In this document: positions 1 through 64,000 of the stretch, in pieces
Numbering within the stretch: the first letter of the stretch is position 1
How the letters are laid out: the number at the start of each line of letters is the position of its first letter
The notes under the pieces: model-generated
The model's input: only the letters and a program-made list of their open reading frames with translations
What the model was told of the DNA's origin: nothing
Database searches by the model: none
Translations under genes and position numbers: made by a program
Assembly (NCBI GenBank): GCA_964442455.1
Contig: CAYTZB010000005.1
Location: forward strand, 5,152-69,151
DNA from: an uncultured Gammaproteobacteria bacterium
Lineage (GTDB): Bacteria > Patescibacteriota > Microgenomatia > UBA8517 > JACQJR01
DNA: 64,000 bases
Reading direction: 5' to 3'

Positions 1-983
1 GCAGGGGCAATACCAATGTTTGAATAATAAAGCTTCGGTATTCCAAAAAGGAATAAAAAGATGCTCGATAAAAACCAAATAATTAAAAAGGTAATTTGCT
101 TATAACTGTTTTTTTTATTAAGAATTAAATAAAAGAAATAAAGTAGCAAAGTAGAAAGTATTAAAACTTGGGTTGTTTTATTGCCCGTCACAAGATTATC
201 ATTTACATGTAAAATTAATTTATTCCAATATGCAAACAGCGGGAAAGTTTCCGATTGAAATTTTCCAATTGATGTAAATGTTTCAATAAGCGTTGTGACC
301 GTTCTAAAACCAAACTTTATTTCAGCAAGTACGAATGTTGAGACTGAAATGGAAAAAGAAAAAAGTGATACCAAAATTCTTGGAATTGTCATTTGGGGAA
401 TTATCTCTTTCTTAAAAATCGCAACGATGATTACAAAAATAAAGCTTAAATAGATGAGAAAAAATTCAAACTGAATTGATAAGCCAAGAGCAAAAAGAGA
501 GACTGGCAAACCAATCCAATTTTTCTTAAAAACAAAAAATGCCAATCCTGCATAAAACGTCATTACTGTTAATACCGCCGGTGCAGGATTGCCAAAATAG
601 AGTGCATACTGTGTTTGCTCAAAAGAAACAGCGTACAAAAATCCTGCAAGCACTCCTGCTACCGGATTGAAAAGTATTTTTCCTATCCAAAAAATACTAA
701 AAACTCCGAGAGCATTAAGAATAAGTAAGAATGCAGCGGGAATTTCCGGATTGCCTCCGCTCAACCAGTAGAACGGACCAATAAGATACCAATAAAGAGG
801 ACCATGGAAAAGATTTTCTGCGGCCGTTGAGGGACCAATAATTTTGAAATTGAAATTCTTATATATATCTAATGATTCGAACGCATCTCGTGCTTGGTCA
901 AAACCGAAATAAACATTTTCAGGAAAATAGAGAAACCTTATGGCGCAAGCTAGGATAAATGTTAGGAACAAAAATTTTTTCAT
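1..983 (-). CDS. Integral membrane protein, GT-C/ArnT-like glycosyltransferase family (3'-truncated by window edge). Paralog of 20140..21744.
   Basis: ATG at 983-981 (revcomp of 'cat'). Translation MKKFLFLTFILACAIRFLYFPENVYFGFDQARDAFESLDIYKNFNFKIIGPSTAAENLFHGPLYWYLIGPFYWLSGGNPE... is multi-TM with a loop motif that aligns to YYDQGRDALVIWDLW...GPWYYWLIAPFY of ORF 20140..21744. Not in the ORF track because it runs off the edge. Confidence 0.5.
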   Translation of the reverse strand, partial: MKKFLFLTFILACAIRFLYFPENVYFGFDQARDAFESLDIYKNFNFKIIGPSTAAENLFHGPLYWYLIGPFYWLSGGNPEIPAAFLLILNALGVFSIFWIGKILFNPVAGVLAGFLYAVSFEQTQYALYFGNPAPAVLTVMTFYAGLAFFVFKKNWIGLPVSLFALGLSIQFEFFLIYLSFIFVIIVAIFKKEIIPQMTIPRILVSLFSFSISVSTFVLAEIKFGFRTVTTLIETFTSIGKFQSETFPLFAYWNKLILHVNDNLVTGNKTTQVLILSTLLLYFFYLILNKKNSYKQITFLIIWFLSSIFLFLFGIPKLYYSNIGIAP

Positions 984-985
984 TA

Positions 986-2650
986 TTATATTTTTCTAGT
1001 CTTAACAATCCTGTAGGCAACCACTCCATCGGGATAAAAAATTTCACGGATAAGCTCGAGTTTATGTTCTTTAATCTGACCGTAAGAAATTGTTAAACTA
1101 TCACCTATTAAATATTGTTCTATTGATAAGTCCTCCTCCCAAAAAATAGCGCGGGTTTTAATGTTTCCAATAATTTTGGTCCTATTGCGATTCATGTTTG
1201 TGTAATACTCGGAAAGGGGGACTTCGTAATTTTCCTCTTGATATTTCTCTGGCGGGTATTTTAATAAAAACAAAAATTGGCTATAAGGTTCAAAACGTGT
1301 ATTATCAACAACAATCGGCAACTTTGGATCAAGTTCATATTTTACAGTTTTTACAACTTCTTCCCATCCGTAATCCCAATAGAAACCCCGGAAATGTTCA
1401 TTAAGAATAATTGCCGAGCTATAAAGTTTAGCAATAGAATACAGGACAAGAATAACTAAAAGAGATAGCGCTCCAATTTTCAAGAGACGGTTTTTAAGAT
1501 GTTCCCAAAAACCAATCATACCTAAACTAATAATAATCAGCTGTGGAACAACAAGCGGAAGCGCTCGAATTGTTGAATAAGGATCACGAGTGAGTGCTGC
1601 TGGTATTGGAGCAATAAGAAGAAGGACAAGTGTAAAAAAACGAAGCTCGCCCAAATCGCGCCTTTTTACTAAAAGATACAAACCATAAAAGTAAAAAGGA
1701 AACTGCCATATAAAAAATGTTGCAAGTTCAGGGTATGAATCCCGAAAACCAGAGTCTCCCAGAATAAACATATTGCGCGGGGAAAAGTATGAAACATAAA
1801 GTGAGGCAAACTCCCAAGCAGATAGAAACCATGAACTATTAATAATAGGAGAAAAGACACCACTGTAATCTTCTAAAAACCCGGCAGGCATTTGTCGCTC
1901 GTGCGAGAGAATGTTTAGTCCGGATGCTCTGGCCAAAAACCCGGGAGTAAACATTATACTTAGTGTTGGTAAAGATATTAGTATCCCAACTATCAGAGCA
2001 GTTATTGTGAACCGTCGGAAGCCTTCTGCGAAAAGTTTTTTCCTGTACTTTAAAAAAAGTATCAAAATAATTGCTGGCGTTACTATTCTTTGGGAATGAT
2101 AGGAAGGAATGGCAATTGCGAACATTATTGCTGACAGCAAAAACCAAATCGGCCGTTCAAGTCCCCGGTAGAAAAAATAAACGCCGGCAACAAAGAAAAA
2201 TAACGCAACATTGCATTCAAAATTTGTCCTAGCGAAAACTATATGCCATGGTGAAATCGCCAGTAGTAAAGTAGTTAAAAAAGAAATTGAAATAGCCACT
2301 TTTGGCGGAGATATTTTTCTAATAAGCAAAAAAAGTATAGGAAAAGTTAAAATACTGAAAATAAATGACGGAAGACGAACAGTAAACGATGTCAAATCAA
2401 ATACCGGGATAAGAGGAACGATTAAATAAATATAAACAGGGGTTTTAAAGTCTATAAAAGAACGGAATACAAAAGGAAATGGTTTTCCAAACTCATCTTT
2501 CCCAGTTTGAAGTATGGAATAAGCATTGTAACCCTGACCCGCTTCGTCTATGTAAAGACCCGCCGGGGCTTCACCCAGTTTATAAAAACGTACGAATATC
2601 GCAAGTCCCAAGACAATAGCAAATAAAATAAAAAGGATAATTTTTTTCAC
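986..2650 (-). CDS. GT39/ArnT/PMT-like GT-C membrane glycosyltransferase
   Basis: 554 aa, multi-TM. First-loop 'YIDEAGQGYNAYS' matches the DE/DD motif typical of the ArnT/PMT family. Lies in a minus-strand operon with 4-nt overlaps. Confidence 0.65.
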   Translation of the reverse strand: MKKIILFILFAIVLGLAIFVRFYKLGEAPAGLYIDEAGQGYNAYSILQTGKDEFGKPFPFVFRSFIDFKTPVYIYLIVPLIPVFDLTSFTVRLPSFIFSILTFPILFLLIRKISPPKVAISISFLTTLLLAISPWHIVFARTNFECNVALFFFVAGVYFFYRGLERPIWFLLSAIMFAIAIPSYHSQRIVTPAIILILFLKYRKKLFAEGFRRFTITALIVGILISLPTLSIMFTPGFLARASGLNILSHERQMPAGFLEDYSGVFSPIINSSWFLSAWEFASLYVSYFSPRNMFILGDSGFRDSYPELATFFIWQFPFYFYGLYLLVKRRDLGELRFFTLVLLLIAPIPAALTRDPYSTIRALPLVVPQLIIISLGMIGFWEHLKNRLLKIGALSLLVILVLYSIAKLYSSAIILNEHFRGFYWDYGWEEVVKTVKYELDPKLPIVVDNTRFEPYSQFLFLLKYPPEKYQEENYEVPLSEYYTNMNRNRTKIIGNIKTRAIFWEEDLSIEQYLIGDSLTISYGQIKEHKLELIREIFYPDGVVAYRIVKTRKI

Positions 2651-3465
2651 CGTAAGAAAATTCTAATTAATTCAGGGATTGTAAATATTAAAAAAATTGC
2701 AAATGAAATTTGCACCATTTTTTTCTGCTTAAATTTAAAATTGTTAATACCGTGAATGATAATTACCGAAAGAGGCAACCATAAAAGAAAATCGTTTCTG
2801 TCAAAAATTTGGAGTATAGACAAAGATAATAAAGAACCCACGAGAAGAATTACTACAAATTTACAATATTCATGTTTACCCAAGTAATAAAAGCCAAACA
2901 AAAGAAAAATAATACCTAAGAATGGGAATTTATTTAAGTTTTGATTATCTATTAAAATTTCTCTTGGATGAAAGTTAAAGAAATAATTATTGGGGTCAAC
3001 GAGAGTAAAAAAATTATTATTGAATTTATTGATAAAAATACGCGGTTTATTCTGGAAAAATCTCGCTGTTTCAACTGTGGGGTAAAGATACCCTTTACTT
3101 ATAACCTCCTGCTGGGCCTCATAATCGGGTTGGAAAATTGTCTGCCCCCAAAAAGGTTTCCAGTTAACAAATAAGACAAGAAGTGAAAACAAAGCAAAAA
3201 TTAAGTTTCTCTTTTCCCTGTCAAGAAGGTAAATAACAAAAACAACTATTAAGGGAAATACAGCAAGTTTTGGTTCTATAAATGGAATTGCAATAAGCGG
3301 TAAGGGATAGAAATTAACTTTGTATTTTAACAAGAAAAAACTTAATGCTACTAGAAAAGCCGGTATCGCATATCTAGCAAAATCACTGGAGATGTTAGAT
3401 AAAAACAGACTTAATGGCCAAAATACAAGGCATGAACTAATAGTTATAATTTTTAACTTATTCAT
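2647..3465 (-). CDS. Hypothetical polytopic membrane protein
   Basis: 272 aa, hydrophobic throughout. 4-nt overlaps with both neighbours suggest translational coupling within the glycosylation operon. Confidence 0.45.
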   Translation of the reverse strand: MNKLKIITISSCLVFWPLSLFLSNISSDFARYAIPAFLVALSFFLLKYKVNFYPLPLIAIPFIEPKLAVFPLIVVFVIYLLDREKRNLIFALFSLLVLFVNWKPFWGQTIFQPDYEAQQEVISKGYLYPTVETARFFQNKPRIFINKFNNNFFTLVDPNNYFFNFHPREILIDNQNLNKFPFLGIIFLLFGFYYLGKHEYCKFVVILLVGSLLSLSILQIFDRNDFLLWLPLSVIIIHGINNFKFKQKKMVQISFAIFLIFTIPELIRIFLR

Positions 3466-5858
3466 TTATTTCTCCTTAAAAAGATAACCAAAAGTAAGAG
3501 TAATGCGACAGAAACACCTGTTATCTTGATACCATTGTAAAAGGAATCTGGTTCGTAGACAAATCTAATCTCATGCTCGCCTGCAGGAACATTAATTGCG
3601 CGAAAAGTATAATTGGCTTTATAAATTTTAGTTTCTATCCCATCAACAAAAGCCTTCCAGCCGGGATACCAAGTTTCGTCCACAAATAGAAATCCATAAA
3701 CGGGCGTTGAAACATTTAAAATGTTTTCCTGCTCTTTATAAGACAAATATTTCACTTCCGATGCAATCCCTTTTGTCAAATTTGTCAAAGTTGACTGTTT
3801 CGCCAAGACAAGTTCACTCAAGAATATTTTCTTGCCGGCTTCAAACTCCGAATCCAGCATTTTCTGCAATATCTTGTCGCTATCACCTTCAGTTTCCCAA
3901 TCAAATACCATAAATGCCCGAGGCAATGCATCTTTATTCTCTAGTACCACAACACTTTTATCCCGAAATACTTCTTTGTACTTCTCAATATCAACTACAC
4001 CCAAGCTACCACCTTTTACCAACACATATTTTGTATTAATTAAAGGAGATTCCCGATTTGTAATAATTCCGTATCTATCTTGTGGCTTAGCACCTGCATC
4101 ATTGCTATTTATAACTCCTATAAATTTTGCCATTTCAAATGGGTAAACCGCATCGTATCCGCTAATGCTCTCAATTTTGTAAGGAATAAATAAGTTTGCC
4201 GGGACAACATTTGCGCCATCAAACCGAAACGGCTGTTTCTGATTTTTCAGAAATTCTATAATTGGAGTTTCTGGATAAACTATATGGCGAGAAACGAAAG
4301 GTGTAAATTTCCAGCCAAAATAAAAAAGTTCTGTTAATAAAATCAAGAAAAACCCGCAAACTACAAGTTGCTTGGGAATTTTCCACTTTGTTAGAAGCAA
4401 AAACGCTATTAATACTCCCACCAAGGAAGCGAATGGCAAAATCAAATTCCTTATTGCAACTTTCTGCTGCCATTCTTCATGAATACCAAAAAATGCATAG
4501 AACAAAAAGCTAAGTAAAATTATAGTTGGTACAAGGATAGAGATTTTAAGAGAAGTCTTTGTGCGGCCCAAAACATAATCCATCCCAATTGCTGCCATTA
4601 AAGAAATTGAAAGCGTGAATAAAACAAGAGCGCGCAACGAAACCCCCGCTTGTATTCCTAGGGGGTTTGTCTGCCAAAGAAAAAGAGAAATTGGTGTGGG
4701 AAAGGCAAGAAGCAAAGATAAGACAGTAAGTAAAATTAAAAATTTAACTTCCTTTTTATCTCTCCACTGGTACAAAGTCAAAAACGCCAAAATTATACTT
4801 ACAACCCCAACAAAACCAACAACAGAGGTGTAATTTTTAGGACCCCAATAGTTACCGGTTGCATGGTTACCAAAAAAATCAGGAGCTAAAAATGTTATAA
4901 CCTGTTCCCATGATAAGAAAGCCCATTCCAAGGGTATCACTTCTCCTACTCTTTGCGAGAGGGACATAAGTTCGTACCCTGGTAGAGCTTGTATGGCTGA
5001 AATTCCCAAGCCCAAAAGAGTAAATATCAAAAGGAGTAATGTCTTTCTCCAAAACTTTCCTGTGCTCCAAAAAACAATGAACCAAAATAAAAAAATTGCG
5101 ATTAATGAATAGAAAACAATCTGCGGATATCCAGAAAAAATTTGAAGTGCCAATACTATAGATAAACCAAAAGCTGTCCAGATGTTGCCAGATCTACCCC
5201 ATCTATCAACTAATAAGATAGCCAGTGGAATAAACGCTGCAGTTAATGCATGCGCATTCCATTGAGACCAAATTAGGTTAAATCCCGAAAAAGCAAAAAT
5301 AATTCCTCCAAAAACAGATGAAGTTTTTGAAATTCCCCAATTCCGCAGAAGTAAATAAGTAAATATTGCTGCCAGTAAATGCTGCAATATAACCTGAAGA
5401 CTCCACCCGGTTAATGTATCGGTTAGAAAATAGACAAAATTGGTTGGAGAAAATGGTGCTGATTGAAAATTGGCAAGAAGTGGCGTACCGGATAAAATAT
5501 AAGGGTTCCAGAGTGGCCATTCGCCATCTTTCATTAAATCAATAGCCAGCATCCGCATAGGAAAACTAAAGGATATCGCGTCAGATGTTATTGGGTTTTT
5601 AACTGATACTCCTGCTGGATAGCCCCAATTATAATCAAGCCAGGGAAAGTAAGCGCCAACTACGACATCTGCCGGAAGAGGAACTTTTTTTTCTAGCCAT
5701 ACTGGATAGAAAAAAACAAGAGGAATAAGGATAAGAAGGATAATTGGGAAAAAATTACGCAGTAATTTTACTAATCTCATATTCGAAACGGTCTTGAGAA
5801 AACTGTTTAGATATCTGTTGGACGATATGAGAAAGTATTTTTCTCCTCTTTTCGTCAT
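3462..5858 (-). CDS. YfhO-family membrane protein (GT-C-like glycosyltransferase)
   Basis: 798 aa. Motif 'WNPYILSGTPLLANFQSAPFSPTNF' is characteristic of the YfhO family. The listed start overlaps the upstream GT1 gene by 104 nt, so the true start is probably the internal Met (MRLVKLL...) near 5780. Confidence 0.65.
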   Translation of the reverse strand: MTKRGEKYFLISSNRYLNSFLKTVSNMRLVKLLRNFFPIILLILIPLVFFYPVWLEKKVPLPADVVVGAYFPWLDYNWGYPAGVSVKNPITSDAISFSFPMRMLAIDLMKDGEWPLWNPYILSGTPLLANFQSAPFSPTNFVYFLTDTLTGWSLQVILQHLLAAIFTYLLLRNWGISKTSSVFGGIIFAFSGFNLIWSQWNAHALTAAFIPLAILLVDRWGRSGNIWTAFGLSIVLALQIFSGYPQIVFYSLIAIFLFWFIVFWSTGKFWRKTLLLLIFTLLGLGISAIQALPGYELMSLSQRVGEVIPLEWAFLSWEQVITFLAPDFFGNHATGNYWGPKNYTSVVGFVGVVSIILAFLTLYQWRDKKEVKFLILLTVLSLLLAFPTPISLFLWQTNPLGIQAGVSLRALVLFTLSISLMAAIGMDYVLGRTKTSLKISILVPTIILLSFLFYAFFGIHEEWQQKVAIRNLILPFASLVGVLIAFLLLTKWKIPKQLVVCGFFLILLTELFYFGWKFTPFVSRHIVYPETPIIEFLKNQKQPFRFDGANVVPANLFIPYKIESISGYDAVYPFEMAKFIGVINSNDAGAKPQDRYGIITNRESPLINTKYVLVKGGSLGVVDIEKYKEVFRDKSVVVLENKDALPRAFMVFDWETEGDSDKILQKMLDSEFEAGKKIFLSELVLAKQSTLTNLTKGIASEVKYLSYKEQENILNVSTPVYGFLFVDETWYPGWKAFVDGIETKIYKANYTFRAINVPAGEHEIRFVYEPDSFYNGIKITGVSVALLLLLVIFLRRNK

Positions 5859-6834
5859 TAATTAATTGGAGCGTCTTCTCAACAAGAGCTTTTTGGGAAT
5901 TCCATAAGAGATTGTCTATAGGTTCAACAAGTATTTCTCTAAAACCCCCTTTATTAACAACAATAGGAATGCACCCTGCTGCCATACTTTCCACAACTGT
6001 AATCCCGAAATGCTCAACCTTTTCTGGCTCTTTTTCCTCATCAACACCAAATCCTGATGCTGACCAAAAAATTTTTGCTCTTGCGTAAAGCGATTTCAAA
6101 TGATTGAAATCTAGGCTTTCAATAATCTCTATTGGGTAACCTCTGGCTTCAAACCTCAAACTTTTAGCAAATTCTTCTCCTCCAATATCGCTTCCTCCTA
6201 CAAGAATAAGCTTCCATCCTTGCAAACCCCCATCAACCATTGTTTTAAATACCGACACTAACACATCTTGCCGTTTTGCTTGAAGGAGCTGGGAAAATCT
6301 TCCAACAGAAAGAATAACATCAGCTTTAGTTTTATGACCCGCCTTGCCGTCGGGCAGGTTTATATCATCGAACTGACCAACATCAACTGGTGGATATATA
6401 ACAACACTATCTACCCCATATTCTTTATCAATAAATTTCTTTGTAAACTTTGAATTACATACAACTTCATAAATTCTTCTTAACTTCAATCGATTAAAAA
6501 GTGATTTTCCTCTCACATTATGAAATGGAACTTGAAAGTGCAGAATATTTTTCTTGGCATATAAGCGTGGAATACTTCCATCTGATAACCAAAAACACAA
6601 ATCATATTCTCTTCCCTTATGAATGCTAGAGACAACTCTCACGCCAGATAAATCTAGCCCCAATCTATCTTCCAGTTTTTTTAATATTCCAGCATCATCC
6701 CATCCTACATCCACCTCCCACCCACTCTTTTTCAAAACGTGAGCAACTGTCATCACATACCGTTCCCCACCACCAAGAGTATCCAAATATGGATTGTAAA
6801 TTGCAGCCCTCATAGCCTTCTTTGCATTTCCCAC
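5755..6834 (-). CDS. Glycosyltransferase family 1 (GT4-type, GT-B fold)
   Basis: 359 aa. C-terminal 'EHFGITVVESMAAGCIPIV' is the classic GT1 E-x7-E region. Confidence 0.75.
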   Translation of the reverse strand: MGNAKKAMRAAIYNPYLDTLGGGERYVMTVAHVLKKSGWEVDVGWDDAGILKKLEDRLGLDLSGVRVVSSIHKGREYDLCFWLSDGSIPRLYAKKNILHFQVPFHNVRGKSLFNRLKLRRIYEVVCNSKFTKKFIDKEYGVDSVVIYPPVDVGQFDDINLPDGKAGHKTKADVILSVGRFSQLLQAKRQDVLVSVFKTMVDGGLQGWKLILVGGSDIGGEEFAKSLRFEARGYPIEIIESLDFNHLKSLYARAKIFWSASGFGVDEEKEPEKVEHFGITVVESMAAGCIPIVVNKGGFREILVEPIDNLLWNSQKALVEKTLQLINDEKRRKILSHIVQQISKQFSQDRFEYEISKITA

Positions 6835-7748
6835 AACTTAGCATACGTTATAAATCTGCTCCATCCTTGATAAATTGAAAAGACAACACCAGGTACTCCA
6901 TCCAAAAATCCTAGTTTTAAAACTAACCGATCAAAAATTTCGCCAATGACCGGACGGAAAAATCTCCACCATGTCATTTTCGGATGACCACTCTCAAGTA
7001 AAAGCCTTGCTTCAATTTCCGACCAGTTGTTCGTTTTCTTAACCATATCTGATAAATTATCTTCTTTTAAATGAATGAAAGGATTCTTAAGATATCCAAT
7101 TTCCCCGTTGATTTTTGGTTGTTCGTGTAGTTCACCTTCCCATTTAATTAGTGCGTCCTTTCTCATAAGTCGTATAACATAATCCGGCCACCAGCCTCCA
7201 TGGTGCAATTCTTTCCCAAAAACAAAATTTCGTCTTGGAATAGCATAAGCTACTATACTAGAGTCGGCGGGTGACACGGGTGGAAGGCCTGCCTGCGCAG
7301 GCAGGGGTCCCGATCCCACTTCGCTCTTCGAGCTTCGAGGGACAAGCACGCTGGTACTGGCGGGCCTGCCAGCCGAAGCTTTAGCGTAGGCGGGAGGGAG
7401 AACCCGGGGCAGGACCCGCCGACCACCCGGGGTAGGACCCCGAGCAATCATTTCCATAATTTCCTCTCTTAACTCTGGAGAAACTCGCTCGTCAGGGTCT
7501 ATATAAAAAAGCCATTCACCTTTTGCTACCTCTTTTCCTTGATTCCTCCAGGTATCAAAACTCCCCGGTTTTTGTCTTATCACACGAGCTTTATACTTCT
7601 TCCCAATCTCAAGTGTTTTATCGGTTGAGCCGCCATCCAACAGAATAATTTCTCCTATCCCTTCCACCAGATGGCGGACAGATTCTAAACATTCAGGTAA
7701 TTTTTCAGCAGCATTTTTTGTAAGAACGACAATTGATATCTGTATCAT
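6810..7748 (-). CDS. GT2-family glycosyltransferase carrying an in-frame GC-rich palindromic insertion
   Basis: N-terminus 'ISIVVLTKNAAEKLPECLESV...ILLDGGSTDKT' and 'DPDE' are the GT2 DxD region. A roughly 57-aa Pro/Ser/Arg/Gly-rich segment (RGPTPGGRRV...PVSPADSS) interrupts the conserved core. Confidence 0.75.
   Translation of the reverse strand: MIQISIVVLTKNAAEKLPECLESVRHLVEGIGEIILLDGGSTDKTLEIGKKYKARVIRQKPGSFDTWRNQGKEVAKGEWLFYIDPDERVSPELREEIMEMIARGPTPGGRRVLPRVLPPAYAKASAGRPASTSVLVPRSSKSEVGSGPLPAQAGLPPVSPADSSIVAYAIPRRNFVFGKELHHGGWWPDYVIRLMRKDALIKWEGELHEQPKINGEIGYLKNPFIHLKEDNLSDMVKKTNNWSEIEARLLLESGHPKMTWWRFFRPVIGEIFDRLVLKLGFLDGVPGVVFSIYQGWSRFITYAKLWEMQRRL
7263..7433. repeat. GC-rich palindromic insertion element (171 bp, divisible by 3) with 10-bp perfect terminal inverted repeats GTCGGCGGGT...ACCCGCCGAC, inserted in-frame in the GT2 gene
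   Basis: The segment is sharply GC-rich within an AT-rich gene. It contains nested palindromes (CCTGCCTGCGCAGGCAGG; CACGGGTGG/CCACCCGG) and a direct repeat CTTCGAG x2. Its termini match the element at 15888-16002. Confidence 0.55.
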
Positions 7749-8698
7749 GGATTAAAACTTCCTTTCCCAAAGTTACCAAAATAATAATCTAACACTCCTC
7801 GCCGCTGCCATGACCGCCCATTGAAAAGAAGACGCGCCGACTCACGAAGTAGCGCAAATCGAGAACGAAGTGGTGCAAAGCGGCTCCCAAAGAGAAGTCG
7901 GTTGCGAGTGATGTAATAATCATTCAACTCACTCCCAATCGCAGAACTTTGCGCAACTTTGTGCCAGAGATAAGCAGATGGAGCATATAAAGTTTTAAAA
8001 CCTGTCATTTTTGCCCTTTGACAAAAATCAGCGTCTTCCCAATATAAAAAATAAGACGGGTCAAGTAGCCCAATTTTTTTAAACACTTCTTTCTTGACGA
8101 ACATACACGCACCGGTCGCAAAATCAGTCTCTGTGGTACTATCGTATTGGCCTTTATCCACTTCATCCACCCCTCGATGGCTTGCCAAAACATTATCCCA
8201 GTTAATCGCTCCCCCCGCATACCATATAACCTTTCCCAACTCTCCCTTCTTATACCTATCTTTGTGGAACTCAAAACCTTTGTAAAAATAAATTTTAGGG
8301 GAAATTATGCCAGCATGCGGGTTATTCTCTGCTGTTTTAATCAATTGAACTATTAAATTCTTATCTGTAATCGTATCGTTATTAAGAAGTACCACGTAAT
8401 CGGCATAGTCTTTTAATGCCGCTTTTATGCCCATATTATTCCCTTCCGAAAACCCTAGGTTATTTTTGTTTTCAATTAATTGAAATTTCGTGGAAAATTT
8501 TGCAAGTGTACGTAAATTTTCAACCGACCCATCAGTTGAACCATTATCAACAACAATAGTTTTGAGTTCTGAGTTTTGCCGTGCGTCGCCAAAGGCTATG
8601 CCGGCGGCGCGAGTTCTGAGTTTTGCAATGCTATCCAAGCATTGCAACGTATCTTCTTTCCCATTCCAATTAAGAATAACAATTGATACTTTTTTCAT
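7745..8698 (-). CDS. GT2-family glycosyltransferase
   Basis: 317 aa. 'VSIVILNWNGKEDTLQCLDSI...IVVDNGSTDGS' is the GT2 motif. It contains a short GC-rich insert (RTRAAGIAFGDARQNSE). Confidence 0.75.
   Translation of the reverse strand: MKKVSIVILNWNGKEDTLQCLDSIAKLRTRAAGIAFGDARQNSELKTIVVDNGSTDGSVENLRTLAKFSTKFQLIENKNNLGFSEGNNMGIKAALKDYADYVVLLNNDTITDKNLIVQLIKTAENNPHAGIISPKIYFYKGFEFHKDRYKKGELGKVIWYAGGAINWDNVLASHRGVDEVDKGQYDSTTETDFATGACMFVKKEVFKKIGLLDPSYFLYWEDADFCQRAKMTGFKTLYAPSAYLWHKVAQSSAIGSELNDYYITRNRLLFGSRFAPLRSRFALLRESARLLFNGRSWQRRGVLDYYFGNFGKGSFNP
8564..8626. repeat. 31-bp GC-rich insert flanked by a perfect 16-bp direct repeat (GAGTTCTGAGTTTTGC) inside the GT2 CDS
   Basis: 8564-8579 and 8611-8626 are identical. 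Between them lies cgtgcgtcgccaaaggctatgccggcggcgc, with imperfect palindromic ends GCGTCGCC/GGCGGCGC. It sits between the conserved CLDSI and IVVDNGS motifs. Confidence 0.5.
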
Positions 8699-8797
8699 TT
8701 TGAGCCCTGCGAAAAAACAAGCTCCGCTTATTTTGAGCCCTGCGAAAAAACAAGCTCCGCTTATTTTGAGCCCTGCGAAAAAACAAGCTCCGCTTAT
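8699..8797. repeat. Perfect 33-bp tandem repeat x3 (TTTGAGCCCTGCGAAAAAACAAGCTCCGCTTAT), followed by a hairpin CCGCTTA-tcgggt-TAAGCGG
   Basis: Three identical copies at 8699-8731, 8732-8764 and 8765-8797. The array starts immediately 5' of the ATG of GT2 gene 7745..8698 and contains the stop codon of 8794..9687. Confidence 0.9.
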
Positions 8798-9687
8798 CGG
8801 GTTAAGCGGCGCAGGAGTTTATGAAATACAGTGGGTTTTCTCATACGTTTGGCTACTAACCAATGGTCCAGTTCTCCCTCTGCATCGGTAAGTGTATTAG
8901 TAACCTCCGAAGCATCAAGAGTGATAACCTTAAACTTTTCTGCTTCCCATACCTTCAAATACAGGATAAATTCGGAAAATGCCTGAAGGAGCGACAGCGC
9001 TAACCCATGAACACCATCCTTATATCCCTCTCCAGCTAAAAACCTACTCACAAACTCATTAGTTGGTTTCGTGAGTAAATCTCGCCAATTAAATTTGTAC
9101 CCATCTCTAATTTTTGTTTCTGCTTGAATTGAACTATAGCGGTTCATTCTTTCAAGATATTGAGAAATCGATTGGTAGTTATAGTGAACAATCGCAAATC
9201 TTTCCTGCGCCGGTAAATCCCATCCAACTCCATGGGTCTCGGGTACTGAATGGATAATCTCGCTCCATAAAACACTGCCCTTCTTAAAAAATCGAATCTG
9301 GTAATCTGGCCACCAGCGTGAGTGTCTCGTCCATTGTCCAAAAATAATATTTTTACGAGGAAGGCGATAAAAATCGGCATTGGGCTTTGTTGCTAATTTT
9401 TTTAATTGCTTTGCAAGACTGTCCGGAATCTCCTCATCAGCATCAAGAACTAAAATCCAAGGACCCAAAGCTTTATTAATCGCAAAGTTGCGGGCAGGCT
9501 CAACATAACCAGTTGGCTTGTGCGAATATACTTTTGCCCCCGCCTTTTTAGCTATTTCTTGAGTGGAATCCGAAGATTCCATATCCACCACCACAATCTC
9601 AGGAGCTAAATCTTTTACAGAGGCAAGAGCTCGAGGCAAATTCTTTTCCTCGTTCCAAGTATTTATGACAACCGAAATCTTCGCCAC
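8794..9687 (-). CDS. GT2-family glycosyltransferase
   Basis: 297 aa. 'ISVVINTWNEEKNLPRALASV...VVVDMESSDST...LDADEE' is the GT2 motif set. The last codons and stop lie inside the 33-bp repeat array. Confidence 0.75.
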   Translation of the reverse strand: MAKISVVINTWNEEKNLPRALASVKDLAPEIVVVDMESSDSTQEIAKKAGAKVYSHKPTGYVEPARNFAINKALGPWILVLDADEEIPDSLAKQLKKLATKPNADFYRLPRKNIIFGQWTRHSRWWPDYQIRFFKKGSVLWSEIIHSVPETHGVGWDLPAQERFAIVHYNYQSISQYLERMNRYSSIQAETKIRDGYKFNWRDLLTKPTNEFVSRFLAGEGYKDGVHGLALSLLQAFSEFILYLKVWEAEKFKVITLDASEVTNTLTDAEGELDHWLVAKRMRKPTVFHKLLRRLTR

Positions 9688-9706
9688 ACATAAATTGTAC
9701 CAGAAG

Positions 9707-11446
9707 CTAATCCACTTGGTAAATTACCACCTCTTCATTTTCAAAAATATTGGTTAAACCAAGCTGAGATTCCCCCAAACGGAATCGTTGGCCAAAAACC
9801 GGAGTTTGGGACAAAACCAGATAAAGATATCTAATTTTATTATCTTTTAAGAAATTTCTTACTTCGTTCTGATTAAGACTTTCAAGAGGAATTCTTGAAT
9901 CTTCACGTCTATGTCGCCACTCGTACCCTGTAATATCTAGATTTACCTCGTCTTCAAGAAAAACAGGTTTTTCAGAAAACGCAGAAACATATGCAGTTGA
10001 CTCATACAAATAGAGCGGGCGTGGTGGGTTATTAACTGCGGCTTCCGCTTTTAATCTATCAAACGGATAGGTAAGTACTACACCACGAGGTTGCCTCTCT
10101 AAAAATCTTAATGCCTCTAACTCCTCATGCGATATTTTTGCCGGCGGTCGTCCAGGTAAATAATGAAGTGTAAGCGTACTAATTGTGGTTGGGATAGTTA
10201 ACAAGATAAGACCTACTATTGCCAATTTACTTAATTTATTTTCTTCTACTAACTTACCTATAAAAAGTCCTGTATAAATTGCAAAAACAAAAAGAGAATA
10301 GTAAAAGAATTGAATTGTATTCCATGGAGTACCGGACTGTAATATCGCCATCGGCAAAACCGTTCCGAGAATCGCTATTGTCAAAAGGAAAACATCAACT
10401 TCTGAAAAATTTTTCCACAACCTTTGTTTAACAATACCCCATAAGCCGATCAAACGTGTTCCCATATTGCCAACAAAAAATATGACAAACGCTACGAGAT
10501 ACGCAGGAATAAGTTTTATCAATATGCCCCCTGTCTTGTAATTCATCATCGCCTCATAAAATCTCTGCCAGCCGAATCTATCTGATACTGCCATCATCGT
10601 CTCCAAGAACCAAAATGGTTGAAAAACAACTAATTGCCTTGCAGACTTGCCAGTTAGCCAGAGCAATGCAACTCCAAGTAAAAAAGACCCTAAAAGAACT
10701 ACCAAAAAATTACTTTTAAATGCGAATTTTCTAATATGGATTATTTCGAACAGTACCACCAACCCCAATCCTCCCATCACAAGTAGCCACGCATAAATTT
10801 TTATTTGCGCCAGCACGCTAAAAATTAAAATCGTAAATCCTAAATTCCTAAATCTATTTTGAAGACTCAGTAGAAGAATCATTCCTAGAAGAATTAAAAC
10901 AAGTGATGCAGCAAACGGTGGGTTAATGAGAGTTGATATTGCCTGTTGGGCCCAGAAAAGAGATTCCCCTCCAACCACGCCATCACGAAACAATGTAGCA
11001 ATCCACCCAAAATCCCCCGCAAAATAGACAAAAAAAGTAGCCCAGAGCGCCTGTGTTCTTGACTTTCTCCAGGCAAGCACAAACCAGTACGTCAAAACCC
11101 CAACCAAAACTGCAAGTAGTGGGGGGAGAATTTGAAAGTACAGTGTATGGGCTGGGATACTCGTAATCTTATGAATGATAGCCAAAGCGAGATCAAAACC
11201 AATATGATAATTTTTAATCTGCTCTCCTGAAAAAATAGGCATTTCAAGAGAACCACGAGATAAGTGATTAATTAATGCAATATGCCATACCCCGTCATGC
11301 CCATTCGGTCCCCAAAATCCCATACCAAATGGATATATAAGACCGCTTTTTACCATAGTAAGACTCCAGCTAAGGGCGCCTGTTAAAACCAATAAAATTA
11401 TTCCAATGTTTTTCTTCACTTTTTTTAAAACTCTATGAAGCTCCAC
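9707..11446 (-). CDS. Polytopic membrane protein, putative GT-C-type glycosyltransferase/polymerase
   Basis: 579 aa, at least 10 predicted TM segments. Sits between a GT2 and the Wzx flippase. Confidence 0.45.
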   Translation of the reverse strand: MELHRVLKKVKKNIGIILLVLTGALSWSLTMVKSGLIYPFGMGFWGPNGHDGVWHIALINHLSRGSLEMPIFSGEQIKNYHIGFDLALAIIHKITSIPAHTLYFQILPPLLAVLVGVLTYWFVLAWRKSRTQALWATFFVYFAGDFGWIATLFRDGVVGGESLFWAQQAISTLINPPFAASLVLILLGMILLLSLQNRFRNLGFTILIFSVLAQIKIYAWLLVMGGLGLVVLFEIIHIRKFAFKSNFLVVLLGSFLLGVALLWLTGKSARQLVVFQPFWFLETMMAVSDRFGWQRFYEAMMNYKTGGILIKLIPAYLVAFVIFFVGNMGTRLIGLWGIVKQRLWKNFSEVDVFLLTIAILGTVLPMAILQSGTPWNTIQFFYYSLFVFAIYTGLFIGKLVEENKLSKLAIVGLILLTIPTTISTLTLHYLPGRPPAKISHEELEALRFLERQPRGVVLTYPFDRLKAEAAVNNPPRPLYLYESTAYVSAFSEKPVFLEDEVNLDITGYEWRHRREDSRIPLESLNQNEVRNFLKDNKIRYLYLVLSQTPVFGQRFRLGESQLGLTNIFENEEVVIYQVD

Positions 11447-11566
11447 GGCTAAAGCCGTGGTATCTTCTAAGCTTCACAAGCAAGTATGCTTGTGAATTAT
11501 TCGCCCTTTCGGGCTCATGAGTCAATTCATCCATGGGTAAACCCTATGGTTTTCTTGACTTGCTTA
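11447..11566. terminator. Array of stem-loops (7-bp, 9-bp and 4-bp stems) between the flippase gene and the downstream membrane protein gene
   Basis: Stem-loops are CCACGGC-taaa-GCCGTGG, TTCACAAGC-aagtat-GCTTGTGAA and GCCC-tttc-GGGC. No U-tract follows. No tRNA T-loop motif is present. Confidence 0.3.
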
Positions 11567-13066
11567 TTAACTCTTTCTGAAGGTGGCATATACATTTTTT
11601 AAATCTCGCAAAACTTGCTCGCCGACAATAACATAAAGTAGTAGAAGATAAGAAGCTATTCCTGACAAAACTAGAATAATTATTCCGAATAAATTCAGTG
11701 GGGTAATATTACCAACCAGGAATACAAAAATACCCATTCCTAAACTTGCAAGAACGGGTTTGCCTACACTTTCCAGAAAATTAAATCTCACAAATCGTGT
11801 AGCCCACACTATTGCAAAAATAGAGCTTGTTCCAACAATTGCAAATCCCAAAGCAGCTCCGTTAATGTGGTAAAGAGCGGCCAGCGCTGGTACGAGGAGC
11901 CATGTAAGCGTAGTCCACATAATCATAAGTCTAAAGGTAATTGTAATTTTGCCAATTGCCGCTAATACATTTGTAAGAGGAGTTGTTACGGCTGCCCACG
12001 CACTATTTATAGTAATAAGACCAAGTGCGAGCAATGCCGGCTGCCACTTCTCATAGCGAGGAATTACCTCTGTTAGTGGCCCCGCAAGAAGTACTAACCC
12101 GATAAGTGAGGGGAATACGAGAGCGCTTACGAAAAAAATAGAACGCGAAACCGCATGGGACAACTCCTTTTTATCATCCTGAAGACGCGAAAATGCAGGG
12201 AAAGTGACTTTTATCACCTGGTCCATAAAAAAACGTAGCGGGGCCTGTGCCCACTTTTGCGCCCAGCCCAAAAGTCCGACTCCCGCCGGCCCAAGAATCC
12301 CACCCAAAACCATAGTCATACCATCATCTTTTGCAACGGCCAAAAACGTATTTGCTTGATAGGGTAGACCAAAGCGCAGTAGTCTCGCAAGGGATTCCTT
12401 TGCGAACGCGAAACCGGGCATCCAAGGCTGGAGCAAGTAAATTATAATAAGACCTGCAAAACCTCGCACGAGTACTGCAATAGTAAAGCTTGTTATTCCT
12501 GCTCCTTGCCACGCAAAAAAAACCGCAACTCCATAAAACAAAAATGTTTCAATTATTTGAGGAATTATTAATTTTTCAAACTTTAACTGTCGTTCAAGAA
12601 GGACAGAAGGGATAGTTTTAAGAGAAGACAAAACAAGCGTTGCCGCAAGCGCCCATAAAAGATAGACAGATTGCTGACTGAACCCATACAACTTTTGAAA
12701 AAGTGGTGTTGCGGCAACGATAATAATCACCAAAAGTACTGTCAAGCCCTGTTGAATAGTAAATGTGGTCCGCAATTCCTCCTCCTTTGCCGCCTCTTTC
12801 TTTTGAATAAGCGCAGCGGCCAAGCCAATATCAGAAAAATATGCAAAAAAATTAATAACCGCTGATACTAAAAAGAATACCCCGTATTGTGTTGGAGTAA
12901 GGAAAATTGTGAGAAGAAACGTGGCAACAAGCGCAACTGTTTGAAGAGCGGCCGTCCTACCAGTGAGTACCACGACTCCCCTCACCGCCCGCTTCTTTAC
13001 CGTCTCAAGAGAAATTTCCTCTGTTGGACTTAAATGCTCACCAGCTTCAATTCCTACCACACTCAA
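11567..13066 (-). CDS. wzx: Wzx-like MOP-superfamily oligosaccharide flippase
   Basis: 499 aa, about 12 TM. The N-terminus '...RGVVVLTGRTAALQTVALVATFLLTIFLTPTQYGVFFLVSAVINFF...AALIQK' is typical of polysaccharide biosynthesis/Wzx proteins. Confidence 0.7.
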   Translation of the reverse strand: MSVVGIEAGEHLSPTEEISLETVKKRAVRGVVVLTGRTAALQTVALVATFLLTIFLTPTQYGVFFLVSAVINFFAYFSDIGLAAALIQKKEAAKEEELRTTFTIQQGLTVLLVIIIVAATPLFQKLYGFSQQSVYLLWALAATLVLSSLKTIPSVLLERQLKFEKLIIPQIIETFLFYGVAVFFAWQGAGITSFTIAVLVRGFAGLIIIYLLQPWMPGFAFAKESLARLLRFGLPYQANTFLAVAKDDGMTMVLGGILGPAGVGLLGWAQKWAQAPLRFFMDQVIKVTFPAFSRLQDDKKELSHAVSRSIFFVSALVFPSLIGLVLLAGPLTEVIPRYEKWQPALLALGLITINSAWAAVTTPLTNVLAAIGKITITFRLMIMWTTLTWLLVPALAALYHINGAALGFAIVGTSSIFAIVWATRFVRFNFLESVGKPVLASLGMGIFVFLVGNITPLNLFGIIILVLSGIASYLLLLYVIVGEQVLRDLKNVYATFRKS

Positions 13067-13069
13067 ATT

Positions 13070-13200
13070 GTAGCATTATTTCGAGCGTCAGCGAAAAACA
13101 AGCTCTGCTTATTTCGAGCAAAGCGAGAAACAAGGTTCTGTGTAAAGCACAGGTTCTTATTTCGAGCTTACGAGAAACAAGGTTCTACGCGAAGCGTAGG
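13070..13200. repeat. Degenerate array of three copies of the same repeat family seen at 8699-8797 (TATTTCGAGC-N-GCGAAAAACAAGCTCTGCTTAT...)
   Basis: Copy 1 'tatttcgagcgtcagcgaaaaacaagctctgcttat' aligns to 'ttttgagccctgcgaaaaaacaagctccgcttat'. Copies 2-3 are more diverged and carry hairpins CTGTG-taaag-CACAG and CTACGC-gaa-GCGTAG. The array lies immediately 5' of the flippase ATG. Confidence 0.7.
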
Positions 13201-13203
13201 TTA

Positions 13204-14685
13204 TCATTGTAGTTTAGCAACCAACGAATAAACTTTATCTTGAGGAAAATCTTTCGGCACACCGCCAAGGTCTTCATAAAACACTCGCAGTGTTTTGTCT
13301 TTGTACAAAATCTGCAGCGCATCTTCACCATTTAACATAAAATGGGCTTGCTTTGAGCTACCTCCCCAATCACCTGAAATTTTTGGATAATTCGGATCAT
13401 TAGCGAAGTAGAGAGCAGCGCCCTTTGGAAGTTCGGGATACTTTACTCTTATATAATTTACTAATTTTTGTGCCGCTCGGCCACGGTTTGCAGCGGGATA
13501 TGTTTTATCAGCAAGTGCGATAGACGCTACAGAAAGCAGGAATAACGACAAAAGAAATGCACCAGCCAAAACATTAGTCATAGCCCCCCACCTTTGCCTT
13601 AACCAGCTATAAGCACTAAATACTACTAACCCCACCGCCCCCCAAAAAGCTGGAAGTGCCGGGGTTAAATAATATGTTTGCTTATGAAGTGGTAAAAGAA
13701 GAACAGGTGAAAGCGCAATAGGAAACCACAGAAGGAGAAACCAAAACCTCCTATCCCGCAATATTCCACTTCGGACGGCAAACACTGCGCCCATAATAAG
13801 AATAGTCACAGCCAGCCCAGAAAAAAAGAAAATTCCCGAAGCATAATCTCCCCAAAATTTCATAAGATTAGGATTAAGTTTGAACCCCGGTTCCACGAAA
13901 TCAATAAACATCTCAGGAATACCAAGGGCCCACGCAGAGTACCAAGACAGCGAGTTAAGAATTGCTTTGGGGGATAATGTCGGCTGATACTGCTGCTCGC
14001 CTGATGAAAAACCAATAAGAAAAAAGTCTAAAAATAAGAAAACAGACAAAACAACAAAAAACGGTATGGTAATCTTTACACCTTTAAGCGCTTTTTGAAC
14101 AAACAACAATCCCACCAAAAGTAATGGTGTTACAACTGCAAGCTCATGTGAACCAAGCGCTAAAATGAACGCAAAAAATGACAATAAATACCATTTCCCA
14201 CCTTGCTCGAGCCATTTCCAAAATGAAAACAATGTCAGAAGCACAAAACTTGTTGCTCCCAACGACTGCACTCCTCCAGCAAGATAGTACAAACTTCCCA
14301 CATTTGCAGCAGTTATTCCAAAGAAAAACGAGATGAAGAGTGCCAACTCCCTTTTTTGAAACAATTTCTGCATCAACAAGTACACAAGGCCTACATTTAA
14401 AAAATGGATGCCAATTGAAAGAATCCTAAACGGAAGATGGTTTAAACCAAATATAAAATAGAAAATATTAAATAATGCTTCTCTGGTGACTGGCCGATAA
14501 AACGCAATTCCCCTCTCGCTAAATGGGTGAAATCCGAATAGATTAAGAAAACCAGCAAGCGTCCCATCGGTTTGGCTTACTTTAAAATGGAAAAAGTCAT
14601 CATGAGAGAAATAAATAGAAGAGACAGAATGATAAAGTACAAAAATCGTTCCTAAAATGCTAAAGAAAATCCAATACAATCGCAC
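13204..14685 (-). CDS. Polytopic membrane protein, putative GT-C glycosyltransferase
   Basis: 493 aa. A first-loop acidic motif 'FSHDDFFHF' follows TM1. Highly hydrophobic. Located in the glycosylation operon. Confidence 0.5.
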   Translation of the reverse strand: MRLYWIFFSILGTIFVLYHSVSSIYFSHDDFFHFKVSQTDGTLAGFLNLFGFHPFSERGIAFYRPVTREALFNIFYFIFGLNHLPFRILSIGIHFLNVGLVYLLMQKLFQKRELALFISFFFGITAANVGSLYYLAGGVQSLGATSFVLLTLFSFWKWLEQGGKWYLLSFFAFILALGSHELAVVTPLLLVGLLFVQKALKGVKITIPFFVVLSVFLFLDFFLIGFSSGEQQYQPTLSPKAILNSLSWYSAWALGIPEMFIDFVEPGFKLNPNLMKFWGDYASGIFFFSGLAVTILIMGAVFAVRSGILRDRRFWFLLLWFPIALSPVLLLPLHKQTYYLTPALPAFWGAVGLVVFSAYSWLRQRWGAMTNVLAGAFLLSLFLLSVASIALADKTYPAANRGRAAQKLVNYIRVKYPELPKGAALYFANDPNYPKISGDWGGSSKQAHFMLNGEDALQILYKDKTLRVFYEDLGGVPKDFPQDKVYSLVAKLQ

Positions 14686-14688
14686 GGC

Positions 14689-16533
14689 CTACATTCTAGC
14701 ACGCGAAAGCCGTTTCCTCCACCATGGAAGAGTAATAAGTATTCCCCAAGAAACAAGAGAAATTAAATTTCCAGCAGTGCGGGGAAAAGTATTATAGAGT
14801 TTGGCGTAAATTTCGTGCTCGCCTTCTTTAACGGTTATGTGCATTCGGCCTAACTCGTCATCATCTCCGGTAATTTCTGTTTCTTCCCCATCAATAAAAA
14901 CTCGCCAATTTGGAAATTGAAAAATATTTATTCTTGCTTTAGCACTTTCGCTTTCAATGGCAATTTTAAATTTCGCCCAGTTTGTTCCTTCACTAGTATC
15001 TGAAATATCACCCTCACCGCTCGTTATTTCGGCCAATGTAGTTCTTGGTCCTTGAGGCGCAATTCTTGATGTTTTTGGGAGATAATCATAAATCCCAGCC
15101 GTTTGTTGAAGCTCCCACGCAGCATTTGCAAATTTCTCTTCATCAGTTAAAGGACCCATGCGATAAGGCTTGAAGTAGTCTTTGTTAAACAACATCACTG
15201 TAACCAAAAGTATGACAACTAAAACTAATGTCCACCTACGCTTTCCATTAAGAAGCGGAACGAGCGCACCTATAACAAATGAAAAAGAAAGGATTACAAT
15301 TGTTAAAAATCGCCAAGGAAACTGAACAATAGAAAGGAATGGTAAGGCAAGCCAAATGGGGGTTGAACGCACATGGGCCATAAAGGCGGTGGCGAAGCCG
15401 AAAGTTAGCATGTAGCTTATGGCCAGTAGCGAATTGGTAGAAATTTTTCCTTTTCTTGCTAATTTAACCAGTACTAACGAACCTATAACTAATGCCAAAA
15501 TCCAGTGTATATGCCCAATTTGGAATGACATTCCGTCATTCTCCCCCCATACCGATGGTCCATAACCCCAAAATCGAGAAAAAAACAATTGATTAATATC
15601 TGCAAAATGGGCAATGTATTCATAATATCCTTGTGTGAGTGTATCGACGTGTACCAATCTCTGCTCGAGTATCACCGGAATGCTAAAAAATGCTGCCAAC
15701 CCAAATGCCCAAATCCCTGAAATTAAAAGTTGGGGGATTCTACTCCACGCATACCCTCTATACAACCAAAGTAAACACCAAATAGCAAACACAGGCGTGA
15801 AGATAAGCACCATAACATTGTGCGACAATAAAAGCGCCGCCCAAGAGAGCGCTAAAATAACAATCCATCTTAAATTTAATAGTAAAAGCGACGGGTGACG
15901 CGAGCGGAGGGAGTCCCACCGAGCGCCCGCAACCCGCCCAGACTGCTCGACTGTTGGCGGGGAGGACGTCGGGTGGGACGAGCGAGCGGCAGGACCCGTC
16001 GCAATAACCTTTTCAGCAATCAACTTAAAACTTGCCCACAAAATTAGCGGAACCCAGGCCAGCGCCCACGCCTCATTCATTGCTCCCCGCACATACACGT
16101 CAACCGCGTGATATGGCGCCCACACATAAAATACACTCGATAGTACCCCGCCAAGCCTGCCCCAAAATTCGCGCGCTAAAATATACATCGTTACTGCGGA
16201 CAACACGAAACTCAAGAAAAAGGTGAGCTTCACCGTCGTAATAAAAGAAACGCCTGTGAGCCTTATCACCTGCCCTACCAAATAGGGAAGTGGCGGATAG
16301 TAGTTAAAGAGTGGAAACCCATACCCATAACCCATATCCGGTACCCAACGGCAGGGGATTTGTAAATCTCGGAAGCACTTCTCCATCTCAAGTTGGCGCA
16401 TCATCTGTAAGTCATCATGCATGTTGAAGTATCCTGATGTGAGTAACACGCGACCCGCAAGAAATCCTAAAAACACTACCAAGATAATGGGCCAAAAATT
16501 AGAGAGACTCGTAATCCTTCGCAAGAATTTCAT
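14689..16533 (-). CDS. GT-C-like membrane protein (PTPS-related/'HDD-loop' family). Paralog of 60082..61755. Carries an in-frame GC-rich insertion.
   Basis: 614 aa. 'YFNMHDDLQMMRQLEMEKCFRDLQIPCRWVPDMGYGYGFPLFNYYPPLPY' parallels 'FTAHDIWHQVARFYHY...FGYPLFFFSYPLPW' of 60082..61755. The insertion encodes TGPAARSSHPTSSPPTVEQSGRVAGARWDSLRSRHP. Confidence 0.55.
   Translation of the reverse strand: MKFLRRITSLSNFWPIILVVFLGFLAGRVLLTSGYFNMHDDLQMMRQLEMEKCFRDLQIPCRWVPDMGYGYGFPLFNYYPPLPYLVGQVIRLTGVSFITTVKLTFFLSFVLSAVTMYILAREFWGRLGGVLSSVFYVWAPYHAVDVYVRGAMNEAWALAWVPLILWASFKLIAEKVIATGPAARSSHPTSSPPTVEQSGRVAGARWDSLRSRHPSLLLLNLRWIVILALSWAALLLSHNVMVLIFTPVFAIWCLLWLYRGYAWSRIPQLLISGIWAFGLAAFFSIPVILEQRLVHVDTLTQGYYEYIAHFADINQLFFSRFWGYGPSVWGENDGMSFQIGHIHWILALVIGSLVLVKLARKGKISTNSLLAISYMLTFGFATAFMAHVRSTPIWLALPFLSIVQFPWRFLTIVILSFSFVIGALVPLLNGKRRWTLVLVVILLVTVMLFNKDYFKPYRMGPLTDEEKFANAAWELQQTAGIYDYLPKTSRIAPQGPRTTLAEITSGEGDISDTSEGTNWAKFKIAIESESAKARINIFQFPNWRVFIDGEETEITGDDDELGRMHITVKEGEHEIYAKLYNTFPRTAGNLISLVSWGILITLPWWRKRLSRARM
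15888..16002. repeat. GC-rich palindromic insertion element with 9-bp TIR GCGACGGGT...ACCCGTCGC. Same family as 7263-7433.
   Basis: Both elements share a left end '(C)GGGTGAC(R)CG' and a right end 'GCAGGACCCG(Y)CG'. The segment is GC-rich inside an AT-rich CDS and the reading frame is maintained. Confidence 0.5.
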
Positions 16534-18164
16534 GGTTGTTCTTCCTCCTCTGGGAGAATTAACGCGGATGGCGTAAACTCAAATAAATAGAGGTAATCTC
16601 TTTCTCCATACCAAATGTACTCATGGGTATCAGTTCTTGCTCTTTTGGCTTTTGGATAAGATGCTACAACTTTAAGCCCCAGCTTTTCTCCTACCTCAAT
16701 AGCTCTCTGGGCATCCCTCTCAAACCTCTTCAACATTCTAGAGCTATTGAAAACTAGGTACACAGTATCCCCCGCTCTTTTTGCATTTTTCAACGACTCT
16801 GGCATTTCTTTTATTATAATTCCCACACCAATAACCGTAACATTTGGAACATTCTCTAAGTATATTTGAAGACCGTCAGGAAGTGTACCAAAAAATCCTT
16901 CAGTTCCAACCACAATTCGCTCGTCAGGGCGAGACGCTTTTTTCTCTTTGATAAACTCTGCTACTTCCCTAATCCCCGTCCCTGCAGTCCACTCTTCTAA
17001 ATATCCCGACCGTTCGCTTTGGGGCAAGGGTGCAGCTTCAGGATTAGTTAAAAATAAATAATCCGCTCTCACAGCATTTGCTAAAAAGATAAGCAGTCCC
17101 GCTATAAAGATTTTTTGATATATCTTGTTTTTTGGCAAAACCGAAGCAGCCGCAAGAGTAACTAAAAATGGAATAGAAAAAAGGATATAGCGAGCGGTAA
17201 TAACTTTCGCGAATTCTGCTTGGGCAAGGAGCGGTAGGAATGCCCACGCGGCAAGAACGAGAGTATAACGTAGATAAATTTTGCTACCAATCACGACTCC
17301 CGCGATGACCAAAAATACCAAGACGCTCGGGCCTAATATAAACAACCACTCGCGAATTCTATCGATATAGAAAATAAACGGGTCTTTGGGATTCGTCCAC
17401 AGATGGCTCAAAGGAAACACATAATCCTTATTGCGTTCTCCAATCAAGCCAAAATTGGGGCCAAGACGAAGAATATTGTACATCGCATAGCCCACGGCAT
17501 AGGTAACCCCGAACAAGCCAACAAATTTGATAATATTCAAAAAGCTCACTTTTACACTATTGCCCGTTTTCTTAAGAAATGGTGCAAGAAGAGCGGTCAC
17601 CGGCAAAAGGAGTGAGAAAAATAATGCCGGGGATTTGGTCAAAAGCGCACCACCCAACCAGAACCCTGTCAAAATGGCAGTATCAAGCCGCAAGGCTCTC
17701 GCCGTCACAAAACCGAAAAGGAGCGTCCATACACCAAACATTGAAAGCATCGAGTCAACCAGCGCCATCCTGTCAAAAAACACAGCAAACGGTGAGGCAG
17801 TGTACAATAAGCCTGCAACAACTGCACCTCTTGTTGAGCGGAAAAGATACCACGCAAGAAGCACTACTCCTACAAGTGTTCCAAACCCGGTAACCACCGA
17901 AACCATTCTTCCTGCAACAAGCGGGTCCGAGAAAATCTTAAGAAAAGGAATAATTGACCACATAAAAAGAGGTTGTTTCCCGTCAGAGAGCGGAAGGAAA
18001 CGAAGTGTAGGCTCATGTTGCATCACCTGCGCCCACCGAATATAAATCGCCTCGTCAACAAAAACAGGAATTTTCGTCAGATTCGGGACTCTAAGGAGAA
18101 AATAAAGAACAATAATTGCCAAACCGGCGATTATTGTAAATTTGTATTTGGCAAATATCTTCAC
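16530..18164 (-). CDS. GT39/ArnT-like GT-C membrane glycosyltransferase
   Basis: 544 aa. 'IPVFVDEAIYIRWAQ' is the DE motif in the first periplasmic loop. Multi-TM N-terminal domain plus a soluble C-terminal domain. Confidence 0.7.
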   Translation of the reverse strand: MKIFAKYKFTIIAGLAIIVLYFLLRVPNLTKIPVFVDEAIYIRWAQVMQHEPTLRFLPLSDGKQPLFMWSIIPFLKIFSDPLVAGRMVSVVTGFGTLVGVVLLAWYLFRSTRGAVVAGLLYTASPFAVFFDRMALVDSMLSMFGVWTLLFGFVTARALRLDTAILTGFWLGGALLTKSPALFFSLLLPVTALLAPFLKKTGNSVKVSFLNIIKFVGLFGVTYAVGYAMYNILRLGPNFGLIGERNKDYVFPLSHLWTNPKDPFIFYIDRIREWLFILGPSVLVFLVIAGVVIGSKIYLRYTLVLAAWAFLPLLAQAEFAKVITARYILFSIPFLVTLAAASVLPKNKIYQKIFIAGLLIFLANAVRADYLFLTNPEAAPLPQSERSGYLEEWTAGTGIREVAEFIKEKKASRPDERIVVGTEGFFGTLPDGLQIYLENVPNVTVIGVGIIIKEMPESLKNAKRAGDTVYLVFNSSRMLKRFERDAQRAIEVGEKLGLKVVASYPKAKRARTDTHEYIWYGERDYLYLFEFTPSALILPEEEEQP

Positions 18165-18341
18165 TTCTCAATTATAACAATAAAATGTCTACAAACTGAG
18201 TGTCCATTTTTTATTGCTGTCGGAGCAATACACCCAATAATTAATAGACACGGTCAACCACTGTGCGGCGAGTTTAAGATAACATTCGAAAAATAGCTTC
18301 CCACCTTTAAGGTGTACGCAGAAACAAGAAATAAATTTTAC

Positions 18342-18848
18342 TTATGTAGTGCCTAGTCGCTCTTGTTCGCCCACATAATCAAAAACTTTTATTTCACCTT
18401 TCAGGGAAAAGATTATTCGATATTGTAGTTCTGGCCATTTTATTCTGTAGATTAAAAACTGTATCCTGTCTGCAGGCGAAGGAAGAGGGTCTTTGGAATC
18501 ATCCCAATGAGTATGGGCAAATGCTCTCTCTACCTCTAAATTATGAAATCTTTCTAGTATAGTGGTTACATCCCTTGCTAAAACACTTGTGCCTTCACCC
18601 TCAATTAATACGCTATGTTCCCCTACAGTAACTAATCCTAATTCTCGATGTTCCTGCAAACTTCTTACAAATAATGCAACCTCCTGGGTTGTAGGGGAGC
18701 TTATCGAGAGAATAGCGTAATTAATACAGATAGTCTCTCCAAGAGGAATCTGTGATAATAAACTCTCAAAAATATTTTTCTTGTAATCTCTATATGCTTC
18801 TTCTAACCCTGGAACAAAATAATATAGCGGTGCTCTTTCCTCTTTCAT
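18342..18848 (-). CDS. Hypothetical protein (possible JAB/MPN-like metal-binding fold)
   Basis: 168 aa. 'E...HTHWDDSKDPLPSPAD' loosely resembles a JAMM motif (E-x-n-HxH-x9-S-xx-D). Confidence 0.3.
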   Translation of the reverse strand: MKEERAPLYYFVPGLEEAYRDYKKNIFESLLSQIPLGETICINYAILSISSPTTQEVALFVRSLQEHRELGLVTVGEHSVLIEGEGTSVLARDVTTILERFHNLEVERAFAHTHWDDSKDPLPSPADRIQFLIYRIKWPELQYRIIFSLKGEIKVFDYVGEQERLGTT

Positions 18849-18946
18849 AATTAGTTGAAACTATACGTTGGATAATAACAAGCCCGAAGCTAGATATCAA
18901 ATTGTCGAAGAAAATCCTGTTTGAAAGACAAGACTAGAGATACTAC

Positions 18947-19360
18947 TCAGTCAATCTTAGTCAAATCTCCATCTAAAATAATAGGCTTCATTGCCTCAAT
19001 TTCAGTTTTGTAGTATGGAATATCGGGAATTGGATTAAGTAAAAAGATTTTTTGGTTTAGCACATGTGCAAATCCAATCTCTAGAAAAGTATTACCCCCT
19101 ATGTAATTTTTAATTCCGTGCTTATCAAAGTTAGCAACCAGAATTGCATCCGCACCTTGCATGAGTCTCCAAAATTCCCTTATTGCATCTTTATTCTGCT
19201 TTTGATGAATTTTGATCTTTTCTTTCTCGTTGTCATCTTTACCAATGAAAGGATCTGCAAGGTTTGTCATAAACGCGTCGTGCCCCATTGCAATAAGTTG
19301 ATCGCGGATTTCCATCATCCGCTCCGTAAATTGCATGCTACCAACTACACCTACCCTCAT
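18947..19360 (-). CDS. Nucleoside 2-deoxyribosyltransferase-like (PF05014-type) protein
   Basis: 137 aa. 'MRVGVVGS...ILVANFD...GGNTFLEIGFAH' matches the Rossmann-like NDT/YtoQ motif D/GGT-x-FE-x-G-x-A. Confidence 0.45.
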   Translation of the reverse strand: MRVGVVGSMQFTERMMEIRDQLIAMGHDAFMTNLADPFIGKDDNEKEKIKIHQKQNKDAIREFWRLMQGADAILVANFDKHGIKNYIGGNTFLEIGFAHVLNQKIFLLNPIPDIPYYKTEIEAMKPIILDGDLTKID

Positions 19361-19362
19361 AG

Positions 19363-20127
19363 TTAATACTTGCCCTTTAAATCATTCCACCTAATCCTTA
19401 GCATATCGCGAGTTGCATCAAGGGAATCTTTGACTAATTGTACTCGCTCTGTTCCTACATGATGCCATTCAACTGGAACTGAGGCAATTTTAAATCCCTT
19501 CTTACGAGCTATGAAAAGTGTCTCAACATCAAATCCTGCATGAACTGCTGCTCCTACCGTCTTCATTCTCTCCCACCTCTCTTTCATCTTGGGGAAGAGT
19601 GTCTCTCGTGACCGTCGATTAAAAGCTTTAAAACCACATTGCGTGTCTTTAAACGGTAATCCTAAAATAATGTTTCGTAGAATAGCAAATCCCAGTGCTA
19701 CAAGTTTTCTTATTAATGGAGCCCCCGCTCTTCCATGCCGCGAACCAATAACAATGTCATATCCCCGCCGGTCGGCGGGCAGGCCTCCTTCAAAATATGG
19801 GAAAAACTTTTCAACTTCAGAAAGTGGCGTTGCTTGATCCATATCGGTAAAAAGCGCTATCTCACCTTTAGCAGCCAATAAACCTGTCATTACCGCTAAT
19901 GCTTTCCCGCCGTGCTTATTTTCAATAAGCCCCCAATTCTTTTTTCCGTGAATCCACATTTTTACTAATTCCCTTGTATTGTCTGTTGATCCGTCATCAA
20001 CAACCAAAACTTCATACGAATAATCTACATTCTTTAAGTAATTTACAACCTCACTCAAAACCTCGTTTTTAAGATTTTGCTCCTCGTTATATGCCGGAAT
20101 AATAATTGATAAATATATTTTGGCCAT
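19363..20127 (-). CDS. GT2-family glycosyltransferase (DPM1/polyprenol-phosphate glycosyltransferase-like)
   Basis: 254 aa. 'LSIIIPAYNEEQNL...VLVVDDGSTDNT...TDMDQ' is the GT2 motif set. It contains a small GC-rich palindrome at 19764-19789. Confidence 0.75.
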   Translation of the reverse strand: MAKIYLSIIIPAYNEEQNLKNEVLSEVVNYLKNVDYSYEVLVVDDGSTDNTRELVKMWIHGKKNWGLIENKHGGKALAVMTGLLAAKGEIALFTDMDQATPLSEVEKFFPYFEGGLPADRRGYDIVIGSRHGRAGAPLIRKLVALGFAILRNIILGLPFKDTQCGFKAFNRRSRETLFPKMKERWERMKTVGAAVHAGFDVETLFIARKKGFKIASVPVEWHHVGTERVQLVKDSLDATRDMLRIRWNDLKGKY

Positions 20128-20167
20128 TTGGTTACTGGGTTACTGGGTTACTGGGTTACTGGGTAAC
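20128..20167. repeat. 8-bp tandem repeat TGGGTTAC x5 (3 perfect and 2 variant copies)
   Basis: Sequence is ttggttac tgggttac tgggttac tgggttac tgggtaac. It encodes the last 8 codons and the stop of 20140..21744, and lies 1-40 nt upstream of the ATG of GT2 19363..20127. Confidence 0.85.
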
Positions 20168-21744
20168 CTATGTCTCCTCTCTACCGTTATTCCTCCGAAC
20201 TTCACCTCTTTTTCAACTTTACCAATATTTTCCTGCCTCGCCAACCATGCGTCTAGCCTCTCGGGATGAGGTGGATCAACCTCATAGAGGGTATAGAGAA
20301 GTGGCACGTGCTCCTCTTTCGGCACTATCCCATATATTGTTGTTCCCCGCCACAAAAACAAATAATCGTAGGCATATGGGATTACCGGCGGGACATAAGA
20401 GTCAACATTAAAAGGAGTATTACCAGTATCTTCGTAAACCCAGTTAACTGCTTGTTTTTGGTTACCAAAAGCAATAGTATTTTGGCCGTCTACCCCTGAA
20501 GTTATATAACTTTGGATAACTGGAACATTAGTCTGCAAAAAAAGGTATAAAAAAATACCTAAAATAATTTTGCCAAACAAGGTATTGACAATAGTCGTTA
20601 ACAGAACAGAAAACAACAAAATAAAAATTAAATAGTATCCTGTAAAGTAATAGTCATAAATATTACCGTAATTACCCTGGAAGAAAAGCATTCCGGCAAG
20701 TGGGGAGAGGAAAATAATAAGTAATGTAACAAATTTCTGATTTGCAAAAAAAATCTTTCTGTTTATAATCAAAACTCCAAGTGAAATAATTCCAAATATA
20801 AATCCGTAATTTTTATAACTCATAAAAAGCTTTGAATTAAAAACATCAAAGTAAAAAAACAACCTTTGTCTGGCTACTTCCCAAAATGAACCCTTAAAAT
20901 TACCATCTCCAATTAAAAATTTAGCAATTCCAGATCTTAATATTCCATCATGGCGCAGGTCAAAAATTATTTGCGGTAAGAATGGAATAACCAAAGCAAT
21001 AACAAATAAAATCCAAATTTTCAAATCTGGCAAATTTTTCTTTTGCCCGCTTCGCGAGGCGAGCCAGATTGCAAAAACTAAAACAGCAGGAAAATAAAAA
21101 ACTTCAGCTGCTGAACCAAATTGCATTGCAAATCCTAGCATAAGTCCAGTAATAACCCATCCCCACCGTTTGCCTTTTATAATTAAAAATAAAGAAAGTA
21201 CAAGCAACATGCTAATAAGAAGCATTGGTGTTGGATTTGATAGCCAACGTGAGGCATAAACCAACTGAAAAGAAAATGTAGAAATTATAGCAGCAACAAG
21301 CCCTGTTAATCTTCCCGATACCATTACTCCGAGGATATAAATAAGTAAACTTGCAACAACGGTGGTAAAAGACAAGAATACTGATGGCCAAACTGGATTT
21401 CCGTTCCCTAATAAATAAAAAGGGGCAATCAACCAATAGTACCAAGGGCCGCGAAAAATTCCTTCTATTCCAGTTGTCGGCCCGATAAGGAAAAATTTAC
21501 CCTTATGCCACAAATCCCAAATGACAAGCGCATCTCTTCCTTGGTCATAATAAAACCCAAGGAGATTATCAATTCTCCAAACTCTCACCAAAAAAGCACC
21601 TAGAAGAATTATTGACAAAATTAGATATATTCTCGAGTGAGTCAATATCTCAGCTCTCAAACCGCTCAGCCATCGTCTCGTTCTTGTTACACTGTTATCC
21701 TGAAAGGACAAGCTCTGCTTACGTAGGGGTATAAGATTAGCCAT
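20140..21744 (-). CDS. GT-C/ArnT-like membrane glycosyltransferase (paralog of the 1..983 gene)
   Basis: 534 aa. 'YYDQGRDALVIWDLWHKGKFFLIGPTTGIEGIFRGPWYYWLIAPFY' matches the 1..983 product. The N-terminal 35 aa is uncertain: a degenerate copy of the intergenic repeat (aaaggacaagctctgcttacg) overlaps 21700-21725. Confidence 0.55.
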   Translation of the reverse strand: MANLIPLRKQSLSFQDNSVTRTRRWLSGLRAEILTHSRIYLILSIILLGAFLVRVWRIDNLLGFYYDQGRDALVIWDLWHKGKFFLIGPTTGIEGIFRGPWYYWLIAPFYLLGNGNPVWPSVFLSFTTVVASLLIYILGVMVSGRLTGLVAAIISTFSFQLVYASRWLSNPTPMLLISMLLVLSLFLIIKGKRWGWVITGLMLGFAMQFGSAAEVFYFPAVLVFAIWLASRSGQKKNLPDLKIWILFVIALVIPFLPQIIFDLRHDGILRSGIAKFLIGDGNFKGSFWEVARQRLFFYFDVFNSKLFMSYKNYGFIFGIISLGVLIINRKIFFANQKFVTLLIIFLSPLAGMLFFQGNYGNIYDYYFTGYYLIFILLFSVLLTTIVNTLFGKIILGIFLYLFLQTNVPVIQSYITSGVDGQNTIAFGNQKQAVNWVYEDTGNTPFNVDSYVPPVIPYAYDYLFLWRGTTIYGIVPKEEHVPLLYTLYEVDPPHPERLDAWLARQENIGKVEKEVKFGGITVERRHRLPSNPVTQ

Positions 21745-23942
21745 TATGGTTTCCCGCTTGGATTATGTACAAGTCTGTATAATTTTACCCCTGCCACGTC
21801 CCACTCTTTGTCAATCTTAGACCAACCAAAAACCGTAATTTCTGCCTTGGGATTATGTGTCGGGTCACACTTTTCTTGAGGTAACTCACATACAACAAAT
21901 AATTGCTCAGCAACTGTTTCCTCATATTTTAGAGGGTCTATATCTCTTACTGGTTCTTTCCACCACTCAAGGAAATACTGATAAGCATCTTCATAATTTC
22001 GCTCGGCCAAGACAGCCAAATTAAATGTTTGGCCTTTTGCTTCCTGCACAATCTTTGCTGCCACCTCTCCCGTCCTCTGAAGTTGCCTTTGGGGAGGATT
22101 CTTGATTGGTGTCATGGAAAGGTTAAGTAGTATCAAAAACACTAAAGCAGCGAACAGTAAAAAGTTTGTAATTTGTAATTTGTAATTTGTAATTTCTTGG
22201 GCTAACATGCCCAACAAAAAAAATGGTATCACAAACATAAATCCAAAATAGTGGTCGTAGATATTTTGTTTTAAAAGTGCCATACCGCTTAAACCGAACC
22301 CCACCCAAACAAGGAGGAGGAAAGAGGGTGACTGGAAGAATGTTTGGCGCTGTTTGGCTACAATCCAAAATGTACCTATAAGGGTAACCACGGCAATGAA
22401 TCTTCCCCACAATTCGTTCATTGCACCAACCAAACGTGTCATCTCTTGCTGGAACAATGGCCACAGTTCTGGAATTGCATTCCAAGGACGAGCAGAAACA
22501 GTGGCTTGCCGCTCGGTAAAGAAAATACGCATTGCCTCAAAATTGCGCCAACCATGGCGGGCATCGAAGATAACGAGAGGAGACATGAGTAGCGCAAAAA
22601 GCGCTGAGGCGATGAGAGTATAGAGGATGAATTTTCCATTTATTTTCGAATTTCTAATTTTTTGAAATGTCAGAAGCCAGAATAGTCCAATCGTTGGAGC
22701 AAGAAGTAGACCAAGATAATGAGACTGTAACACAAACGCATACGACACACCTAAAACTAAAAGCCACTTCCACTCGTGGTGTTTCCATACACGCCACACT
22801 GAATAAATAGACAAAAGAGCAAAAAAGGGCATGATATTAGGATTCCAAGAGGAGCGAGAATAGGTAATCACAACTGGTGAAACTGCATACAAACTTGCGG
22901 CAACAACCGCCGCTACTTTTCCAAACCACTCCCTGCTAACCCACCAAACAAATCCGGTAGTAGCGACTCCGAGAGCAGCAACTTGCGCTACGGGGCCAAC
23001 TGGGGAAAGACGAAAAAGAAAAAGTGCCGGTGCAATCAGGTAATAATAAAGGGGTCCCAGATACATATTGCCAATAGAGGTACCCGGGCCGACTAAAATA
23101 GGGTCGAAGTCAACGAGGAGACGCCGCACCACAATCGCATCCCTTCCTTCGTCTCCCAGAAAAGTCATATACTCTGATAATCGATAAAATCGAAGAAACG
23201 CACCAACGATTAAAATTGTGAGTAAGGCAAAAAATTCAAGTTTCGGCAAGAATTTCCACCAAATTTTAAAAAGATCGATGTAAGACTGTATTATTACTTT
23301 TATATTAGCTCCCGTAGGTCTGCCAGCAAGACGTGGATAATGGTTAACTCCCACCTCAACAACGTTAAACCCAAATTTTTTAGCCTTTACTGCAAGTTCT
23401 GCATTAATCATTCCTCCCCGTTTCGACTCAAGATGTGGAATCTGCTCGAGCACTCTTTTTTTAACCATCTTAAAGCCGCAATCAACATCCCGAAGTTTCA
23501 GTCCAAAAAGGGTAAATAAGGATAAAGCCCACCCTTTTGCAAAAAGAAGTCTAAAAAATGGGTCTTGCCTTTTAATCCTGTATCCAATAATCAAATCGGC
23601 GGTATCTAATTTTTCTATAAATTTTGAACTTTCTGAAAAATCAAATTGCCCATCAGAATCGGTATACGCAATTACATCGTAGCGGGCGTTATAAAATCCT
23701 GACTTTAAAGCCTCACCATAACCTAAGTTTTCCTTATGATTAATAACTCTAATCCTATCATCCTGTTTACTTAGTTCTCGTGCTATCTCACCTGTTTTAT
23801 CGGTTGAGCCATCATTAATAATAATGACTTCCCACTGTGCCGCAACTTTTTTAAGGACACCGATTGAGCTTTTTACTGTACGTTCTAAATTTGCTTCTTC
23901 GTTATAAGCAGGGAAGAAGACAGAGAGCGCGCTGATTTTCAT
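21744..23942 (-). CDS. Bifunctional fusion: N-terminal GT2 (DPM1-like) plus C-terminal GT-C/ArnT-like membrane domain
   Basis: 732 aa. The N-terminus 'FFPAYNEEANL...IIINDGSTDKT...TDSDGQ' is GT2. From about residue 230 the protein is polytopic, with 'FLGDEGRDAIVVRRL...GPLYYYLIAP' resembling the other GT-C paralogs. Confidence 0.7.
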   Translation of the reverse strand: MKISALSVFFPAYNEEANLERTVKSSIGVLKKVAAQWEVIIINDGSTDKTGEIARELSKQDDRIRVINHKENLGYGEALKSGFYNARYDVIAYTDSDGQFDFSESSKFIEKLDTADLIIGYRIKRQDPFFRLLFAKGWALSLFTLFGLKLRDVDCGFKMVKKRVLEQIPHLESKRGGMINAELAVKAKKFGFNVVEVGVNHYPRLAGRPTGANIKVIIQSYIDLFKIWWKFLPKLEFFALLTILIVGAFLRFYRLSEYMTFLGDEGRDAIVVRRLLVDFDPILVGPGTSIGNMYLGPLYYYLIAPALFLFRLSPVGPVAQVAALGVATTGFVWWVSREWFGKVAAVVAASLYAVSPVVITYSRSSWNPNIMPFFALLSIYSVWRVWKHHEWKWLLVLGVSYAFVLQSHYLGLLLAPTIGLFWLLTFQKIRNSKINGKFILYTLIASALFALLMSPLVIFDARHGWRNFEAMRIFFTERQATVSARPWNAIPELWPLFQQEMTRLVGAMNELWGRFIAVVTLIGTFWIVAKQRQTFFQSPSFLLLVWVGFGLSGMALLKQNIYDHYFGFMFVIPFFLLGMLAQEITNYKLQITNFLLFAALVFLILLNLSMTPIKNPPQRQLQRTGEVAAKIVQEAKGQTFNLAVLAERNYEDAYQYFLEWWKEPVRDIDPLKYEETVAEQLFVVCELPQEKCDPTHNPKAEITVFGWSKIDKEWDVAGVKLYRLVHNPSGKP
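22165..22192. repeat. Heptanucleotide tandem repeat TTTGTAA x4 inside the CDS of 21744..23942
   Basis: Four perfect copies. On the coding strand this reads (AAATTAC)n and encodes ...EITNYKLQITN.... The unit length is not a multiple of 3. Confidence 0.85.
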
Positions 23943-23969
23943 ATCAGTTTATGATACTATGAAAAAGGT

Positions 23970-25127
23970 ATGCGACTCAACGAAAGAGTACTCCATATTC
24001 TTATTATCGCAGCTGCCACCCTCATCCCTCCCATCCTTGTGTGGGCACCCTTTTTCATACGAATGCCTTCCTTTTGGGGAATAAAGCTACCTCAAGAGGG
24101 AATGGCAACGGTAATCGCTAACTTTGACGGCCCTTATTATATTGTGGTGGCAAAAACCCTCTATAACACTAATGCTTTAGGACAATTTGAATTTCCTCTT
24201 CCCAAAGAATATTATGCTGCTCATTTTCCGGCCTTTCCACTCCTCATTCGTGCATTCTCTCCTCTTTTTGGATATCCATGGGCAATGATGGTTGTAACAC
24301 TCCTCTCTTCTTTAGTGGCGCTCGTGCTGTTTTATCTACTCCTCCGACAGGTAGGACCCAAAACTCACGCACTATGGCTAACATTGGTATTTGCAATTTT
24401 CCCTGCTCGGTGGTTAATTGTCCGTTCAATCGGTTCTCCCGAACCCCTTTTCATAGCAGCAGTTCTGGCGACTTTTTATTTCCTCTTACGAGGAAATTAT
24501 TGGGCAACGGGTATCGCGGGTGCTATCGCAATGTTTACTAAATCTCCAGGGATTTTACTCTTTGCCGCACTCGCCGCCGCACTCGCCGCACCACACATTC
24601 ATAATCTTTTTATTCATCCAATGAGTACTTTTAGAAAGCTTTTACCCAAGGGTTTACCGCTTCTCTTTATTCCTGCCGCAGTTTTGCTGGTGTTTGCCTG
24701 GTATGCACGCGCGTATGGCGACTTTTTCGCATATTTTCATTCCGGGGACAATATCCATCTTCTCTTTCCCCCTTTCCAAGTATTCAATACTGCACAAGCC
24801 TGGGTTGGAACATTTTGGCTTGATGAAATAATCTGGATTTACCTTTTCGGATTTTTGGGAGTATTTCAATTAATTAAAAATAAGCTGTATCCATTTGCAT
24901 GGTTTGTGGGAATATTTTTCGCCTCAACCCTATTTGTCTCTCATAGAGATATCGCTCGTTATATCCTCCCAATTGTTCCATTTTTATTTATCGCTTTTTC
25001 TGACGTTCTCACCAGTCGCCCTTTCAGATGGGCACTTGCACTCCTTTTACTCCCCATTTATCTGTCCGCGCTCAATTTTATTATCGGAAATGTCACTCCA
25101 ATTGCCGACTGGAGACCACTGTTGTAA
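23970..25127 (+). CDS. Polytopic membrane protein, putative GT-C-type glycosyltransferase
   Basis: 385 aa, about 10 TM. Divergently transcribed from the GT2-GT-C fusion gene, with only 27 bp between the two start codons. Confidence 0.45.
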   Translation: MRLNERVLHILIIAAATLIPPILVWAPFFIRMPSFWGIKLPQEGMATVIANFDGPYYIVVAKTLYNTNALGQFEFPLPKEYYAAHFPAFPLLIRAFSPLFGYPWAMMVVTLLSSLVALVLFYLLLRQVGPKTHALWLTLVFAIFPARWLIVRSIGSPEPLFIAAVLATFYFLLRGNYWATGIAGAIAMFTKSPGILLFAALAAALAAPHIHNLFIHPMSTFRKLLPKGLPLLFIPAAVLLVFAWYARAYGDFFAYFHSGDNIHLLFPPFQVFNTAQAWVGTFWLDEIIWIYLFGFLGVFQLIKNKLYPFAWFVGIFFASTLFVSHRDIARYILPIVPFLFIAFSDVLTSRPFRWALALLLLPIYLSALNFIIGNVTPIADWRPLL

Positions 25128-25135
25128 AAACTCTA

Positions 25136-25732
25136 TTACACTTTCCTTGCGAGGAAATTAAGGTACGTATGTGTTCGTGGTTTGAATTGTTCAAAGTGAA
25201 TAATTTGAAAACTATACATGTTTAAGCGCCTTCTTAAATCTTCTCTATCGTATAAAACAAAGAGGCGTGGTTCCCCTCCTAAGGTATAACGAATTTCCTC
25301 TCCTTCCCCTTCAATCATCCCCAAACCCAACACTCCATTAGGAACAAGCACTCTCCATATTTCTCGCAACGCCTTATTCATATAAGACCTCTCAATATGA
25401 AGAAGAGACGTATAGGCCCATACTCCGTTAAAGGATTCGCTTGCAAATGGAAGATCCAGTAAGTCAGCTTGGACCGAAGGCAGTCCTTTTTCTGTAGTCC
25501 TTTGTACCATTCCTCTAGCTGCATCAAGACACACAATATCCAACCCCGTATTTCTCAAAATTAACCCATCCCTTCCCGAACCACTTCCAACATCCAATAT
25601 TCTTCCTCTTCCTCGTACACTTTCTCTGAATTTTCTAAATATGGTGTCGGGGAATTCATCCCAGAAACCTTCTGTCTCTTGCTCATATACTCTCGGGAAA
25701 TGATTGTATGTCTCGATAGTTTCTACGTGCAT
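25136..25732 (-). CDS. Class I SAM-dependent methyltransferase
   Basis: 198 aa. 'RILDVGSGSGRDGLIL' is the SAM-binding motif I. Confidence 0.7.
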   Translation of the reverse strand: MHVETIETYNHFPRVYEQETEGFWDEFPDTIFRKFRESVRGRGRILDVGSGSGRDGLILRNTGLDIVCLDAARGMVQRTTEKGLPSVQADLLDLPFASESFNGVWAYTSLLHIERSYMNKALREIWRVLVPNGVLGLGMIEGEGEEIRYTLGGEPRLFVLYDREDLRRRLNMYSFQIIHFEQFKPRTHTYLNFLARKV

Positions 25733-25769
25733 TCAAGTAGGATTATACCACTTTCCCAAGTACGAGGAA

Positions 25770-26978
25770 TTAGAATACATTTCGAAGCTTTGCATATACT
25801 TTTGCAAAACTCCATCGCTTCCAGATAAAGAGGTTATACATCGTGTAATTGTAGGGAATAATTAAGAATGCAACAGCAATAACAAGAAAAATTTGACGAA
25901 CAAATCGGGTATCCCCAAAGAAAATAACGCCTGTACCAATAACCAGAGATTGAATGACAATTGCCCCAAAGGAAGTGAGATTAAATTGAACAAACTTTTT
26001 TATATACCGAATAGGGCCTGATATCTGTACATCCTCGAAGGTCCAAAAATTATCAAGGTTGAAGTTTGAGAAAATAGCCAATTCTGCAGCTGCTGCAGCT
26101 GCCCAAAAAGAAGGTTCGGCAATTACGGCAAAAGAGGTTTCACGAGCTTGGACAAAAAATCCCGCTAACCCTTGAGTCCAGGGGAGCATACGGAAAACCT
26201 CAAGACCCACAGCGTTAATGACAAATCCTATTCCTCCAACAATTGCAAACTTGAGAAATCGAGTCCTCAGCCGCAACACAATAATAAACGTATCCAATGT
26301 TTCTTTTAATTTGAATTTTGATTGTTCTGCCCTCCTTGGCAAAAAGGCAATAGGAACTTCCTTAACTTTTGCACCCAATTTTAAAAGCTCGGAAAGAAGA
26401 TGAATTTTGTACGCATAACTTGCTTTTCCGAATAAACTATCAAGCGCGACCTTTGATAATACCGTTGTTTTCGTTAAACGAAATCCGGTAGTCAAATCGT
26501 GAACTTGGGGTAAGAAAAGAACTGTTCTGGCAAAAAGATTACCGCCAAACGAGAGGAATTTCCTGTAAAATGCCCACTCTTTCGGAACGGACCCGCCTTT
26601 TATATAGCGTGACCCAATGACCACATCAGCTTGCGGGGAAGCAGCGACTAAGCGCGGAACATCCGCAGGATTGTGTTGGAAATCTGCGTCCATTTCAATC
26701 ACTGCATCTGCCTTCATCTCGGCAATTGCGTATTTCATGCCGCGGATATAGGCAAAACCAAGACCTTGTTTTTCTCCAGTCATTAAGTGAAGATTTTTAT
26801 ATTTCTTCGTCGCTTCCTTCACCACTTCTCCTGTGCCGTCAGGAGAGTTATCATCAACTACAAGTAAATGCATTTCGTGGTCGGCAATCTTTGGAAACTC
26901 TTCCTCAAAAAGCACGTCAATCATCCGAGCAATATTCCCCCGTTCATTGTACGTTGGCATGATAATGACAATACGCAT
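25770..26978 (-). CDS. Polyprenol-phosphate mannosyl/glycosyl-transferase (DPM1-like GT2) fused to a C-terminal GtrA-like membrane domain
   Basis: 402 aa. '[16 protein letters not shown]...[12 protein letters not shown]...MDADFQHNP' matches Dpm1/PpmS-type synthases. The C-terminal roughly 130 aa has 4 TM (the GtrA-like fold). Confidence 0.75.
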
Positions 26979-27131
26979 AATTTCACTTTATCAGACAGTA
27001 CTGATAAAATACAAGGGATGTACAATTTGCAAACAAATTTACATCCCGCAGGCCATCTAAAATCGCAGCACGAGGCGTGTATGAATAATACTGAAAAGCC
27101 TAGTGCTAAGATTGGGAGGCCAAGAGGTAGT

Positions 27132-27866
27132 ATGAAAATAGACATTATTACTTTGTTTCCAGATATGTTTCTGGGACCCTTTAATGAATCCATCCTTCGA
27201 CGGGCTCAGGATAAATCATTAGTGGAAATAAACATTCACAACCTTAGAAAGTGGGCAATTGACACACACCGGACTGTGGATGATAAACCATATGGCGGAG
27301 GAGTTGGAATGGTATTGATGGTAGAACCGATTCATCAAGCCCTACAGGCACTACGAACTACCAACTCCCAGCCACATACTATTTTACTTGATCCTGCTGG
27401 TATCCCTTTCAATCAAATAAAAGCACAAGAGTTGTCAAAATTAGACCATCTCATACTTATTGCCGGCCATTATGAAGGGGTGGACGAACGCGTCAAAGAA
27501 CATCTTGTGGATGAAGAATTATCAATTGGTGATTATGTTTTAACCGGTGGAGAGCTGCCTGCAATGGTAGTAGTTGATGCGGTAGTCAGACTCATACCCG
27601 GAGTTCTCGAAAAACCCGAAGCCACCCAATTTGAATCCTTCTCCCCAATCACTAATCACCCCGCCGAAGGCGAGGCTCGCCAAGGGCGGCAATCACTCAT
27701 CACTACCCTTGAATATCCCCAATATACTCGTCCTGAAAACTTTAAAGGATGGAAAGTTCCACAAATACTTTTATCGGGAAACCACAAGGAAATCGAAAAG
27801 TGGAGAAGTGAACACGCCCTTGAAAAAACAAAAAAAAGAAGACCAGATCTTTTAAAGAATTCTTAA
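27132..27866 (+). CDS. trmD: tRNA (guanine37-N1)-methyltransferase TrmD
   Basis: '[13 protein letters not shown]...[13 protein letters not shown]...[27 protein letters not shown]' is canonical TrmD. The ORF-track entry 26868..27866 has an 88-aa N-terminal extension. The ATG at 27132 has an AGAGG ribosome-binding site 6 nt upstream. Confidence 0.85.
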
Positions 27867-27889
27867 CCTGAAAGGCCATAGTGGGTATT

Positions 27890-28414
27890 TCAGCCATGGC
27901 GCTCTTTTCCTTGTACACTATGGATTTCAAATTCAGGCGATAGGGGAAGCTGAAATTGGTTTACTTTTCCTCCTTCACTACCAGCTTTTAGCCACCTATC
28001 AATTACTCCCTCGGGGTTTTGCGAGTGATAGATTGCATAGCGAAATGGAGCAAGCCAATCTCTTCCTTCCAAGAGAGAAGTTACTGTGTCTACAATCACT
28101 GATACGGGTATTTCCCTCCTTCCCCCAGAAAGAAAATCTCCCTTCGCTCTTTCTATCACCTCATTCGTCTCCTCTGCCGCTAGTCGCCCCTCAGTTGCCT
28201 CACGAATTGACTGTCCAAGCTTTTCAGCGTCAAACTTTTCTCTTTTCCCACCCGGATGTACAACAACCCTGCCTTCAATATCTGTCGAGACAGTCTCAAC
28301 CGTATTAAAACGCCCAGAACAGCTCTCACACTTTCTTCTTCTTCGTACCTCCCCACCATTTGCTCTCGAGTCAGTTACCTCATTTTTCTCGCTACCACAA
28401 TAAGGACAATTCAT
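27890..28414 (-). CDS. nrdR: Transcriptional repressor NrdR (Zn-ribbon plus ATP-cone)
   Basis: 174 aa. 'MNCPYCGSEKNEVTDSRANGGEVRRRRKCESCSGRFNTVE' is the NrdR zinc ribbon. An ATP-cone-like region follows. Confidence 0.75.
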   Translation of the reverse strand: MNCPYCGSEKNEVTDSRANGGEVRRRRKCESCSGRFNTVETVSTDIEGRVVVHPGGKREKFDAEKLGQSIREATEGRLAAEETNEVIERAKGDFLSGGRREIPVSVIVDTVTSLLEGRDWLAPFRYAIYHSQNPEGVIDRWLKAGSEGGKVNQFQLPLSPEFEIHSVQGKERHG

Positions 28415-28465
28415 ACTACGTTATATACACCTTCACGGGGAAGAAAACAAGCCTGAAATTAGAAG

Positions 28466-28990
28466 TTATGTATGTCTATCTGCAACCACAAATGCGCCGT
28501 AGCTCTCGGGTTTCGTTTTTGCCGTATACCCGCTCCCACTTACCATTCCTACCACTTCCCTGATCATATCACGGGTTGGACCAATCGGCCCGACGTCAAT
28601 GTGAATTTCAAGATCGTATTTTGAAGGAGGAACAACCTTCCGAATAGCGGGGACGAACTTCTCTGCCAACTCGAGAGAGAGGAGCGTCTCTCGATAAATC
28701 TTATCCCGAAGAACAAGCTTACTCTTCAGTTTAGTTTTGCTCCAGAAATAGCGTCCTCCACGACCCGCCCTGTGTATGACAATTGCTGTCACGAAGTCAA
28801 TCTCGGCTTCGCCGTTTATTCTCTTAGTTTGAGAATCCGTGCCGATAACTAGCCTATAGAAGCTTGTGGGATCCTCGTTAACGAAGTTAGCAATCTCAGA
28901 AATTACTTTCTCTAAGTTTAATTGTCCTAATGTCGGGTTATAAAACAGGCCGCTGTGCTGTCCTCCCGAGCCATTACTGCCATTTTCCAT
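28466..28990 (-). CDS. RNase H-like protein of the DUF458/YkuK family
   Basis: 174 aa. 'IGTDSQ' and the C-terminal 'ADRHT' match the YkuK family signature (B. subtilis YkuK has IGTDSH ... ADRHTK). Confidence 0.5.
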   Translation of the reverse strand: MENGSNGSGGQHSGLFYNPTLGQLNLEKVISEIANFVNEDPTSFYRLVIGTDSQTKRINGEAEIDFVTAIVIHRAGRGGRYFWSKTKLKSKLVLRDKIYRETLLSLELAEKFVPAIRKVVPPSKYDLEIHIDVGPIGPTRDMIREVVGMVSGSGYTAKTKPESYGAFVVADRHT

Positions 28991-29009
28991 ACCTCACTAT
29001 TATACCACT

Positions 29010-29444
29010 TTATATATCCAAAATCACTTGGGCGCGAAGCATACCTGTTTTTGTTTTCCCGACCTCGTATAAACGTTTGGTTGGGGCTTTGACATCGACT
29101 TTGAGTTTGTGTTTTTTAGGGTCTATTCGCTCCCCATACGCAAAGCCCTGTATAACCCAACTTTTCCCTTCCCGTGTCACACCAAGTTTTATGTCTTTAA
29201 ACAATAGTTGTTTTGCATTTTTCAAAAACACTAAATGTTCAAGTAGGCTAAAAAGGAGCTCCGACAAACTTCCCTCGCGCAAATTAAGTACCTCTTTCTC
29301 GCGGTTTCTCAAGGTTTTTGTATCAACCATAGCCTCCTCTAAAGCCCGAGCCGCATTCTCTAAAAGTTGTCTCTGTGTTCTCCCAAATGCCTCAAAGGCA
29401 ATATCGGCAGTTGCAATTTCTGGTAAGAATCTAAAATTTGGCAT
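29010..29444 (-). CDS. Archease (tRNA-ligase/methyltransferase chaperone)
   Basis: 'FRFLPEIATADIAFEAFGRTQRQLLENAARALEEAMVD' is the archease N-terminal motif. The start was moved to the internal Met (MPNFRF), because the upstream Met would overlap rmlD by 56 nt. Confidence 0.65.
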   Translation of the reverse strand: MPNFRFLPEIATADIAFEAFGRTQRQLLENAARALEEAMVDTKTLRNREKEVLNLREGSLSELLFSLLEHLVFLKNAKQLLFKDIKLGVTREGKSWVIQGFAYGERIDPKKHKLKVDVKAPTKRLYEVGKTKTGMLRAQVILDI

Positions 29445-30420
29445 TGTTTGTTCTGAATTGAGGCACAAATTTGCCTGCCCAGTCAAGAAGCATTATAGGA
29501 AGTGACCGAAGATCACGAAGACCAAAGGAGCCAACGTAGCGACCGTTTGGTATATCGAATGCATTATATTGAGGACGAGGGGCCGGTCGAGTTGCGCTAA
29601 ATTCGTCAAATGTTATCTCTTTAATAAGACTGTGGTCGAAAGATAAACCATATTTTTCAACACTATTAACTACCATCTGGGCAAATTCAAATGGGGTAAC
29701 TACAGTAGGTGATGCAACGTGCCAAATTCCGTAATCTTCTGAGTCCGCAATACGCAATATCGCATGAGCATAATCTTCTGCGTACCCCGGTGTTATCAAT
29801 TGATCAGTAACAACGGCAAATGTCTCGCCTCTTGAGAGTCTCTGTACCACTAAACGAGGAAAATCAAGCTTCATATCTTGCTCGTGGGTAAATGGCAATT
29901 GAATACGAACAATGTGGACTTTTCCTCCTGGAGCCGTAACCCTTTGTTCAGCCTCTGCTTTTGTTTGACAATAAAACCCATCTACGGGAGCAGCGGGCTC
30001 ATCTTCTTTATGAGGACAGTTTTCTTTTAAGCCTGCCAAAACATAGTCTGTCGAGATATGAACGAGTGGTATATCAAGGGCCAGACAGGAAAGAGCAAGC
30101 CTTTGCGGTCCAGAGACATTCGTTTGCCATACCTTTCCCTCTTTATTTCCCCTCTCTTTTTCACACTCATCCACGTTTGTTTTCGCAGCAAAATTAACGA
30201 CAACTGAAGGTCTATACCGCTGGAGAAAAGAAAGCATGCGTGACACTCGCATTTCTGCAATATCGAACTCTTGGTGTGAGGGAACAATGACTTCTATGTC
30301 TTCCCTCCTGGCAGCGTTCGCGAACGATCTCCCGGTAAGTCCTGAAGCTCCTAAAACAAAGAGTGTCGGTCTTGGTTCTCCTTCTTTGCGACTATCAAAC
30401 TCTCTTCCTATGTGTACCAT
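29431..30420 (-). CDS. rfbD: dTDP-4-dehydrorhamnose reductase RmlD
   Basis: 'LFVLGASGLTGRS' is the Rossmann motif, and the remaining sequence has the RmlD profile. The internal Met at 30420 is preferred, with AGAGGG 9 nt upstream. The ORF-track start at 30468 adds 16 aa. Confidence 0.75.
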   Translation of the reverse strand: MVHIGREFDSRKEGEPRPTLFVLGASGLTGRSFANAARREDIEVIVPSHQEFDIAEMRVSRMLSFLQRYRPSVVVNFAAKTNVDECEKERGNKEGKVWQTNVSGPQRLALSCLALDIPLVHISTDYVLAGLKENCPHKEDEPAAPVDGFYCQTKAEAEQRVTAPGGKVHIVRIQLPFTHEQDMKLDFPRLVVQRLSRGETFAVVTDQLITPGYAEDYAHAILRIADSEDYGIWHVASPTVVTPFEFAQMVVNSVEKYGLSFDHSLIKEITFDEFSATRPAPRPQYNAFDIPNGRYVGSFGLRDLRSLPIMLLDWAGKFVPQFRTNNAKF

Positions 30421-31144
30421 TTTTCTTTGCCCTCTGGGCTTTGGAGGCCCAGTAGGCGCTTGCCTCAAAAAGTGTTTGGAATGTTCCTGCGTCTCGCCAA
30501 AAACCGGGAAGTTCTACCCAGTGAAGTTTATTCCCTTGAATATAGAAGTTATTGACATCGGTAATTTCAAGCTGACCTCTCTTTGATGGTTTGATTTTTG
30601 AAATCTTAGTAAAAACAGTTGCATCATAAATATAAAGCCCTGTTACCGCATATGAGCTTTTAGGTACTTTTGGTTTTTCTTCAATTCTCGTGATTTGCCG
30701 CTTAGTAAATACGGGCACACCAAAACGTTGCGGATCAGGAACTTTCTTCAAGAAAATTAAAGCACCGTCAATAAAATTTTTTACCGGTTTGGTAATATCA
30801 GCATCTGTCGTATTATCTCCTAAGATAACAACAAGCGGCTCGTTACCGGCAAAGTCACGGGCGAGAGAGAGGGCATGAGCAATTCCACCGAGCGCATCAT
30901 CTTGGTAGGCATATTCAAGATGGTTAACCCCTAACTCTTTTCCATTTTGTAATACACGAATGAAATCGCCCGCATGAGGGCCACCGGTCACCACCATAAT
31001 CTCTTTTATCCCCGCATTAACCAATGTTTTAATTGGATAAAAAATCATTGGCTGGTTGTACACGGGCAGGAGATGTTTATTGGTCGCAAAGGTGAGAGGA
31101 TATAATCTCGTACCGAGTCCACCCGCTAAAACGACACCTTTCAT
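30395..31144 (-). CDS. rfbA: Glucose-1-phosphate thymidylyltransferase RmlA
   Basis: 249 aa. 'MKGVVLAGGLGTRLYPLTFATNKHLLPVYNQPMIFYPIKTL' is canonical RmlA. Overlaps rmlD by 26 nt. Confidence 0.85.
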   Translation of the reverse strand: MKGVVLAGGLGTRLYPLTFATNKHLLPVYNQPMIFYPIKTLVNAGIKEIMVVTGGPHAGDFIRVLQNGKELGVNHLEYAYQDDALGGIAHALSLARDFAGNEPLVVILGDNTTDADITKPVKNFIDGALIFLKKVPDPQRFGVPVFTKRQITRIEEKPKVPKSSYAVTGLYIYDATVFTKISKIKPSKRGQLEITDVNNFYIQGNKLHWVELPGFWRDAGTFQTLFEASAYWASKAQRAKKNGTHRKRV

Positions 31145-31147
31145 ATT

Positions 31148-31393
31148 TTACAAAAGCAGGCTTATTATAATAATACTCCCCAACAGCGCAATACCCACAT
31201 ATTCTACCACAACTTCAAAATATAAGTCATCGTGAAGGAAGTGGTGTACAATTCCCCAAGTAACGTACGAAACAGCCAGAGCAATAATCAATGCGATTTG
31301 AAAATTTTTATCCCAGGAAAAAACACTGAAGCCAACAAGCGCTATAGCAAAAAGCCCAAAAAGAACAAGATAGTGTGAAAAACGACGAGCCAT
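31148..31393 (-). CDS. Small membrane protein (2-3 TM), hypothetical
   Basis: 81 aa, hydrophobic. Starts 3 nt from the heptamer repeat. Confidence 0.4.
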   Translation of the reverse strand: MARRFSHYLVLFGLFAIALVGFSVFSWDKNFQIALIIALAVSYVTWGIVHHFLHDDLYFEVVVEYVGIALLGSIIIISLLL

Positions 31394-31395
31394 TT

Positions 31396-31423
31396 AAATT
31401 GAAAATTGAAAATTGAAAATTGA
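31396..31423. repeat. Heptanucleotide tandem repeat AAATTGA x4 in the 5'UTR/RBS region of 31148..31393
   Basis: Four perfect copies, immediately adjacent to the start codon and downstream of the stop of the CAP-domain gene. Confidence 0.85.
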
Positions 31424-31431
31424 AAATTTAA

Positions 31432-32427
31432 TCACAATATACTTCCTCTTTGAGTAATAAATAACATCATTCCTATACTTACCAAAAACCCGAAGTGTGC
31501 TAGATGCCTGGCTCCAATGCGTACCACTCGTGTCTCCAAAAGCGCCACTGCGTCAAAAACAAGAACAAGAAGGAGCATTCCCACTATAGTCATCCCCACA
31601 TTACGTTGGAGAGAGAATGGCGAAATAAGGGTGATGCCCGCTGCTGCTGCCAGCGGTCCCCCTGAAGCTGGAGTAGGAAGAGCAGCAACGATAGCAGCAG
31701 GGGTTGGCTGTGCCTGGGAAGAGGGTGTAACCGTTGGCGAGATAGATGCCTGCACGGTCGAAGGGACTGCCGTTGGCGCCACAGAGGGTGTCGGTTGAGG
31801 TGTTGATACAACTGGAGTGGGTTCTGTGGAGTTTTGAGCTACCTGTATGGGTGCACTACTTCCAAGCCTTGTGCCTAAAAGCTGGACAACAATGGTAGTA
31901 GGCTTTCCGCTCAGCTCGCCTTGCACCACCGCAATACCAATATCCTGATATTTTCCTGAAAGCATGTTATCTCTGTGTGTCGGGGACGCTATCCACGCAT
32001 TGACCACCTGCTCGGGCGAATCAAAGTCCCGCGCCAAGTTCTCTCCCGCATACCGATACTCGTAACCCGAACTAAGAAAAAATGTCCATGGCGTGGTCCC
32101 GTCAGGCGCCACGTGTGCCCAGTATCCTTTTGCAAGCATATCTTGCCCTTTTGCTGCCGCGGCAGATGAGAGCGTCGGGTCGAGCCGAAGAGAAGAGAAA
32201 CCTGATTGTGCCCGTTTTTGATTGGTGAGCTCGACTAACGCTTGCACAGGAAGTGAAGTAGCGGTTAATCCTAGAACTCTCGCAACATGGGTAGGCACAC
32301 GCACGACATATAACATAAGAAGGACACCCGCTATAACAAAAAGAGAAGAAGAATGTAAAATCTTAGCCTTAAAATTATTCGCGTGAGAGGGAAGCAAAAA
32401 ATGGGCAAGGATGGCAGCAGCGCTCAT
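31432..32427 (-). CDS. CAP/SCP/PR-1-like domain protein with an N-terminal TM anchor, a Pro/Thr/Ser-rich linker and C-terminal TM segments
   Basis: 331 aa. 'LVELTNQKRAQSGFSSLRLDPTLSSAAAAKGQDMLAKGYWAHV...GENLARDFDSPEQVVNAWIASPTHRDNMLSGKYQDIGIAV' is a CAP domain (YkwD-like). The GC-rich part of the gene (31590-31800) encodes the PTPS linker. Confidence 0.6.
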   Translation of the reverse strand: MSAAAILAHFLLPSHANNFKAKILHSSSLFVIAGVLLMLYVVRVPTHVARVLGLTATSLPVQALVELTNQKRAQSGFSSLRLDPTLSSAAAAKGQDMLAKGYWAHVAPDGTTPWTFFLSSGYEYRYAGENLARDFDSPEQVVNAWIASPTHRDNMLSGKYQDIGIAVVQGELSGKPTTIVVQLLGTRLGSSAPIQVAQNSTEPTPVVSTPQPTPSVAPTAVPSTVQASISPTVTPSSQAQPTPAAIVAALPTPASGGPLAAAAGITLISPFSLQRNVGMTIVGMLLLVLVFDAVALLETRVVRIGARHLAHFGFLVSIGMMLFITQRGSIL

Positions 32428-32458
32428 AACGTGCTTTCATTGTAACAGAGGGAAAAGT

Positions 32459-32533
32459 GAAAACTCAAGATACATACTGTATACTCATCTTACTTGAGTT
32501 TTCAACTTTTAAGCCTGCCTGCCGGCAGGCAGG
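32459..32533. promoter_or_regulatory. Divergent intergenic region holding a long imperfect inverted repeat (GAAAACTCAAG...CTTGAGTTTTC, 32459-32503) and a perfect 20-bp GC palindrome CCTGCCTGCCGGCAGGCAGG (32514-32533)
   Basis: The 11-bp arms are read directly from the sequence. The GC palindrome is nearly identical to CCTGCCTGCGCAGGCAGG inside the 7263-7433 element. Confidence 0.5.
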
Positions 32534-32566
32534 GTATTCGTATATACCTGTTTTACATCATTTTTA

Positions 32567-34816
32567 ATGCAAATTAAGGTTAAACAGGTATATAATAACG
32601 CCATGAAGCAAAATACCCTCTTTGAGATTAAAACACCCCGCGCAGGGAAAGAAACACCCGAGCAAGCTGCGACGGTATTTTCCGCACTCGCTTCCCAGCG
32701 GCCAACGCTCCTTTCACGGCTCACTGGAAGGCTAAAACCGTTCTTTTTTGAAATCGCAGGGTTTGACCAATCCATCCACTTTTACGCCAGCGTTCCCCAA
32801 GAAGTCGGCTCGTATTTTACTTCGCAACTTACCGCACAATATCCCCAAGCGCAAATTATCCCCGCTACCGACTACCTTACCTCTTTCCCACAAAATGAGA
32901 ACGAGGTAGCTCAACTGGCTCTTGCCAATTATTCTTATTATCCGCTGAAGGCCTGGCGAGATGTAGGCGAGGATACCGACCCGCTCTCCCCGGTGTTGGG
33001 TGTACTGGCAAACCTTAACGCACAACAACGTGCGTTGGTACAGCTAGTAGTGGTACCTGCGTCTGCCTCATGGCAGGAGAGAGGACGGGCATTCTTAACC
33101 ACTGGAATACAAACTCCTGAAGGAGGAACACGAACTCACCCCAAAGCCGCACTTGTTGAGCGCAAATTAGGAGCGAGCCAAGCGTTTGTAGTAGGAATAC
33201 GACTGCTTGTGCACGGAGAAACAAAAGCCGATGCCCAGGCTCTTCTGGGAAACCTGACTGGCTCGTTTGGTGCTTTTTCCCTAGGTGAGGGAAATGCGTT
33301 GGTGGTAAGTAATCCCTTCTTCTTTCGCAAGAAGCAGCTTGAGGGGTCAATAATAGCTCGTCTACCCAAACCCCTTCCTCAGGGAAATATCCTGACCGTT
33401 GACGAGCTTGCAACACTTTGGCATCTTCCGACAGAACCGCTGTCTAGAATTCCCACTATATCCTGGGGAGGAAAGCTCATGAGCGAGCCACCGGAAAATT
33501 TGCCCATTGGAACCTCCCAAGAGAAAGATGAAATTAACTTTTTTGCAAGAGCGGATTTTAAGGGAAAACCAACAGTATTTGGAGTGAAACGAGTGGATAG
33601 ACGCCGCCATATGTATCTGATTGGAAAAACAGGCACCGGTAAGTCGACCCTCATTGCCAATATGGCAATAAACGATATGCGAAATCGAGAGGGAGTAGCG
33701 GTAATTGACCCCCATGGGGATTTATCCGATATTTTGCTTGATTACGTACCTTCATTCCGCATTAACGACATTGTTTATTTAGACGCTGCGGACCGTAACT
33801 ACCCGTTTCACCTAAACTTGTTTGAGGGAGCAGAAAGTGGGCAACATGACTTAATTGCCTCGGGTATTGTGGCAATTTTCTACAAACTCTACCATTATTC
33901 GTGGGGACCTCGACTTGAGTATGTATTCAGAAATGCTATCTTAACGCTGCTTGAACAACCCGGCTCAACGCTTGTTGATATACCACGCCTCTTAACCGAC
34001 CGCGGTTTTCGGGAGAAGATTGTCTCACAAAGTAAAGACCGGATACTTGTCAACTTTTGGAAAAAAGAGTTTGAGGGAATGGGTGAAAGACTGCAAGCCG
34101 AGACAATCTCCCCAATTCTCAATAAAGTTGGACAATTTGTCTCTTCTCCGCTCATTCGCAATATTATAGGGCATCCGCGCTCAACAATTAACTTAGGAAA
34201 AATTATGAATGAAGGGAAAATTTTAGTCCTCAATTTGTCACAGGGAAAATTGGGAGAAGACAACTCATCACTTTTGGGAGCAATGGTCGTTACCAAACTT
34301 CAGCTTGCTGCCATGGAGCGAGTGAATGTTCCGGAGAGCGAGCGGCGGGACTTTTTCTTGTATGTTGATGAGTTTCAAAATTTTGCCACCACCTCATTTA
34401 TCAAGATTCTCTCTGAAGCACGAAAATATCGGCTGTCTTTAGTCCTTGCCAATCAATATATTGCACAAGTCCCTGAAGATGTCCAAAAGGCAATCTTAGG
34501 CAATGTTGGTAGCTTGGTCTCGTTCGTGGTGAGTGCGCAGGACGCGCACGTTTTGGCGCAAGAATTCGGCGACGTGTATAAAGAAGAGGACTTAGTCGCG
34601 CTTGATAATTGGCAAGTCGTTGTAAAAATGGCAATTGAGGGGAAAACTTCCCGTCCCTTCGTAGCCACCACTCTGCCACTGCCTCGTTCACGCAACAAAA
34701 ACCGTGCAAAAATCATTAACGTATCGCGGGAACGCTATGCAAAACCGCTCACTGCTCACACCTCACAAGCTCATGCGGCTGAGGAAGTAGTTCTCTACAA
34801 AGCACAGAATCGCTAA
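32567..34816 (+). CDS. VirD4/TraD/TrwB-like P-loop ATPase (FtsK-HerA superfamily, T4SS DNA-binding-domain type) with no N-terminal TM anchor
   Basis: 749 aa. The Walker A is 'YLIGKTGTGKSTLIANMA' and the Walker B is 'FFLYVDEFQNF', followed by a C-terminal 'LVLANQYIAQVP'. The roughly 330-aa N-terminal region is soluble and novel. The true start is possibly MKQNTLFEI at 32603. Confidence 0.6.
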   Translation: MQIKVKQVYNNAMKQNTLFEIKTPRAGKETPEQAATVFSALASQRPTLLSRLTGRLKPFFFEIAGFDQSIHFYASVPQEVGSYFTSQLTAQYPQAQIIPATDYLTSFPQNENEVAQLALANYSYYPLKAWRDVGEDTDPLSPVLGVLANLNAQQRALVQLVVVPASASWQERGRAFLTTGIQTPEGGTRTHPKAALVERKLGASQAFVVGIRLLVHGETKADAQALLGNLTGSFGAFSLGEGNALVVSNPFFFRKKQLEGSIIARLPKPLPQGNILTVDELATLWHLPTEPLSRIPTISWGGKLMSEPPENLPIGTSQEKDEINFFARADFKGKPTVFGVKRVDRRRHMYLIGKTGTGKSTLIANMAINDMRNREGVAVIDPHGDLSDILLDYVPSFRINDIVYLDAADRNYPFHLNLFEGAESGQHDLIASGIVAIFYKLYHYSWGPRLEYVFRNAILTLLEQPGSTLVDIPRLLTDRGFREKIVSQSKDRILVNFWKKEFEGMGERLQAETISPILNKVGQFVSSPLIRNIIGHPRSTINLGKIMNEGKILVLNLSQGKLGEDNSSLLGAMVVTKLQLAAMERVNVPESERRDFFLYVDEFQNFATTSFIKILSEARKYRLSLVLANQYIAQVPEDVQKAILGNVGSLVSFVVSAQDAHVLAQEFGDVYKEEDLVALDNWQVVVKMAIEGKTSRPFVATTLPLPRSRNKNRAKIINVSRERYAKPLTAHTSQAHAAEEVVLYKAQNR

Positions 34817-37800
34817 TTATTCGCGGGGACGACGGGGCCAAAAAACCAAAGCACCAATAACTACTATAAGAATTACACCGAGGGCGAGTAAACGATTACC
34901 AGAAAGCCGTTCAAGTAATCCGCCCTGTTCTTCCCCAACAGGAGTTGGTGCCGCCGAAGGTGTCGGAGTTGCTTCTCCTCCCAAAATCTCACCCTCGCTT
35001 GGTTCTTCTTTCGGTAAAATCTTTACCTCTCCAACACCACCAGCAACTGCCCCAGTAGTCGTTGCGGCCGACGCCAGCACTGCTCCGGCGGTAACCTGTG
35101 CCTCTTGATCAGCAACTATGCCTGAGCCATTTCCTGCATGGTCAACTGCCCGCAGAGCGTAAAAGTATGTCTTTCCACTCTCAAGGCCAAAATTATCCCA
35201 TGACATTTGCTGGTCAGGTGCTCCTCCTACCTCTCCCACTTTAGTTCCCCCATCAGCTGTAAACTCCGGTTTATCCGAGCGGTAAATAAACACTCTGCTG
35301 AAATCAGAATCGCCCGGGTTTTTCCAGAAAAGACGGTAGCTTGAGTCAGAAGGTCTTTCCTTCCTGTACTCTTGAACTCCTGATGGTCCTGAGTGGTCAA
35401 AATTTGTATTGGTCTCGTCAGCAGAAGTATCCGCTCCGCCAGTCACCTCAACTCGAAAGATATATTTCCCTTGACCGTCATAGAAATCAGCGCCTGTTAC
35501 CAAAACTTTATTGGTTGCGCCAGTTGTTGAGGAGTTAACCAAACTTCTAAATGTTCCACCATCCTTCTTGACGAAGAAGTTGGCTGTTACAGAATCGCCC
35601 TCTATGTCAAGCGCAGTATAGGAGATGTAGAAAGTATCTGTATTGGTGTAGGAAGGCAAGTCGAGTATATCAACGGTCACTGCCGCTTTGGCTGGCGAAA
35701 CCTGTGCAACAAATATGAAGAGCAACAGTACAACTACGCTACCCAAAAACTTTTTCCAAAGACCACTCTTTTTTGCTCTTCCTTTTCTTCTTGGTGCAAG
35801 TGCCAGGCCGAGGCGTCTCAAACCAAATCCTGCTCCCAAGAGGAAGCCAACATATACAAGCCAGACAGTATTAGCACCGGCTGCCGGAAGTTCTGTTACT
35901 GCAGCAAGCACTTGTGGCTGGTGAATATCGTATGAGATGAAGACACCCTTTCCTATCGGGACCGATGAACGGACAATATTACTTTGGAATGTGTCACTTC
36001 CCGTACCCTGGGCAAAGGCAAGGTTTGTGTGGGTACCGGCATGAATATCACTTGCAATAACCGCCTTATAGGTAACAGTCAAGGATGCAGTGCCAGCAAT
36101 ATCTCCAAGATTATTCCAGGTTAAGATGTTGCCTGAGACTGAGTCGGGGTCAGCAGGCGTTCCTGTCAAAGGAATAAATGTAAATCCGCTAGGCAAGACA
36201 TCAACTAATCTGACATCATGCAGTGTTCCACCACCGGTATTGGTAATGACCAATGTATATGTGACCACATCCGAACCAGAAGCACTGGAGGTATGGTCAT
36301 TTGTCTTGGTAAGCGAAATGCCAGGAAGTAATTTTTGGTTGGTAAAGGTACAAGTGACACCATCTGTGGTCAAGTTCACAACAATCTCATTGGTAGTACC
36401 GCTTGTCTCGTCCGAACAACTCCAGGAAACTAAGCCAAATTCTTCTTGTAGGTCTTCTGAAATTGTATAGCTTTCGGTTGGTAGGGTGCGGGTTTGGCCT
36501 GTCGCAATATTCTGCTCAACACCTGCTATATCCCATGTCCAGTTAGTTGCGCCAATTATGTCTTCTTCATCATTCAAATCGCCGTCTCCATTTGCATCCA
36601 CGTTCTTGAGAACAGTCAAATCTCCTGTATCCCGCGCATTACAGAGAGTAATCTCGGCACTCTGGTCTTCTTCTACTGTTATGCTTGCTGGGAGTTCTGC
36701 ATTTTCTGGATCCTCACAAGTTCCTTCTCCCTCAAACCAACCAACGAAGTGGTAACCAAGAACATTATTTTCTGAAACATCGTATGTTCCTGTATCAAGG
36801 GGACCAGCACTTTCTCCCATTTCTCTTTCCGGTGTTTCCTCATCAATTCCCCAACGGAAGCCCAGTTCATTTGCTACATCATTATCGCCCTCAAAGCTAC
36901 CGTCACCGTTGGTATCTACTTGTTTATTGACTACGATTTCTCCAATATCACGGGTGTTTGTAATCGTGCAGGTTACATCCTCACCCTCATCAAGGATAAC
37001 TGTCCCACCAAGCACTTCTGGGCATTTCTCGTCTCCGGTAATTGATGTAAAGCTGTAACCTTCTAGCCCGTCCTCGTCAATTGCGATTGGAGTATTCGCA
37101 TCAACCTCGGTTGCAAAACCAGATAATACTCCTATGTCATCAACCAGGAGACCGAAATCGTCTGGGTCTGCATTCCCGCCAATAACTTCTTTAATAAGAG
37201 TAATTGTTGGAATAATATCATCGTTGGTTATGGTACAAGAGATATTTTCTCCTTCATCCAAGGTAACTGTTCCACCAAGAGTATTTGGACACTTAGCATC
37301 CCCTGTAATAGATACAAAGTTGTAGCCGTCAAGAACAGTCTCATTGATTGTGTGAGGTTGATTGGCAGAAACTTGGGTTGTGGAACCCGATAAGACAACG
37401 TTCCCATCTATTGTTGGGTCAAAATCGTTAGGCTGCGCATTACCACCGTTATTATTTACAACAACCTTAGTAAGTGTAATGGTTGGACCAACATCGTTGT
37501 TTGTGATAGTACACGTAATACTTTCTCCTTCATCAAGAGTTACAGTTCCGCCAAGAATTTCTGGGCATTTTGCATCTCCTGAAATCGAAACGAAGGAATA
37601 ACCTGTTAGTCCAACTTCGTTAATTACTATTGGGGTATTAGCGGAAACCGTGGTTGTAGCTCCGGACAAGACCGCTGAACCACCAACTGAAATTCCAAAA
37701 TCGTCTGAACCTGCATTACCTCCATTATCATTGATTACTTCCTTAATTAAGGTTATGGATGGAGCTATATCATCGTTGGTTATAGTACAAGTGACGCTTT

Positions 37801-40800
37801 CTCCTTCATCCAAAGTTACTGTTCCTCCCAACTGAGTGGGACATCCTTCCCCTGCTATAGAAACGAATTCGTAACCGGTTAAACCAGCTTCGTTGATTGC
37901 AACTGAAGTGTTGGCGTCAACTTCTATTGTTTGACCAGAGGTTACAGGAACGCCTCCTATTGTAAGTCCAAAATTGTTTACGCCGGCATTTCCACCATTA
38001 TCGTTGATTACGTTCTTGATAAGAGTAACTGTTGGACCAACATCATTGTTTGTGATAGTACAAGTTTTGGTCTGCCCAAAAGCAATCGTGCCTGAACAAT
38101 CCTGGGATAAGCTCTTGGTATAGCCTGAAACTGAATCCTCATCAACGCTGTAAGACCCGGCGTCCAGCGTGACTGTAGTTCCATTTTCATCACCTTGGAA
38201 CGAAGAGTCGCTTACATTGGTTCCGGTAACATTTATATTAAAGTCACTCGCAACGTTATCTCCGCCGTTGTTATTAATTACGTGTTTAATAACAATTAAT
38301 TGTGCGGATACCTGTTTGTTTGTTACGTAAACATTGAAAGTTCCACCGCTTGAGACTGTTACAACCCCTCCATCGCTTATTGAAACTAGCTGATAACCAG
38401 TTGGTGCTGTAGCTTCCGTTATAGTGTATGTACCGGGTCCCAAATCAGGGTAAGTTGCATCTGTTCCTTCTGCAATAGCCTTTGGAGTGCCTCCGTTAAG
38501 CAACGAAGTAAACTCTGTTGAATTTGAAACATCTGTAGTCCCATCTGTGCCAAGAACGTTTTTATGAACAATAATTTGAGCGTTTTGGAAGTTTACGAAA
38601 GTGAAAACGTAGTTGCTGCCGCTTGTTGCTTGACCAAAACTGTGGGTTGTATCGCCAAGATTTGTCCAGCCTCCCGGGGTCTCTTCTGAAACTCCGTATG
38701 TGTGCCCCGGGCCCAAGTTTGTCCATGTATAACAACCATCTTCTTCGGTTGTTTGAGTATCGCTTACTTGACTATCAACCAAAAGTTTAACGGTCCAACC
38801 AGATTTATTTGTCTGGTCACCCGTAGTTCCTATATCTCCATCAGCGTCTATTACCTTACAAGCTTTAACGCTTACATTCTTAAAGTTTATAAAGTTTTGC
38901 TCTGTAACACTCCCACCTGGAGTAAGGGTGACGTTCTTGAAAACTGCAGTTAACGCCGTCCAACCAGCTTGTAGAACTTCTTTTACTTGATAATAGCCAG
39001 GAATAATACTCGAGAAACTATATGAACCGTCTGAAGCTGTATTTATGGTTTGAGATAAGACACAGCCGGTAAAGTCTGAAGCACAACTCCAAAGCTCAAT
39101 CGCCCAGCCAATTAATCCTGTCTGGTCGCCGCTAGTCAATAGACTTCCATCTGTGTCCTCAAATTTAAATCCTGAAATAGAGCCTACATTTTGATAATTG
39201 ACAAACGTGATGATTAGATTTTGATTACTGGCAAGAGTTTGAGTTGTCCCATTACTGGCGTTTGTATCATTATCCGGGTTTATATTATTTAGGGTATAAC
39301 CTGCCGTCACTATTTCTGAAAATGTGTACGTGCCGGGGGCAAGGGTATAAACGGCATTAAGACCCTCGTGGAAATCTTTATTATCTCCGCCACCTCTTTG
39401 AACTACGAAATTTGTGCTATCCAAGACATCATTCCCATTTGGATCGCGGACGTCTTTAACAATGGTTACAATAGCGTTCTTTTGCTTGTTTGTACAAGTA
39501 ACAGTTATAGTTCCGTTGCTGGAAACGGTAACTTGAGCTCCGTCTCCGGGAGTTTGGTTTGCGTCCGGAGTACAAGAAACATAAGTGTAATTTGAGTCTT
39601 CTACTTCTGTAATCGAGTAGCTACCCGGATTAACAGGATAGCTAGCAGTCAGGGTTTCTGAGAAGCTTTGATTATTTGCCCCATTTAGTTGTGCTGTAAA
39701 GGCATGATTATCAGAAACATCCGAGCCATCCGGAGCACGAACATCTTTAACAACGTTAATGGTTGCTTTCTTTTGCTTGTTGACAACATTAACGGTTTGC
39801 TGCTCGCCAGGCCCAACAACAACCTGTGTACCACCAGCACCCGTGTCTTCGTCTGGTGTGATGCTTACCAAATCATAATCCGGATCAGGACTTTCAGTTA
39901 TTGCGTATGTTCCTGGGACAACCGTGAATACGCCGTTGTCACCCTCCCCAATTTGGTCTGACTGACTGCCAACATTGACTGTGAATTGATGTGTATCTGA
40001 AACCTCTCCGCCATCTGGATTAAGAACATCTTTAATTACTGTTATGGTCGCATTTTGCTGGCGGTTGACAACGAATACATCTGTAGTTTGTCCCGGAGTA
40101 ACCGTCACTTGGGCACCGCTTGTCCCCCCATCATTATCCGGAGTAATACTGAATAAGGCATAACCTGTTGGCGGGGTATCCTCTGTAATTGTGTGTGTAC
40201 CTGCGGTAATGTCAGTGTAAGTAAAAGTTTCCCCGTCGGTGAGGAATTGAGGATTGGCACTGTCTAGTCTGACCGTAAAGTTTTGAGAAGTATCGGTTAT
40301 CGCTTCACCATTTGGACCCTGAACATCTTTATGAACAATAATTGTTCCAGTGTTTAGGGCGTTATGAAAGGTACAAGTGGCGTTAGTTGGCGGTTTACCT
40401 GCGGCTACTGTGGCAGTAGCTGTCGAACCATTAAAGGTGCAACTTGTGCCAGTACCACTTGCAAACGTATAGCCTGCGGGGCCACTTTCGGTAACGGTGT
40501 AATTCCCATCAGGAGAAACATTGTTAATGGTCACAGAGTTTTGACCTGGAGGTATGGGGTAGACTGATTGCCCATTAATTGCCGGTGTAATGGTAAACGA
40601 CCACTGATCAGAAGTTGCGCTACCACTATCCACAATCTTGCTCAATGTAATCGAAGGTAACTGCAGTAATTGGTTGACTGGGATCGGAATATTTTCTTGA
40701 CCACCCTGGGCTGTTCTTATACTCATCGAAGAACCATTAAACTGACTTGCATCCAAACCCAGTCTGCCGCAGAAAAGCATGTAAACAGTATTATGGGAGG

Positions 40801-41974
40801 GAACATTCGACAAGATTACATTGTAATGACGCAAAGAATCGGAACTGCTAATTGGAGTTGTACCATCATTATTACCACCGAATGGACCCGAGACTGTTGC
40901 TGGCACCGTTCCACCACTACTTTTTACGAAGCTCGTGGATGATGTAAAGTCGCTACCAGGGTAGGAAAAATCATTTAAGTTATCAGCCGAGGATCGGGGA
41001 TTACCGCTTAACCCAGTCGTGATTTGTTCTAGATGGTCGATACCGATAACACTATTTTGGAAATCATACACAGGACTGACGATAATATCCCCATCAGTAT
41101 TGTCATTGTTTTTGACTTCAATCTCAGTCGGTATACATGCCCCTTCTGGATAGGCACCAACATTACCGTTTTTAAGTTCCCCTGTTCCGGTTGGCTGGCC
41201 ACTAACAAGACTATAGACGCCAGATAAGACAAAACCGAACATACTGATTGCCACTTTGTTGTCTGGAATAGTAGAATCCGTAAACGTGGTTGTTGCCAAA
41301 ACTGACGCACCCAGCAGTACTTCAACCAGATAGCTTCCCTGTTGTCCTTCGCCGCGGAGAGGGTATAGATAAATAAAGGAACCATTTTGGTCGGTTGTTA
41401 CCGTATCGGATGAACCTATATTACCTTCCGCATCTCGAACCTGCCCATCTGGCCAGGTTACACGAACAGTTAAGTTAGAATTTGTTGGGAAATTGGAACC
41501 GGTTATTGTAACTGTATCCGAAGGAGAATAATCCGCTTTGTCGGTTGAAAGAGAATAGTTAAGTTGTGCGCTTGGCTCGCTTTCTTGTTGTCCTAGATCA
41601 AGTTGAGGGGGCCCGGTAGTGGTTTGCGGACTTACATCGTTTGCTTGGACTAAGACCTCCCCTGAAAGAACGGGTGGTTCGGAATTGTCTGGTGTGGGAG
41701 TTGGTAACAAAACCTCAGGTGTTGCGGTAACTTGCGGTGTAGGCGTTAAGGAAGGATCTGGCGAAACCGTAGGGTCTGTCGTTTCACTCGTTATTGACGG
41801 TGAATCTGTTGGGGCTTCTGTCGGAGCAATTGTTGCTTCGGGGGTTGGTGTTGCACTTTCCGCAAAAACTACTCCCGGCGCCAAAAGAACCGGCGCCCAA
41901 GAATTAAGCAGTAGGGAGACCGTTGCTACTATAGACAAAAACTTAGATAGTCTTCGGCCAAGTTCTTTTCTCAC
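34817..41974 (-). CDS. Giant (2385 aa) secreted multi-domain surface protein. It has an N-terminal signal/TM, a Ser/Thr/Pro-rich stalk, tandem Cna-B/SpaA-type and DUF11-like beta-sandwich repeats (about 95 aa each), an internal LPAAG sorting-signal-like module, an FN3-like domain and a C-terminal TM anchor.
   Basis: Cna-B-like 'SDGSYSFSSIIPGYYQVKEVLQAGW' is present. There are four near-identical repeats 'VINDNGGNAG..DFG..VGG..VLSG.TT.V.AN....INE.GL.GY.F.SI.GD.KCP..LGGTV.LDEGE..TCTITN'. The FN3-like segment is 'YRLFWKNPGDSDFSRVFIYRSDKP...GKTYFYALRAVDHAGNGS'. The C-terminus is 'LLALGVILIVVIGALVFWPRRPRE'. Confidence 0.8.
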   Translation of the reverse strand: MRKELGRRLSKFLSIVATVSLLLNSWAPVLLAPGVVFAESATPTPEATIAPTEAPTDSPSITSETTDPTVSPDPSLTPTPQVTATPEVLLPTPTPDNSEPPVLSGEVLVQANDVSPQTTTGPPQLDLGQQESEPSAQLNYSLSTDKADYSPSDTVTITGSNFPTNSNLTVRVTWPDGQVRDAEGNIGSSDTVTTDQNGSFIYLYPLRGEGQQGSYLVEVLLGASVLATTTFTDSTIPDNKVAISMFGFVLSGVYSLVSGQPTGTGELKNGNVGAYPEGACIPTEIEVKNNDNTDGDIIVSPVYDFQNSVIGIDHLEQITTGLSGNPRSSADNLNDFSYPGSDFTSSTSFVKSSGGTVPATVSGPFGGNNDGTTPISSSDSLRHYNVILSNVPSHNTVYMLFCGRLGLDASQFNGSSMSIRTAQGGQENIPIPVNQLLQLPSITLSKIVDSGSATSDQWSFTITPAINGQSVYPIPPGQNSVTINNVSPDGNYTVTESGPAGYTFASGTGTSCTFNGSTATATVAAGKPPTNATCTFHNALNTGTIIVHKDVQGPNGEAITDTSQNFTVRLDSANPQFLTDGETFTYTDITAGTHTITEDTPPTGYALFSITPDNDGGTSGAQVTVTPGQTTDVFVVNRQQNATITVIKDVLNPDGGEVSDTHQFTVNVGSQSDQIGEGDNGVFTVVPGTYAITESPDPDYDLVSITPDEDTGAGGTQVVVGPGEQQTVNVVNKQKKATINVVKDVRAPDGSDVSDNHAFTAQLNGANNQSFSETLTASYPVNPGSYSITEVEDSNYTYVSCTPDANQTPGDGAQVTVSSNGTITVTCTNKQKNAIVTIVKDVRDPNGNDVLDSTNFVVQRGGGDNKDFHEGLNAVYTLAPGTYTFSEIVTAGYTLNNINPDNDTNASNGTTQTLASNQNLIITFVNYQNVGSISGFKFEDTDGSLLTSGDQTGLIGWAIELWSCASDFTGCVLSQTINTASDGSYSFSSIIPGYYQVKEVLQAGWTALTAVFKNVTLTPGGSVTEQNFINFKNVSVKACKVIDADGDIGTTGDQTNKSGWTVKLLVDSQVSDTQTTEEDGCYTWTNLGPGHTYGVSEETPGGWTNLGDTTHSFGQATSGSNYVFTFVNFQNAQIIVHKNVLGTDGTTDVSNSTEFTSLLNGGTPKAIAEGTDATYPDLGPGTYTITEATAPTGYQLVSISDGGVVTVSSGGTFNVYVTNKQVSAQLIVIKHVINNNGGDNVASDFNINVTGTNVSDSSFQGDENGTTVTLDAGSYSVDEDSVSGYTKSLSQDCSGTIAFGQTKTCTITNNDVGPTVTLIKNVINDNGGNAGVNNFGLTIGGVPVTSGQTIEVDANTSVAINEAGLTGYEFVSIAGEGCPTQLGGTVTLDEGESVTCTITNDDIAPSITLIKEVINDNGGNAGSDDFGISVGGSAVLSGATTTVSANTPIVINEVGLTGYSFVSISGDAKCPEILGGTVTLDEGESITCTITNNDVGPTITLTKVVVNNNGGNAQPNDFDPTIDGNVVLSGSTTQVSANQPHTINETVLDGYNFVSITGDAKCPNTLGGTVTLDEGENISCTITNDDIIPTITLIKEVIGGNADPDDFGLLVDDIGVLSGFATEVDANTPIAIDEDGLEGYSFTSITGDEKCPEVLGGTVILDEGEDVTCTITNTRDIGEIVVNKQVDTNGDGSFEGDNDVANELGFRWGIDEETPEREMGESAGPLDTGTYDVSENNVLGYHFVGWFEGEGTCEDPENAELPASITVEEDQSAEITLCNARDTGDLTVLKNVDANGDGDLNDEEDIIGATNWTWDIAGVEQNIATGQTRTLPTESYTISEDLQEEFGLVSWSCSDETSGTTNEIVVNLTTDGVTCTFTNQKLLPGISLTKTNDHTSSASGSDVVTYTLVITNTGGGTLHDVRLVDVLPSGFTFIPLTGTPADPDSVSGNILTWNNLGDIAGTASLTVTYKAVIASDIHAGTHTNLAFAQGTGSDTFQSNIVRSSVPIGKGVFISYDIHQPQVLAAVTELPAAGANTVWLVYVGFLLGAGFGLRRLGLALAPRRKGRAKKSGLWKKFLGSVVVLLLFIFVAQVSPAKAAVTVDILDLPSYTNTDTFYISYTALDIEGDSVTANFFVKKDGGTFRSLVNSSTTGATNKVLVTGADFYDGQGKYIFRVEVTGGADTSADETNTNFDHSGPSGVQEYRKERPSDSSYRLFWKNPGDSDFSRVFIYRSDKPEFTADGGTKVGEVGGAPDQQMSWDNFGLESGKTYFYALRAVDHAGNGSGIVADQEAQVTAGAVLASAATTTGAVAGGVGEVKILPKEEPSEGEILGGEATPTPSAAPTPVGEEQGGLLERLSGNRLLALGVILIVVIGALVFWPRRPRE
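35750..35900 (-). other. Internal sortase-signal-like module within the giant ORF: LPAAG, then a hydrophobic segment, then a basic patch RRLGLALAPRRKGRAKK. It is immediately followed by a signal-peptide-like segment KKFLGSVVVLLLFIFVAQVSPAKA-AV.
   Basis: Translated directly from the sequence. No stop codon or frame change occurs between the two parts. A sortase gene lies directly upstream at 42031-42681. Confidence 0.55.
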
Positions 41975-42030
41975 TTATAGATGGATACTATAAGCTTATC
42001 TTAATCAAATGTCAAGTTTTTTAATCCGAT

Positions 42031-42681
42031 TTAATCAATTGCTACTTTTTTTGAAATAACAATTAACCTCTTAAGTGTCGTTCCCGGAGGATAACAAGTT
42101 TGTAGAGTGAGCATTTCCTCTTTATTTTTGGTATTGCGAAGATATTTAATGTCCGCCGAAGGAACAACTTTTTTCTCAACAACCTCATATTTGAATCTTT
42201 CTCCTTTATAAAAAATATCAATCTCGTCTCCCTTCTCAAGTTTTCCGATAAGATAAAACACGGCGTTGTAGCGACCAACATTTAGGAAACTATCGGTTGA
42301 GTGAGCAAAAAGATAAACGTTTCCCTCCTCACCCGGCAAGGCAGTACCCTTTGCATGAGCTACGCCGCTCTTTAACACGGAAAGATATTCTGACTTGTTA
42401 AAGGGATTAACATTGGCAAAAACCGGTGCGTTGGCGGCAAGTTTGGGAATTACTATTCCAAAATCTGTGCTCGCGGGGGTAATTTGGCGGTCGGAGGAAA
42501 AGGGTTCAACTGAGTATTTTATCTGAAATAGTTCATTAATCTTATACCCAATTTCTTCTTTTATTGCCGGCCCAAAGGTAAAAATAAGCATTAAAACTGC
42601 ACCGACTATAAAGAGATTACCCAAAAACATAAGAGCTCGAGCCAGGAAAATAATTTTTCTGTTTTCAGCTTTAGTAGCCAT
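42031..42681 (-). CDS. Sortase (transpeptidase) with an N-terminal TM anchor
   Basis: His is in 'GNVYLFAHS', the catalytic Cys in 'LTLQTCYP' (TLxTC motif), and Arg in 'RLIVIS'. The ORF-track start (42933) overlaps galE by 263 nt. The internal ATG at 42681 (MATKAEN..., TM 'IIFLARALMFLGNLFIVGAVLMLIF') is preferred. Confidence 0.7.
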   Translation of the reverse strand: MATKAENRKIIFLARALMFLGNLFIVGAVLMLIFTFGPAIKEEIGYKINELFQIKYSVEPFSSDRQITPASTDFGIVIPKLAANAPVFANVNPFNKSEYLSVLKSGVAHAKGTALPGEEGNVYLFAHSTDSFLNVGRYNAVFYLIGKLEKGDEIDIFYKGERFKYEVVEKKVVPSADIKYLRNTKNKEEMLTLQTCYPPGTTLKRLIVISKKVAID

Positions 42682-43651
42682 TAGGATTTTGTTTATGCCA
42701 AAGATGGGCAGTTTTGACAATGGTTTCAAGATCAGAGTGTTTTGGTTTCCAACCAAGCTCTTTTTGAAGTTTTGAAGAGTCGGCAACAAGTTCTGCCGGA
42801 TCCCCTTCTCGGCGTGGGCCCACTTTAACGGGAAACTCACCCGCAACTTTTTTGACCATCTCAATAACTTCACGATTTGAATATCCTTGGCCGGTACCGG
42901 CATTATACGCCGCACACATTTGACCACTTTCAAGAGCCTTAAGTGCCAGGATATGTGCTTCTACTAAATCCAAAACATGAATATAGTCGCGGATGCACGT
43001 TCCGTCTTTTGTTTCGTAGTCGTCCCCAAAAAGAGTAAACTCGCTTTTCGACAACGCTGCGCGTATCGCAAGGGGGATGATATGGCTTTCGTTTTTATGA
43101 GCTTCACCCAGTGAACCATCTAACGCCGCACCTGCTGCATTAAAGTAACGAATACTAATTGAGTTTATCTTGTGGATTTGGTGGTACCAATGGAGTAACC
43201 GCTCAATCATCACTTTCGTCTCTCCATATGCGTTTGTAGGGGATTGCGGGTGCTCTTCTGGAATTGGGATTTTGGTTGGATTACCATATACTGCAGCACT
43301 TGAGGAAAACACAAACTTGCGTATACCTGACAGCGCGCATGTTTCAATTAAATGAAAACTACCCTCGACATTATTCTTAAAGTACTTTCCGGGATTCTGC
43401 ATTGATTCACCGGCTTGAATGAACGCGGCAAAGTGCATAACCGCCTCTATTTCATTTATTTGAATTGTCTTTTCAATTAATTGTCCTCCAGTTACTAAAT
43501 CTCCTTCTACTACCTTTACTTCTTTTGGGATTGCCTCTTTGTGGCCTTCTGAAAAATTATCAAACACCACAACAGAATGCCCTGCATCTTTCAAGGCACG
43601 AACCGTAAAACTCCCAATATATCCTGCTCCGCCGGTAACTAGAATGTTCAT
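42671..43651 (-). CDS. galE: UDP-glucose 4-epimerase GalE
   Basis: 326 aa. 'MNILVTGGAGYIGS', the YxxxK motif and the remaining sequence have the GalE profile. Confidence 0.85.
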   Translation of the reverse strand: MNILVTGGAGYIGSFTVRALKDAGHSVVVFDNFSEGHKEAIPKEVKVVEGDLVTGGQLIEKTIQINEIEAVMHFAAFIQAGESMQNPGKYFKNNVEGSFHLIETCALSGIRKFVFSSSAAVYGNPTKIPIPEEHPQSPTNAYGETKVMIERLLHWYHQIHKINSISIRYFNAAGAALDGSLGEAHKNESHIIPLAIRAALSKSEFTLFGDDYETKDGTCIRDYIHVLDLVEAHILALKALESGQMCAAYNAGTGQGYSNREVIEMVKKVAGEFPVKVGPRREGDPAELVADSSKLQKELGWKPKHSDLETIVKTAHLWHKQNPNGY

Positions 43652-43974
43652 ATATACACTGGTTCTACTGGCTTCTTCTCAACTTTTCTCCCATTAACAG
43701 GAATACCGAGCGTCCAACCCAGGGCATTGGCAACTGCTACCCCCACTCGCAGTCCGGTAAACGAGCCCGGGCCAGGATTTATCCTAATCGCACCAATATC
43801 GGCAACACTCAATTTCTGTTTTTTGAGTGCTTTTTCAATAAGGGGAAGGAGCGCCTGTGACTTCAAAAATTCGTTCTTCTGCTCAAAACTCACTTTTTTG
43901 CCATCAATCTCAAGCACCAAGCGCGTCCTCTCGCTTTCCGAGGTATCAATATATAATAATAGTGCTTTTCGCAT
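43648..43974 (-). CDS. tsaB: Short TsaB/YeaZ-like protein (tRNA t6A biosynthesis; N-terminal ASKHA half only)
   Basis: 108 aa. 'LLLYIDTSESERTRLVL...ALLPLIEKALKK..LSVADIGAIRINPGPGSFTGLRVGVAVANAL' matches the TsaB N-terminal domain. Confidence 0.55.
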   Translation of the reverse strand: MRKALLLYIDTSESERTRLVLEIDGKKVSFEQKNEFLKSQALLPLIEKALKKQKLSVADIGAIRINPGPGSFTGLRVGVAVANALGWTLGIPVNGRKVEKKPVEPVYI

Positions 43975-44049
43975 AGATGACTAGTTAACTGGTCAACTCC
44001 GTTAATTGTATCTTATTCGAGGCTAGGGGTAAAGATTAGGAATTGAAAA

Positions 44050-45075
44050 TTAGATACCTTGGTTATTGATGAAGTCGCAAACACCCATCATCAAAAGTAA
44101 TTGATTTCTTGTTGGATTTGTCAAAGTTACCCCAGTAGCTTTTCCTTCTATAGCAGTAATTACATCCCCTAAACTGACTGTTGGCCCGCTCAAACCCAAA
44201 TAACTGGCTGCCCCTGAGGGTAAACTAGATACATTATATATGTGAGCCAGTGATTTTCTTCCAGAAGCCACATTTAGACGCAGAGCTAGATATTGAGCTT
44301 TAAACTTTAGTGCACTACACGAACGTTGACTACCTTTACAACCGGTGGAGTTTTTAATTAGATTAACCAAACCTGTTGTATTAATACCGTAAGTAGTAGT
44401 TATGCCCAATTGAGGAAACCAATCATTGATTAACCAACCTGAATCGGTATTGATAGTTGATATCCACCCATTAATATCTCCTTGAGAATAAGTATTATGT
44501 CTATTCCAATTTCTCCAAAAACCAATTGTTCCTTCAAATTCCACTACAGAGCCAAAAGTTAAGTCAAAAATTACTGATTTGGCTTGAAACTCATTGCCAG
44601 CTCCTGGTGGAAAAGTTACCTTGAAATTATAAACTTTGTGTTCACTGGGGCCAATTAGACTAAGTGTCACTCCATCTATACTTATCGAATCATTGAAAAA
44701 ATCAGCCAAAGTCTTTGCCCCTGTTGGACTACCACTGCCATAAACAGGTGTTGACCCATCCTTAATAACAATATCCAAAACCGTTTCTAGTTTTGGATCA
44801 TCCCCCACACCTCCAGTTCTAATACCTTTGACTGCCACCAAAATAGCATCACTGCCACTGTTGGTTACATCAATGTCTCTGTCCTCCATATCCCCTGGAG
44901 TCATGTTCGTTACCACAAAAATCGGATCGCCTATAGGAACATGGAAATCAACAATTAAACTCCCAAATGCTTTCACTGTTGAGCTCTTAAGCGGGAATTT
45001 ATAAGCCGTCGCAAATACTACCAAAAATGCAGCGAGCGAAACTACTGTCAATATTCTCATTACATATTTTTTCAT
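44050..45075 (-). CDS. Secreted/cell-surface protein, hypothetical (N-terminal signal anchor; possibly SipW-processed)
   Basis: 341 aa. N-terminus is 'MKKYVMRILTVVSLAAFLVVFATAYKF'. Gly/Thr-rich. Sits directly downstream of the SipW-like peptidase. Confidence 0.35.
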   Translation of the reverse strand: MKKYVMRILTVVSLAAFLVVFATAYKFPLKSSTVKAFGSLIVDFHVPIGDPIFVVTNMTPGDMEDRDIDVTNSGSDAILVAVKGIRTGGVGDDPKLETVLDIVIKDGSTPVYGSGSPTGAKTLADFFNDSISIDGVTLSLIGPSEHKVYNFKVTFPPGAGNEFQAKSVIFDLTFGSVVEFEGTIGFWRNWNRHNTYSQGDINGWISTINTDSGWLINDWFPQLGITTTYGINTTGLVNLIKNSTGCKGSQRSCSALKFKAQYLALRLNVASGRKSLAHIYNVSSLPSGAASYLGLSGPTVSLGDVITAIEGKATGVTLTNPTRNQLLLMMGVCDFINNQGI

Positions 45076-45076
45076 A

Positions 45077-46267
45077 TTAAATTCCTGGTGTCGGTGGATC
45101 TCGATTTACAAAATCAGCGTTCGTATTAGTGTCAATTCCATCTGGATCCCTTTCATGGGAAATTCCCGCTGACGTAGCCGCTGGAATCGATGGGTTTAGG
45201 CCATTAGTATTGGAGCCCCAGCTAATATGATCAACAATTAGCCCTGATGAAGGACAAACTCCACTTCTTAACGCTAGCTCATCATTATTGGCTAAGCCAT
45301 TACCAATTGATGATGGGGCAACAATGAAAACAACGCTGCCATCAGTTGGAACTGCCGTCCAAACCGCCCTAAACTCAGCTTCTGTGTGAGTAGAAACAAT
45401 CGCAAATCCATTTGAAGGTATAGAGGCATTGGGCATGTTGTCACAACTGGTGTTATCGGAAATAGACCAGTTGGCTAGACTCACAGCGGTACTTGTTGGG
45501 TTGTAAAGCTCGGCCCATTCTGAATCAGCTTCGCTACCAATTCGATGGGCTTGAGCAATTCGATAGTAGACTTCATTTATGACAATGTCATTAATACTCG
45601 GAAATTGTCCGGCAGTAAAAATATTATTCGTACTTGATCCGGAATTTGAGAAAAAGGCATGGGAGTTTTGGATAAATGAACCACTTATAATAAGGGGAAT
45701 AAGAATAACAAGACTATTTAAACTCACAGAAGGTGAAAATGAGCCTTGAGATTTCCCGCGTTGCCTTCTAATTTCTTTAAAGATATTTACAACTTCCAAA
45801 ACAATTACAAGTAATGCCGGGAAAATAACAAGAAGTGGAAAACCAATATTCGACTTAGTAAAAGCAAAAAGCCTTCCTATATACGGCAAGAGAAATATTG
45901 CTTTTCCGACAACCTTCTCTTCCGCTACTACTCCATTATCCGGCGCATTATTCGCATCTCCTTTTGTTTGATAAAACAATTTCCCCTCTTTTGTTTCAAC
46001 AGCAACAATTCTGTGTGTTGTAAGAATTTTGGGATCCTTCTCGCCTTTAAAGGCAACAATATCACCTTCTTTGTATAGTAGTAACCCTTCACCTTTGGAA
46101 TTGACGACCACAAGATCACCGACTTTAATCGTCGGTTCCATACTTCCTGAGCGAACAATCAATGCTTTATTATCAAACCAAGGAATGGCCACGAACGCCA
46201 ATCCTACTGCTACTATTACAAGCAGCACTGATACAACATAACTAATACTTTTTAAGAGCGTATTCAC
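45077..46267 (-). CDS. Archaeal/ER-type signal peptidase I (SipW-like) fused to a C-terminal lamin-tail domain (LTD)
   Basis: An N-terminal TM then 'IVRSGSMEPTIKVGDLVVV' carry the SPase I catalytic Ser box and 'GD'. The C-terminal 'INEVYYRIAQAHRIGSEADSEWAELYNPTSTAVSLANWSISDN' is an LTD signature (NEV.Y...EW.ELYN...L.GW.L.D). Confidence 0.65.
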   Translation of the reverse strand: MNTLLKSISYVVSVLLVIVAVGLAFVAIPWFDNKALIVRSGSMEPTIKVGDLVVVNSKGEGLLLYKEGDIVAFKGEKDPKILTTHRIVAVETKEGKLFYQTKGDANNAPDNGVVAEEKVVGKAIFLLPYIGRLFAFTKSNIGFPLLVIFPALLVIVLEVVNIFKEIRRQRGKSQGSFSPSVSLNSLVILIPLIISGSFIQNSHAFFSNSGSSTNNIFTAGQFPSINDIVINEVYYRIAQAHRIGSEADSEWAELYNPTSTAVSLANWSISDNTSCDNMPNASIPSNGFAIVSTHTEAEFRAVWTAVPTDGSVVFIVAPSSIGNGLANNDELALRSGVCPSSGLIVDHISWGSNTNGLNPSIPAATSAGISHERDPDGIDTNTNADFVNRDPPTPGI

Positions 46268-46364
46268 ATAACCCTTTCTTTCGACAATCGAACCTCCAAT
46301 CTATAACTTCAATCTAACCGCGCATCCCGAAGCCCTCCGGACCCTCCGGAGGGCTGTACGTGAA

Positions 46365-46967
46365 CTACTGTGACAGATTTTGATGACCTACAAACGTAAA
46401 CGTTTCTGTAATTGACTTTCCTTGGTAGGTATCATCTGCATCCTCATCAAACTCGAAGGTCAGACATAGGTATCTAGTTTCACCCGACACTATTGCCGAA
46501 AAAGGCAAATCAAGATCCGTTGTGTTCAGAGCAGCTAAAGTTGTAAAGCTACCAGTAATATCATCTGGATCATCGGCGCAGGTTGAAACGGAATCAATTT
46601 TAGCGGACGTGATATTCAATTGAGTAGCTAGATCTGGAGAACTTGAAACGGTCTCTGTTGCTCCTAAGTTAACTTCTGCAATATCGATCGAACCATCGTT
46701 GTGCATAGATACAAACCCAGAAGTAGTATCACCAGGTGCCATATCAGCATCTCCGAACGAGGCATCAATTGTGGCAGCAGGCGTTATGTCGTCGTCATCG
46801 TCTAGCAGAAGAACAAGATCACCACTAGCAAATACGTTGTCAGTACTTGTTGCTGTGCTTGAGAAAAACGCAAATGTTGAGCCGACAATTAATGCTCCTG
46901 CGGCGGCAATTGACGCAAGACTTAATGCAATTCGTGAATTAATTGCAAAAGGCATAATTTTTATCAC
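46365..46967 (-). CDS. TasA/camelysin-family-like secreted protein with a SipW-cognate-class signal peptide
   Basis: 'RIALSLASIAAAGALIVGSTFAFFSSTATSTDNVFASGDLVL' matches the SipW-dependent signal peptide pattern (...ALIGGGTFAFFSDTE.S.N.F.AG.L.L). The remainder is Asp/Thr-rich. Confidence 0.6.
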   Translation of the reverse strand: MIKIMPFAINSRIALSLASIAAAGALIVGSTFAFFSSTATSTDNVFASGDLVLLLDDDDDITPAATIDASFGDADMAPGDTTSGFVSMHNDGSIDIAEVNLGATETVSSSPDLATQLNITSAKIDSVSTCADDPDDITGSFTTLAALNTTDLDLPFSAIVSGETRYLCLTFEFDEDADDTYQGKSITETFTFVGHQNLSQ

Positions 46968-46995
46968 CTCCTTTCTGCCCTCAAAAGGGCTCTTA

Positions 46996-47030
46996 TATAA
47001 AATAAACTCCGCGGTTTATAGCGGAGTTAA
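46996..47030 (-). terminator. Rho-independent terminator downstream of the metzincin gene
   Basis: On the minus strand, AACTCCGC-tataaacc-GCGGAGTT (8-bp stem) is followed by TTATTTTATAT. Confidence 0.5.
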
Positions 47031-47256
47031 CATGGAAACTATAAGTTTGTTGTATGCAAAACAGGATTGGCAGAGTAATATCTTCATAAAAATGGGCAGA
47101 ATAGATAAGGAGGGCAGGAGGTTTTTTAAGATTTTATGGTCTTTTTTAGGCTATAGGGTACGGATTATATTGTCAAGATGAACAAAAGTAATCAAAGAGG
47201 TTTAAAATGGGTCAATCATTCCTGAGAAATATTACGTAGTAAGAGGTAAATATTTT

Positions 47257-48009
47257 CTAGTTACTACAACCTGGCCCGGGAGATGTATTTCCAGTGGAGT
47301 AAAGTACATCCATACCTAATTTATCCCCTAATCCTAAAGTTCGCTTCTGGGTTTCTCCAAGACCAGCAAATCTATAGGAAGTTAGACAACCATCTTTAGG
47401 GGCATTCGTATGATCAAGTCCCGCAACATGAAGCCATTCATGGGTAAGAGCATTTTGAACATCATAAGTTGTTGGACTGTCCCCAACTGACCATGGCTCA
47501 GATGTGTCAATTGTTATAACAAAACCGCCTATTTCCTTTGTCGCAACATTACGACAAACACGAGCGGAAGCAAGAGCGCCACCCTCTCCATCAATTGCTG
47601 TCCATTGAACAGTATTTGGATCCCCAGTACAGAGGTTTTCTTGAGCGGTAGAATCGTCCCGACTAAATTCACGAGTGATTATAAACCCATCAACTATATC
47701 TTCTGCATCAACAATCGCAGTATTACCCCCACTTACCGCTTCTGTTCCTGTAATCTTATACTCAACCATACCACCAGCAAACCATTTAATCCCCCCTTGC
47801 GTTAAATGAAAACTATTAGATTCTGTAGTCGGATGAGGACCAGGACCAGCATGAGTATCAGCTCCATAATCCACAAATACCTCTTCAACCCACTGCAGAC
47901 TGGGGGCGGTGACTCTTTTAGACGGAGCAGCAGAAGCAGGAAAGACAGCGAGAATTAAAAGGGTAAAAGCTACTATAGCAGTTGTTATTTTGCTAACACT
48001 AAAACTCAT
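47257..48009 (-). CDS. Secreted zinc metalloprotease, metzincin type (matrixin/snapalysin-like)
   Basis: 250 aa with a signal peptide. 'HEWLHVAGLDH' is the HExxHxxGxxH zinc-binding motif. Confidence 0.7.
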   Translation of the reverse strand: MSFSVSKITTAIVAFTLLILAVFPASAAPSKRVTAPSLQWVEEVFVDYGADTHAGPGPHPTTESNSFHLTQGGIKWFAGGMVEYKITGTEAVSGGNTAIVDAEDIVDGFIITREFSRDDSTAQENLCTGDPNTVQWTAIDGEGGALASARVCRNVATKEIGGFVITIDTSEPWSVGDSPTTYDVQNALTHEWLHVAGLDHTNAPKDGCLTSYRFAGLGETQKRTLGLGDKLGMDVLYSTGNTSPGPGCSN

Positions 48010-49160
48010 GGAGCGGTGGGGAGACCAAAACCGGCGTCGGGGTCATCGCCTACTCTTCCAATATCTGCATAGTTGTTGAGCGCTCTATTTTGAAGATAAG
48101 TCCTGGTTGCTGCAGCCGTCCCTTGCCATACTTTGGCAGAAAGACCGGCAACATGAGGGGTTGCCATTGAAGTACCAGAGATAGTGTAATAACACCCATT
48201 TTTCCAAGTTGACTCAACCGAAACTCCTGGTGCCGCAAATTCTATATCGCGCGCTTCTACCACATATGGGGTAGTGTTGTAGTTGTTACCGCGTGAGGAC
48301 CAGTTGGCAATTGCATCGCTTGAATTTATTGCACCAACCGCTACCACATTCGCAAGCGCGGCGGGATAAAGAATTGTGTTATCCGCTGGCCCACTATTTC
48401 CCGCTGCTGCCACAATGAGCACTCCTTTGCCAACTGCATAATTAAAAGCATTTACCTCATCTTGTGTTATTGAAGATCCCCCAAGACTTAGGTTAATAAT
48501 ATTCGCTCCGTTGTCAGCTGCATAGCGAACACCCCTGGCAATATCATCACTCCAGCATAAACCTCCGTTTGAGCATACCTTAATAGCCATAATCTTGGCA
48601 GCGGGCGCAACTCCCAAAATTTTCCCATTGGCTGCAATCGTGCCTGCCACATGGGTACCGTGCCCGTTCCCATCACTACATCGAGCGAGAATTGTTGAGT
48701 ATTGTGCATCGCGGCAATCAACAATGTTGTTTTTCAAATCCGGATGGTCTTTCTTAACACCGGTATCAATAACCGCTACTTTAATTCCACTTCCCGAGCC
48801 TGCCTGACCACCGTTCACCTTCGAGATGCCCCATGGTGTCTGGGTAGATGGTGAACAAGTTGCTTGAGTTTCACGATGGGAAGCGACAGAGGGAACTTCA
48901 AGAAGTTGCCACTGACTCGCCATTCCGCGGAATTCTAAATTGGGGTTTGTTTGTAATCGCTCTATAGTTGAAATGGGTGCTTCTATAGAGAAGACACCAT
49001 CACCAAAGTCATGATGAATATAACGGGAGATTGAAGTTAAAGCTGTGGGAGACGTAACTTTAAAGTACGCCCGACCAATTTCTTGAGCTTGAACGCTGGA
49101 GAGGATTGTTCCTGCAAAGAATGCAACTACAACCGCAAAGATAATGAGGAGTTTTTTCAT
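48006..49160 (-). CDS. Subtilisin-like serine protease (S8 family), secreted
   Basis: 384 aa with a signal peptide. The catalytic triad motifs are 'VAVIDTGV', 'HGTHVAGTIAA' and 'GTSMATPHVAG'. Confidence 0.85.
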   Translation of the reverse strand: MKKLLIIFAVVVAFFAGTILSSVQAQEIGRAYFKVTSPTALTSISRYIHHDFGDGVFSIEAPISTIERLQTNPNLEFRGMASQWQLLEVPSVASHRETQATCSPSTQTPWGISKVNGGQAGSGSGIKVAVIDTGVKKDHPDLKNNIVDCRDAQYSTILARCSDGNGHGTHVAGTIAANGKILGVAPAAKIMAIKVCSNGGLCWSDDIARGVRYAADNGANIINLSLGGSSITQDEVNAFNYAVGKGVLIVAAAGNSGPADNTILYPAALANVVAVGAINSSDAIANWSSRGNNYNTTPYVVEARDIEFAAPGVSVESTWKNGCYYTISGTSMATPHVAGLSAKVWQGTAAATRTYLQNRALNNYADIGRVGDDPDAGFGLPTAP

Positions 49161-49175
49161 TACGGTATCTCTACT

Positions 49176-49631
49176 TTACACCAGCATAGATTCTGTGTCA
49201 AGCATTATTTTGCGGCTATTTTCATCAAATTGCTCAAAATTAATCCAAATAGTACTTTTTGGAAGAAATCTTCTTATCTTTTCCGCCCATTCAATTGCAA
49301 TAATATTCTCCTGTTTCCCCCAAATCTCACCAAATCCCAAACCTTTAATTTCATGCTCAATATTTTTTTCTAATCGGTAAAGGTCCACATGATAGAAGTG
49401 GGTGATTGGGTTATTGGGTGGCTGGGTAACTAGGTAATGGCGCATAATTATGAACGTTGGTGAGATAACCCTTTTTTTAATTCCCAAACCTTCTGCCAAT
49501 CCTTGGACAAATGTCGTCTTCCCGCTTCCTAACTCTCCCACCAGCGCCAAAATCTCACCGCCTGAAAGTTTCCGTGCAAATCTTTTCGCAACTCTCTCCG
49601 TTTCCTCTGATGAATTTGTAACAATTTCCAT
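49176..49631 (-). CDS. tsaE: tRNA t6A37 biosynthesis ATPase TsaE (YjeE)
   Basis: 151 aa. 'GEILALVGELGSGKTTFVQGL', 'SPTFIIMRHY' and 'HVDLYRL' are TsaE motifs. Confidence 0.8.
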   Translation of the reverse strand: MEIVTNSSEETERVAKRFARKLSGGEILALVGELGSGKTTFVQGLAEGLGIKKRVISPTFIIMRHYLVTQPPNNPITHFYHVDLYRLEKNIEHEIKGLGFGEIWGKQENIIAIEWAEKIRRFLPKSTIWINFEQFDENSRKIMLDTESMLV

Positions 49632-49637
49632 AGTTCT

Positions 49638-49663
49638 GTTTTAATGTTTCGAAACATTAAAAC
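49638..49663. promoter_or_regulatory. Perfect 26-bp palindrome GTTTTAATGTTTC|GAAACATTAAAAC, 7 nt upstream of the tsaE start (copy 1 of 3)
   Basis: Read directly. The core TGTTTCGAAACA is shared with the copies at 50564-50589 and 51087-51110. Confidence 0.6.
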
Positions 49664-49686
49664 AATCATCAGCCCAATGTTTCTTC

Positions 49687-50583
49687 TCACTCTTTATCGG
49701 TATCAGTTAAATTTATAGTTTTTCTCTCTCTCATAAACACAATTGTCGTCCCAACAAGAAAACTTAGTCCTGTAATAATAAAGATTACAGGCAAAACAGG
49801 CAATTCTTTGAACCAACCGCCTATTTTTGTTTCCTCTCCTAGTGTCGGTGAAGGAGAAGAAGTTTGTCCCTCTTGCAAACCAAGTACAATTGGCTCTGAT
49901 GTTGGAGAAGGAGAATTTTTTGGGCTGGCCGTTGGCTTTGGCGTAGGAGTCTTTGTAGGAGTTGGAGTTTTGGTTGGGGTGGGAGTAGGTGTCTTTGTGG
50001 GCGTCGGTGCAAGAGTCTGCGAGGGGGTTGGGGTTGGAGAAGGAGTGGGAGAAGGTGTGGGTGTTTGAGGTATAGAGTTAGTCGATCCTTTAGTTGCAGT
50101 TTGTAAGATTGAGAATATCCCTGTACGATCAGGACTCCTCCCTATCGATATACCGTCACCAGGATTCGAAGTATACTGGTACTGATCAACAATCGCCCCA
50201 GAAGAATCAAAAAGCACCACATGATCCCATTCTCCGGCGCTGTTGGCACTGTTGTTTAAAAAGGAATCCATCTCTATAAAGGGGTATGTCGTGCTCGTAG
50301 TAACAAGATCAGCCAAGACTTTCTTGGTGCTACTCCCAGTATCGGTTGTAAAATCCGTATCGTCATCAAGCCAATAGGACTTTAAGAATTCAGCACTACT
50401 TGATGCATTATAAAACTCAACCCACTCAGGATTCCCATCAACCAAAAACTCATTTATCACCACCTGTGCAAAAGAATTCGTTGGGAAAACCAACCAAAGA
50501 ATAAAAAATAAACCTAAGGAGAAAACTGCTTTCGTTAAACCAAAGATAACTATATTCAATTTTGTTTTAATGTTTCGAAACAT
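49687..50583 (-). CDS. Lamin-tail-domain (LTD) cell-surface protein with a Pro/Thr-rich linker and a C-terminal TM anchor
   Basis: After the signal peptide, '[22 protein letters not shown]...YWLDDD' is an LTD. Then comes '(PTPS/PTKT)n', about 70 aa of low complexity, then '[24 protein letters not shown]'. Confidence 0.6.
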
Positions 50584-50589
50584 CGAAGC
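50564..50589. promoter_or_regulatory. Palindromic operator copy 2 (GTTTTAATGTTTCGAAACATCGAAGC), overlapping the ATG of the LTD gene
   Basis: The left half-site and the 12-bp core are perfect. The right arm diverges (CATCGAAGC vs CATTAAAAC). Confidence 0.55.
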
Positions 50590-50592
50590 AAT

Positions 50593-51060
50593 TTAGAGCT
50601 GTTTAGCTCTCTTCCTTTTGCGAATCTCCTCCTTAAGAGAAACCCATGCGTGGCTCTTTCTCCCAGGAAGCGAGAAAAGTGCTGCCATAGCTTCACCCAC
50701 ATCCAACCAAAACCGCTCCATCCGTTCATCTTGCAAAATGGTGTTCACTACCCGCTTATATCCAGAACCAGTGTTATATTGCAGTGAAATTTTGCCAATT
50801 GTTGATGTACTCACCCTAAGGAGTTTAGAAATCTCTCTCCAATCATACCCTTTAACCAAAAGAAGTGCGATTGCCAAGCGCTTAGAAAGCATTATCTGTT
50901 CAGTTGGAGATAAAAGATCTCGCAAGAAAACTGTAATCTCGCTTTTTATTCTTAAATGGGCAATTGTGCTTAAAAATATCTCAAAGATATGGGTGTAGAC
51001 TTCTTGGGAAATAGGGTACTTTGAAACTTGCGCCATAGATATATATCCATTATTGCACAT
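50593..51060 (-). CDS. TrpR-like YerC/YecD-family DNA-binding protein
   Basis: 155 aa. 'DLLSPTEQIMLSKRLAIALLLVKGYDWREISKLLRVSTSTIGKIS' matches the YerC/YecD (Trp-repressor-like) HTH region. Confidence 0.55.
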   Translation of the reverse strand: MCNNGYISMAQVSKYPISQEVYTHIFEIFLSTIAHLRIKSEITVFLRDLLSPTEQIMLSKRLAIALLLVKGYDWREISKLLRVSTSTIGKISLQYNTGSGYKRVVNTILQDERMERFWLDVGEAMAALFSLPGRKSHAWVSLKEEIRKRKRAKQL

Positions 51061-51086
51061 CTTAGTAATATGACTAGAGAGTGCAT

Positions 51087-51110
51087 GTTTTAATGTTTCG
51101 AAACATCGAA
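51087..51110. promoter_or_regulatory. Palindromic operator copy 3 (GTTTTAATGTTTCGAAACATCGAA), about 27 nt upstream of the YerC-like gene start
   Basis: Same motif as the other two copies. Its position is consistent with autoregulation. Confidence 0.55.
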
Positions 51111-51204
51111 ACCTAAGAAGTCGATGTAAATGTAATTCAATTTAATCGGTCAATGGTGGATTTATAAAAATGGATTAAGGATAACTTCCGAACCGAGTAA
51201 GCCC

Positions 51205-52326
51205 CTATTGAACGTGCCAGTACCAAGAGATTGTCTTCTCTCCGTGGTCAATGGCAACGAAGTTCATTGGTGAGCTACCACACGCGACTGTTCCTTTATA
51301 AAGTGTCCCGTCAACGGGCGCTCGTATGGCAACATTATCCGAGGTCATATCAAGCCCTGTATGCGGTCGGCCGCCATAAAAGCCCGTTCTTGCCCAGTAG
51401 GTCATGCCAAATCCCTGGGTAATACGTGGATTATCAATCGGCCACGCAAGGCTACCGGTAAACGGAAATGGACCGTCAGGCGCATTATCCCATTGGACAT
51501 CCCGAGAAGAAAGATATCCTGCCGGATCAACACTAGTCCCATCCTTTTGAATCTCAAAGTGAAGATGAGGTCCCGTTGAACAACCGGGAGAACCAGAGTT
51601 GCCAATGAGGGCAATCGTCGTTCCCTTATTTACCGGTTGACCATTTTTAAGGAGGGCTGCTGCATTGCGCATTGCGGCGGCAATGGCTGCTTGCTCGGCT
51701 CGCGCTTTACTCAACAGCTCCTGGAATCTCCTTTCATCATTTTTTGTGACTTCAAGGAGTTTCTGCTTTCCTGCACGCTGGCTAGCCAAGAATGCCCGCT
51801 GCTGTTCTAATTGTTTCTCAAGTTTTTCGAGCTCGGCCTTATCTTCCTCAAAACTTATTTGTGACGTTTGAAGGCGCACCAGCAAATTCTGGTCACGTTG
51901 CTGCACCAGCCGTAAATAATGGAGCCGAGAGAAAAGACTGGGGAGATCTTGGGAAGTCAGAAGAAAGACAAGCGGATCTCCTAATCTGACTAATTGATAT
52001 GAGGCTACCACTCGCTGCTCAAATGCGTTTGATAGCTCAACAATAGATATTTCAAGAGCATTAATTTTGGCGGAGAGTGAGGTAATATCTGCTTCCGTTT
52101 GGTCTATGCGTAACTCCGTTAATTGTATCTGGGTATTGAAATTCGCAATTTGATTGGCGAGGGTATTTTTTTGTTGAGAAAGCTCTATTAGTTTTTGCTC
52201 AAGTTGCTTAATCTCCTCAATCTTGCGCTGATAATCTTCCTCGAGACTTGCCCCTAAGGGAGCCACACTCACCAGAAGCACGATACCTGCAACAAAAAGT
52301 GCTGTAATCTTCGCAAACCAACTCAT
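51205..52326 (-). CDS. envC: M23-family murein DD-endopeptidase with an N-terminal coiled coil (EnvC-like)
   Basis: 373 aa. The N-terminal signal/TM is followed by a roughly 200-aa coiled coil. The C-terminal 'GPHLHFEI...HTGLD...IDHG' is the LytM/M23 motif set. Lies downstream of ftsE-ftsX. Confidence 0.75.
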   Translation of the reverse strand: MSWFAKITALFVAGIVLLVSVAPLGASLEEDYQRKIEEIKQLEQKLIELSQQKNTLANQIANFNTQIQLTELRIDQTEADITSLSAKINALEISIVELSNAFEQRVVASYQLVRLGDPLVFLLTSQDLPSLFSRLHYLRLVQQRDQNLLVRLQTSQISFEEDKAELEKLEKQLEQQRAFLASQRAGKQKLLEVTKNDERRFQELLSKARAEQAAIAAAMRNAAALLKNGQPVNKGTTIALIGNSGSPGCSTGPHLHFEIQKDGTSVDPAGYLSSRDVQWDNAPDGPFPFTGSLAWPIDNPRITQGFGMTYWARTGFYGGRPHTGLDMTSDNVAIRAPVDGTLYKGTVACGSSPMNFVAIDHGEKTISWYWHVQ

Positions 52327-52341
52327 ACAAGAATGCCCGCT

Positions 52342-53259
52342 TCATCTCATTTTAAGGTAGCGAGCAATGGCAAACCACGCTCCTACAATACCAATCAAAA
52401 GTGCAGCAGTCAATTCTATGCCGGCGAGTATTCCCAGTTGTGCAAGAAGAGTAGGTATCTCCCGCAAGATAGAAAGAATTTCACCAAAGTATTTTGCAAG
52501 ATTGGGCATTAAATATAAAAATAGGAGAGTAGCGGTAATAAATCCTGCAAGCGCTCCGGTGAGCGCATATATTATCCCCTCAAACAGAAACGGGGCGCGG
52601 ATAAATCCCGGCGTTGCCCCAATGAGCGTTAATACCTGTATTTCTTCCCGGCGGCTAGCAACACGCGTACCAATAACCACAAGCAATGTCAAAAGAGCAG
52701 TGACAGACAAAAACGAAAGAAGCGCCACGCCCCCTATTCTCACATATCGGGTAATCCTCTGCAGGTTCCCAATAACGGTAGCGAGTGACGTCTCTCCCCC
52801 CAAACTCGCCGTAAACTCAACACGGTCAACAATGGGTACTTGTTTGACCTCCGCAATCACCTCTTGTGTGTATGAAAGATTAGTTACGGAAAACTCAAGA
52901 GAGGCAGGCAACACATCAGGACTCACGAGTTCTGTAACCAAGGGATTGTCAGCGGTTTCTCTATAAATTTGCAACGCCTCCTCGTGAGAGACATAGCGAA
53001 TATCGCTGCGAACCCGAGCATCATTGGCGAGTTTTTGGGAAAGTGCGGAAACTGCTTCCGGAGTTGCATCATTTTTCAAGAAGGCAATAATTTGCGGCCG
53101 CGTTTCAAAGTAATGGAGTGTCGAAGTTGCGATGTATGCGGTAAATGCAAAAATAGTCGCAACAAAAAAAGTGAGCGTCATAACAAGGACTGCCGCAAGC
53201 GCTTGGTAGGGCGAACGACGTATATGAACAAGGGCAGTACGGAGATGTTGGGCAAACAT
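52342..53259 (-). CDS. ftsX: Cell division permease-like protein FtsX
   Basis: 305 aa, with TM1, a large periplasmic domain and 3 C-terminal TM. Paired with ftsE. Confidence 0.8.
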   Translation of the reverse strand: MFAQHLRTALVHIRRSPYQALAAVLVMTLTFFVATIFAFTAYIATSTLHYFETRPQIIAFLKNDATPEAVSALSQKLANDARVRSDIRYVSHEEALQIYRETADNPLVTELVSPDVLPASLEFSVTNLSYTQEVIAEVKQVPIVDRVEFTASLGGETSLATVIGNLQRITRYVRIGGVALLSFLSVTALLTLLVVIGTRVASRREEIQVLTLIGATPGFIRAPFLFEGIIYALTGALAGFITATLLFLYLMPNLAKYFGEILSILREIPTLLAQLGILAGIELTAALLIGIVGAWFAIARYLKMR

Positions 53260-53939
53260 TAACTTTCTTTATATTTTCCGTGTTCTTGGTCACGAACAAT
53301 TCTTCCACCACGCAACTCAATCACATGATGTTTCATTCTGTCCACAATATCATGATTATGGGTTGCCATAAGAACGGTTGTTCCATCCTTGTTAATGTCA
53401 CTCATCAGCTCCACAATTTCCCATGCGGTATCGGGGTCAAGGTTTCCTGTCGGCTCATCAGCCAAAAGCAATTTGGGATTGTGAGCAAGTGCGCGTGCAA
53501 ACACTGCTCGTTGCAGTTCTCCTCCTGCCAATTGTGAGGGAAATGCATCAACTCTCTCTCTCAGTCCTACACGAGAGAGTACTTCATGAGCCCTAGAGAG
53601 TTGCTTCTCTTCCGGTTCATCAAATACGGCCAGCGCTAGTGCGACATTCTCGCCAACGGTTCTGTCGTGGAGCAGTTTAAAATCTTGAAATACCACCCCT
53701 ATTCTTCTTCTGTAAAAGGGAATATCCTGGCTTTTTAATTGAGCGATGTTTTTCCCTCCAAAAAGCACGTCACCCGCATCAGGCATGAATTCGCGAAGAA
53801 TAATGCGCAACAACGTTGTTTTGCCCGCCCCTGAAGGTCCAGTAATAAAGGCAAACTCTCCCGGCTCAATAGCGAAGGAAATACCTTCAAGCGCTACGAT
53901 GGAACCAAATTTCTTAGAAACATCCTTAAAAGTAATCAT
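53259..53939 (-). CDS. ftsE: Cell division ABC ATPase FtsE
   Basis: 'GPSGAGKTTLLRII' is the Walker A, 'LAGGELQRAVFARAL' the ABC signature, and 'LLLADEPTGNLD' the Walker B. The start was moved to MITFKDV (53939). The ORF-track start at 54011 adds 24 unlikely residues. Confidence 0.85.
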   Translation of the reverse strand: MITFKDVSKKFGSIVALEGISFAIEPGEFAFITGPSGAGKTTLLRIILREFMPDAGDVLFGGKNIAQLKSQDIPFYRRRIGVVFQDFKLLHDRTVGENVALALAVFDEPEEKQLSRAHEVLSRVGLRERVDAFPSQLAGGELQRAVFARALAHNPKLLLADEPTGNLDPDTAWEIVELMSDINKDGTTVLMATHNHDIVDRMKHHVIELRGGRIVRDQEHGKYKES

Positions 53940-54427
53940 TACTCTATTATCTTTATCCTTCCCACATCCATCAACCATCCTGCTTTTTGACCCTTGAACG
54001 TTTCTCCCCACACTTCTACCTTTTTATCTACAAACTCATTGAGGTTGATAACAGAAGAGGTAAGGTAGGCATTCTGCGAAGGTCCTCCCTCTCTTTCCAA
54101 ATGATGCGTTCCTTCACCATCTATCCCGCCTTTTTTCAAAACGCCAGTTGCTGAGTCTCTGAATGTTTTAGTATCTTCCAACCCAATCCCTTCTCCGGTA
54201 ACTTTAGCACCGGGAGCTACTTCAAATTTTCCACTGATACCCGCTGGACCTTTCTGAGAGAGGAAATATCCCGTGAATATTCCCGCCCCAATAACTACCA
54301 ATACCGCAAGGAGCATTGGGCGCGGAAGGCCACGCACGAAAGAAAACTTCGCAAATAGCGTCGCTTTTTGTGGCACTGCTCTGGGTGCTGCTTGCTGCTG
54401 CTGTTGGGTTTGTTGTGTCGGGTCCAT
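53939..54427 (-). CDS. Hypothetical membrane-anchored protein (Gln-rich N-terminus, single TM)
   Basis: 162 aa. 'MDPTQQTQQQQQAAPRAV' is followed by the TM segment 'MLLAVLVVIGAGIFTGYFL'. The stop overlaps the ftsE ATG (ATGA). Confidence 0.4.
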   Translation of the reverse strand: MDPTQQTQQQQQAAPRAVPQKATLFAKFSFVRGLPRPMLLAVLVVIGAGIFTGYFLSQKGPAGISGKFEVAPGAKVTGEGIGLEDTKTFRDSATGVLKKGGIDGEGTHHLEREGGPSQNAYLTSSVINLNEFVDKKVEVWGETFKGQKAGWLMDVGRIKIIE

Positions 54428-54455
54428 ATTATACTCTCTATTTTTACCTCTTCTT

Positions 54456-55490
54456 CTACACGCTAGTCAAGCTGCTGATTACAAATTCGTCAAGTTTTCC
54501 ATCAAGCACACCTTCCGCATCAGACAGTTCTACCCCTGTTCTTAAATCTTTTACCATTTTATAGGGGTGAAGTACATATGAGCGACGTTGCGCCCCCCAA
54601 GACGCAGGTTTGTATTCGCCCCTCAATGCTTTTTTCTCTTTTTCTTTTCTTTCCTGTTCCCTAACCCACAACTTTGCCGCAAGCAAGCGCAGAGCAATTT
54701 TTCTATTTTGCTCTTGGAAACGCTCTGTTTGGGCGGTAACGACTATTCCTGTGGGCTTGTGCGTTAACCGCACGGCAGTTGACACCTTCTGGACATTTTG
54801 CCCACCGTGTCCTGAAGCACGGAAAAATTGCCACTCAAGCTCGTCTTCTTTAATACCTATTTGCTCTGTTTCGGGTAGTTGAGGAAGTACCTCAACCAAC
54901 GCAAATGAAGTTTGGCGAAGCCGCGCCGCATTAAAAGGAGACTGGCGCACGAGACGGTGTGCTCCCGCTTCATGTTTTAAATAGCCATACGCATATGGTC
55001 CGTCAACGAAAAGTGTTGCTGATTTAACCCCTGCTTCCTCTCCAGGCACAATATCAACCATCTCAACCTTCCAACCACGGCGTTCAGCAAAGCGCATGTA
55101 CATACGCTCGAGCATTTGCGCCCAATCCATTGCCTCGACTCCCCCTTGCCCCGCGTGAATTGAAATAATCGCCGGTTCTTTATCATACGGACCCGACAAA
55201 AATGCTAAAACTTCTAGCTTCTTTAGTTCTTTGTCTACTTCACTTAACTCGAAATTCTCCGCTATCTGCTTTTCTACCTTTTCCACCTCACCTACTTGCT
55301 CTTGAAGTAGAGAAAGCTCACTCATTAACTTTCCGGCTCTACCCGAATCCTGCCAAAAAGAGGGGTTTTGCGACTCACGACTCAACTCCCCTATCCGCTT
55401 TTTCTTTCCGGGAACATCAAGCGCAGACTTTAATTTCTCTACTCGTTCTTGTAATTCAACTTTCGTTGCCATACCCACCAATTGTACCAA
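54456..55490 (-). CDS. prfB: Peptide chain release factor 2 (single uninterrupted frame)
   Basis: 344 aa. The 'SPF' tripeptide ('RQSPFNAARLRQTSFALV') is RF2-specific, and 'SGHGGQNVQK' is the GGQ motif. Confidence 0.85.
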   Translation of the reverse strand: MVQLVGMATKVELQERVEKLKSALDVPGKKKRIGELSRESQNPSFWQDSGRAGKLMSELSLLQEQVGEVEKVEKQIAENFELSEVDKELKKLEVLAFLSGPYDKEPAIISIHAGQGGVEAMDWAQMLERMYMRFAERRGWKVEMVDIVPGEEAGVKSATLFVDGPYAYGYLKHEAGAHRLVRQSPFNAARLRQTSFALVEVLPQLPETEQIGIKEDELEWQFFRASGHGGQNVQKVSTAVRLTHKPTGIVVTAQTERFQEQNRKIALRLLAAKLWVREQERKEKEKKALRGEYKPASWGAQRRSYVLHPYKMVKDLRTGVELSDAEGVLDGKLDEFVISSLTSV

Positions 55491-55526
55491 ACGACTGCAA
55501 CTAAAGGTGAATATAATTGAGATACT

Positions 55527-55991
55527 CTAGGGAGTACAAATTAACTGGCGGGCTTTTTGCCGCTCAAGAGAGGACAAACTCTGGAATTCTAAAACTACAT
55601 CTGCCGCGCCCGTTGCTTCTTCTGCGGCACTCAAGGTTTTTGGTTCCCCTGCTAGGGACTGCGCAAGTTCTGTGAGATTTTTCTGAAGAAATACACGGAC
55701 GCCTTGCGGGGTCCGCTCATTTTTTATTGCTTCAACCACTAAGGTTCTTCCTCCTACCAATAAAAACGCCTCAACTGCAAGCGCGAGCACAATACCAAGC
55801 ACTATCCCAAACCATGCCCCTCTTATACTCCAAGAAAGCATGTGATGGCGGGTAAAGGCAAAAAGAAGGAGAAAAAGAAAAATCCCTACACCAATGAAGA
55901 ACGCTTTCTGCGTTCCGGGAGAGACGTACGCTCCAAGCATAGAGAAAAACTCACCCCCTCGTAAATACACCTCTCCTATAACATTTTCCAT
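55527..55991 (-). CDS. Hypothetical membrane protein (3-4 TM)
   Basis: Start trimmed to MENVIGEVYL (55991). The ORF-track start at 56102 overlaps the upstream gene. Confidence 0.4.
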   Translation of the reverse strand: MENVIGEVYLRGGEFFSMLGAYVSPGTQKAFFIGVGIFLFLLLFAFTRHHMLSWSIRGAWFGIVLGIVLALAVEAFLLVGGRTLVVEAIKNERTPQGVRVFLQKNLTELAQSLAGEPKTLSAAEEATGAADVVLEFQSLSSLERQKARQLICTP

Positions 55992-56599
55992 TAGTACACT
56001 TCCTCCTCTTCCTCGTAAATCGCCCCGTTTGTTTGCGAAGAAGGAGCGGTTGGGGGAGCTACCGCAAAAGAAGACACAACCATGTTCTGTACCTCTTCCC
56101 AAAACCCGCCGTCTTGTGGCCCTTCAATACGATAGAGAACTCCTAAGTCCACAGCTAAAGTTGTAATTATATTCTGGGCACCACGACTATAGGCATATTG
56201 CTTGGCCGCAACCTCGCCAAGAGAAGCCGCTCCGGTAACCCGTGCAAGTTTTGGACTGTCGGGGTCGCTCTCGAACCACTCATCAAGTGTTGACGCGCTC
56301 GTATCTTGAACGGTCACGGTGACTTTTCCCTCTTTTTGAGACGCGCTGAGTTCAAGCAGTGAATAGTAGGAGTCATCTGGGATTGTTTTTTCAGTTACGG
56401 TAACGTTATCTGGGTACGCAAACGAGAACCCAGAGCCATCCTCGTATGTTGACTGCCCGCTTATCGCAACTTCCGTCGTTCCCTCACCTAGGTTATTTAT
56501 GAGAGCTATTCCTCCCCTATTTTGCGTCCTAAAAAGAAACACTGCACTTGCAACAAGGAAAAGGATACCTACCACCCCCGCAATAAATTTCTTTGACAT
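55991..56599 (-). CDS. Hypothetical secreted/membrane-anchored protein
   Basis: 202 aa. The N-terminal signal anchor is 'FIAGVVGILFLVASAVFLF'. The tail is acidic (EEEEEVY). Confidence 0.4.
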   Translation of the reverse strand: MSKKFIAGVVGILFLVASAVFLFRTQNRGGIALINNLGEGTTEVAISGQSTYEDGSGFSFAYPDNVTVTEKTIPDDSYYSLLELSASQKEGKVTVTVQDTSASTLDEWFESDPDSPKLARVTGAASLGEVAAKQYAYSRGAQNIITTLAVDLGVLYRIEGPQDGGFWEEVQNMVVSSFAVAPPTAPSSQTNGAIYEEEEEVY

Positions 56600-56719
56600 G
56601 TTACCTATTTTAACTATATCATAAACTACAGAGGACTAAGAGCCCTCGGTATTCTCGCCCTTTGGGCTCAACAAGTTTGTTTCTTGTCCCGCTTAGCGGG
56701 ACTGCGAAATGAAAAAGAG

Positions 56720-57160
56720 ATGAAACGGCTACTTCTCGCAACAACTTTAATACTAATAGTAGGAGTAATTGTGGTTTCAACTGCGAGTGCAAAACGACTG
56801 CTTCCGCGTGCACAAAAGCCGAGCGTTCCTTCAGGAGCCAGTACAGCAGTCAAAACTGTGGGAGTTAAACCAATTGTGGGGTTTAGAAGCGACCGCCGTG
56901 CCATTATTGTCACTTTTCAAAACTTAGAAATTGCCGCCCGTGTGGAATACTCGCTTACCTACACCTCACGGGGGATAAAACAGGGTGCTGGAGGAGTAAT
57001 CACCCCTACTACTTCCGAGGAAACCAGAGAGCTTTTGTTTGGCACATGCTCCCATGGAGTATGCCGCTACGATACAGGTATCACCAACGCACGGTTTACT
57101 GTTACTACTGTCCTCAAAAACGGCCGCAAAGTTGTTAAACCATTCAGACTTCGGGTGTAA
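56720..57160 (+). CDS. Hypothetical secreted protein
   Basis: The internal Met MKRLLLATTLILIVGVIVVSTASA looks like a signal peptide. The ORF-track start at 56684 adds 12 aa. Confidence 0.4.
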   Translation: MKRLLLATTLILIVGVIVVSTASAKRLLPRAQKPSVPSGASTAVKTVGVKPIVGFRSDRRAIIVTFQNLEIAARVEYSLTYTSRGIKQGAGGVITPTTSEETRELLFGTCSHGVCRYDTGITNARFTVTTVLKNGRKVVKPFRLRV

Positions 57161-57170
57161 ACTGCTTTTC

Positions 57171-57198
57171 TTGACTCCATAAACTGAAGGTATATACT
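57171..57198 (+). promoter_or_regulatory. Sigma-70-like promoter (TTGACT, 16-nt spacer, TATACT) preceding a roughly 180-nt structured leader and the small-peptide cassette
   Basis: Hexamers read directly. The leader contains the hairpin TTGGAAACGT-cga-ACGTTCCAA. Confidence 0.4.
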
Positions 57199-57377
57199 AT
57201 TGTACAAAACGAAAAAGATTCAACAAGCGAATCTTTCATTCGTTTCACAACTGAATAAAAGGTCTTGTCGAGAGCAAGATAAAAAGCATTTTGTCTTTCG
57301 ATAAAGACGGTAGTGTTGGAAACGTCGAACGTTCCAAAGCACCTTGACATCAAAGTGTGTGTTCAAAAGGAGAAACC

Positions 57378-57467
57378 ATGCGATCTCGCGGCGATGGTCT
57401 CGGATTAGTGATAACGATACTGTTACTCATCGTCTTCGTAGTGGCCATACTATTGCTCCCTGGATGA
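57378..57467 (+). CDS. Small hydrophobic peptide P1 (29 aa, 1 TM)
   Basis: MRSRGDGLGLVITILLLIVFVVAILLLPG. An AAAAGGAGA ribosome-binding site lies 5 nt upstream. Confidence 0.45.
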   Translation: MRSRGDGLGLVITILLLIVFVVAILLLPG

Positions 57468-57481
57468 AAAGGAGGAAAGAG

Positions 57482-57664
57482 ATGAAAATTCGAGTACGTG
57501 TCGTGGAGATAATCCGGATTTTCTTCTTCTTGGCAATAGGAGTACTGGTAGTACTGGCAGCAAGAGGCGTGATAAGTTTTGAATTGCTGGCAAAAGCCCT
57601 CGTAGTGCTGATTGTCTTTGTAGTCGCAGGAATTTTTGTGACCGTTCGGATTGGCTCCCGGTGA
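57482..57664 (+). CDS. Small hydrophobic peptide P2 (60 aa, 2 TM)
   Basis: MKIRVRVVEIIRIFFFLAIGVLVVLAARGVISFELLAKALVVLIVFVVAGIFVTVRIGSR. An AAAGGAGGAAAGAG ribosome-binding site lies directly upstream. Confidence 0.5.
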   Translation: MKIRVRVVEIIRIFFFLAIGVLVVLAARGVISFELLAKALVVLIVFVVAGIFVTVRIGSR

Positions 57665-57698
57665 CTAAAACCAGCAATTCTCAATAAGGAGGAAAAAG

Positions 57699-57794
57699 AT
57701 GAGTCCCAGAATGATAAATGCTCTGACAGTACTCGTTGGACTGACTATCGCGTTCCTTGGAGGATTCTTCCTCATAGCAGGAGGCATAAGATGA
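57699..57794 (+). CDS. Small hydrophobic peptide P3 (31 aa, 1 TM)
   Basis: MSPRMINALTVLVGLTIAFLGGFFLIAGGIR. An AAGGAGGAAAAAG ribosome-binding site lies upstream. Confidence 0.45.
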   Translation: MSPRMINALTVLVGLTIAFLGGFFLIAGGIR

Positions 57795-57844
57795 TTCGCC
57801 ATGACGAATAACCAATCCAGCTACAGTTCCTCAAGGAGGAAACA

Positions 57845-58243
57845 ATGAGCGCGCGATCGTTTTGGTTTCTGATAGCAACCAGTGTGAGTATGTGGAGTAC
57901 ACTACTTCTTTTGATTGCCATAGATGGCCAGGGAAGTATGACATCCTATAGAGTGTCAGGACTCGTTCTTCTAACAGTATGGTGGATCGTGGAGCTTGTC
58001 ACAGCGTTGGATGGGCTTTGGTTTCCGACAAGGGACATGATACTTGGGGTGGTGATAGTTCTCGTGAGCATACTTGCGAATGTTGCAATAACCGCTGCAA
58101 TCCGAGCATGCTGTGCAAGCATCACCCACGAGGTAACACTCATCGTATCAACCGTGATAACTAACATGCTGGTCCTAGCAACCTTTGTTAACCAATGGTT
58201 GCCAAAACAACCAAATGGAGAGGTAACAACTCCCAGACGGTGA
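57845..58243 (+). CDS. Small membrane protein P4 (132 aa, 4 TM)
   Basis: An AAGGAGGAAACA ribosome-binding site lies upstream. Four hydrophobic helices. Confidence 0.5.
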   Translation: MSARSFWFLIATSVSMWSTLLLLIAIDGQGSMTSYRVSGLVLLTVWWIVELVTALDGLWFPTRDMILGVVIVLVSILANVAITAAIRACCASITHEVTLIVSTVITNMLVLATFVNQWLPKQPNGEVTTPRR

Positions 58244-58272
58244 GTAAACCCGGGTTCCTAAAGGAGGTTTCT

Positions 58273-58392
58273 ATGGAATGGATGAGCGGTGATGAATGGT
58301 TCACGGGCTGGGTGGTCTTCGCAGCCATCTTTTTGGTGATCGCTGTCGTAGGATTGGCAGGGAGATTACTTGGAAGATGGATAAAACGATAA
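58273..58392 (+). CDS. Small hydrophobic peptide P5 (39 aa, 1 TM, Trp-rich N-terminus)
   Basis: MEWMSGDEWFTGWVVFAAIFLVIAVVGLAGRLLGRWIKR. An AAAGGAGG ribosome-binding site lies 6 nt upstream. The ORF-track start at 58195 is less likely. Confidence 0.45.
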   Translation: MEWMSGDEWFTGWVVFAAIFLVIAVVGLAGRLLGRWIKR

Positions 58393-58423
58393 TACCAACA
58401 CTACAACTGAATAAATACAACTA

Positions 58424-58488
58424 GAGCGGCATGTACCGTTGTCAATCAGGTAACTGATTTGCATGATGGTATAGCCGCTCTTTTTTTT
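58424..58488. terminator. Bidirectional rho-independent terminator between the peptide cassette (+) and the VIT gene (-)
   Basis: GAGCGGC...(inner hairpin AATCAG/CTGATT)...GCCGCTC followed by TTTTTTTT. Confidence 0.55.
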
Positions 58489-58515
58489 GGTTAGTACCTT
58501 GTGTAACTTCGCTAT

Positions 58516-59289
58516 CTATACCAACTTTTGCACAAATGCCCCCACAAAATACGCAATGGACGCGGCTGCCGAACCAACCAACAACATCTCCAACCCTCCC
58601 CGAAACCAACTCACCGTCGTAATAAAAGTTCTTGCTGCTCCCACCACAAAAAGCATAGCCGCACCCACAAGAATTGAAAACAAAAAGGGAGACGGGCCGG
58701 GTGACACAAGATAAGGAAGAAGCGGAAAAAATCCAGCAATCACAAACGCGGCGAAGGTCGCCACTCCATGTTTCTTGGGCTCGTCGCTCGAATCTTCCAT
58801 AATACCGAGCTCGTCTTTCATCATCGTATCAAGCCACACCTCTCGGTTTGACGTCACAACTTTTACTGCGTTCTCAAGCTCTTTTCCCCGAAATCCTTTG
58901 CGTGTAAAAATCTCTCGTATCTCTTCAATCTCAAGCTCTCTTAGATGGTCAATTTCCCAACTCTCTTTCTCGCGCTGAGAGCGCGCAAAATCCTGCTCTG
59001 ACTTTCCCCCCAGAAAATTGCTTGCGCCCATCGATATACCATCTGCCAAAATATTTGCCAAACCCAAAATAACGACCACACTCGCGGGCAACGCAGCTCC
59101 CGCTGCACCCGCAACAACGGCAAACGTTGTAATAATCCCATCATTTGCACCGTATACTAAATCACCAATGTAACGCCCGGCTGTATGTTGATGGAGCAGT
59201 GCTTCTTGTCGCTGATATTCGGGATGCGTATGAAGATATCTCTCTTTACGCGCTATTACCTCTTCTTCCTTTTTACCCATACAAACCAT
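58516..59289 (-). CDS. VIT1/CCC1-family Fe/Mn transporter
   Basis: 257 aa. 'YGANDGIITTFAVVAGAAGA' is the VIT-family signature. The C-terminal half has TM segments. Confidence 0.75.
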   Translation of the reverse strand: MVCMGKKEEEVIARKERYLHTHPEYQRQEALLHQHTAGRYIGDLVYGANDGIITTFAVVAGAAGAALPASVVVILGLANILADGISMGASNFLGGKSEQDFARSQREKESWEIDHLRELEIEEIREIFTRKGFRGKELENAVKVVTSNREVWLDTMMKDELGIMEDSSDEPKKHGVATFAAFVIAGFFPLLPYLVSPGPSPFLFSILVGAAMLFVVGAARTFITTVSWFRGGLEMLLVGSAAASIAYFVGAFVQKLV

Positions 59290-59325
59290 TGTAGCGCAAC
59301 ACTAATCACTAGTCACCACTATTTA

Positions 59326-60015
59326 TTATAAAGGTGTTGCAGTAGGCGAGGCAGTTGGAGATGAAGTAGGAGATGCTTTGGGACTTGAGGTTGGGCTTGC
59401 TTTCGGAGTGGACTTGGGACTAGGAGACGGGGAAGGTTTCGGTGTCTGCCCCTTTCGGAGTCCCGTAATTATCTCTACATCTGCCCCTGAAGGCGCCCGT
59501 GTGGTTTGTTTAACACTCGTGTATGTATCTTCAAGCAGCGCTATAAGTTCATTTTTTATATCGTCAGTTACTGAACTCCCGATTGTAATTTCTGTTGCTT
59601 GATAGTCTTCTTTCCCGGCATTTCCAGCGTCCACATCGGTATATCCCACCGCTTTCAACTTGTCGCGAAGCAGTGCTGCCTCCCCTGTAACGCCCGTCCC
59701 GTTCAAAACCTTAATTTTTATTTCTTCTCTGTTAATGGGGGCTGGGGTAAGAATTGGTTCTTGTGTTGGAGAAAATAAAGGAGTAGGAGAAGGAGCGAGC
59801 TCATCTTTCCCGCCTCTTATGAAAAAGAAGGCACCACCCACTAGCGCAACAAGCACCACTACAACGAAGAGGGGGACAACAATATTACTTTTCTTCTTCG
59901 AATCCCGAGGGCCCAGGAAATCTTGTGTTCGGACAGGGGAGTCAATTACAGCAGTTTTCTCCTGCTCCTCTGTTTCCATCACGCGGAGTATACCCTTGTG
60001 AAAATTACTTGTCAA
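59326..60015 (-). CDS. LytR_C-domain (LytR cell-envelope-associated C-terminal domain) membrane-anchored protein with a Pro/Ser-rich tail
   Basis: A TM segment 'IVVPLFVVVVLVALVGGAFFFI' is followed by 'IKIKVLNGTGVTGEAALLRDKLKAVGYTDVDAGNA...YQATEITIG', which matches LytR_C. The tail is (SPxxSPTS)n. Confidence 0.5.
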   Translation of the reverse strand: MTSNFHKGILRVMETEEQEKTAVIDSPVRTQDFLGPRDSKKKSNIVVPLFVVVVLVALVGGAFFFIRGGKDELAPSPTPLFSPTQEPILTPAPINREEIKIKVLNGTGVTGEAALLRDKLKAVGYTDVDAGNAGKEDYQATEITIGSSVTDDIKNELIALLEDTYTSVKQTTRAPSGADVEIITGLRKGQTPKPSPSPSPKSTPKASPTSSPKASPTSSPTASPTATPL

Positions 60016-60081
60016 GTAGTAGTGTTTAATCGATTAAAATCCAAGGGATAATCACTCTCGTGACATTGTACAATACAAACA

Positions 60082-61755
60082 ATGAGTAAGCATCTCCTCC
60101 TCTTAATTACCATTTCCGTATTTTCAACTGTCGGGATGAAGGCTCTAACCAGTCCAGGGCTTTTTACTGCACATGATATTTGGCATCAAGTAGCACGATT
60201 TTATCATTATCACCAAGCGTTCATTGACAAGCAATTCCCTCCCTATTGGATAGACACTTTAGCTGCGGGGTTTGGATACCCATTGTTTTTCTTTTCGTAC
60301 CCTTTACCTTGGATTATTGGTATTCCATTTCTAGAGCTTGGATTTGATATCCCAACAACAATAAAAGTTCTTTTCTTTCTCTCATATCTTTTATCGGGAG
60401 TTTTTATGTACTTGTTCGCATCCGAACTTTTTAAAAACAAACCCGCCGCTCTTTTATCCTCAATTCTTTACCTTTGGGTACCATATCACTTTTCAACAAT
60501 TCTAGTAAGCGCTGCTATGGGGACGGCATTTGTGTTTACATTTTTTCCTTTACTCCTCCTGGGAATATATAAAATCGGCAACGATAAATCACCAAAGTTA
60601 GGAATTATTTTTACATCTTTTGGTCTTTCAGGAATAATACTCTCTCACATATTGACAACTATCTCATTGCTCCCTTTTATCACCGTATTTACTCTATGGA
60701 TTTTGTTAAACAAAGTTAAAGGCAAAGTTAGGAATGATTTTATCAAAAACGTTACTTTTTCTTTCTTTCTTGGAATTGGTTTATCAACCTTCTATCTCCT
60801 ACCCGCAGTTTTTTATAGTAAATTAACTCAAGTCTCAACAGGAGCATTCAGCGCACTCTATCAAAAAAATTTTGTAAATATTGACCAACTTATATATTCT
60901 CGCTGGGGATACGGGATAAGCGACAATGCAAAAGACGGAGTAATATCCTATCAAATTGGTATAGCTCAATGGTTAGCTTTCCTTGGCACACTAGCAATAT
61001 TTTTAATCAGCAGATCCCGCCTTGCAAGACATTTAATTGAAAGGGTCTCTAAAGAAACAAAAATATTGAGTATTGTGCTCGTGGGTTTATTCGCATTTTC
61101 CACTTTCATGATGATTGATGTCTCGCGTCTAATTTGGGATTTTGGAGCAAAGTTTATAACTCTTGATTACCCAACAATGTTCTTGCTTTCCGCAGCTTTT
61201 TCCGGATCCCTACTAGGTGGCTTACTATTAAAACTAATCAAAGAAAACCTCCGTCCGGCTCTTTTTATTGGAATAGCAGCTGTCGCGCTCTACACAAACA
61301 GAAATCATCTAAACGTCAATATGTATACAAACTACCCGGTATCTCTTTATGTCGCATCAGAAACAACCACAAATTCTTACCATGAATATTTACCAAAAGA
61401 GGCGGATATAAAACTATTTAACGAACCTCACCCATCATTTATAATTCCCGACCTCACTATTTCGGAACTTACTAGAAACACTCGTGGAATTTCTTTTACT
61501 ACTACTCCAAAAGAAGATCTAACGCTTACTCTTAATCATTTTTCTTTCCCGGGAATTTCTCTATACATTGATGGAGAGAAAAGATTATTCACATTAAATA
61601 CACGAGGAAAAATCACATTTCCAATATCTCAAGGAGTACATCAAGTTAAAGTGTCTTTTGAGGAAACGCCTTTGATAAAGATCGCAAAATTCATTACTAT
61701 TGGTTCTCTTATTTTTGTTGTATGGTTAATTAGCAAAATGTTATTGTATCACTAA
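60082..61755 (+). CDS. GT-C-like membrane protein (PTPS-related/'HD-loop' family). Paralog of 14689..16533.
   Basis: 557 aa. 'FTAHDIWHQVARFYHYHQAF...FGYPLFFFSYPLPW' matches the paralog. About 12 TM plus a C-terminal soluble domain. Confidence 0.55.
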   Translation: MSKHLLLLITISVFSTVGMKALTSPGLFTAHDIWHQVARFYHYHQAFIDKQFPPYWIDTLAAGFGYPLFFFSYPLPWIIGIPFLELGFDIPTTIKVLFFLSYLLSGVFMYLFASELFKNKPAALLSSILYLWVPYHFSTILVSAAMGTAFVFTFFPLLLLGIYKIGNDKSPKLGIIFTSFGLSGIILSHILTTISLLPFITVFTLWILLNKVKGKVRNDFIKNVTFSFFLGIGLSTFYLLPAVFYSKLTQVSTGAFSALYQKNFVNIDQLIYSRWGYGISDNAKDGVISYQIGIAQWLAFLGTLAIFLISRSRLARHLIERVSKETKILSIVLVGLFAFSTFMMIDVSRLIWDFGAKFITLDYPTMFLLSAAFSGSLLGGLLLKLIKENLRPALFIGIAAVALYTNRNHLNVNMYTNYPVSLYVASETTTNSYHEYLPKEADIKLFNEPHPSFIIPDLTISELTRNTRGISFTTTPKEDLTLTLNHFSFPGISLYIDGEKRLFTLNTRGKITFPISQGVHQVKVSFEETPLIKIAKFITIGSLIFVVWLISKMLLYH

Positions 61756-61766
61756 CAAAAAAATTA

Positions 61767-63518
61767 ATGCGCAGATTTCTATACCTAATACAGCATAATT
61801 ATTTGCTTCTTTTAATTCTTATATTTACTTTTTTAAGTAGGCTTCTTCTGCTCGATAAATTTCCAATAGGGATAACTCACGATGAATTAAATTATGTTAT
61901 TGCTGCCAAATCTTTATATTGGACAAAAAACTTCGCACCGGGTACAGCACCTGCTGTTTTTTCGACTGATATGACGAATTTCAGCGTAACAATTGCTGAA
62001 GTTCCTGCCTCAATTCTTGCTTTCTTTATTGGTCCTTTAGATACTTCTCTTTTTACGAGCAGAATTATTGGAGCAATTTTAAATTCTTCTATAGTTCTTG
62101 CCATGTATTTTCTCGTCAAACGTTTAATAAATAGTAAACTTATCGCTTTATTGACTTCTTTAGTTTTAGCCATAAATCCCTGGAGTTTTTTAATGGGAAG
62201 AACTATTTTTGAAACTAATTTTTTTGTCGCTTTTTTTCTTTGGGGATCTGTAATATTACTCGGTCAAAAAGGCTTCAAAGTTTTGCGTGCCTTACCTTTT
62301 TTTATTCTTGGATTTTTTAGTTATACAGGAGGACAAATTGCTTTTTATCTTTTTATTAACATCATATTGCTTTATCGTTACTTCACTCTTCCCAGACAAC
62401 AGATAACCCCTTACGCAATTTTTTTTGTGACAATGACAATAATTCTAGCAGGCTATGTTTATGTTGTGCTTAATAACCAATCTTATTCTTCAAGGGGAGG
62501 AGAAATATACACACCACAAGCAGTTGCCCAAGAAGTTGATAAAGAGAGACAAGTTGCAGTCCAAAATAGCGTTAACCCCATTTTTATTAATAAGATAACT
62601 TTATATTTAAGTGGTTTCCTGGATAAATATCTAAATGCCTATTCTGTTAATAATTTGTTTTTAAGAGGTGAGCTGCGCGCTGCTTTTTCTTACCAGAAAC
62701 ATGGCACTTTTTATTTCCTCGATTTTCTTTTTATAGTTATTGGAGTCTCTTTTTTGTTTAGTAAATACAGGAAAGTTTGGGTCCTTGTGTTATCAATTAT
62801 TGCGGCAGGGGCAGTAACATCAGGAATAAGCTTTATTGAGTATTCATACAGTCAAAGATCTGGATTAATATTTCCTTTTATAACTATCCTTATAGGCGCA
62901 GGGTTGGGTTATATCCTTACAATTTTTAAAAAAAATAAATTTAGGTTTTTTATAGGAGGTGCAATTTTTATCACCTACGGTTTTCTCTTTTTAAATCTTT
63001 TACATTTGTATTTCTATCGTTTCCCTGTTTATGCTTCAGATGGTTGGTTTTTCCAGGATAGGATTTTAAGCCGCTATATTGCACTGACAAACCAGGAACA
63101 TCAAAACACAAAAGTTGTAGTTTCTACCTTTGAACCAAAAATAATTTTCCAGGAATATCTATTTTTTAACAACATTTATAATGGAGAGGAAATTTCCGTC
63201 ATAAATCAAGAGATGAAAAGCGGAGATTATTCTTTTAATAATGTTGTTTTTACAGATAAATGTTTTGATGATAACTTTGACAAGAATACAGTTTGGATTG
63301 GCGATGGATTGCTCGGGTGTGAGAGATTCTCTATTAAAGAAGATAATTTACGCATCACCCGCTTCAGAGATGTTTACGAAATTTATTTAATAAAAGAAGA
63401 TAAAATTTGCCAAGGTCAACAGTTAAATTCTTATGTCTCGCCATTCTCTTTCCAGGATTTTAACATTGAAAAACAGTCAAAAAGTGAATTTTGTCAAAAC
63501 TGGATTACTAAGTTGTAA
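61767..63518 (+). CDS. GT39/PMT/ArnT-like GT-C membrane glycosyltransferase
   Basis: 583 aa. '[19 protein letters not shown]' is the acidic first-loop motif. Polytopic. Confidence 0.6.
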
Positions 63519-63541
63519 ACAACGCTCAAAAATTAAAAAAT

Positions 63542-64000
63542 ATGTCGAAACGAAAACCAAAAATTGTTGCCGTAATGCCTGCTTACAATGCGGCAAGAAC
63601 ACTTGAAAAAACCTATAAAGACATTCCAAGAGGTATAGTTGATAAAGTAATCTTGGTTGATGATGGCTCAAGAGACGACACAGTAAAAGTTGCAAAAAAA
63701 TTAGGTCTCCAGGTAGTAGTCCACCCTCAAAACAGGGGTTACGGAGGAAATCAAAAAACTTGCTACACTATTGCTTTATCTGAGGGAGCAGACATCGTTG
63801 TAATGATACATCCCGACTACCAGTACGACAGTACATTAACCGGAGAACTCGTCCGTCCAATAATTCAAAATCGTTTCGATTTAATGCTCGGTTCAAGAGT
63901 TAGAACACGACAAGAGGCCCTAAAAGGAGGAATGCCCCTTTATAAATACACTGGCAATAGAATACTTACCTTAGTGGAAAATTTTGTCCTTGGACAAAAT
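63542..64000 (+). CDS. GT2-family glycosyltransferase (DPM1-like), 3'-truncated by the window edge
   Basis: [21 protein letters not shown]...[12 protein letters not shown]...HPDYQYD is the GT2 motif set. Runs off the end of the window. Confidence 0.7.

What the first reader, a model, noticed from the sequence alone, without database searches (positions are those of the whole stretch)
15888..16002. Second member of the same TIR element family, in-frame inside a GT-C membrane glycosyltransferase
Inside ORF 14689..16533, a GC-rich segment is bounded by GCGACGGGT / ACCCGTCGC (9-bp perfect TIR). It shares the left-end 'CGGGTGAC(R)CG' and right-end 'GCAGGACCCG(Y)CG' with the 7263-7433 element. It encodes a hydrophilic Ser/Pro/Arg-rich loop (TGPAARSSHPTSSPPTVEQSGRVAGARWDSLRSRHP) between two TM helices of a polytopic protein. 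Two independent in-frame insertions of related elements, of different length, in two unrelated glycosyltransferase genes, argue for an active or recently active repeat family tolerated in surface-exposed loops.
Basis: partly seen in the sequence, partly recalled or inferred. Interest (0 to 1): 0.75.

Follow-up and report, generated by a model that had tools for sequence, protein, structure and literature searches.

The report
GC-rich hairpin repeat inside bacterial genes
The flagged segment is one copy of a previously undescribed family of about 100-base GC-rich hairpin repeats that sit in-frame inside many genes, essential ones included, of tiny-genome groundwater bacteria (Microgenomates), much like the palindromic elements known from Rickettsia.

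Summary
Window 15888-16002 (minus strand) is a 74% GC, 115-nt imperfect hairpin closed by GCGACGGGT/ACCCGTCGC. It adds 38 codons (residues 178-215) to a GT-C-fold glycosyltransferase, in a predicted disordered loop between two helices.

It belongs to a real dispersed family. About 45 non-redundant copies turned up in Microgenomates/Blackburnbacteria-type MAGs and metagenomes. A covariance model built from 22 copies also recovers the 7264-7423 element (E = 3e-4), so the two window elements are related.

- The hairpin is supported by covariation: 14 of 31 pairs show compensatory changes, and 0 of 500 shuffles reach that.
- Copies lie in-frame in at least 19 unrelated gene sites, including ArgRS, RF-1, TopA, DnaX, RNase HII, Fpg and a Mur ligase, and also in intergenic spacers.
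- They occur in both orientations, with a very strong preference for one reading frame.
- Orthologues 96% identical differ by presence or absence.
- Near-identical copies sit in different genes.

Best reading: a non-autonomous, RPE/REPIN-like mobile hairpin, translated as a disordered loop. It is not a classical TIR plus target-site-duplication transposon. Its mobilising enzyme is unknown, and a host function is not excluded.

The parts
15888..16002 (-). E2: a full copy of the GC-rich hairpin repeat, 115 nt, read in-frame as residues 178-215 of the host protein
   Evidence: Covariance model hit 15888-16003 at 81 bits, E = 6e-17. RNA fold -61.6 kcal/mol, z = -4.1.
15994..16002 (-). 5' arm of the closing stem, GCGACGGGT. 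The GGGT core is invariant; the outer 5 nt covary with the 3' arm.
15888..15896 (-). 3' arm of the closing stem, ACCCGTCGC
15988..15997 (-). Conserved 5' motif GGGTCCTGCC. It includes the unpaired CCU bulge and is shared exactly with E1.
15904..15917 (-). 3' motif GGGACTCCCTCCGC, which carries the unpaired UCCCUCC side of the asymmetric internal loop. It is invariant in the aligned copies, but both collection scans required it, so its invariance is partly built in.
15933..15961 (-). Variable apical part of the hairpin. It differs in length and sequence between copies.
14689..16533 (-). Host gene: a 614-aa GT-C-fold membrane glycosyltransferase (PTPS_related/YfhO/PMT_2-like). Orthologues without the insert are about 570 aa.
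7264..7423 (-). E1: a divergent family member. The outer ~24 nt on each side are homologous to E2 and the interior is different. It is in-frame in the GT2 gene.
   Evidence: Covariance model 28.3 bits, E = 2.7e-4.
7424..7445 (-). 5' stub GCTCGGGGTCCTACCCCGGGTG: a partial extra copy of the 5' end motif just upstream of E1. Similar stubs occur at many copies elsewhere.
6810..7748 (-). Host gene of E1: a family-2 glycosyltransferase of 312 aa. Orthologues are about 250-257 aa.

Best explanation
E2 is a copy of a non-autonomous, dispersed repeat of about 90-150 nt found in Microgenomates-type CPR bacteria. The repeat is a GC-rich imperfect palindrome defined by its folded shape.

Shape. It has a closing stem around GGGT/ACCC, a CCU bulge, a second stem, an asymmetric internal loop (UC opposite UCCCUCC), a third stem and a variable tip.

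Likely history (inferred). The element is copied to new places at the DNA level, most likely as a single-stranded hairpin handled in trans by a structure-specific enzyme. An IS200/IS605- or RAYT-type Y1 transposase is the leading guess, because those enzymes need hairpins, leave no target-site duplication and act on one strand. Resident copies can then be overwritten or re-invaded by other copies.

What survives (inferred). Only insertions that keep the host reading frame, land in permissive protein loops or in intergenic spacers, and are read in the frame giving a Gly/Pro/Ser/Thr/Arg-rich flexible peptide.

In this window the element is simply transcribed and translated as a 38-residue disordered loop between two transmembrane helices of a GT-C glycosyltransferase.

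Shown versus inferred.
- Shown: family membership, the hairpin with covariation, dispersal, presence/absence between orthologues, the frame bias, and the disordered-loop prediction.
- Inferred: the mobilising enzyme, the single-stranded DNA intermediate, and that the insert is actually translated.
For: Family and fold.
- 19 true copies came from the genome scan and 33 covariance-model hits from the metagenome loci.
- 31 pairs are 92.5% paired, and 14 show double changes against 9.0 +/- 1.5 in shuffles (0 of 500) and 2-6 when partners are slid.
- Stem changes such as CCCACC/GGTGGG to CCCGCC/GGCGGG, CCCGTC/GACGGG and CCCAGC/GCTGGG alter the peptide (H/R/Q and W/R) but keep the pairing. The constraint is therefore on the nucleic acid.

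Dispersal.
- At least 19 unrelated in-frame sites: ArgRS, Fpg, RNase HII, three TopA sites, a Mur ligase, DnaX, a RecF/SMC-type ATPase, 5'-3' exonuclease, RF-1, a PBP, GT2 and PMT_2.
- About 10 intergenic copies.
- Both orientations occur.

Mobility.
- P0002 (filled) and P0003 (empty) are 96.1% identical outside the loop.
- TopA in L023 and L064 shows reciprocal presence and absence.
- By my own count on the sequences printed, L023 (TopA) and L030 (GT2), from the same MAG, differ at 2 of 86 core positions. L011 (ArgRS) and L024 (GT2), from two related MAGs, differ at 1.
- 106 of 111 host orthologues lack an insert, as do most GT2 orthologues.
- Internally deleted remnants exist: P0131, P0134, P0144.

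Translation as a loop.
- The insert is 38 codons long, in phase with the host ORF, and has no stop codon.
- AlphaFold gives pLDDT below 50 for residues 176-216.

No transposase-like domain was found in 28 window ORFs scanned.
Against: - No target-site duplication and no sequence-conserved TIR beyond GGGT/ACCC.
- No candidate transposase was identified anywhere.
- There is no clean empty site. The sequence next to the insert also differs between the 96%-identical alleles.
- Element arms are more conserved between orthologous copies (80-95% nt) than the flanking coding sequence (62-89%), and arm identity mostly rises with flank identity. Such a pattern is unexpected for dead selfish DNA under AT-biased mutation and could mean host-level function. 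It is partly inflated, because copies were found by exact motifs.
- All 19 sense sites use one 5' reading frame although all three frames are open (my own reading of the consensus). Selection on the peptide is only an assumed cause.
- Neither transcription nor translation of the insert was tested.
Confidence: 0.68

Rival explanations
1. A host-maintained functional hairpin. The repeat would be a cis-acting RNA or DNA module, for example a site for an RNA-binding protein or RNase, a translational pause or mRNA-stability signal, or a chromosome-level oriented motif. The host would keep it, and it may have arisen from a mobile element.
For: - The arms are more conserved than the flanking coding sequence at orthologous sites.
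- Unpaired nucleotides (CCU, UC, UCCCUCC) are invariant beside covarying stems.
- Orientation is biased towards sense: 19 sites against 5 inside genes, and 6 against 3 between co-directional genes.
- High GC persists in an AT-rich genome.
Against: - Most orthologues of each host gene lack it, and close relatives differ by presence or absence.
- Decayed remnants exist.
- Antisense copies are tolerated at the same sites.
- By my own tally of the pair types listed, non-canonical cells show no preference for G-U over A-C (12 against 18 outside one column), so neither strand is favoured.
- 46 of 54 window ORFs are on the minus strand, so a sense bias cannot be told apart from a replication-strand bias.
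- No Rfam family matches.
Confidence: 0.17
2. An intervening sequence removed or skipped after transcription, either an intron-like hairpin excised and religated or a translational bypass. The protein would then lack the 38 residues.
For: The closing stem brings the two junctions together. The fold is stable. GC-rich mobile hairpins that are bypassed during translation are known from yeast mitochondria (my own knowledge, not tested here).
Against: - Every intragenic copy keeps the host frame and has no stop codon, and frames are strongly selected. That would be unnecessary if the segment were removed.
- Antisense copies are equally in-frame.
- There is no match to any intron or ribozyme family.
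- No matched take-off and landing codons are visible at the borders.
Confidence: 0.05
3. Not an element at all: an ordinary lineage-specific loop expansion of the protein, or an assembly chimera with GC-rich foreign reads.
For: The loop is variable in length among orthologues.
Against: - The same about 100-nt sequence recurs in unrelated genes and in intergenic DNA.
- It is found in independent assemblies from NCBI, ENA, JGI and Logan.
- It occurs in both orientations and several frames.
- Base-pair covariation changes the peptide while keeping the pairing.
Confidence: 0.02

Closest known systems
Rickettsia palindromic elements (RPEs; Ogata et al. 2000, 2002, as summarised in PMC10969869)
   Same: Palindromic repeats of about 100-150 bp with no transposase. 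They are dispersed in a reduced genome, often inserted in-frame in unrelated genes including housekeeping ones, encode a conserved peptide, are compatible with protein function, and also occur outside genes. Their means of movement is unknown.
   Different: A different phylum, and the repeats here are strongly GC-rich in an AT-rich genome. I had no RPE sequences to compare, so relatedness was not tested. Here the fold is backed by explicit covariation with fixed bulges. The same site is occupied by different subtypes and in both orientations, and 5' stubs are common.
REPINs / REP sequences mobilised by RAYT (Y1) transposases, and IS200/IS605-derived palindromic elements
   Same: Imperfect long hairpins recognised by shape. 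They have no target-site duplication, persist for long periods at orthologous positions, and act on one strand. (These properties are from my own knowledge of the families.)
   Different: REPs and REPINs are extragenic by definition, whereas most copies here lie inside ORFs. No RAYT or TnpA gene was found or could be searched for.
Classical bacterial MITEs (Correia, ERIC, BOX, QMITE1 of Coxiella; PMC10969869, PMC5896051)
   Same: Small, multi-copy and non-coding for a transposase. They sometimes make in-frame fusions with host ORFs.
   Different: MITEs have sequence-conserved TIRs and target-site duplications inherited from a parent IS. Neither is seen here.
GC clusters of yeast mitochondrial DNA and other organellar hairpin elements (for example the sponge RHEs, PMC2800124)
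   Same: GC-rich palindromic mobile hairpins in AT-rich, compact genomes. Some are tolerated inside coding sequence.
   Different: These are organellar families. No sequence relation was tested, and they are much shorter in most cases.
PARCELs, palindromic amphipathic repeat coding elements (PMC2996958)
   Same: Palindromic DNA repeats that are translated as part of proteins and are spread horizontally.
   Different: PARCELs form tandem arrays in surface proteins and encode similar amphipathic peptides on both strands. Here there are single copies, different peptides on the two strands, and mostly cytoplasmic hosts.

Membership tests
MITE (miniature inverted-repeat transposable element) | Small (<~500 bp), multi-copy, no transposase gene | tested here: met
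   Copies are 86-161 nt. About 45 non-redundant copies were found. There is no room for a gene.
MITE (miniature inverted-repeat transposable element) | Sequence-conserved terminal inverted repeats | tested here: inconclusive
   Only GGGT/ACCC is fixed. The 1-6 nt outside it are complementary but vary from copy to copy.
MITE (miniature inverted-repeat transposable element) | Target-site duplication flanking each copy | tested here: not met
   No consistent direct repeat flanks the 27 copies examined. One subtype has CTCG on both sides, but that is conserved across genomes and so belongs to the element.
MITE (miniature inverted-repeat transposable element) | A parent insertion sequence with the same ends | not tested
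   Collection scans cannot look for ends separated by a gene-sized gap. No transposase domain was found in 28 window ORFs.
Rickettsia palindromic elements (RPE-1 to RPE-10) | Sequence similarity to an RPE family consensus | not tested
The hosts are a different phylum, so membership is not claimed.
Rickettsia palindromic elements (RPE-1 to RPE-10) | Palindromic repeat inserted in-frame in unrelated ORFs, encoding a conserved peptide | tested here: met
   This is a resemblance in behaviour, not membership.
REP / REPIN | Extragenic location | tested here: not met
   About three quarters of the copies lie inside ORFs.
REP / REPIN | A cognate RAYT (Y1 transposase) gene in the genome | not testable with these tools
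Self-splicing introns / ribozymes / any Rfam family | Match to a curated covariance model | tested here: not met
   No hit at gathering score in the window. Only chance-level hits (E >= 0.097) in E-value mode on both elements.
Intein | Splicing domain of about 130 residues or more with conserved junction residues | tested here: not met
   The insert is 38 residues, low-complexity and predicted disordered. The size threshold is from my own knowledge.
GT-C glycosyltransferase (host protein) | Polytopic membrane fold similar to OST/PglB/ArnT/PMT, with an acidic motif in the first outer loop | tested here: met
   Foldseek's top hits are AglB, STT3, PglB, ArnT, AftD and EmbC. Pfam gives PTPS_related. 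An invariant HDD motif sits at residues 39-41.

The most novel reading that the evidence does not exclude
The hairpin is not mere passenger DNA. It would be a host-maintained, strand-specific structured module embedded in coding sequence, which would explain why it is more conserved than the genes around it, has invariant unpaired CCU and UCCCUCC loops, and is biased towards the sense strand. It might act in cis on the mRNA (pausing, processing, stability), or work as an invertible coding cassette that flips in place. The RNase HII and GT-C sites carry it in both orientations in exactly mirrored codon phase, which would switch the encoded loop between two peptides.
Probability: 0.15. Interest if true: 0.85.

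Novelty: new member of a known kind. Interest (0 to 1): 0.6.

Why it matters
In-frame 'protein-coding palindromes' have been treated as a peculiarity of Rickettsia. An independent, well-structured family in the candidate phyla radiation, another lineage with tiny and densely packed genomes, suggests that reduced genomes repeatedly end up hosting selfish hairpins inside essential genes, because little non-coding space is left.

There are practical consequences:
- These inserts inflate and distort protein alignments and domain calls in CPR genomes. Here they split a GT2 Pfam match.
- They can be mistaken for lineage-specific loops.
- They give a ready marker for tracking recombination and population structure in uncultured Microgenomates.

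The unusually strong conservation and frame bias also make the family a tractable case for asking how a mobile hairpin and its host proteins accommodate each other. The covariance model built here could be used to annotate the family.

Tried and rejected
- Rfam at gathering score on the whole window, and in E-value mode on both elements: nothing meaningful.
- tRNA/tmRNA scan of the window: none.
- The same DNA pattern in viral contigs: no hit, so there is no sign of a phage vector.
- A peptide profile of the commonest reading frame against the 5.8-billion-protein set: 1649 word candidates, none at E <= 1.
- The window peptide against 1.84 billion representatives: one weak repetitive hit, P0121, uninformative. 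Short low-complexity queries are simply too weak for this.
- Look-up of the window's own contig through P0001: not on record.
- Ogata 2002 (PMC186582): not held.
- Literature searches for CPR/Patescibacteria combined with palindromic, MITE, intragenic or GC-rich hairpin terms: nothing describing this family.
- Intrinsic-terminator scan: the element is not called.
- Palindromic-target idea. I considered that the variable complementary end bases might be halves of a palindromic target. I rejected it because empty orthologous sites contain no such palindrome.
- Simple in-place inversion to explain L006 against L004. I rejected it as the sole cause because the two copies are different subtypes and only one has the 5' stub.
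- Transposase domains in 28 window ORFs: none.
Full report
**What is at the coordinates.** Window 15888-16002 reads GCGACGGGT...ACCCGTCGC on the plus strand. It is 74% GC in a window that averages 41.8%. It lies in the minus-strand ORF 14689-16533 and is read through in phase, without a stop codon, as ATGPAARSSHPTSSPPTVEQSGRVAGARWDSLRSRHPS, residues 178-215. Either strand folds into a long imperfect hairpin of about -62 kcal/mol, z about -4 against dinucleotide shuffles. The element at 7263-7433 behaves the same way.

A GC-rich 9-bp inverted repeat at this spacing is not unusual by itself. The two segments are nevertheless the two strongest GC islands in the window. They also share an exact 11-mer, CGGGTCCTGCC, and the 14-mer CGYGTCACCCGYCG, which occur nowhere else in the window.

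**The host gene.**
- Pfam gives PTPS_related.
- Homologues come from Microgenomates, Blackburnbacteria and Woesebacteria MAGs, and some are named family 39 glycosyltransferase.
- The AlphaFold model's best PDB matches are AglB, STT3, PglB, ArnT and AftD, so the fold is GT-C.
- Residues 176-216 are predicted as low-confidence coil between helices 152-173 and 214-237.
- By my own reading of the helices and the positive-inside rule, this loop faces the cytoplasm. In alleles without the insert it is a short Lys-rich turn.
- Of 111 close homologues with both anchor motifs, 106 have the short loop and five carry an insert.

**It is a family.** The DNA of the five insert-bearing orthologues shows the same element.
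- L003 (P0002) and L004 (P0025) carry close relatives of E2.
- L005 (P0009) has the same ends with a different interior.
- L006 (P0050) carries the element in the opposite orientation at the same loop.
- L001, a syntenic relative whose GT-C gene is empty, carries an E2-type copy in its GT2 gene, exactly where the window has E1.

A scan of species-representative genomes with GGGTCCTG-N45-75-GGGACTCCCTCCGC gave 24 hits. Nineteen are true copies in about 40-50% GC CPR-like MAGs. The other five are chance hits in GC-rich genomes. A metagenome scan with the 3' half alone gave 36 more loci.

I aligned 22 copies (A3) and built covariance model R1 from them. R1 then recovered:
- all of these copies;
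- further diverged copies;
- 33 copies in the metagenome loci;
- E1, as a full-length match at 28.3 bits, E = 2.7e-4.

E1 shares the outer ~24 nt on each side with E2, with compensated stem changes, and has a different, longer interior. The window holds just these two copies.

**Anatomy, in the sense of the host genes.** From outside to tip the element has:
1. a closing stem, nnnnnGGGT paired with ACCCnnnnn;
2. an unpaired CCU;
3. a second stem, such as CGGGAGC/GCUCCCG;
4. an asymmetric internal loop, UC opposite UCCCUCC;
5. a third stem, GUCCCRYC.../...GRYGGGAC;
6. a variable tip that can grow from about 10 to about 60 nt.

RNAalifold predicts 31 pairs, 14 of them with compensatory double changes. 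On the independent count, 92.5% of cells pair and 14 pairs have double changes, against 9.0 +/- 1.5 in shuffles (0 of 500) and 2-6 when partners are slid. The swaps CCCACC/GGTGGG, CCCGCC/GGCGGG, CCCGTC/GACGGG and CCCAGC/GCTGGG change the encoded residues (His/Arg/Gln and Trp/Arg) while keeping the pairs. The constraint is therefore on the nucleic acid, not the peptide.

The bases outside GGGT/ACCC are complementary but differ from copy to copy. There is no target-site duplication. By my own tally of the pair types listed, non-canonical cells show no excess of G-U over A-C, so the data do not say which strand folds. No Rfam family matches.

**Where copies sit.**

| Class | Count | Details |
|---|---|---|
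| Inside ORFs, sense | 19 distinct gene sites | the GT-C loop, the GT2 loop, ArgRS, Fpg, RNase HII, three separate TopA sites, a Mur ligase, DnaX, a RecF/SMC-type ATPase, 5'-3' exonuclease, an RF-1-family factor, a PBP transpeptidase, two PMT_2 proteins, a large GT2-containing ORF, two unknown proteins |
| Inside ORFs, antisense | 5 sites | the GT-C loop, RNase HII, PriA, a MerR/HTH protein, and one member of a head-to-head pair in L018 |
| Intergenic | about 10 copies | short spacers between co-directional genes (6 sense, 3 antisense), and one copy between divergent genes |

At all 19 sense sites the 5' half is read in the same frame (x-G-P-V/A-x-x-S-S-x-P-T-S-S). The 3' half is read in one of two frames (AGARRDSLRxRHPS or LRALxGTPSAxATR), depending on tip length. 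Only E1 and L005, both divergent subtypes, use another frame (RVLPR). All three sense frames of the consensus are free of stop codons (my reading), so stop avoidance does not explain the bias. If frames were random the chance would be about (1/3)^18. The favoured frames give Gly/Pro/Ser/Thr/Arg-rich peptides, and the avoided ones contain Cys and hydrophobic or poly-Pro runs. Selection for harmless flexible loops is the simplest cause, but it is inferred. Five of the six antisense copies are read in the exact codon mirror of the common sense frame.

**Evidence that it moves or is copied.**
- P0002 (filled) and P0003 (empty) are 96.1% identical outside the loop.
- TopA in L023 and L064 each has an insert where the other has none.
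- By my own count on the sequences, the TopA copy (L023) and the GT2 copy (L030) of one Blackburnbacteria MAG differ at 2 of 86 core positions, variable tip included. The ArgRS copy of that MAG (L011) and the GT2 copy of a close relative (L024) differ at one, and also share about 24 nt upstream and 18 nt downstream.
- At the GT2 site, four relatives carry four different versions. Across 115 orthologues most are empty, about ten hold diverse versions, and three hold short internally deleted remnants such as GPVSRSSRP|HSRHPL.
- Many copies have a partial extra 5' end (GGGTCCTGYC) about 22 nt upstream, E1 included. This suggests re-invasion of, or recombination with, resident copies.

**What does not fit a simple selfish-transposon picture.** There is no target-site duplication, no conserved TIR sequence, and no transposase domain in the 28 window ORFs scanned. 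The nearest empty allele also differs from the filled one for about 30 nt upstream and 12 nt downstream of the element, so a precise junction cannot be demonstrated.

Between orthologous copies the arms are 80-95% identical, where the flanking coding DNA is 62-89%, and arm identity mostly rises with flank identity. That points to co-divergence with the host under a constraint stronger than that on the proteins. It could also reflect repair templated by the opposite arm or conversion between copies. The figure is partly inflated, because copies were found through exact motifs. The sense bias cannot be separated from a replication-strand bias, because 46 of 54 window ORFs share one strand.

**Conclusion.** E2 is a genuine member of a dispersed, structured, GC-rich hairpin repeat family of Microgenomates-type CPR bacteria, and E1 is a divergent member. 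The family behaves like the Rickettsia palindromic elements: in-frame in unrelated genes, essential ones included, with a conserved peptide and no known transposase. In architecture it resembles REPINs, being a long imperfect hairpin recognised by shape and lacking a target-site duplication. I did not test sequence relatedness to either, and it fails two of the defining MITE features.

I found no description of it in the searchable literature. The most likely account is a non-autonomous hairpin element mobilised in trans, filtered by selection to permissive loops and one benign frame, and translated here as a disordered loop. A host function for the hairpin remains a live minority possibility.

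Noticed in passing
window 8697-8797 and 13078-13208: A second, AT-rich repeat family. Three perfect tandem copies of a 33-nt unit (ATTTTGAGCCCTGCGAAAAAACAAGCTCCGCTTAT) fill the spacer between two GT2 genes. A related array of 33+47+47 nt (units starting ATTTCGAGC...GARAAACAAG) fills the spacer between the Polysacc_synt and PMT_2 genes. The syntenic relative L001 has essentially no spacer at either place, so these are lineage-specific insertions.
   Followed up: partly
window 49634-49666, 50560-50592, 51083-51115: Three copies of a 27-29-nt near-perfect palindrome, TGTTTTAATGTTTCGAAACATTAAAACA. Two of them flank a Trp-repressor-like/HTH gene (50593-51060). They look like operator sites.
   Followed up: no
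L003 3333-3408 (protein P0002): A second, smaller GC-rich palindromic in-frame insert (DSDPPAASERSSGGLGEG; GACCCGCCCGCAGCG...GGCGGG) near the C-terminal domain of the same GT-C orthologue. It is absent from the 96%-identical P0003 and from the window protein.
   Followed up: no
proteins P0131, P0134, P0144 (GT2 orthologues): Short in-frame remnants that keep only the first and last codons of the element (for example GPVSRSSRP-HSRHPL). They look like internal deletions of the hairpin.
   Followed up: partly
L018 3022-3215: Two family members lie head-to-head, 0 nt apart by model coordinates. One is sense and one antisense, and both are read in-frame inside a 1014-aa ORF of unknown function.
   Followed up: partly
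L007-L030 record titles (CAYYLO, CAYIKF, CAZLZK assemblies): Several MAGs that carry the repeat and syntenic CPR-type gene clusters are titled 'uncultured Gammaproteobacteria bacterium'. Their proteins match Microgenomates/Blackburnbacteria, so the labels look wrong.
   Followed up: no
window 7745-8698 (minus strand): The neighbouring GT2 protein matches the Glycos_transf_2 profile over residues 5-209 for 167 profile positions. About 40 extra residues therefore sit inside the domain, possibly another old insert. The GC profile shows no island there.
   Followed up: no
window 20120-20175 and 49399-49446: Short tandem runs of the 8-nt unit TGGGTTAC or variants at two distant places (family D3).
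   Followed up: no
window 12638-12719: A 10-bp GC-rich perfect inverted repeat (CGTTGCCGCA) with a 62-nt spacer inside the Polysacc_synt gene. It is not a GC island and is not hit by the family model, so it is probably chance.
   Followed up: partly

Follow-up and report, generated by a model that had tools for sequence, protein, structure and literature searches.

Does a short tandem repeat that lies exactly between two glycosyltransferase genes act as a switch of surface glycosylation, or is it a microsatellite that both genes tolerate? This question is raised by an octanucleotide repeat in the window, i.e., the whole stretch of 64,000 nucleotides analysed here, where a GT-C membrane glycosyltransferase gene is followed by a GT2 gene. 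A first-pass annotation had described an SSR that covers the GT-C stop and adjoins the GT2 start within a surface-glycan cluster, a placement that is correct as the TAA codon (20142-20140) lies inside the tract, and had recognized in it the classic architecture of a contingency locus. In the following, the anatomy of the tract, the consequences of a change in copy number, and its state in the same strain and in relatives are considered before the possible explanations are weighed.

Anatomy of the repeat and its genetic context

On the forward strand, positions 20128-20167 read TTGGTTAC TGGGTTAC TGGGTTAC TGGGTTAC TGGGTAAC, that is, three perfect units and two end units with one mismatch in each. 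The repeat described in the first-pass annotation is therefore real, although the five copies given there are reached only by counting the two imperfect end units, the perfect copies amounting to 4.4; the statement that its unit length is not divisible by three is borne out by the period of 8 found by TRF. On the coding (minus) strand, the tract has the form GGTTAC(CCAGTAAC)x4 CAA ATG, and the junction, divided into codons, reads ...AGA CAT AGG TTA C(CC AGT AAC)(CCA GTA AC)(C CAG TAA C)(CC AGT AAC) CAA ATG GCC. With its period of 8 and 4.4 copies, the tract is of the perfect kind, with a unit of 1-9 nt, that is expected of an SSR contingency locus. A 24-nt probe of three units has a single match site, which is the tract at 20128-20167, whereas 0.00 sites are expected from 100 dinucleotide shuffles, and the 8-bp repeat at the GT-C/GT2 junction is real and non-random. 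As had been proposed from the beginning, the repeat encodes the last eight codons of the GT-C gene (LPSNPVTQ*). The perfect tract stops 2 nt short of the GT2 ATG (20127-20125), and the spacer between the GT-C stop and this ATG measures 12 nt. The features of the locus are collected in Table 1.

Table 1. Positions of the octanucleotide tract, of neighbouring genes and of further SSRs in the window.
Feature	Position	Strand	Evidence
Extended tract with an imperfect unit at each end (TTGGTTAC, TGGGTAAC on the + strand)	20128..20167	-	sequence
Perfect 8-bp tandem tract, 4.4 copies	20130..20164	-	TRF: period 8, 100% matches, score 70
TAA stop of the GT-C gene, in the third repeat unit	20140..20142	-	ORF list, copy-number model
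12-nt intercistronic spacer (CCCAGTAACCAA), i.e., fourth unit plus CAA, lacking a Shine-Dalgarno motif	20128..20139	-	
GT-C/PMT_2 membrane glycosyltransferase gene, 534 aa	20140..21744	-	PF13231 PMT_2, E 9.5e-10, 39.3 bits vs cut-off 26.1
GT2 gene, 254 aa	19363..20127	-	Glycos_transf_2, E 4.6e-23 (Pfam)
732-aa GT2 + PMT_2 fusion gene, first gene of a probable operon	21744..23942	-	
Promoter-like site TTGAGT-18-TATCAT shortly before the 732-aa gene	23951..23980	-	consensus match only
Second SSR, (TTACAAA)x4.4, in frame in the 732-aa gene (EITNYKLQITNF)	22165..22195	-	TRF
Third SSR, (TTTTCAA)x4.7	31396..31428	-	TRF

The first 32 kb of the window constitute a cell-surface glycan cluster with several PMT_2 genes and further GT2 genes, one each of YfhO, GT1 and Wzx-like genes, and then an NTP-transferase gene and an epimerase gene in succession to these. 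The GT-C and GT2 genes are preceded by the gene for a 732-aa fusion protein, whose TAA stop overlaps the GT-C ATG as TAATG. In a consensus scan, the promoter-like site in front of the 732-aa gene is the only one positioned to drive the three-gene unit, and promoter-like or terminator-like sites were found at neither of the two junctions between the three genes, for which reason an internal promoter or terminator at the GT-C/GT2 junction was rejected. NCBI lists the GT-C gene in a 482-aa version as “glycosyltransferase family 39 protein” (P0001, 100% identity); an exact look-up of the 534-aa protein gives no match, the NCBI start call being shorter, and neither does that of the 732-aa protein, of which the version in a metagenome-assembled genome (MAG) differs at one residue. 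The start of the GT2 gene at 20127-20125 is confirmed by conserved N-termini in relatives, i.e., MAKMYLS, MTKIYLS, MSKIYLS, and MKPYLS.

In a phmmer search of the PDB, the nearest solved relative of the GT2 protein is the dolichol-phosphate mannose synthase (DPMS) of Pyrococcus (5mlz, 1.6e-12), followed by the GtrB-like sll0501 (5eke, 1.3e-11) and ArnC (2.6e-10), and its NCBIfam matches are all far under the equivalog cut-offs. In view of these similarities, the GT2 protein probably acts as a polyprenyl-phosphate sugar synthase and provides a lipid-linked donor. GT-C enzymes take sugars from such lipid-linked donors. Therefore, as a GT2 homologous to DPMS, GtrB or ArnC stands next to a transferase of GT-C fold, the two genes plausibly encode a two-step module in which GT2 would synthesize the donor and GT-C would transfer the sugar. 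No GtrA-like flippase was identified beside the pair; Pfam gives no hit for the downstream ORFs of 137 and 168 aa and NCBIfam no significant one, and a Polysacc_synt_3 (Wzx-like) gene is located 7 kb from the pair.

Consequences of a change in copy number

The locus was rebuilt in silico with 0 to 8 units, and the GT-C and GT2 ORFs were read out each time. With three units, the GT-C product is the identical 534-aa protein ending in ...RLPSNPVTQ* and the spacer to the GT2 start is 4 nt; the four units of the window and models with five or six units yield the same 534 aa with spacers of 12, 20, and 28 nt, respectively. From three to eight units the GT-C product stays the same, and the GT2 ORF is intact at all copy numbers modelled. 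With 0 or 2 units, GT-C runs on past the GT2 start in a different reading frame, and with one unit an in-frame GT-C-GT2 fusion of 785 aa results, no spacer being left in any of these cases. As 8 mod 3 is 2 and each unit carries a TAA, the GT-C frame meets a stop in unit 3, and therefore both proteins are unchanged at any copy number of at least three. ON/OFF switching is impossible at three or more units. The expectation that slippage would alter the C-terminus and the stop of GT-C is thus contradicted by the identical product at three or more units, whereas the accompanying expectation of an altered spacing in front of GT2 agrees with the model. A step of one unit, which at a contingency locus alters expression, here leaves both ORFs constant and changes the spacer only, and the consensus scan shows no promoter-like site within the tract or upstream of it at the junction.

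The tract had also been taken for the ribosome-binding region of GT2, which is not supported by its sequence: GGAG, GAGG or AGGA is absent from the 40 nt before the GT2 ATG. Shine-Dalgarno-like motifs at 4-17 nt from the longest-ORF start precede only about 6 of the 48 ORFs of the window, and a Shine-Dalgarno site within the tract was rejected, the motif being missing there and rare throughout the window. Many starts in the window are situated a few nucleotides past TATAAT-like boxes, which suggests leaderless transcripts or very short leaders, and many further starts share bases with the stop before them (ATGA or TAATG). GT-C and GT2 show the sequence features expected of a translationally coupled pair: they are on the same strand, their adjacency is conserved, they overlap or are separated by a short spacer in relatives and, as judged from consensus scans, GT2 has neither a Shine-Dalgarno site nor a promoter of its own. 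The efficiency of reinitiation drops with greater distance between termination and start. The distance between termination and reinitiation would be the only lever left to a copy-number change at the tract and, since Shine-Dalgarno sites are rare and genes are packed with ATGA or TAATG overlaps, we infer that the stop-to-ATG distance could modestly change reinitiation on GT2.

The tract in the same strain and in related genomes

Assemblies of the same strain were fetched by exact look-up of the GT2 protein and hence independently of copy number. The locus is present in the NCBI MAG GCA_016182755.1 (contig JACPFY010000013.1, here L166; protein annotated as “Candidatus Microgenomates bacterium”), which is 99.96% identical to the window with 2 SNPs in 4523 nt, and in five Logan contigs (SRR12113383, -384, -420, -422, and -430). 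Judging by accession and isolate names, the samples would stem from a groundwater MAG series. Four units are found in all six same-strain assemblies that can be compared, i.e., the window, the MAG contig, and the Logan contigs L001-L004, representing at least five sequencing runs, although these sequences are a consensus from low-coverage samples in which minority alleles are invisible. The inspection of strain variants that the first-pass annotation had recommended therefore leans toward refutation of a contingency locus: at consensus level no polymorphism of copy number is seen within the strain, and a difference of three versus four units exists between species. The fifth Logan contig (L005) begins within the tract, the MAG contig breaks off 62 nt beyond the GT2 ATG, and both breaks could be an effect of minority alleles. 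The positions at which Logan contigs end inside SSRs agree with a k=31 branch model no more closely than 1-2 nt and were not used as evidence of allele mixtures.

The comparison of related genomes, which had been recommended as well, shows that units have been gained or lost over evolution, relatives having three, the window four, and two lineages other units. The gene order GT-C-GT2 recurs in many Microgenomates-like loci, and in 11 of the 15 relatives examined stop and start overlap as ATGA directly past a conserved FGGITVQERERI... motif. L171 (GT-C identity 65%) has no tract and ends in ...RHRL* with such an overlap. L167 (72%) carries GGTTGC and three perfect CCAGTAAC units with a 4-nt spacer and the same C-terminus as in the window, L168 (64%) three degenerate units with a 4-nt spacer, and L086 (74%) three degenerate units plus one extra G, so that the tract is read in another frame (VTQQPSNPVTK*) and ends in an ATGA overlap. 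L169 and L170 (both 64%) have GCAATGAA x3 and AATAAGTC AGTAAGTC AATAA, respectively; their units are different, yet the 8-bp period at the junction is kept, which fits repeated turnover of the unit. Spacers of 3-4 nt in L167, L168, and L170 contrast with the 12 nt of the window. In a multiple alignment, the window has exactly one 8-nt unit more than L167, L086, and L168; we conclude that three units are the common state and that the fourth unit of the window is a single added step.

The units of the window and of L167 are both perfect despite flanking regions of 300 nt that are only 80-88% identical, which could reflect selection or homogenization through ongoing slippage. Beyond the conserved FGGITVxRRxR[ILF], the C-termini of Microgenomates-type GT-C homologues (P0001-P0060) vary between 0 and 14 residues of differing sequence, and on account of this spread the site of the tract appears permissive and the tail unconstrained. 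Altogether, the comparison supports the view that the tract is a genuine and old product of slippage, whose units resemble each other within a lineage and differ from one lineage to another. Slow turnover of units is indicated by the divergence at which changes become visible, the GT-C proteins of the lineages concerned having 64-74% identity to that of the window, and by decay through point substitution in two of these lineages. Several of the closest species-representative genomes are labelled Candidatus Daviesbacteria, with GT2 identities of up to 63%, and genome, metagenome contig, and protein searches found no relatives between 100% and 83% (GT2) or 74% (GT-C) identity, so that the strain-level comparison is confined to one population.

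Other repeats in the window and in its relatives

The octanucleotide tract is not the only SSR of this lineage; the two further perfect SSRs of the window (Table 1) have a comparable total length. In the model, gain or loss of one unit in the (TTACAAA) tract truncates the 732-aa protein near residue 600. The L086 orthologue of this gene, 87% identical to that of the window, contains a 14-nt x2.8 repeat exactly at the site of the (TTACAAA) tract and, at another site, an (AATTGGA)x4.3 tract by which its protein is 7 residues longer at window residue 434 (SSRs at 2362-2391 and 2822-2862 of L086); all differences in length between the two orthologues fall at these two SSR sites. In another GT-C paralogue of L086, the orthologue of window gene 16530..18164, an (ATCAAAA)x4.3 tract is situated in frame at 6891-6920 and replaces a stretch of similar length, FIKEKKASRPDERIV in the window versus YIKNQKSKIKNGERIV in L086. 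In GT-C genes of this lineage, the same sites repeatedly carry lineage-specific repeats of 7, 8, and 14 nt. In these consensus sequences, all coding tracts were seen in a frame-preserving state, which fits both a high slippage rate filtered by selection and phase variation.

Between the stop of a CAP-domain gene (331 aa) and the ATG (31393) of a membrane ORF of 81 aa (31148..31393), the gap is taken up by the (TTTTCAA) tract, whose layout, an SSR followed by AA-ATG-GC, is the same as that at the GT-C/GT2 junction. All Logan contigs that reach this tract (L172-L176, from 4-5 runs) end or start inside it, and these breaks could be due to heterogeneity of copy number, to shared k-mers or to the behaviour of the assembler. 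In a scan for perfect SSRs, the window and L086 contain 6 tracts in 76 kb whereas other Microgenomates-like loci contain 7 in about 590 kb. With this approximately 7-fold higher density, the lineage evidently generates such repeats with ease, for the most part within GT-C genes or next to them.

Larger repeats occur in the window as well. At 8697-8797 (minus strand), a 33-nt unit, AAGCGGAGCTTGTTTTTTCGCAGGGCTCAAAAT, occupies a whole intergenic gap in 3.1 perfect copies, the last of which provides the ATG of gene 7745..8698, and at 13108-13202 (minus strand) a second intergenic gap contains copies that have diverged (GAGCTTGTTTTTCGC...GCTCGAAATAA), arranged as a 47-nt x2 repeat; these repeats make up a dispersed intergenic element. 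Outside the Microgenomates, acidobacterial GT2 homologues (40-44% identity) have perfect heptamer tracts whose end lies no more than about 100 nt ahead of the GT2 start (L040, L053, L056, L075, L123, and L153, at about 5820-5998 and in L053 at 1-124). The units are (CTCAGTT) in 4 to 18 copies, (CTGAGAG)x12 or (CTGAGAA)x12, and they sit upstream of a TACAAT box or between this box and the start. Many other loci of GT2 homologues contain two-copy remnants, e.g., ACTGAGA, and of the two Chloroflexia/Chloroflexota loci, one contains 5 heptamer tracts and the other 2. Including L037 and L038, it looks as if SSRs were recurrently associated with this GT2 family across phyla.

Discussion

Known SSR contingency loci have their tract in the 5′ coding region, are frameshifted ON or OFF by each unit, and usually comprise 5 to more than 30 copies, which differ between isolates (PMC6321876, PMC2651432). 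In Campylobacter, the PhasomeIt cut-off for longer units is 5 or more copies (PMC6321876), and the 4.4 copies of the tract in the window remain below this value, which as a Campylobacter cut-off is indicative only here. Like the tetranucleotide tracts of the H. influenzae lic/LOS loci and the poly-G tracts of Campylobacter, the tract is a perfect repeat made by slippage in a glycosyltransferase operon, with a unit length indivisible by three. It differs from them by its location at the 3′ end of a gene, by a stop in every third unit and hence the lack of a frameshift, and by its 4.4 copies that show no polymorphism within the strain among consensus assemblies. The assignment to the classic contingency-locus architecture therefore fails with regard to the expression step, the length of the tract, and strain-level polymorphism.

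In its position upstream of a start codon, the tract resembles the heptanucleotide tracts of H. influenzae hmw1A/hmw2A and the T-tract of H. pylori sabA, and the octanucleotide ATTATTTG, present in 1-6 copies between cmkB and pdxS of H. influenzae, is another rheostat-type SSR outside coding regions. With such SSRs it shares a unit of 7-8 nt and a copy number that shifts spacing and would grade expression rather than switch it. Rheostat SSRs are reported to act via promoter geometry or 5′-UTR processing (PMC2651432; PMC12721329, PMC4081817). In contrast, the tract in the window is intra-operonic and lies between a stop and a start, with the coupling distance as the sole plausible lever. Nevertheless, by this comparison it seems closer in logic to the rheostat SSRs (hmw, sabA) than to the classical contingency loci. 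In Helicobacter canadensis, SSRs near the 3′ ends of genes are reported to switch the C-terminal sequence (PMC2823697); there, as here, the SSR would be in the last codons of a gene and the C-terminus changeable in principle, but in the window it changes only under three units.

Modules of the GtrB/GtrC type are phase-variable in Salmonella through an epigenetic switch involving Dam/OxyR methylation. The window pair is similar in combining a DPMS/GtrB/ArnC-related GT2 with an adjacent GT-C/PMT_2 protein, in an order that is conserved in many Microgenomates-like relatives. It differs in that the GT2 protein, with 254 aa, is about 70-120 residues shorter than its solved relatives (322-374 residues), in that no GtrA-like flippase was identified beside the pair, and in that the mechanism proposed is an SSR instead of methylation.

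Which explanation accounts best for the tract? An artefact of assembly or sequencing has virtually no likelihood: contig ends of L005 and L166 lie near the tract and indicate some trouble of the assembler nearby, but the window, an independent NCBI MAG, and four Logan contigs of separate runs share the identical tract, which effectively refutes this reading, and homologous tracts exist in four other lineages. It is also very improbable that the tract is kept for a functional C-terminal peptide LPSNPVTQ of GT-C, with the DNA periodicity being incidental. P0002 (72% identity overall) shares the tail RLPSNPVTQ and P0005 has a similar one (RLPNNLITQ), but L086, the closest relative, reads the tract DNA in another frame, L169 and L170 have unrelated tails (MSNEAMKQ and INKSVSQ), and most homologues are tail-less; the frame switch in L086 and the wide variation of the tail led to the rejection of this peptide. 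A cis-acting element, either a GGUUAC-GUAACC hairpin masking the GT2 start or an array of protein-binding sites, is scarcely to be expected either. GGTTAC and GTAACC are reverse complements, so that a sliding 6-bp stem is possible and is used by the minimum-free-energy fold. Against such an element, the fold of -13.3 kcal/mol does not stand out from a shuffle mean of -14.3 (z = 0.34), the centroid is unpaired in the tract, Rfam gives no match at E up to 1, GGTTAC is not conserved (GGTTGC in L167, missing in L169 and L170), and no DNA-binding gene is associated with the tract site; an RNA element was rejected on the grounds of the fold and the Rfam search.

More weight has to be given to a working “rheostat” contingency locus, although we regard it as unlikely. 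Frequent and reversible 8-bp steps would tune GT2 relative to GT-C and diversify the surface glycan, and the resulting glycan diversity in the population could be of use in defence against phage, for instance, or in attachment to a host. Several observations speak for it: a perfect SSR with a unit that is not a multiple of three sits exactly at the stop and start of a functionally linked pair of glycosyltransferases, copy number and unit sequence vary between lineages while the 8-bp period is constant, and coupling distance should matter where Shine-Dalgarno sites are rarely used. The second layout of an SSR followed by AA-ATG at 31396-31428, where all Logan contigs break, the additional, frame-sensitive repeats of 7 and 14 nt in GT-C genes of the lineage, and the approximately 7-fold denser SSRs in or beside GT-C genes, as expected of a phase-variable gene set, point in the same direction. 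Also, SSRs in promoters or 5′ UTRs are reported to grade expression in H. influenzae hmw and H. pylori sabA (PMC2651432; PMC4081817, PMC12721329). Against it stand the copy number below the PhasomeIt cut-off, the four units in all six same-strain assemblies from at least five runs despite retrieval independent of copy number, the slow turnover indicated by a three-unit state that has lasted in lineages with only 64-74% GT-C identity to the window and is decayed by substitution in two lineages, and the lack of an ON/OFF outcome with three or more units. Moreover, the term “translational coupling” is absent from the 12 papers that rank highest in the literature on phase variation and repeat tracts. 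That the 7-8-nt repeats of the GT-C glycosylation cluster make up a phase-variable gene set, in which the octanucleotide tract is a switch of a new kind, we consider a decidedly long shot. If this were true, both enzymes would stay intact while copy number would grade donor synthesis by GT2 relative to GT-C via the coupling distance; an SSR would then control translational coupling instead of a reading frame or promoter spacing, in an episymbiont-type bacterium of the Candidate Phyla Radiation (CPR) and with a stop codon in every third unit.

The explanation that we favour, and hold to be reasonably probable, is that slippage gave rise to an octanucleotide microsatellite at the junction of a translationally coupled gene pair and that this repeat is tolerated, with a weak modulatory effect at most. 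Ancestrally, the stop of GT-C and the start of GT2 would have overlapped as ATGA. An 8-bp-periodic tract of about three units would have arisen past the conserved ...RRxR[L/I] codons in a subclade of Microgenomates near Daviesbacteria, and the strain of the window would then have added one further unit. Tolerance may be explained by the stop met in unit 3, which keeps both proteins constant from three units on, and by the location of the tract in a C-terminal tail that varies widely. Gain or loss of units would change the stop-to-ATG distance alone, from 4 nt with three units to 12 nt with four and 20 nt with five. The lineage-specific units, the difference of three versus four, and the invariance of both proteins are plain from the alignments and ORFs, and it is for GT2 translation that an effect is inferred.

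The full-text literature search returned no paper on SSR-based phase variation in CPR bacteria among its top matches. If the tract varied within populations, it would be the first indication found of SSR phase variation in a CPR bacterium, and the lever would be an unusual one, i.e., the coupling distance that separates two enzymes acting in a single glycosylation pathway. On the present evidence, the tract is mainly a worked example of how a microsatellite arises and persists at a gene junction with both genes unharmed, because the stop codon recurs every third unit, and it illustrates that an SSR beside a glycosyltransferase gene is insufficient for calling a contingency locus. The wider SSR pattern of this lineage may merit more attention than the single octanucleotide tract.

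Follow-up and report, generated by a model that had tools for sequence, protein, structure and literature searches.

Heptanucleotides are the dominant unit among bacterial long SSRs (LSSRs) with units of 5-11 nt, according to the accounts of Mrazek et al. 2007 given in PMC4679880 and PMC4692102. In many bacteria they form the most abundant long-SSR class, for which polymerase slippage has been proposed (Mrazek 2007, as cited in PMC4679880). A preference for four units has been reported for the GGGNATC heptamers (PMC4692102). TAACTGA direct repeats occur in marine Beggiatoaceae, cyanobacteria, and Bacteroidetes in 2-6 copies; most of these arrays finish about 1 nt before a start codon that in many cases lacks a Shine-Dalgarno sequence, and some overlap the upstream stop codon because the unit yields stops in all frames (PMC4679880). 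Contingency loci are characterized by a local, reversible mutation rate 100-10,000 times the basal rate (PMC11868660). The heptamers of Haemophilus influenzae hmw1A/hmw2A, present in 13-38 copies and mostly in the promoter, modulate transcription, and their variation among strains is documented (PMC2651432).

Here, we describe a heptanucleotide array inside a glycosyltransferase gene of a Microgenomates bacterium, in a window of 64,000 nucleotides, which is the whole stretch of DNA that was analyzed. The NCBI name, 'Candidatus Microgenomates bacterium', agrees with the CPR origin that the initial annotation had suggested. The array and the parts of its host gene are located as follows.

21744..23942, (-) strand: host gene, encoding a GT2 + GT-C fusion glycosyltransferase of 732 aa (its sequence is that of P0121, and A390E separates it from P0001)
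23442..23924, (-) strand: GT2 domain, aa 7-167 (Pfam E 1e-30; Foldseek: ArnC, GtrB, DPMS-like, that is, polyprenyl-phosphate glycosyltransferases)
22569..23054, (-) strand: core of the PMT_2 / GT-C membrane domain, aa 297-458 (Pfam E 3e-13; Foldseek: ArnT/ALG12-like)
22165..22195, coding strand (-): heptanucleotide array, perfect (AAATTAC)x4.4, encoding aa 583-593, ITNYKLQITNF
22116..22175, (-) strand: last predicted transmembrane (TM) helix, aa 590-609 (AF2 model; begins with residues from the array)
21765..22085, (-) strand: conserved C-terminal alpha/beta domain, aa 620-726 (N649 and Y650 invariant; C692-D-P-T-H696 at least 90 % conserved)

The fusion of GT2 and GT-C domains that had been proposed for this gene is borne out by the Pfam matches (GT2 and PMT_2) and by structural matches, and nearly all of the best 120 of 2658 homologs of the fusion protein have both domains. 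Structures of ArnC, GtrB, and DPMS match the N-terminal half of the protein (Foldseek E 2e-12 to 1e-10), and those of ArnT and ALG12 match its membrane half (E ~5e-7). Unlike ArnC/GtrB/DPMS and ArnT, the host protein unites both predicted activities in one 732-aa chain, and it has the conserved C-terminal alpha/beta domain in addition.

On the coding (-) strand, the array reads AAATTAC four times and then AAA, starting at nt 1748 of the ORF, and it is translated as ...AQEITNYKLQITNF... (aa 583-593); the (+) strand reads TTTGTAA four times and then TTT. TRF describes it by period 7, 4.4 copies, 100 % matches, and a score of 62. The repeat noted earlier at 22165-22192 is real; these positions span the four complete units, and the whole perfect tract runs to 22195. 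Three perfect arrays (period 4-12, at least 3 copies, at least 22 bp) are seen in the window, compared with zero when the window was resampled 200 times under a first-order Markov model of chance. The tract is uninterrupted, longer than composition would predict, built of a unit whose length is not divisible by three, and placed inside an ORF, as in an SSR contingency locus. The AAATTAC unit is free of stop codons in all three coding-strand frames, and neither it nor its complement GTAATTT has the G-run that typifies the G-quadruplex-forming GGGNATC heptamers.

Slippage at this site was followed in silico. A change of one or two units in either direction would give products of 597-608 aa that end ahead of the final TM helix and so lack it as well as the conserved C-terminal domain, and changes of three units keep the frame. 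The truncation by frameshift that the initial annotation expected from a one-unit gain or loss is thus reproduced, with a loss of about 135-150 native residues instead of about 190. Such toggling, predicted in silico, together with a tract length far beyond chance, raises the possibility of a genuine contingency locus, in which elevated slippage would alternate a full-length (ON) and a truncated (OFF) glycosyltransferase and so create heterogeneity of the surface glycans in the CPR population. The tract exceeds the threshold of at least three units at which heptamers are nominated as phase-variable SSRs (PMC2651432), and H. influenzae hmw1a offers a known case of a heptamer SSR within a gene and an accompanying frameshift, but with 14 units (PMC2651432). 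Many paralogous envelope glycosyltransferases exist beside the host gene, whose loss may therefore be tolerated. Weighed with the comparisons among strains and relatives below, we nonetheless regard a contingency locus as unlikely.

Tract copy numbers are unchanged in a second strain, L084, which is 99.73 % identical and differs over 12.6 kb by 14 SNPs and a single indel elsewhere, and array copy numbers are the same in three assemblies of a sister species, which show 3-4 SNPs and zero gaps. In total, none of 11 arrays changes in length among the two strains and the three sister-species assemblies, a result that applies to few genomes and to the consensus level, at which minority length variants are hidden. 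In each of the two species, the second recorded allele has a single substitution and equal length. Truncated or +/-7-aa alleles of the host gene are not on record among the database matches, and the database search found no truncated homolog above 67 % identity. An anchored scan of JGI metagenomes, for which sequences conserved in both species were used as anchors, returned only two Hainich contigs already in the dataset and no additional variants. The phase-variation switch that the initial annotation proposed is left without support by these comparisons, in which neither length polymorphism (two strains; three sister-species assemblies) nor a frameshifted database allele appears.

In the sister species, the ortholog of the host gene (87 % aa identity, 75.6 % third-position identity) has at the focal site a different perfect 7-periodic array, (CAGGTTTCAGGTGC)x2.9, which is in frame. 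This turnover of the unit would mark the tract as slippage-active on an evolutionary time scale, a point in favor of a contingency locus. Alignment of the orthologs shows the focal tract to be a non-conserved linker, and in the AF2 model it forms a helix end, a 4-residue turn, and the start of the last TM helix. Because the tract is translated in frame, it might instead be held by selection on the protein for the repeated peptide (ITNYKLQ ITN), an outcome that the initial annotation had named as counting against a switch. Orthologs lack a conserved peptide here; the residues at the site are unrelated, with a resemblance in length alone. In the DNA, the repeat stays perfect even at all synonymous positions, and the translated peptide spans only 1.4 periods. 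The ortholog alignments thus appear largely to refute peptide selection, which we consider very improbable.

The array belongs to a class that recurs throughout the lineage. In a census of 1.59 Mb of Microgenomates DNA, 35 period-7 arrays were found at a TRF score of at least 40 (0.2 expected) and 13 at a score of at least 50 (0 expected), together with 2 arrays of period 6 and 11 of period 8; two-copy heptamers were close to chance (219 vs 161). Twelve of the 13 best heptamer arrays are 29-33 bp long, and nearly all of the class lies at 28-34 bp. Copy numbers peak at 4.3-4.7 (mode 4.4), with a minor class at 3.4, and 24 of the 35 arrays fall between 4.0 and 4.7. Unit sequences are highly diverse. 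The scan of genome contigs that fed this census returned distant relatives (40-61 % identity) and not the closest genomes, and the sampled loci are all glycosylation neighborhoods. Within that sample, many arrays lie in GT-C paralogs, and trmD carries them in at least five genomes, at two relative positions that are constant across several genera while the units differ. One of the trmD arrays (L001) has a single substitution that abolishes a TGA, and the array site of trmD in the window directly precedes the motif LEYPQYTRP. Since trmD carries such arrays, the focal tract appears to reflect a genome-wide repeat class and not a feature dedicated to surface genes.

Most of the arrays (27 of 35) are located within CDSs, at loops or TM segments, and every one of these 27 stands in an intact ORF, with none out of frame in about 1.6 Mb from the relatives. 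In organisms with real contingency genes, genomes usually mix ON and OFF alleles, and the lack of OFF alleles among 27 coding arrays, like the arrays in the housekeeping gene trmD, argues against the phase-variation reading. The focal tract also has just 4.4 units, whereas the switching rate scales with repeat number (PMC11868660). Two arrays at apparent gene splits were considered as OFF alleles and rejected, as they separate unrelated genes: an NTP-transferase and a dehydratase flank the array at 3991-4021 of L024, and a CarboxypepD_reg protein and an fn3 protein flank that at 3779-3806 of L045.

Where an array is compared with array-less orthologs, the difference is exactly 21 nt, or three units, in at least seven comparisons, which include (AAATTTC)x4.57 in L023 against 'AAATTTCAAAT' in L021 and trmD of L030/L051 against that of L066. 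The array lengths of 29-33 bp lie near common small k values, and a k-mer assembler might have collapsed longer tandem arrays to about k bases. The tracts are identical in the independently assembled strain and in the three sister-species assemblies, and arrays are seen in assemblies of many projects as well as in single-cell genomes. Collapse would keep the frame one third of the time, yet all 27 coding arrays are in frame, and clean 21-nt differences between orthologs would not be expected from it. Assemblers normally finish with k values far larger than 31. On the strength of the independent assemblies, the preserved frame, and the 21-nt differences, this artifact was rejected as extremely unlikely. 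A transposon footprint, that is, a 7-bp target duplication amplified by repeated insertion and excision of small palindromes, was also considered; the strain-specific 20-nt palindrome lacks a flanking duplication, and the palindrome in trmD is merely located within an array.

Three further tracts in the window bear on the class.

20130..20164, (-) strand: octamer array (CCAGTAAC)x4.4, perfect, including the stop codon of a 534-aa GT-C gene
22630..22646, (-) strand: 'site A', a unit of AAATGGA type in about 1.5 copies, in another loop of the host protein
31396..31428, (-) strand: heptamer array (TCAATTT)x4.7, perfect, filling the spacer from the stop of a CAP-domain gene to the ATG of an 81-aa membrane ORF

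Site A is (AATTGGA)x4.3 in the sister species (L001), a clean in-frame difference of 21 bp from the window. The two perfect arrays, which the initial annotation did not mention and whose periods are not multiples of three, share the repeat class of the focal tract. The octamer array stops 2 nt short of the ATG of the next GT2 gene, and the heptamer array leaves margins of 3 nt and 2 nt within its spacer; the sister-species locus analyzed ends just short of the orthologous site of the latter.

These positions, 2 nt before start codons and in one case across an upstream stop, match the geometry of the TAACTGA arrays (PMC4679880) and raise the possibility that the arrays are cis-acting nucleic-acid elements, binding sites for RNA or DNA factors, with the coding copies tolerated or exploited. 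In several genera, intergenic arrays reuse units of AAATTGA/ATTAGAA type and lie immediately 5' of a TGnTATACT box that precedes the CAP-domain gene, and the few intergenic arrays also have about 4.4-4.7 copies, although no frame filter acts on them. Against such elements stand the diversity of the units, the location of 27 of the 35 arrays in CDSs at loops or TM segments, and an Rfam search of the whole window that gave zero family matches. At the focal site, the unit differs completely between the sister species, which argues against a sequence-specific binder. A cis-acting role seems improbable to us.

We consider it fairly probable that the focal tract is a slippage-derived heptanucleotide long SSR, seated in a permissive helix-turn-helix linker and filtered for frame, with no dedicated switch. 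Heptamer arrays would grow and shrink by replication slippage with a strong bias to 7-nt units, and the states that survive within genes would be those with units free of stops in every frame or with a difference of three units (21 nt). This filter on frame and on 21-nt steps may be the reason that the copy numbers of coding arrays gather around 4.4 (1.4 + 3), and slippage combined with the filter may be why these arrays stay perfect while their units drift from one species to another. The tract of this genome is fixed in frame, and a full-length enzyme is presumably made; slips by one unit would produce truncated null alleles as a by-product, and we infer slippage as the generating process and the absence of a switching role.

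A purely neutral by-product gives no obvious reason for the persistence of arrays and their recurrence at the same sites across genera. Nor does it readily explain the copy numbers of about 4.4-4.7 in intergenic arrays, where no frame filter acts. A passage from 1.4 to 4.4 copies in the essential trmD would require a three-unit jump or tolerated intermediates.

A more speculative proposal, which we hold to be doubtful, is that the Microgenomates possess quantized 'accordion' heptamer tracts at conserved permissive sites, driven by 7-nt-specific slippage, and that slips in redundant envelope glycosyltransferases serve as low-rate ON/OFF switches. If true, accordion-tract switching would diversify the surface glycans of the episymbionts, and no contingency loci would have been described in CPR before them. 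Likewise, if the focal tract itself switched, it would be the first evidence of ultra-small CPR episymbionts varying their surface glycans via contingency loci, with a bearing on host attachment and phage evasion. The locus also counsels caution, as a single short repeat in a MAG is poor ground for calling phase variation. Under the preferred reading of a frame-filtered slippage product, the Microgenomates take part in the excess of heptanucleotide repeats that is poorly understood in bacteria and display it with an unusually clean signature, frame-filtered three-unit (21-nt) changes in genes, one of them essential. This signature could help to probe the long-standing proposal that 7-nt slippage is favored by the replicative polymerase.

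In comparison with the described systems, the focal repeat is best read as a type already familiar from bacteria, now seen in a further lineage. The Microgenomates arrays resemble the bacterial heptanucleotide LSSRs in that heptamers are the dominant unit, lie far above random expectation at many loci per genome, and come in few copies, preferably about four units; the GGGNATC class clearly prefers four, and the mode here is 4.4. LSSR arrays often adjoin start or stop codons, as do those at 20130..20164 and 31396..31428. Unlike LSSRs, the Microgenomates arrays are mostly coding and in frame (27/35), and in place of one genome-wide motif their units are A/T-rich, diverse, and incapable of forming G-quadruplexes. 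Their genomes are small and low in GC, whereas 5-11-nt LSSRs are reported to be commonest in large, high-GC genomes (PMC4692102). With TAACTGA repeats, only the two other arrays of the window have a common geometry; those repeats use a single conserved unit genome-wide and are almost all intergenic, whereas the focal tract is intragenic with a species-specific unit. Relative to the H. influenzae hmw1A/hmw2A heptamers, the focal tract has 4.4 copies, lies inside the ORF, and shows no strain variation, although one H. influenzae strain does carry (AATTTTG)14 inside the hmw1a ORF, with a frameshift (PMC2651432). As in SSR phase variation of surface-glycan glycosyltransferases, a unit of non-triplet length stands in a glycosyltransferase ORF, and a one-unit slip would truncate the product. 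Known switches, such as the H. influenzae tetranucleotide loci (PMC2651432; PMC11868660), are usually longer, differ in copy number among strains, and present ON/OFF alleles, whereas the focal tract has 4.4 units, is invariant in every comparison, and has similar tracts in a housekeeping gene.

The heptamer array at 22165..22195 reads TTTGTAA x4, then TTT, on the plus strand (period 7, 4.4 copies, 100 % matches in Tandem Repeats Finder, TRF). On the coding minus strand it is AAATTAC x4 + AAA, starting at nucleotide 1748 of ORF 21744..23942 (732 aa), a GT2 + GT-C fusion glycosyltransferase, and it encodes residues 583-593 (...AQEITNYKLQITNF...). The AAATTAC unit is free of stop codons in all frames of the coding strand, and TAA is present on the opposite strand. 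The repeat noticed in this CDS by the initial annotation is real and not due to chance, because 200 first-order Markov resamplings of the window yielded 0 perfect arrays of period 4-12 that reached 3 copies and 22 bp, against 3 in the real window. Besides the focal tract, these are (TRF):

20130..20164, minus strand: perfect octamer array (CCAGTAAC)x4.4
31396..31428, minus strand: perfect heptamer array (TCAATTT)x4.7

The host protein combines Glycos_transf_2 at aa 7-167 (Pfam, E 1e-30) with PMT_2 at aa 297-458 (E 3e-13). In an AlphaFold2 model with 20 homologs as input (mean pLDDT 83.4), the N-terminal half is matched by the polyprenyl-phosphate glycosyltransferases ArnC, GtrB and DPMS (Foldseek, E 2e-12 to 1e-10) and the membrane half by ArnT and ALG12. 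The family has 2658 matches at E <= 1e-10 in 5.8 billion protein clusters, and nearly all of the best 120 are fusions of 710-760 aa belonging to Microgenomates, Daviesbacteria or Woesebacteria. The stretch 1-32 kb of the window is a very large cluster for envelope glycosylation, with several PMT_2 paralogs, YfhO, GT1, several GT2 genes, a GtrA-type GT2 and a flippase. The spacer between two GT2 genes consists entirely of a perfect 33-bp x3.1 repeat (8697..8797), and the flippase gene is separated from the one after it by a spacer with a 47-bp x2 repeat (13108..13202).

The focal tract is kept in frame, within a permissive linker. An alignment of 20 homologs places it in a non-conserved segment of similar length in the homologs, flanked by conserved blocks; in the model, its residues run from the end of helix 572-585 through a four-residue turn (586-589) into the last transmembrane helix (590-609). 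This helix is followed by a C-terminal alpha/beta domain (620-726) with many invariant or near-invariant residues in the alignment. When slips of +/-1 or +/-2 units are simulated, the products are 597-608 aa long and lack the last transmembrane helix and the C-terminal domain, and slips of +/-3 units keep the frame (725 or 739 aa). The predicted frameshift and truncation on gain or loss of a unit thus hold, with a loss of about 135-150 residues instead of roughly 190. The tract is thus built like a switch, yet neither polymorphism among strains nor OFF alleles were found in the genomes compared.

L084 (GCA_016182755.1), a second strain of the same species, matches the window at 99.73 % identity across 12.6 kb (14 substitutions, one indel) and differs in length in none of the window's three arrays. 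The sole indel is a perfect 20-nt palindrome, CCTGCCTGCCGGCAGGCAGG (32514..32533), upstream of the CAP-domain gene; it is absent from L084, has no flanking duplication and is unrelated to the repeats. P0121, a protein identical to the focal one, comes from an NCBI 85-kb contig labeled 'Candidatus Microgenomates bacterium'. That the tract is an assembly artefact is very improbable. For the nearest further species (P0002, 87 % aa identity), one MAG and two groundwater assemblies from Hainich were compared; across 13-15 kb that include eight arrays, they are 3-4 substitutions apart and free of gaps. Each of the two species has a second allele on record, one amino-acid substitution apart and equal in length, and no truncated or +/-7-aa allele occurs among the 5.8 billion protein clusters, where the next-best match is only 67 % identical. 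Metagenomes were scanned for length variants with anchors that the two species share without mismatch, set apart by a gap of variable length across the tract, and only the two known Hainich contigs matched. All length comparisons are negative, at a power that is low because few consensus genomes could be compared.

The flanks of the tract are conserved in the sister species, in which the focal gene is 86 % identical in nucleotides (75.6 % at third-codon positions). At the same site this species carries a different perfect repeat, (CAGGTTTCAGGTGC)x2.9, made of two 7-nt sub-units and in frame. The ortholog comparison proposed by the initial annotation therefore finds no conserved amino-acid repeat, and protein-level selection for the peptide is excluded with near certainty. 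A 7-periodic array at this site predates the split of the species, its unit having since turned over, and such turnover is the signature of repeated contraction and re-expansion. At the sister-species locus, heptamer arrays occur twice each in trmD and the focal gene, and also in a 544-aa PMT_2 gene and a 572-aa membrane-protein gene. AATTGGA-type heptamers also occupy a second loop of the focal glycosyltransferase (site A, about aa 430-437) in distant genera, and the site resembles a repeat hot spot that is either recurrent or very old:

L001 (sister species) 11302..11331: 4.3 copies
L051 11328..11359: 4.6 copies
L050 643..675: 2.4 x 14-mer
window 22630..22646, minus strand: only about 1.5 copies

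Such arrays form a class across the lineage. TRF was run on 1.59 Mb, made up of the window, L001 and 80 loci surrounding homologs from other Microgenomates. It found 35 period-7 arrays, where an order-3 Markov model predicts 0.2; arrays of period 6 number 2 and those of period 8 number 11. At TRF scores of at least 50 there are 13 period-7 arrays (0 expected), 12/13 of them 29-33 bp long. Perfect heptamer arrays of 4.3-4.7 copies number 7 (0 expected). Two-copy heptamers are near chance, as for other unit sizes (219 vs 161 expected). The copy-number mode over all heptamer arrays is 4.4, with a minor class at 3.4. Intact coding sequences hold 27/35 arrays, none out of frame; many lie in GT-C paralogs and some encode transmembrane segments. 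Another 7/35 lie between genes, most of them 2-23 nt ahead of a start codon. Two candidate 'split genes' at arrays were rejected as OFF alleles, the flanking genes being unrelated neighbors.

The properties of the focal tract are also common to arrays in a housekeeping gene, trmD, whose orthologs in several genera bear arrays of differing units at two shared relative positions (about 0.31 and about 0.73). With neither polymorphism among strains nor OFF alleles in the few consensus genomes, and with like arrays in trmD, the phase-variation claim is not borne out, and a real contingency locus is unlikely. In the window, the 0.73 site lies in the linker immediately before the conserved LEYPQYTRP motif. 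The window's trmD carries the following run:

27645..27706, within trmD 27132..27866, plus strand: degenerate heptamer run of AATCACY units, interdomain linker

A GC-rich 29-nt palindrome, CCGCCGAAGGCGAGGCTCGCCAAGGGCGG (27661..27689), lies inside this run; the segment between the two heptamer runs in this gene is 30 nt long and in frame. In other genomes, equivalent hot spots are occupied either by heptamer arrays or by palindromic, GC-rich inserts (L015, L027). Octamer arrays turn up repeatedly across three genomes, a pattern suggesting that the preferred unit is genome-specific:

L022 6224..6251, 6646..6693, 8823..8850: TTTTGAGT / AAAAACTC arrays
L036 270..307, 1730..1765; L029 16763..16789: TTTTGAGT / AAAAACTC arrays

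When array-bearing sites were compared with array-less orthologs, anchored on both flanks, coding sites showed a length difference of exactly 21 nt in seven or more comparisons, including:

L023 (AAATTTC)x4.57 vs L021 'AAATTTCAAAT'; also vs L078
L001 site A vs window
L023:3070 and L072:1742 vs L049
trmD arrays of L030 and L051 vs L066

Intergenic or gene-edge arrays instead differ by roughly one unit (7 nt): L013 and L018 are exactly one unit apart, and the window octamer array is 7 nt longer than its imperfect sister-species counterpart, where the upstream gene ends at an ATGA overlap. This contrast fits slippage of the arrays, with only three-unit changes surviving inside genes. Such filtering explains why copy numbers peak near 4.4 (1.4 + 3), why the arrays are perfect and why their units drift between species. 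The focal tract is probably a frame-filtered by-product of slippage.

At gene edges, the TAA stop of a 534-aa GT-C gene falls within the octamer array 20130..20164. The array stops 2 nt short of the start codon (ATG) of the following GT2 gene, no Shine-Dalgarno sequence lying between them; its CCAGTAAC unit has a stop in every frame. The heptamer array 31396..31428 fills the spacer from the CAP-domain gene stop to the start codon (ATG) of a membrane ORF of 81 aa. The CAP-domain gene of three Daviesbacteria has a leaderless-like layout, in which an ATTAGAA/ATTGAAA array immediately precedes a TGnTATACT -10-like box that is itself 6-7 nt from the ATG:

L013 955..985: 4.4 copies
L016 2021..2051: 4.4 copies
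L018 2411..2434: 3.4 copies

That the arrays are cis-acting elements is improbable. Elsewhere, a palindrome that could be a terminator or operator recurs in three successive intergenic spacers of a peptidase gene cluster:

window 49637..49664, 50562..50591, 51087..51112: GTTTTAATGTTTCG / CGAAACAT...

The focal tract is a new member, in a CPR lineage, of the known bacterial heptanucleotide long simple sequence repeats (SSRs). According to Mrazek et al. (2007), as cited in PMC4679880 and PMC4692102, heptanucleotides are the commonest class of long SSRs in the genomes of many bacteria, and about 7 nt is proposed as the length interacting with the polymerase in slippage. The TAACTGA arrays described in Beggiatoaceae and cyanobacteria are 2-6 copies long, mostly end about 1 nt upstream of starts and in some cases overlap the upstream stop codon (PMC4679880), a geometry common to the window arrays 20130..20164 and 31396..31428. 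Local hypermutability and switching dependent on repeat number define phase-variable SSRs (PMC11868660), and the focal tract is a candidate by the survey threshold of at least 3 heptamer units. Known heptamer switches, however, have 13-38 copies and vary from strain to strain (PMC2651432), whereas the focal tract has 4.4 copies and is constant in the strains compared.
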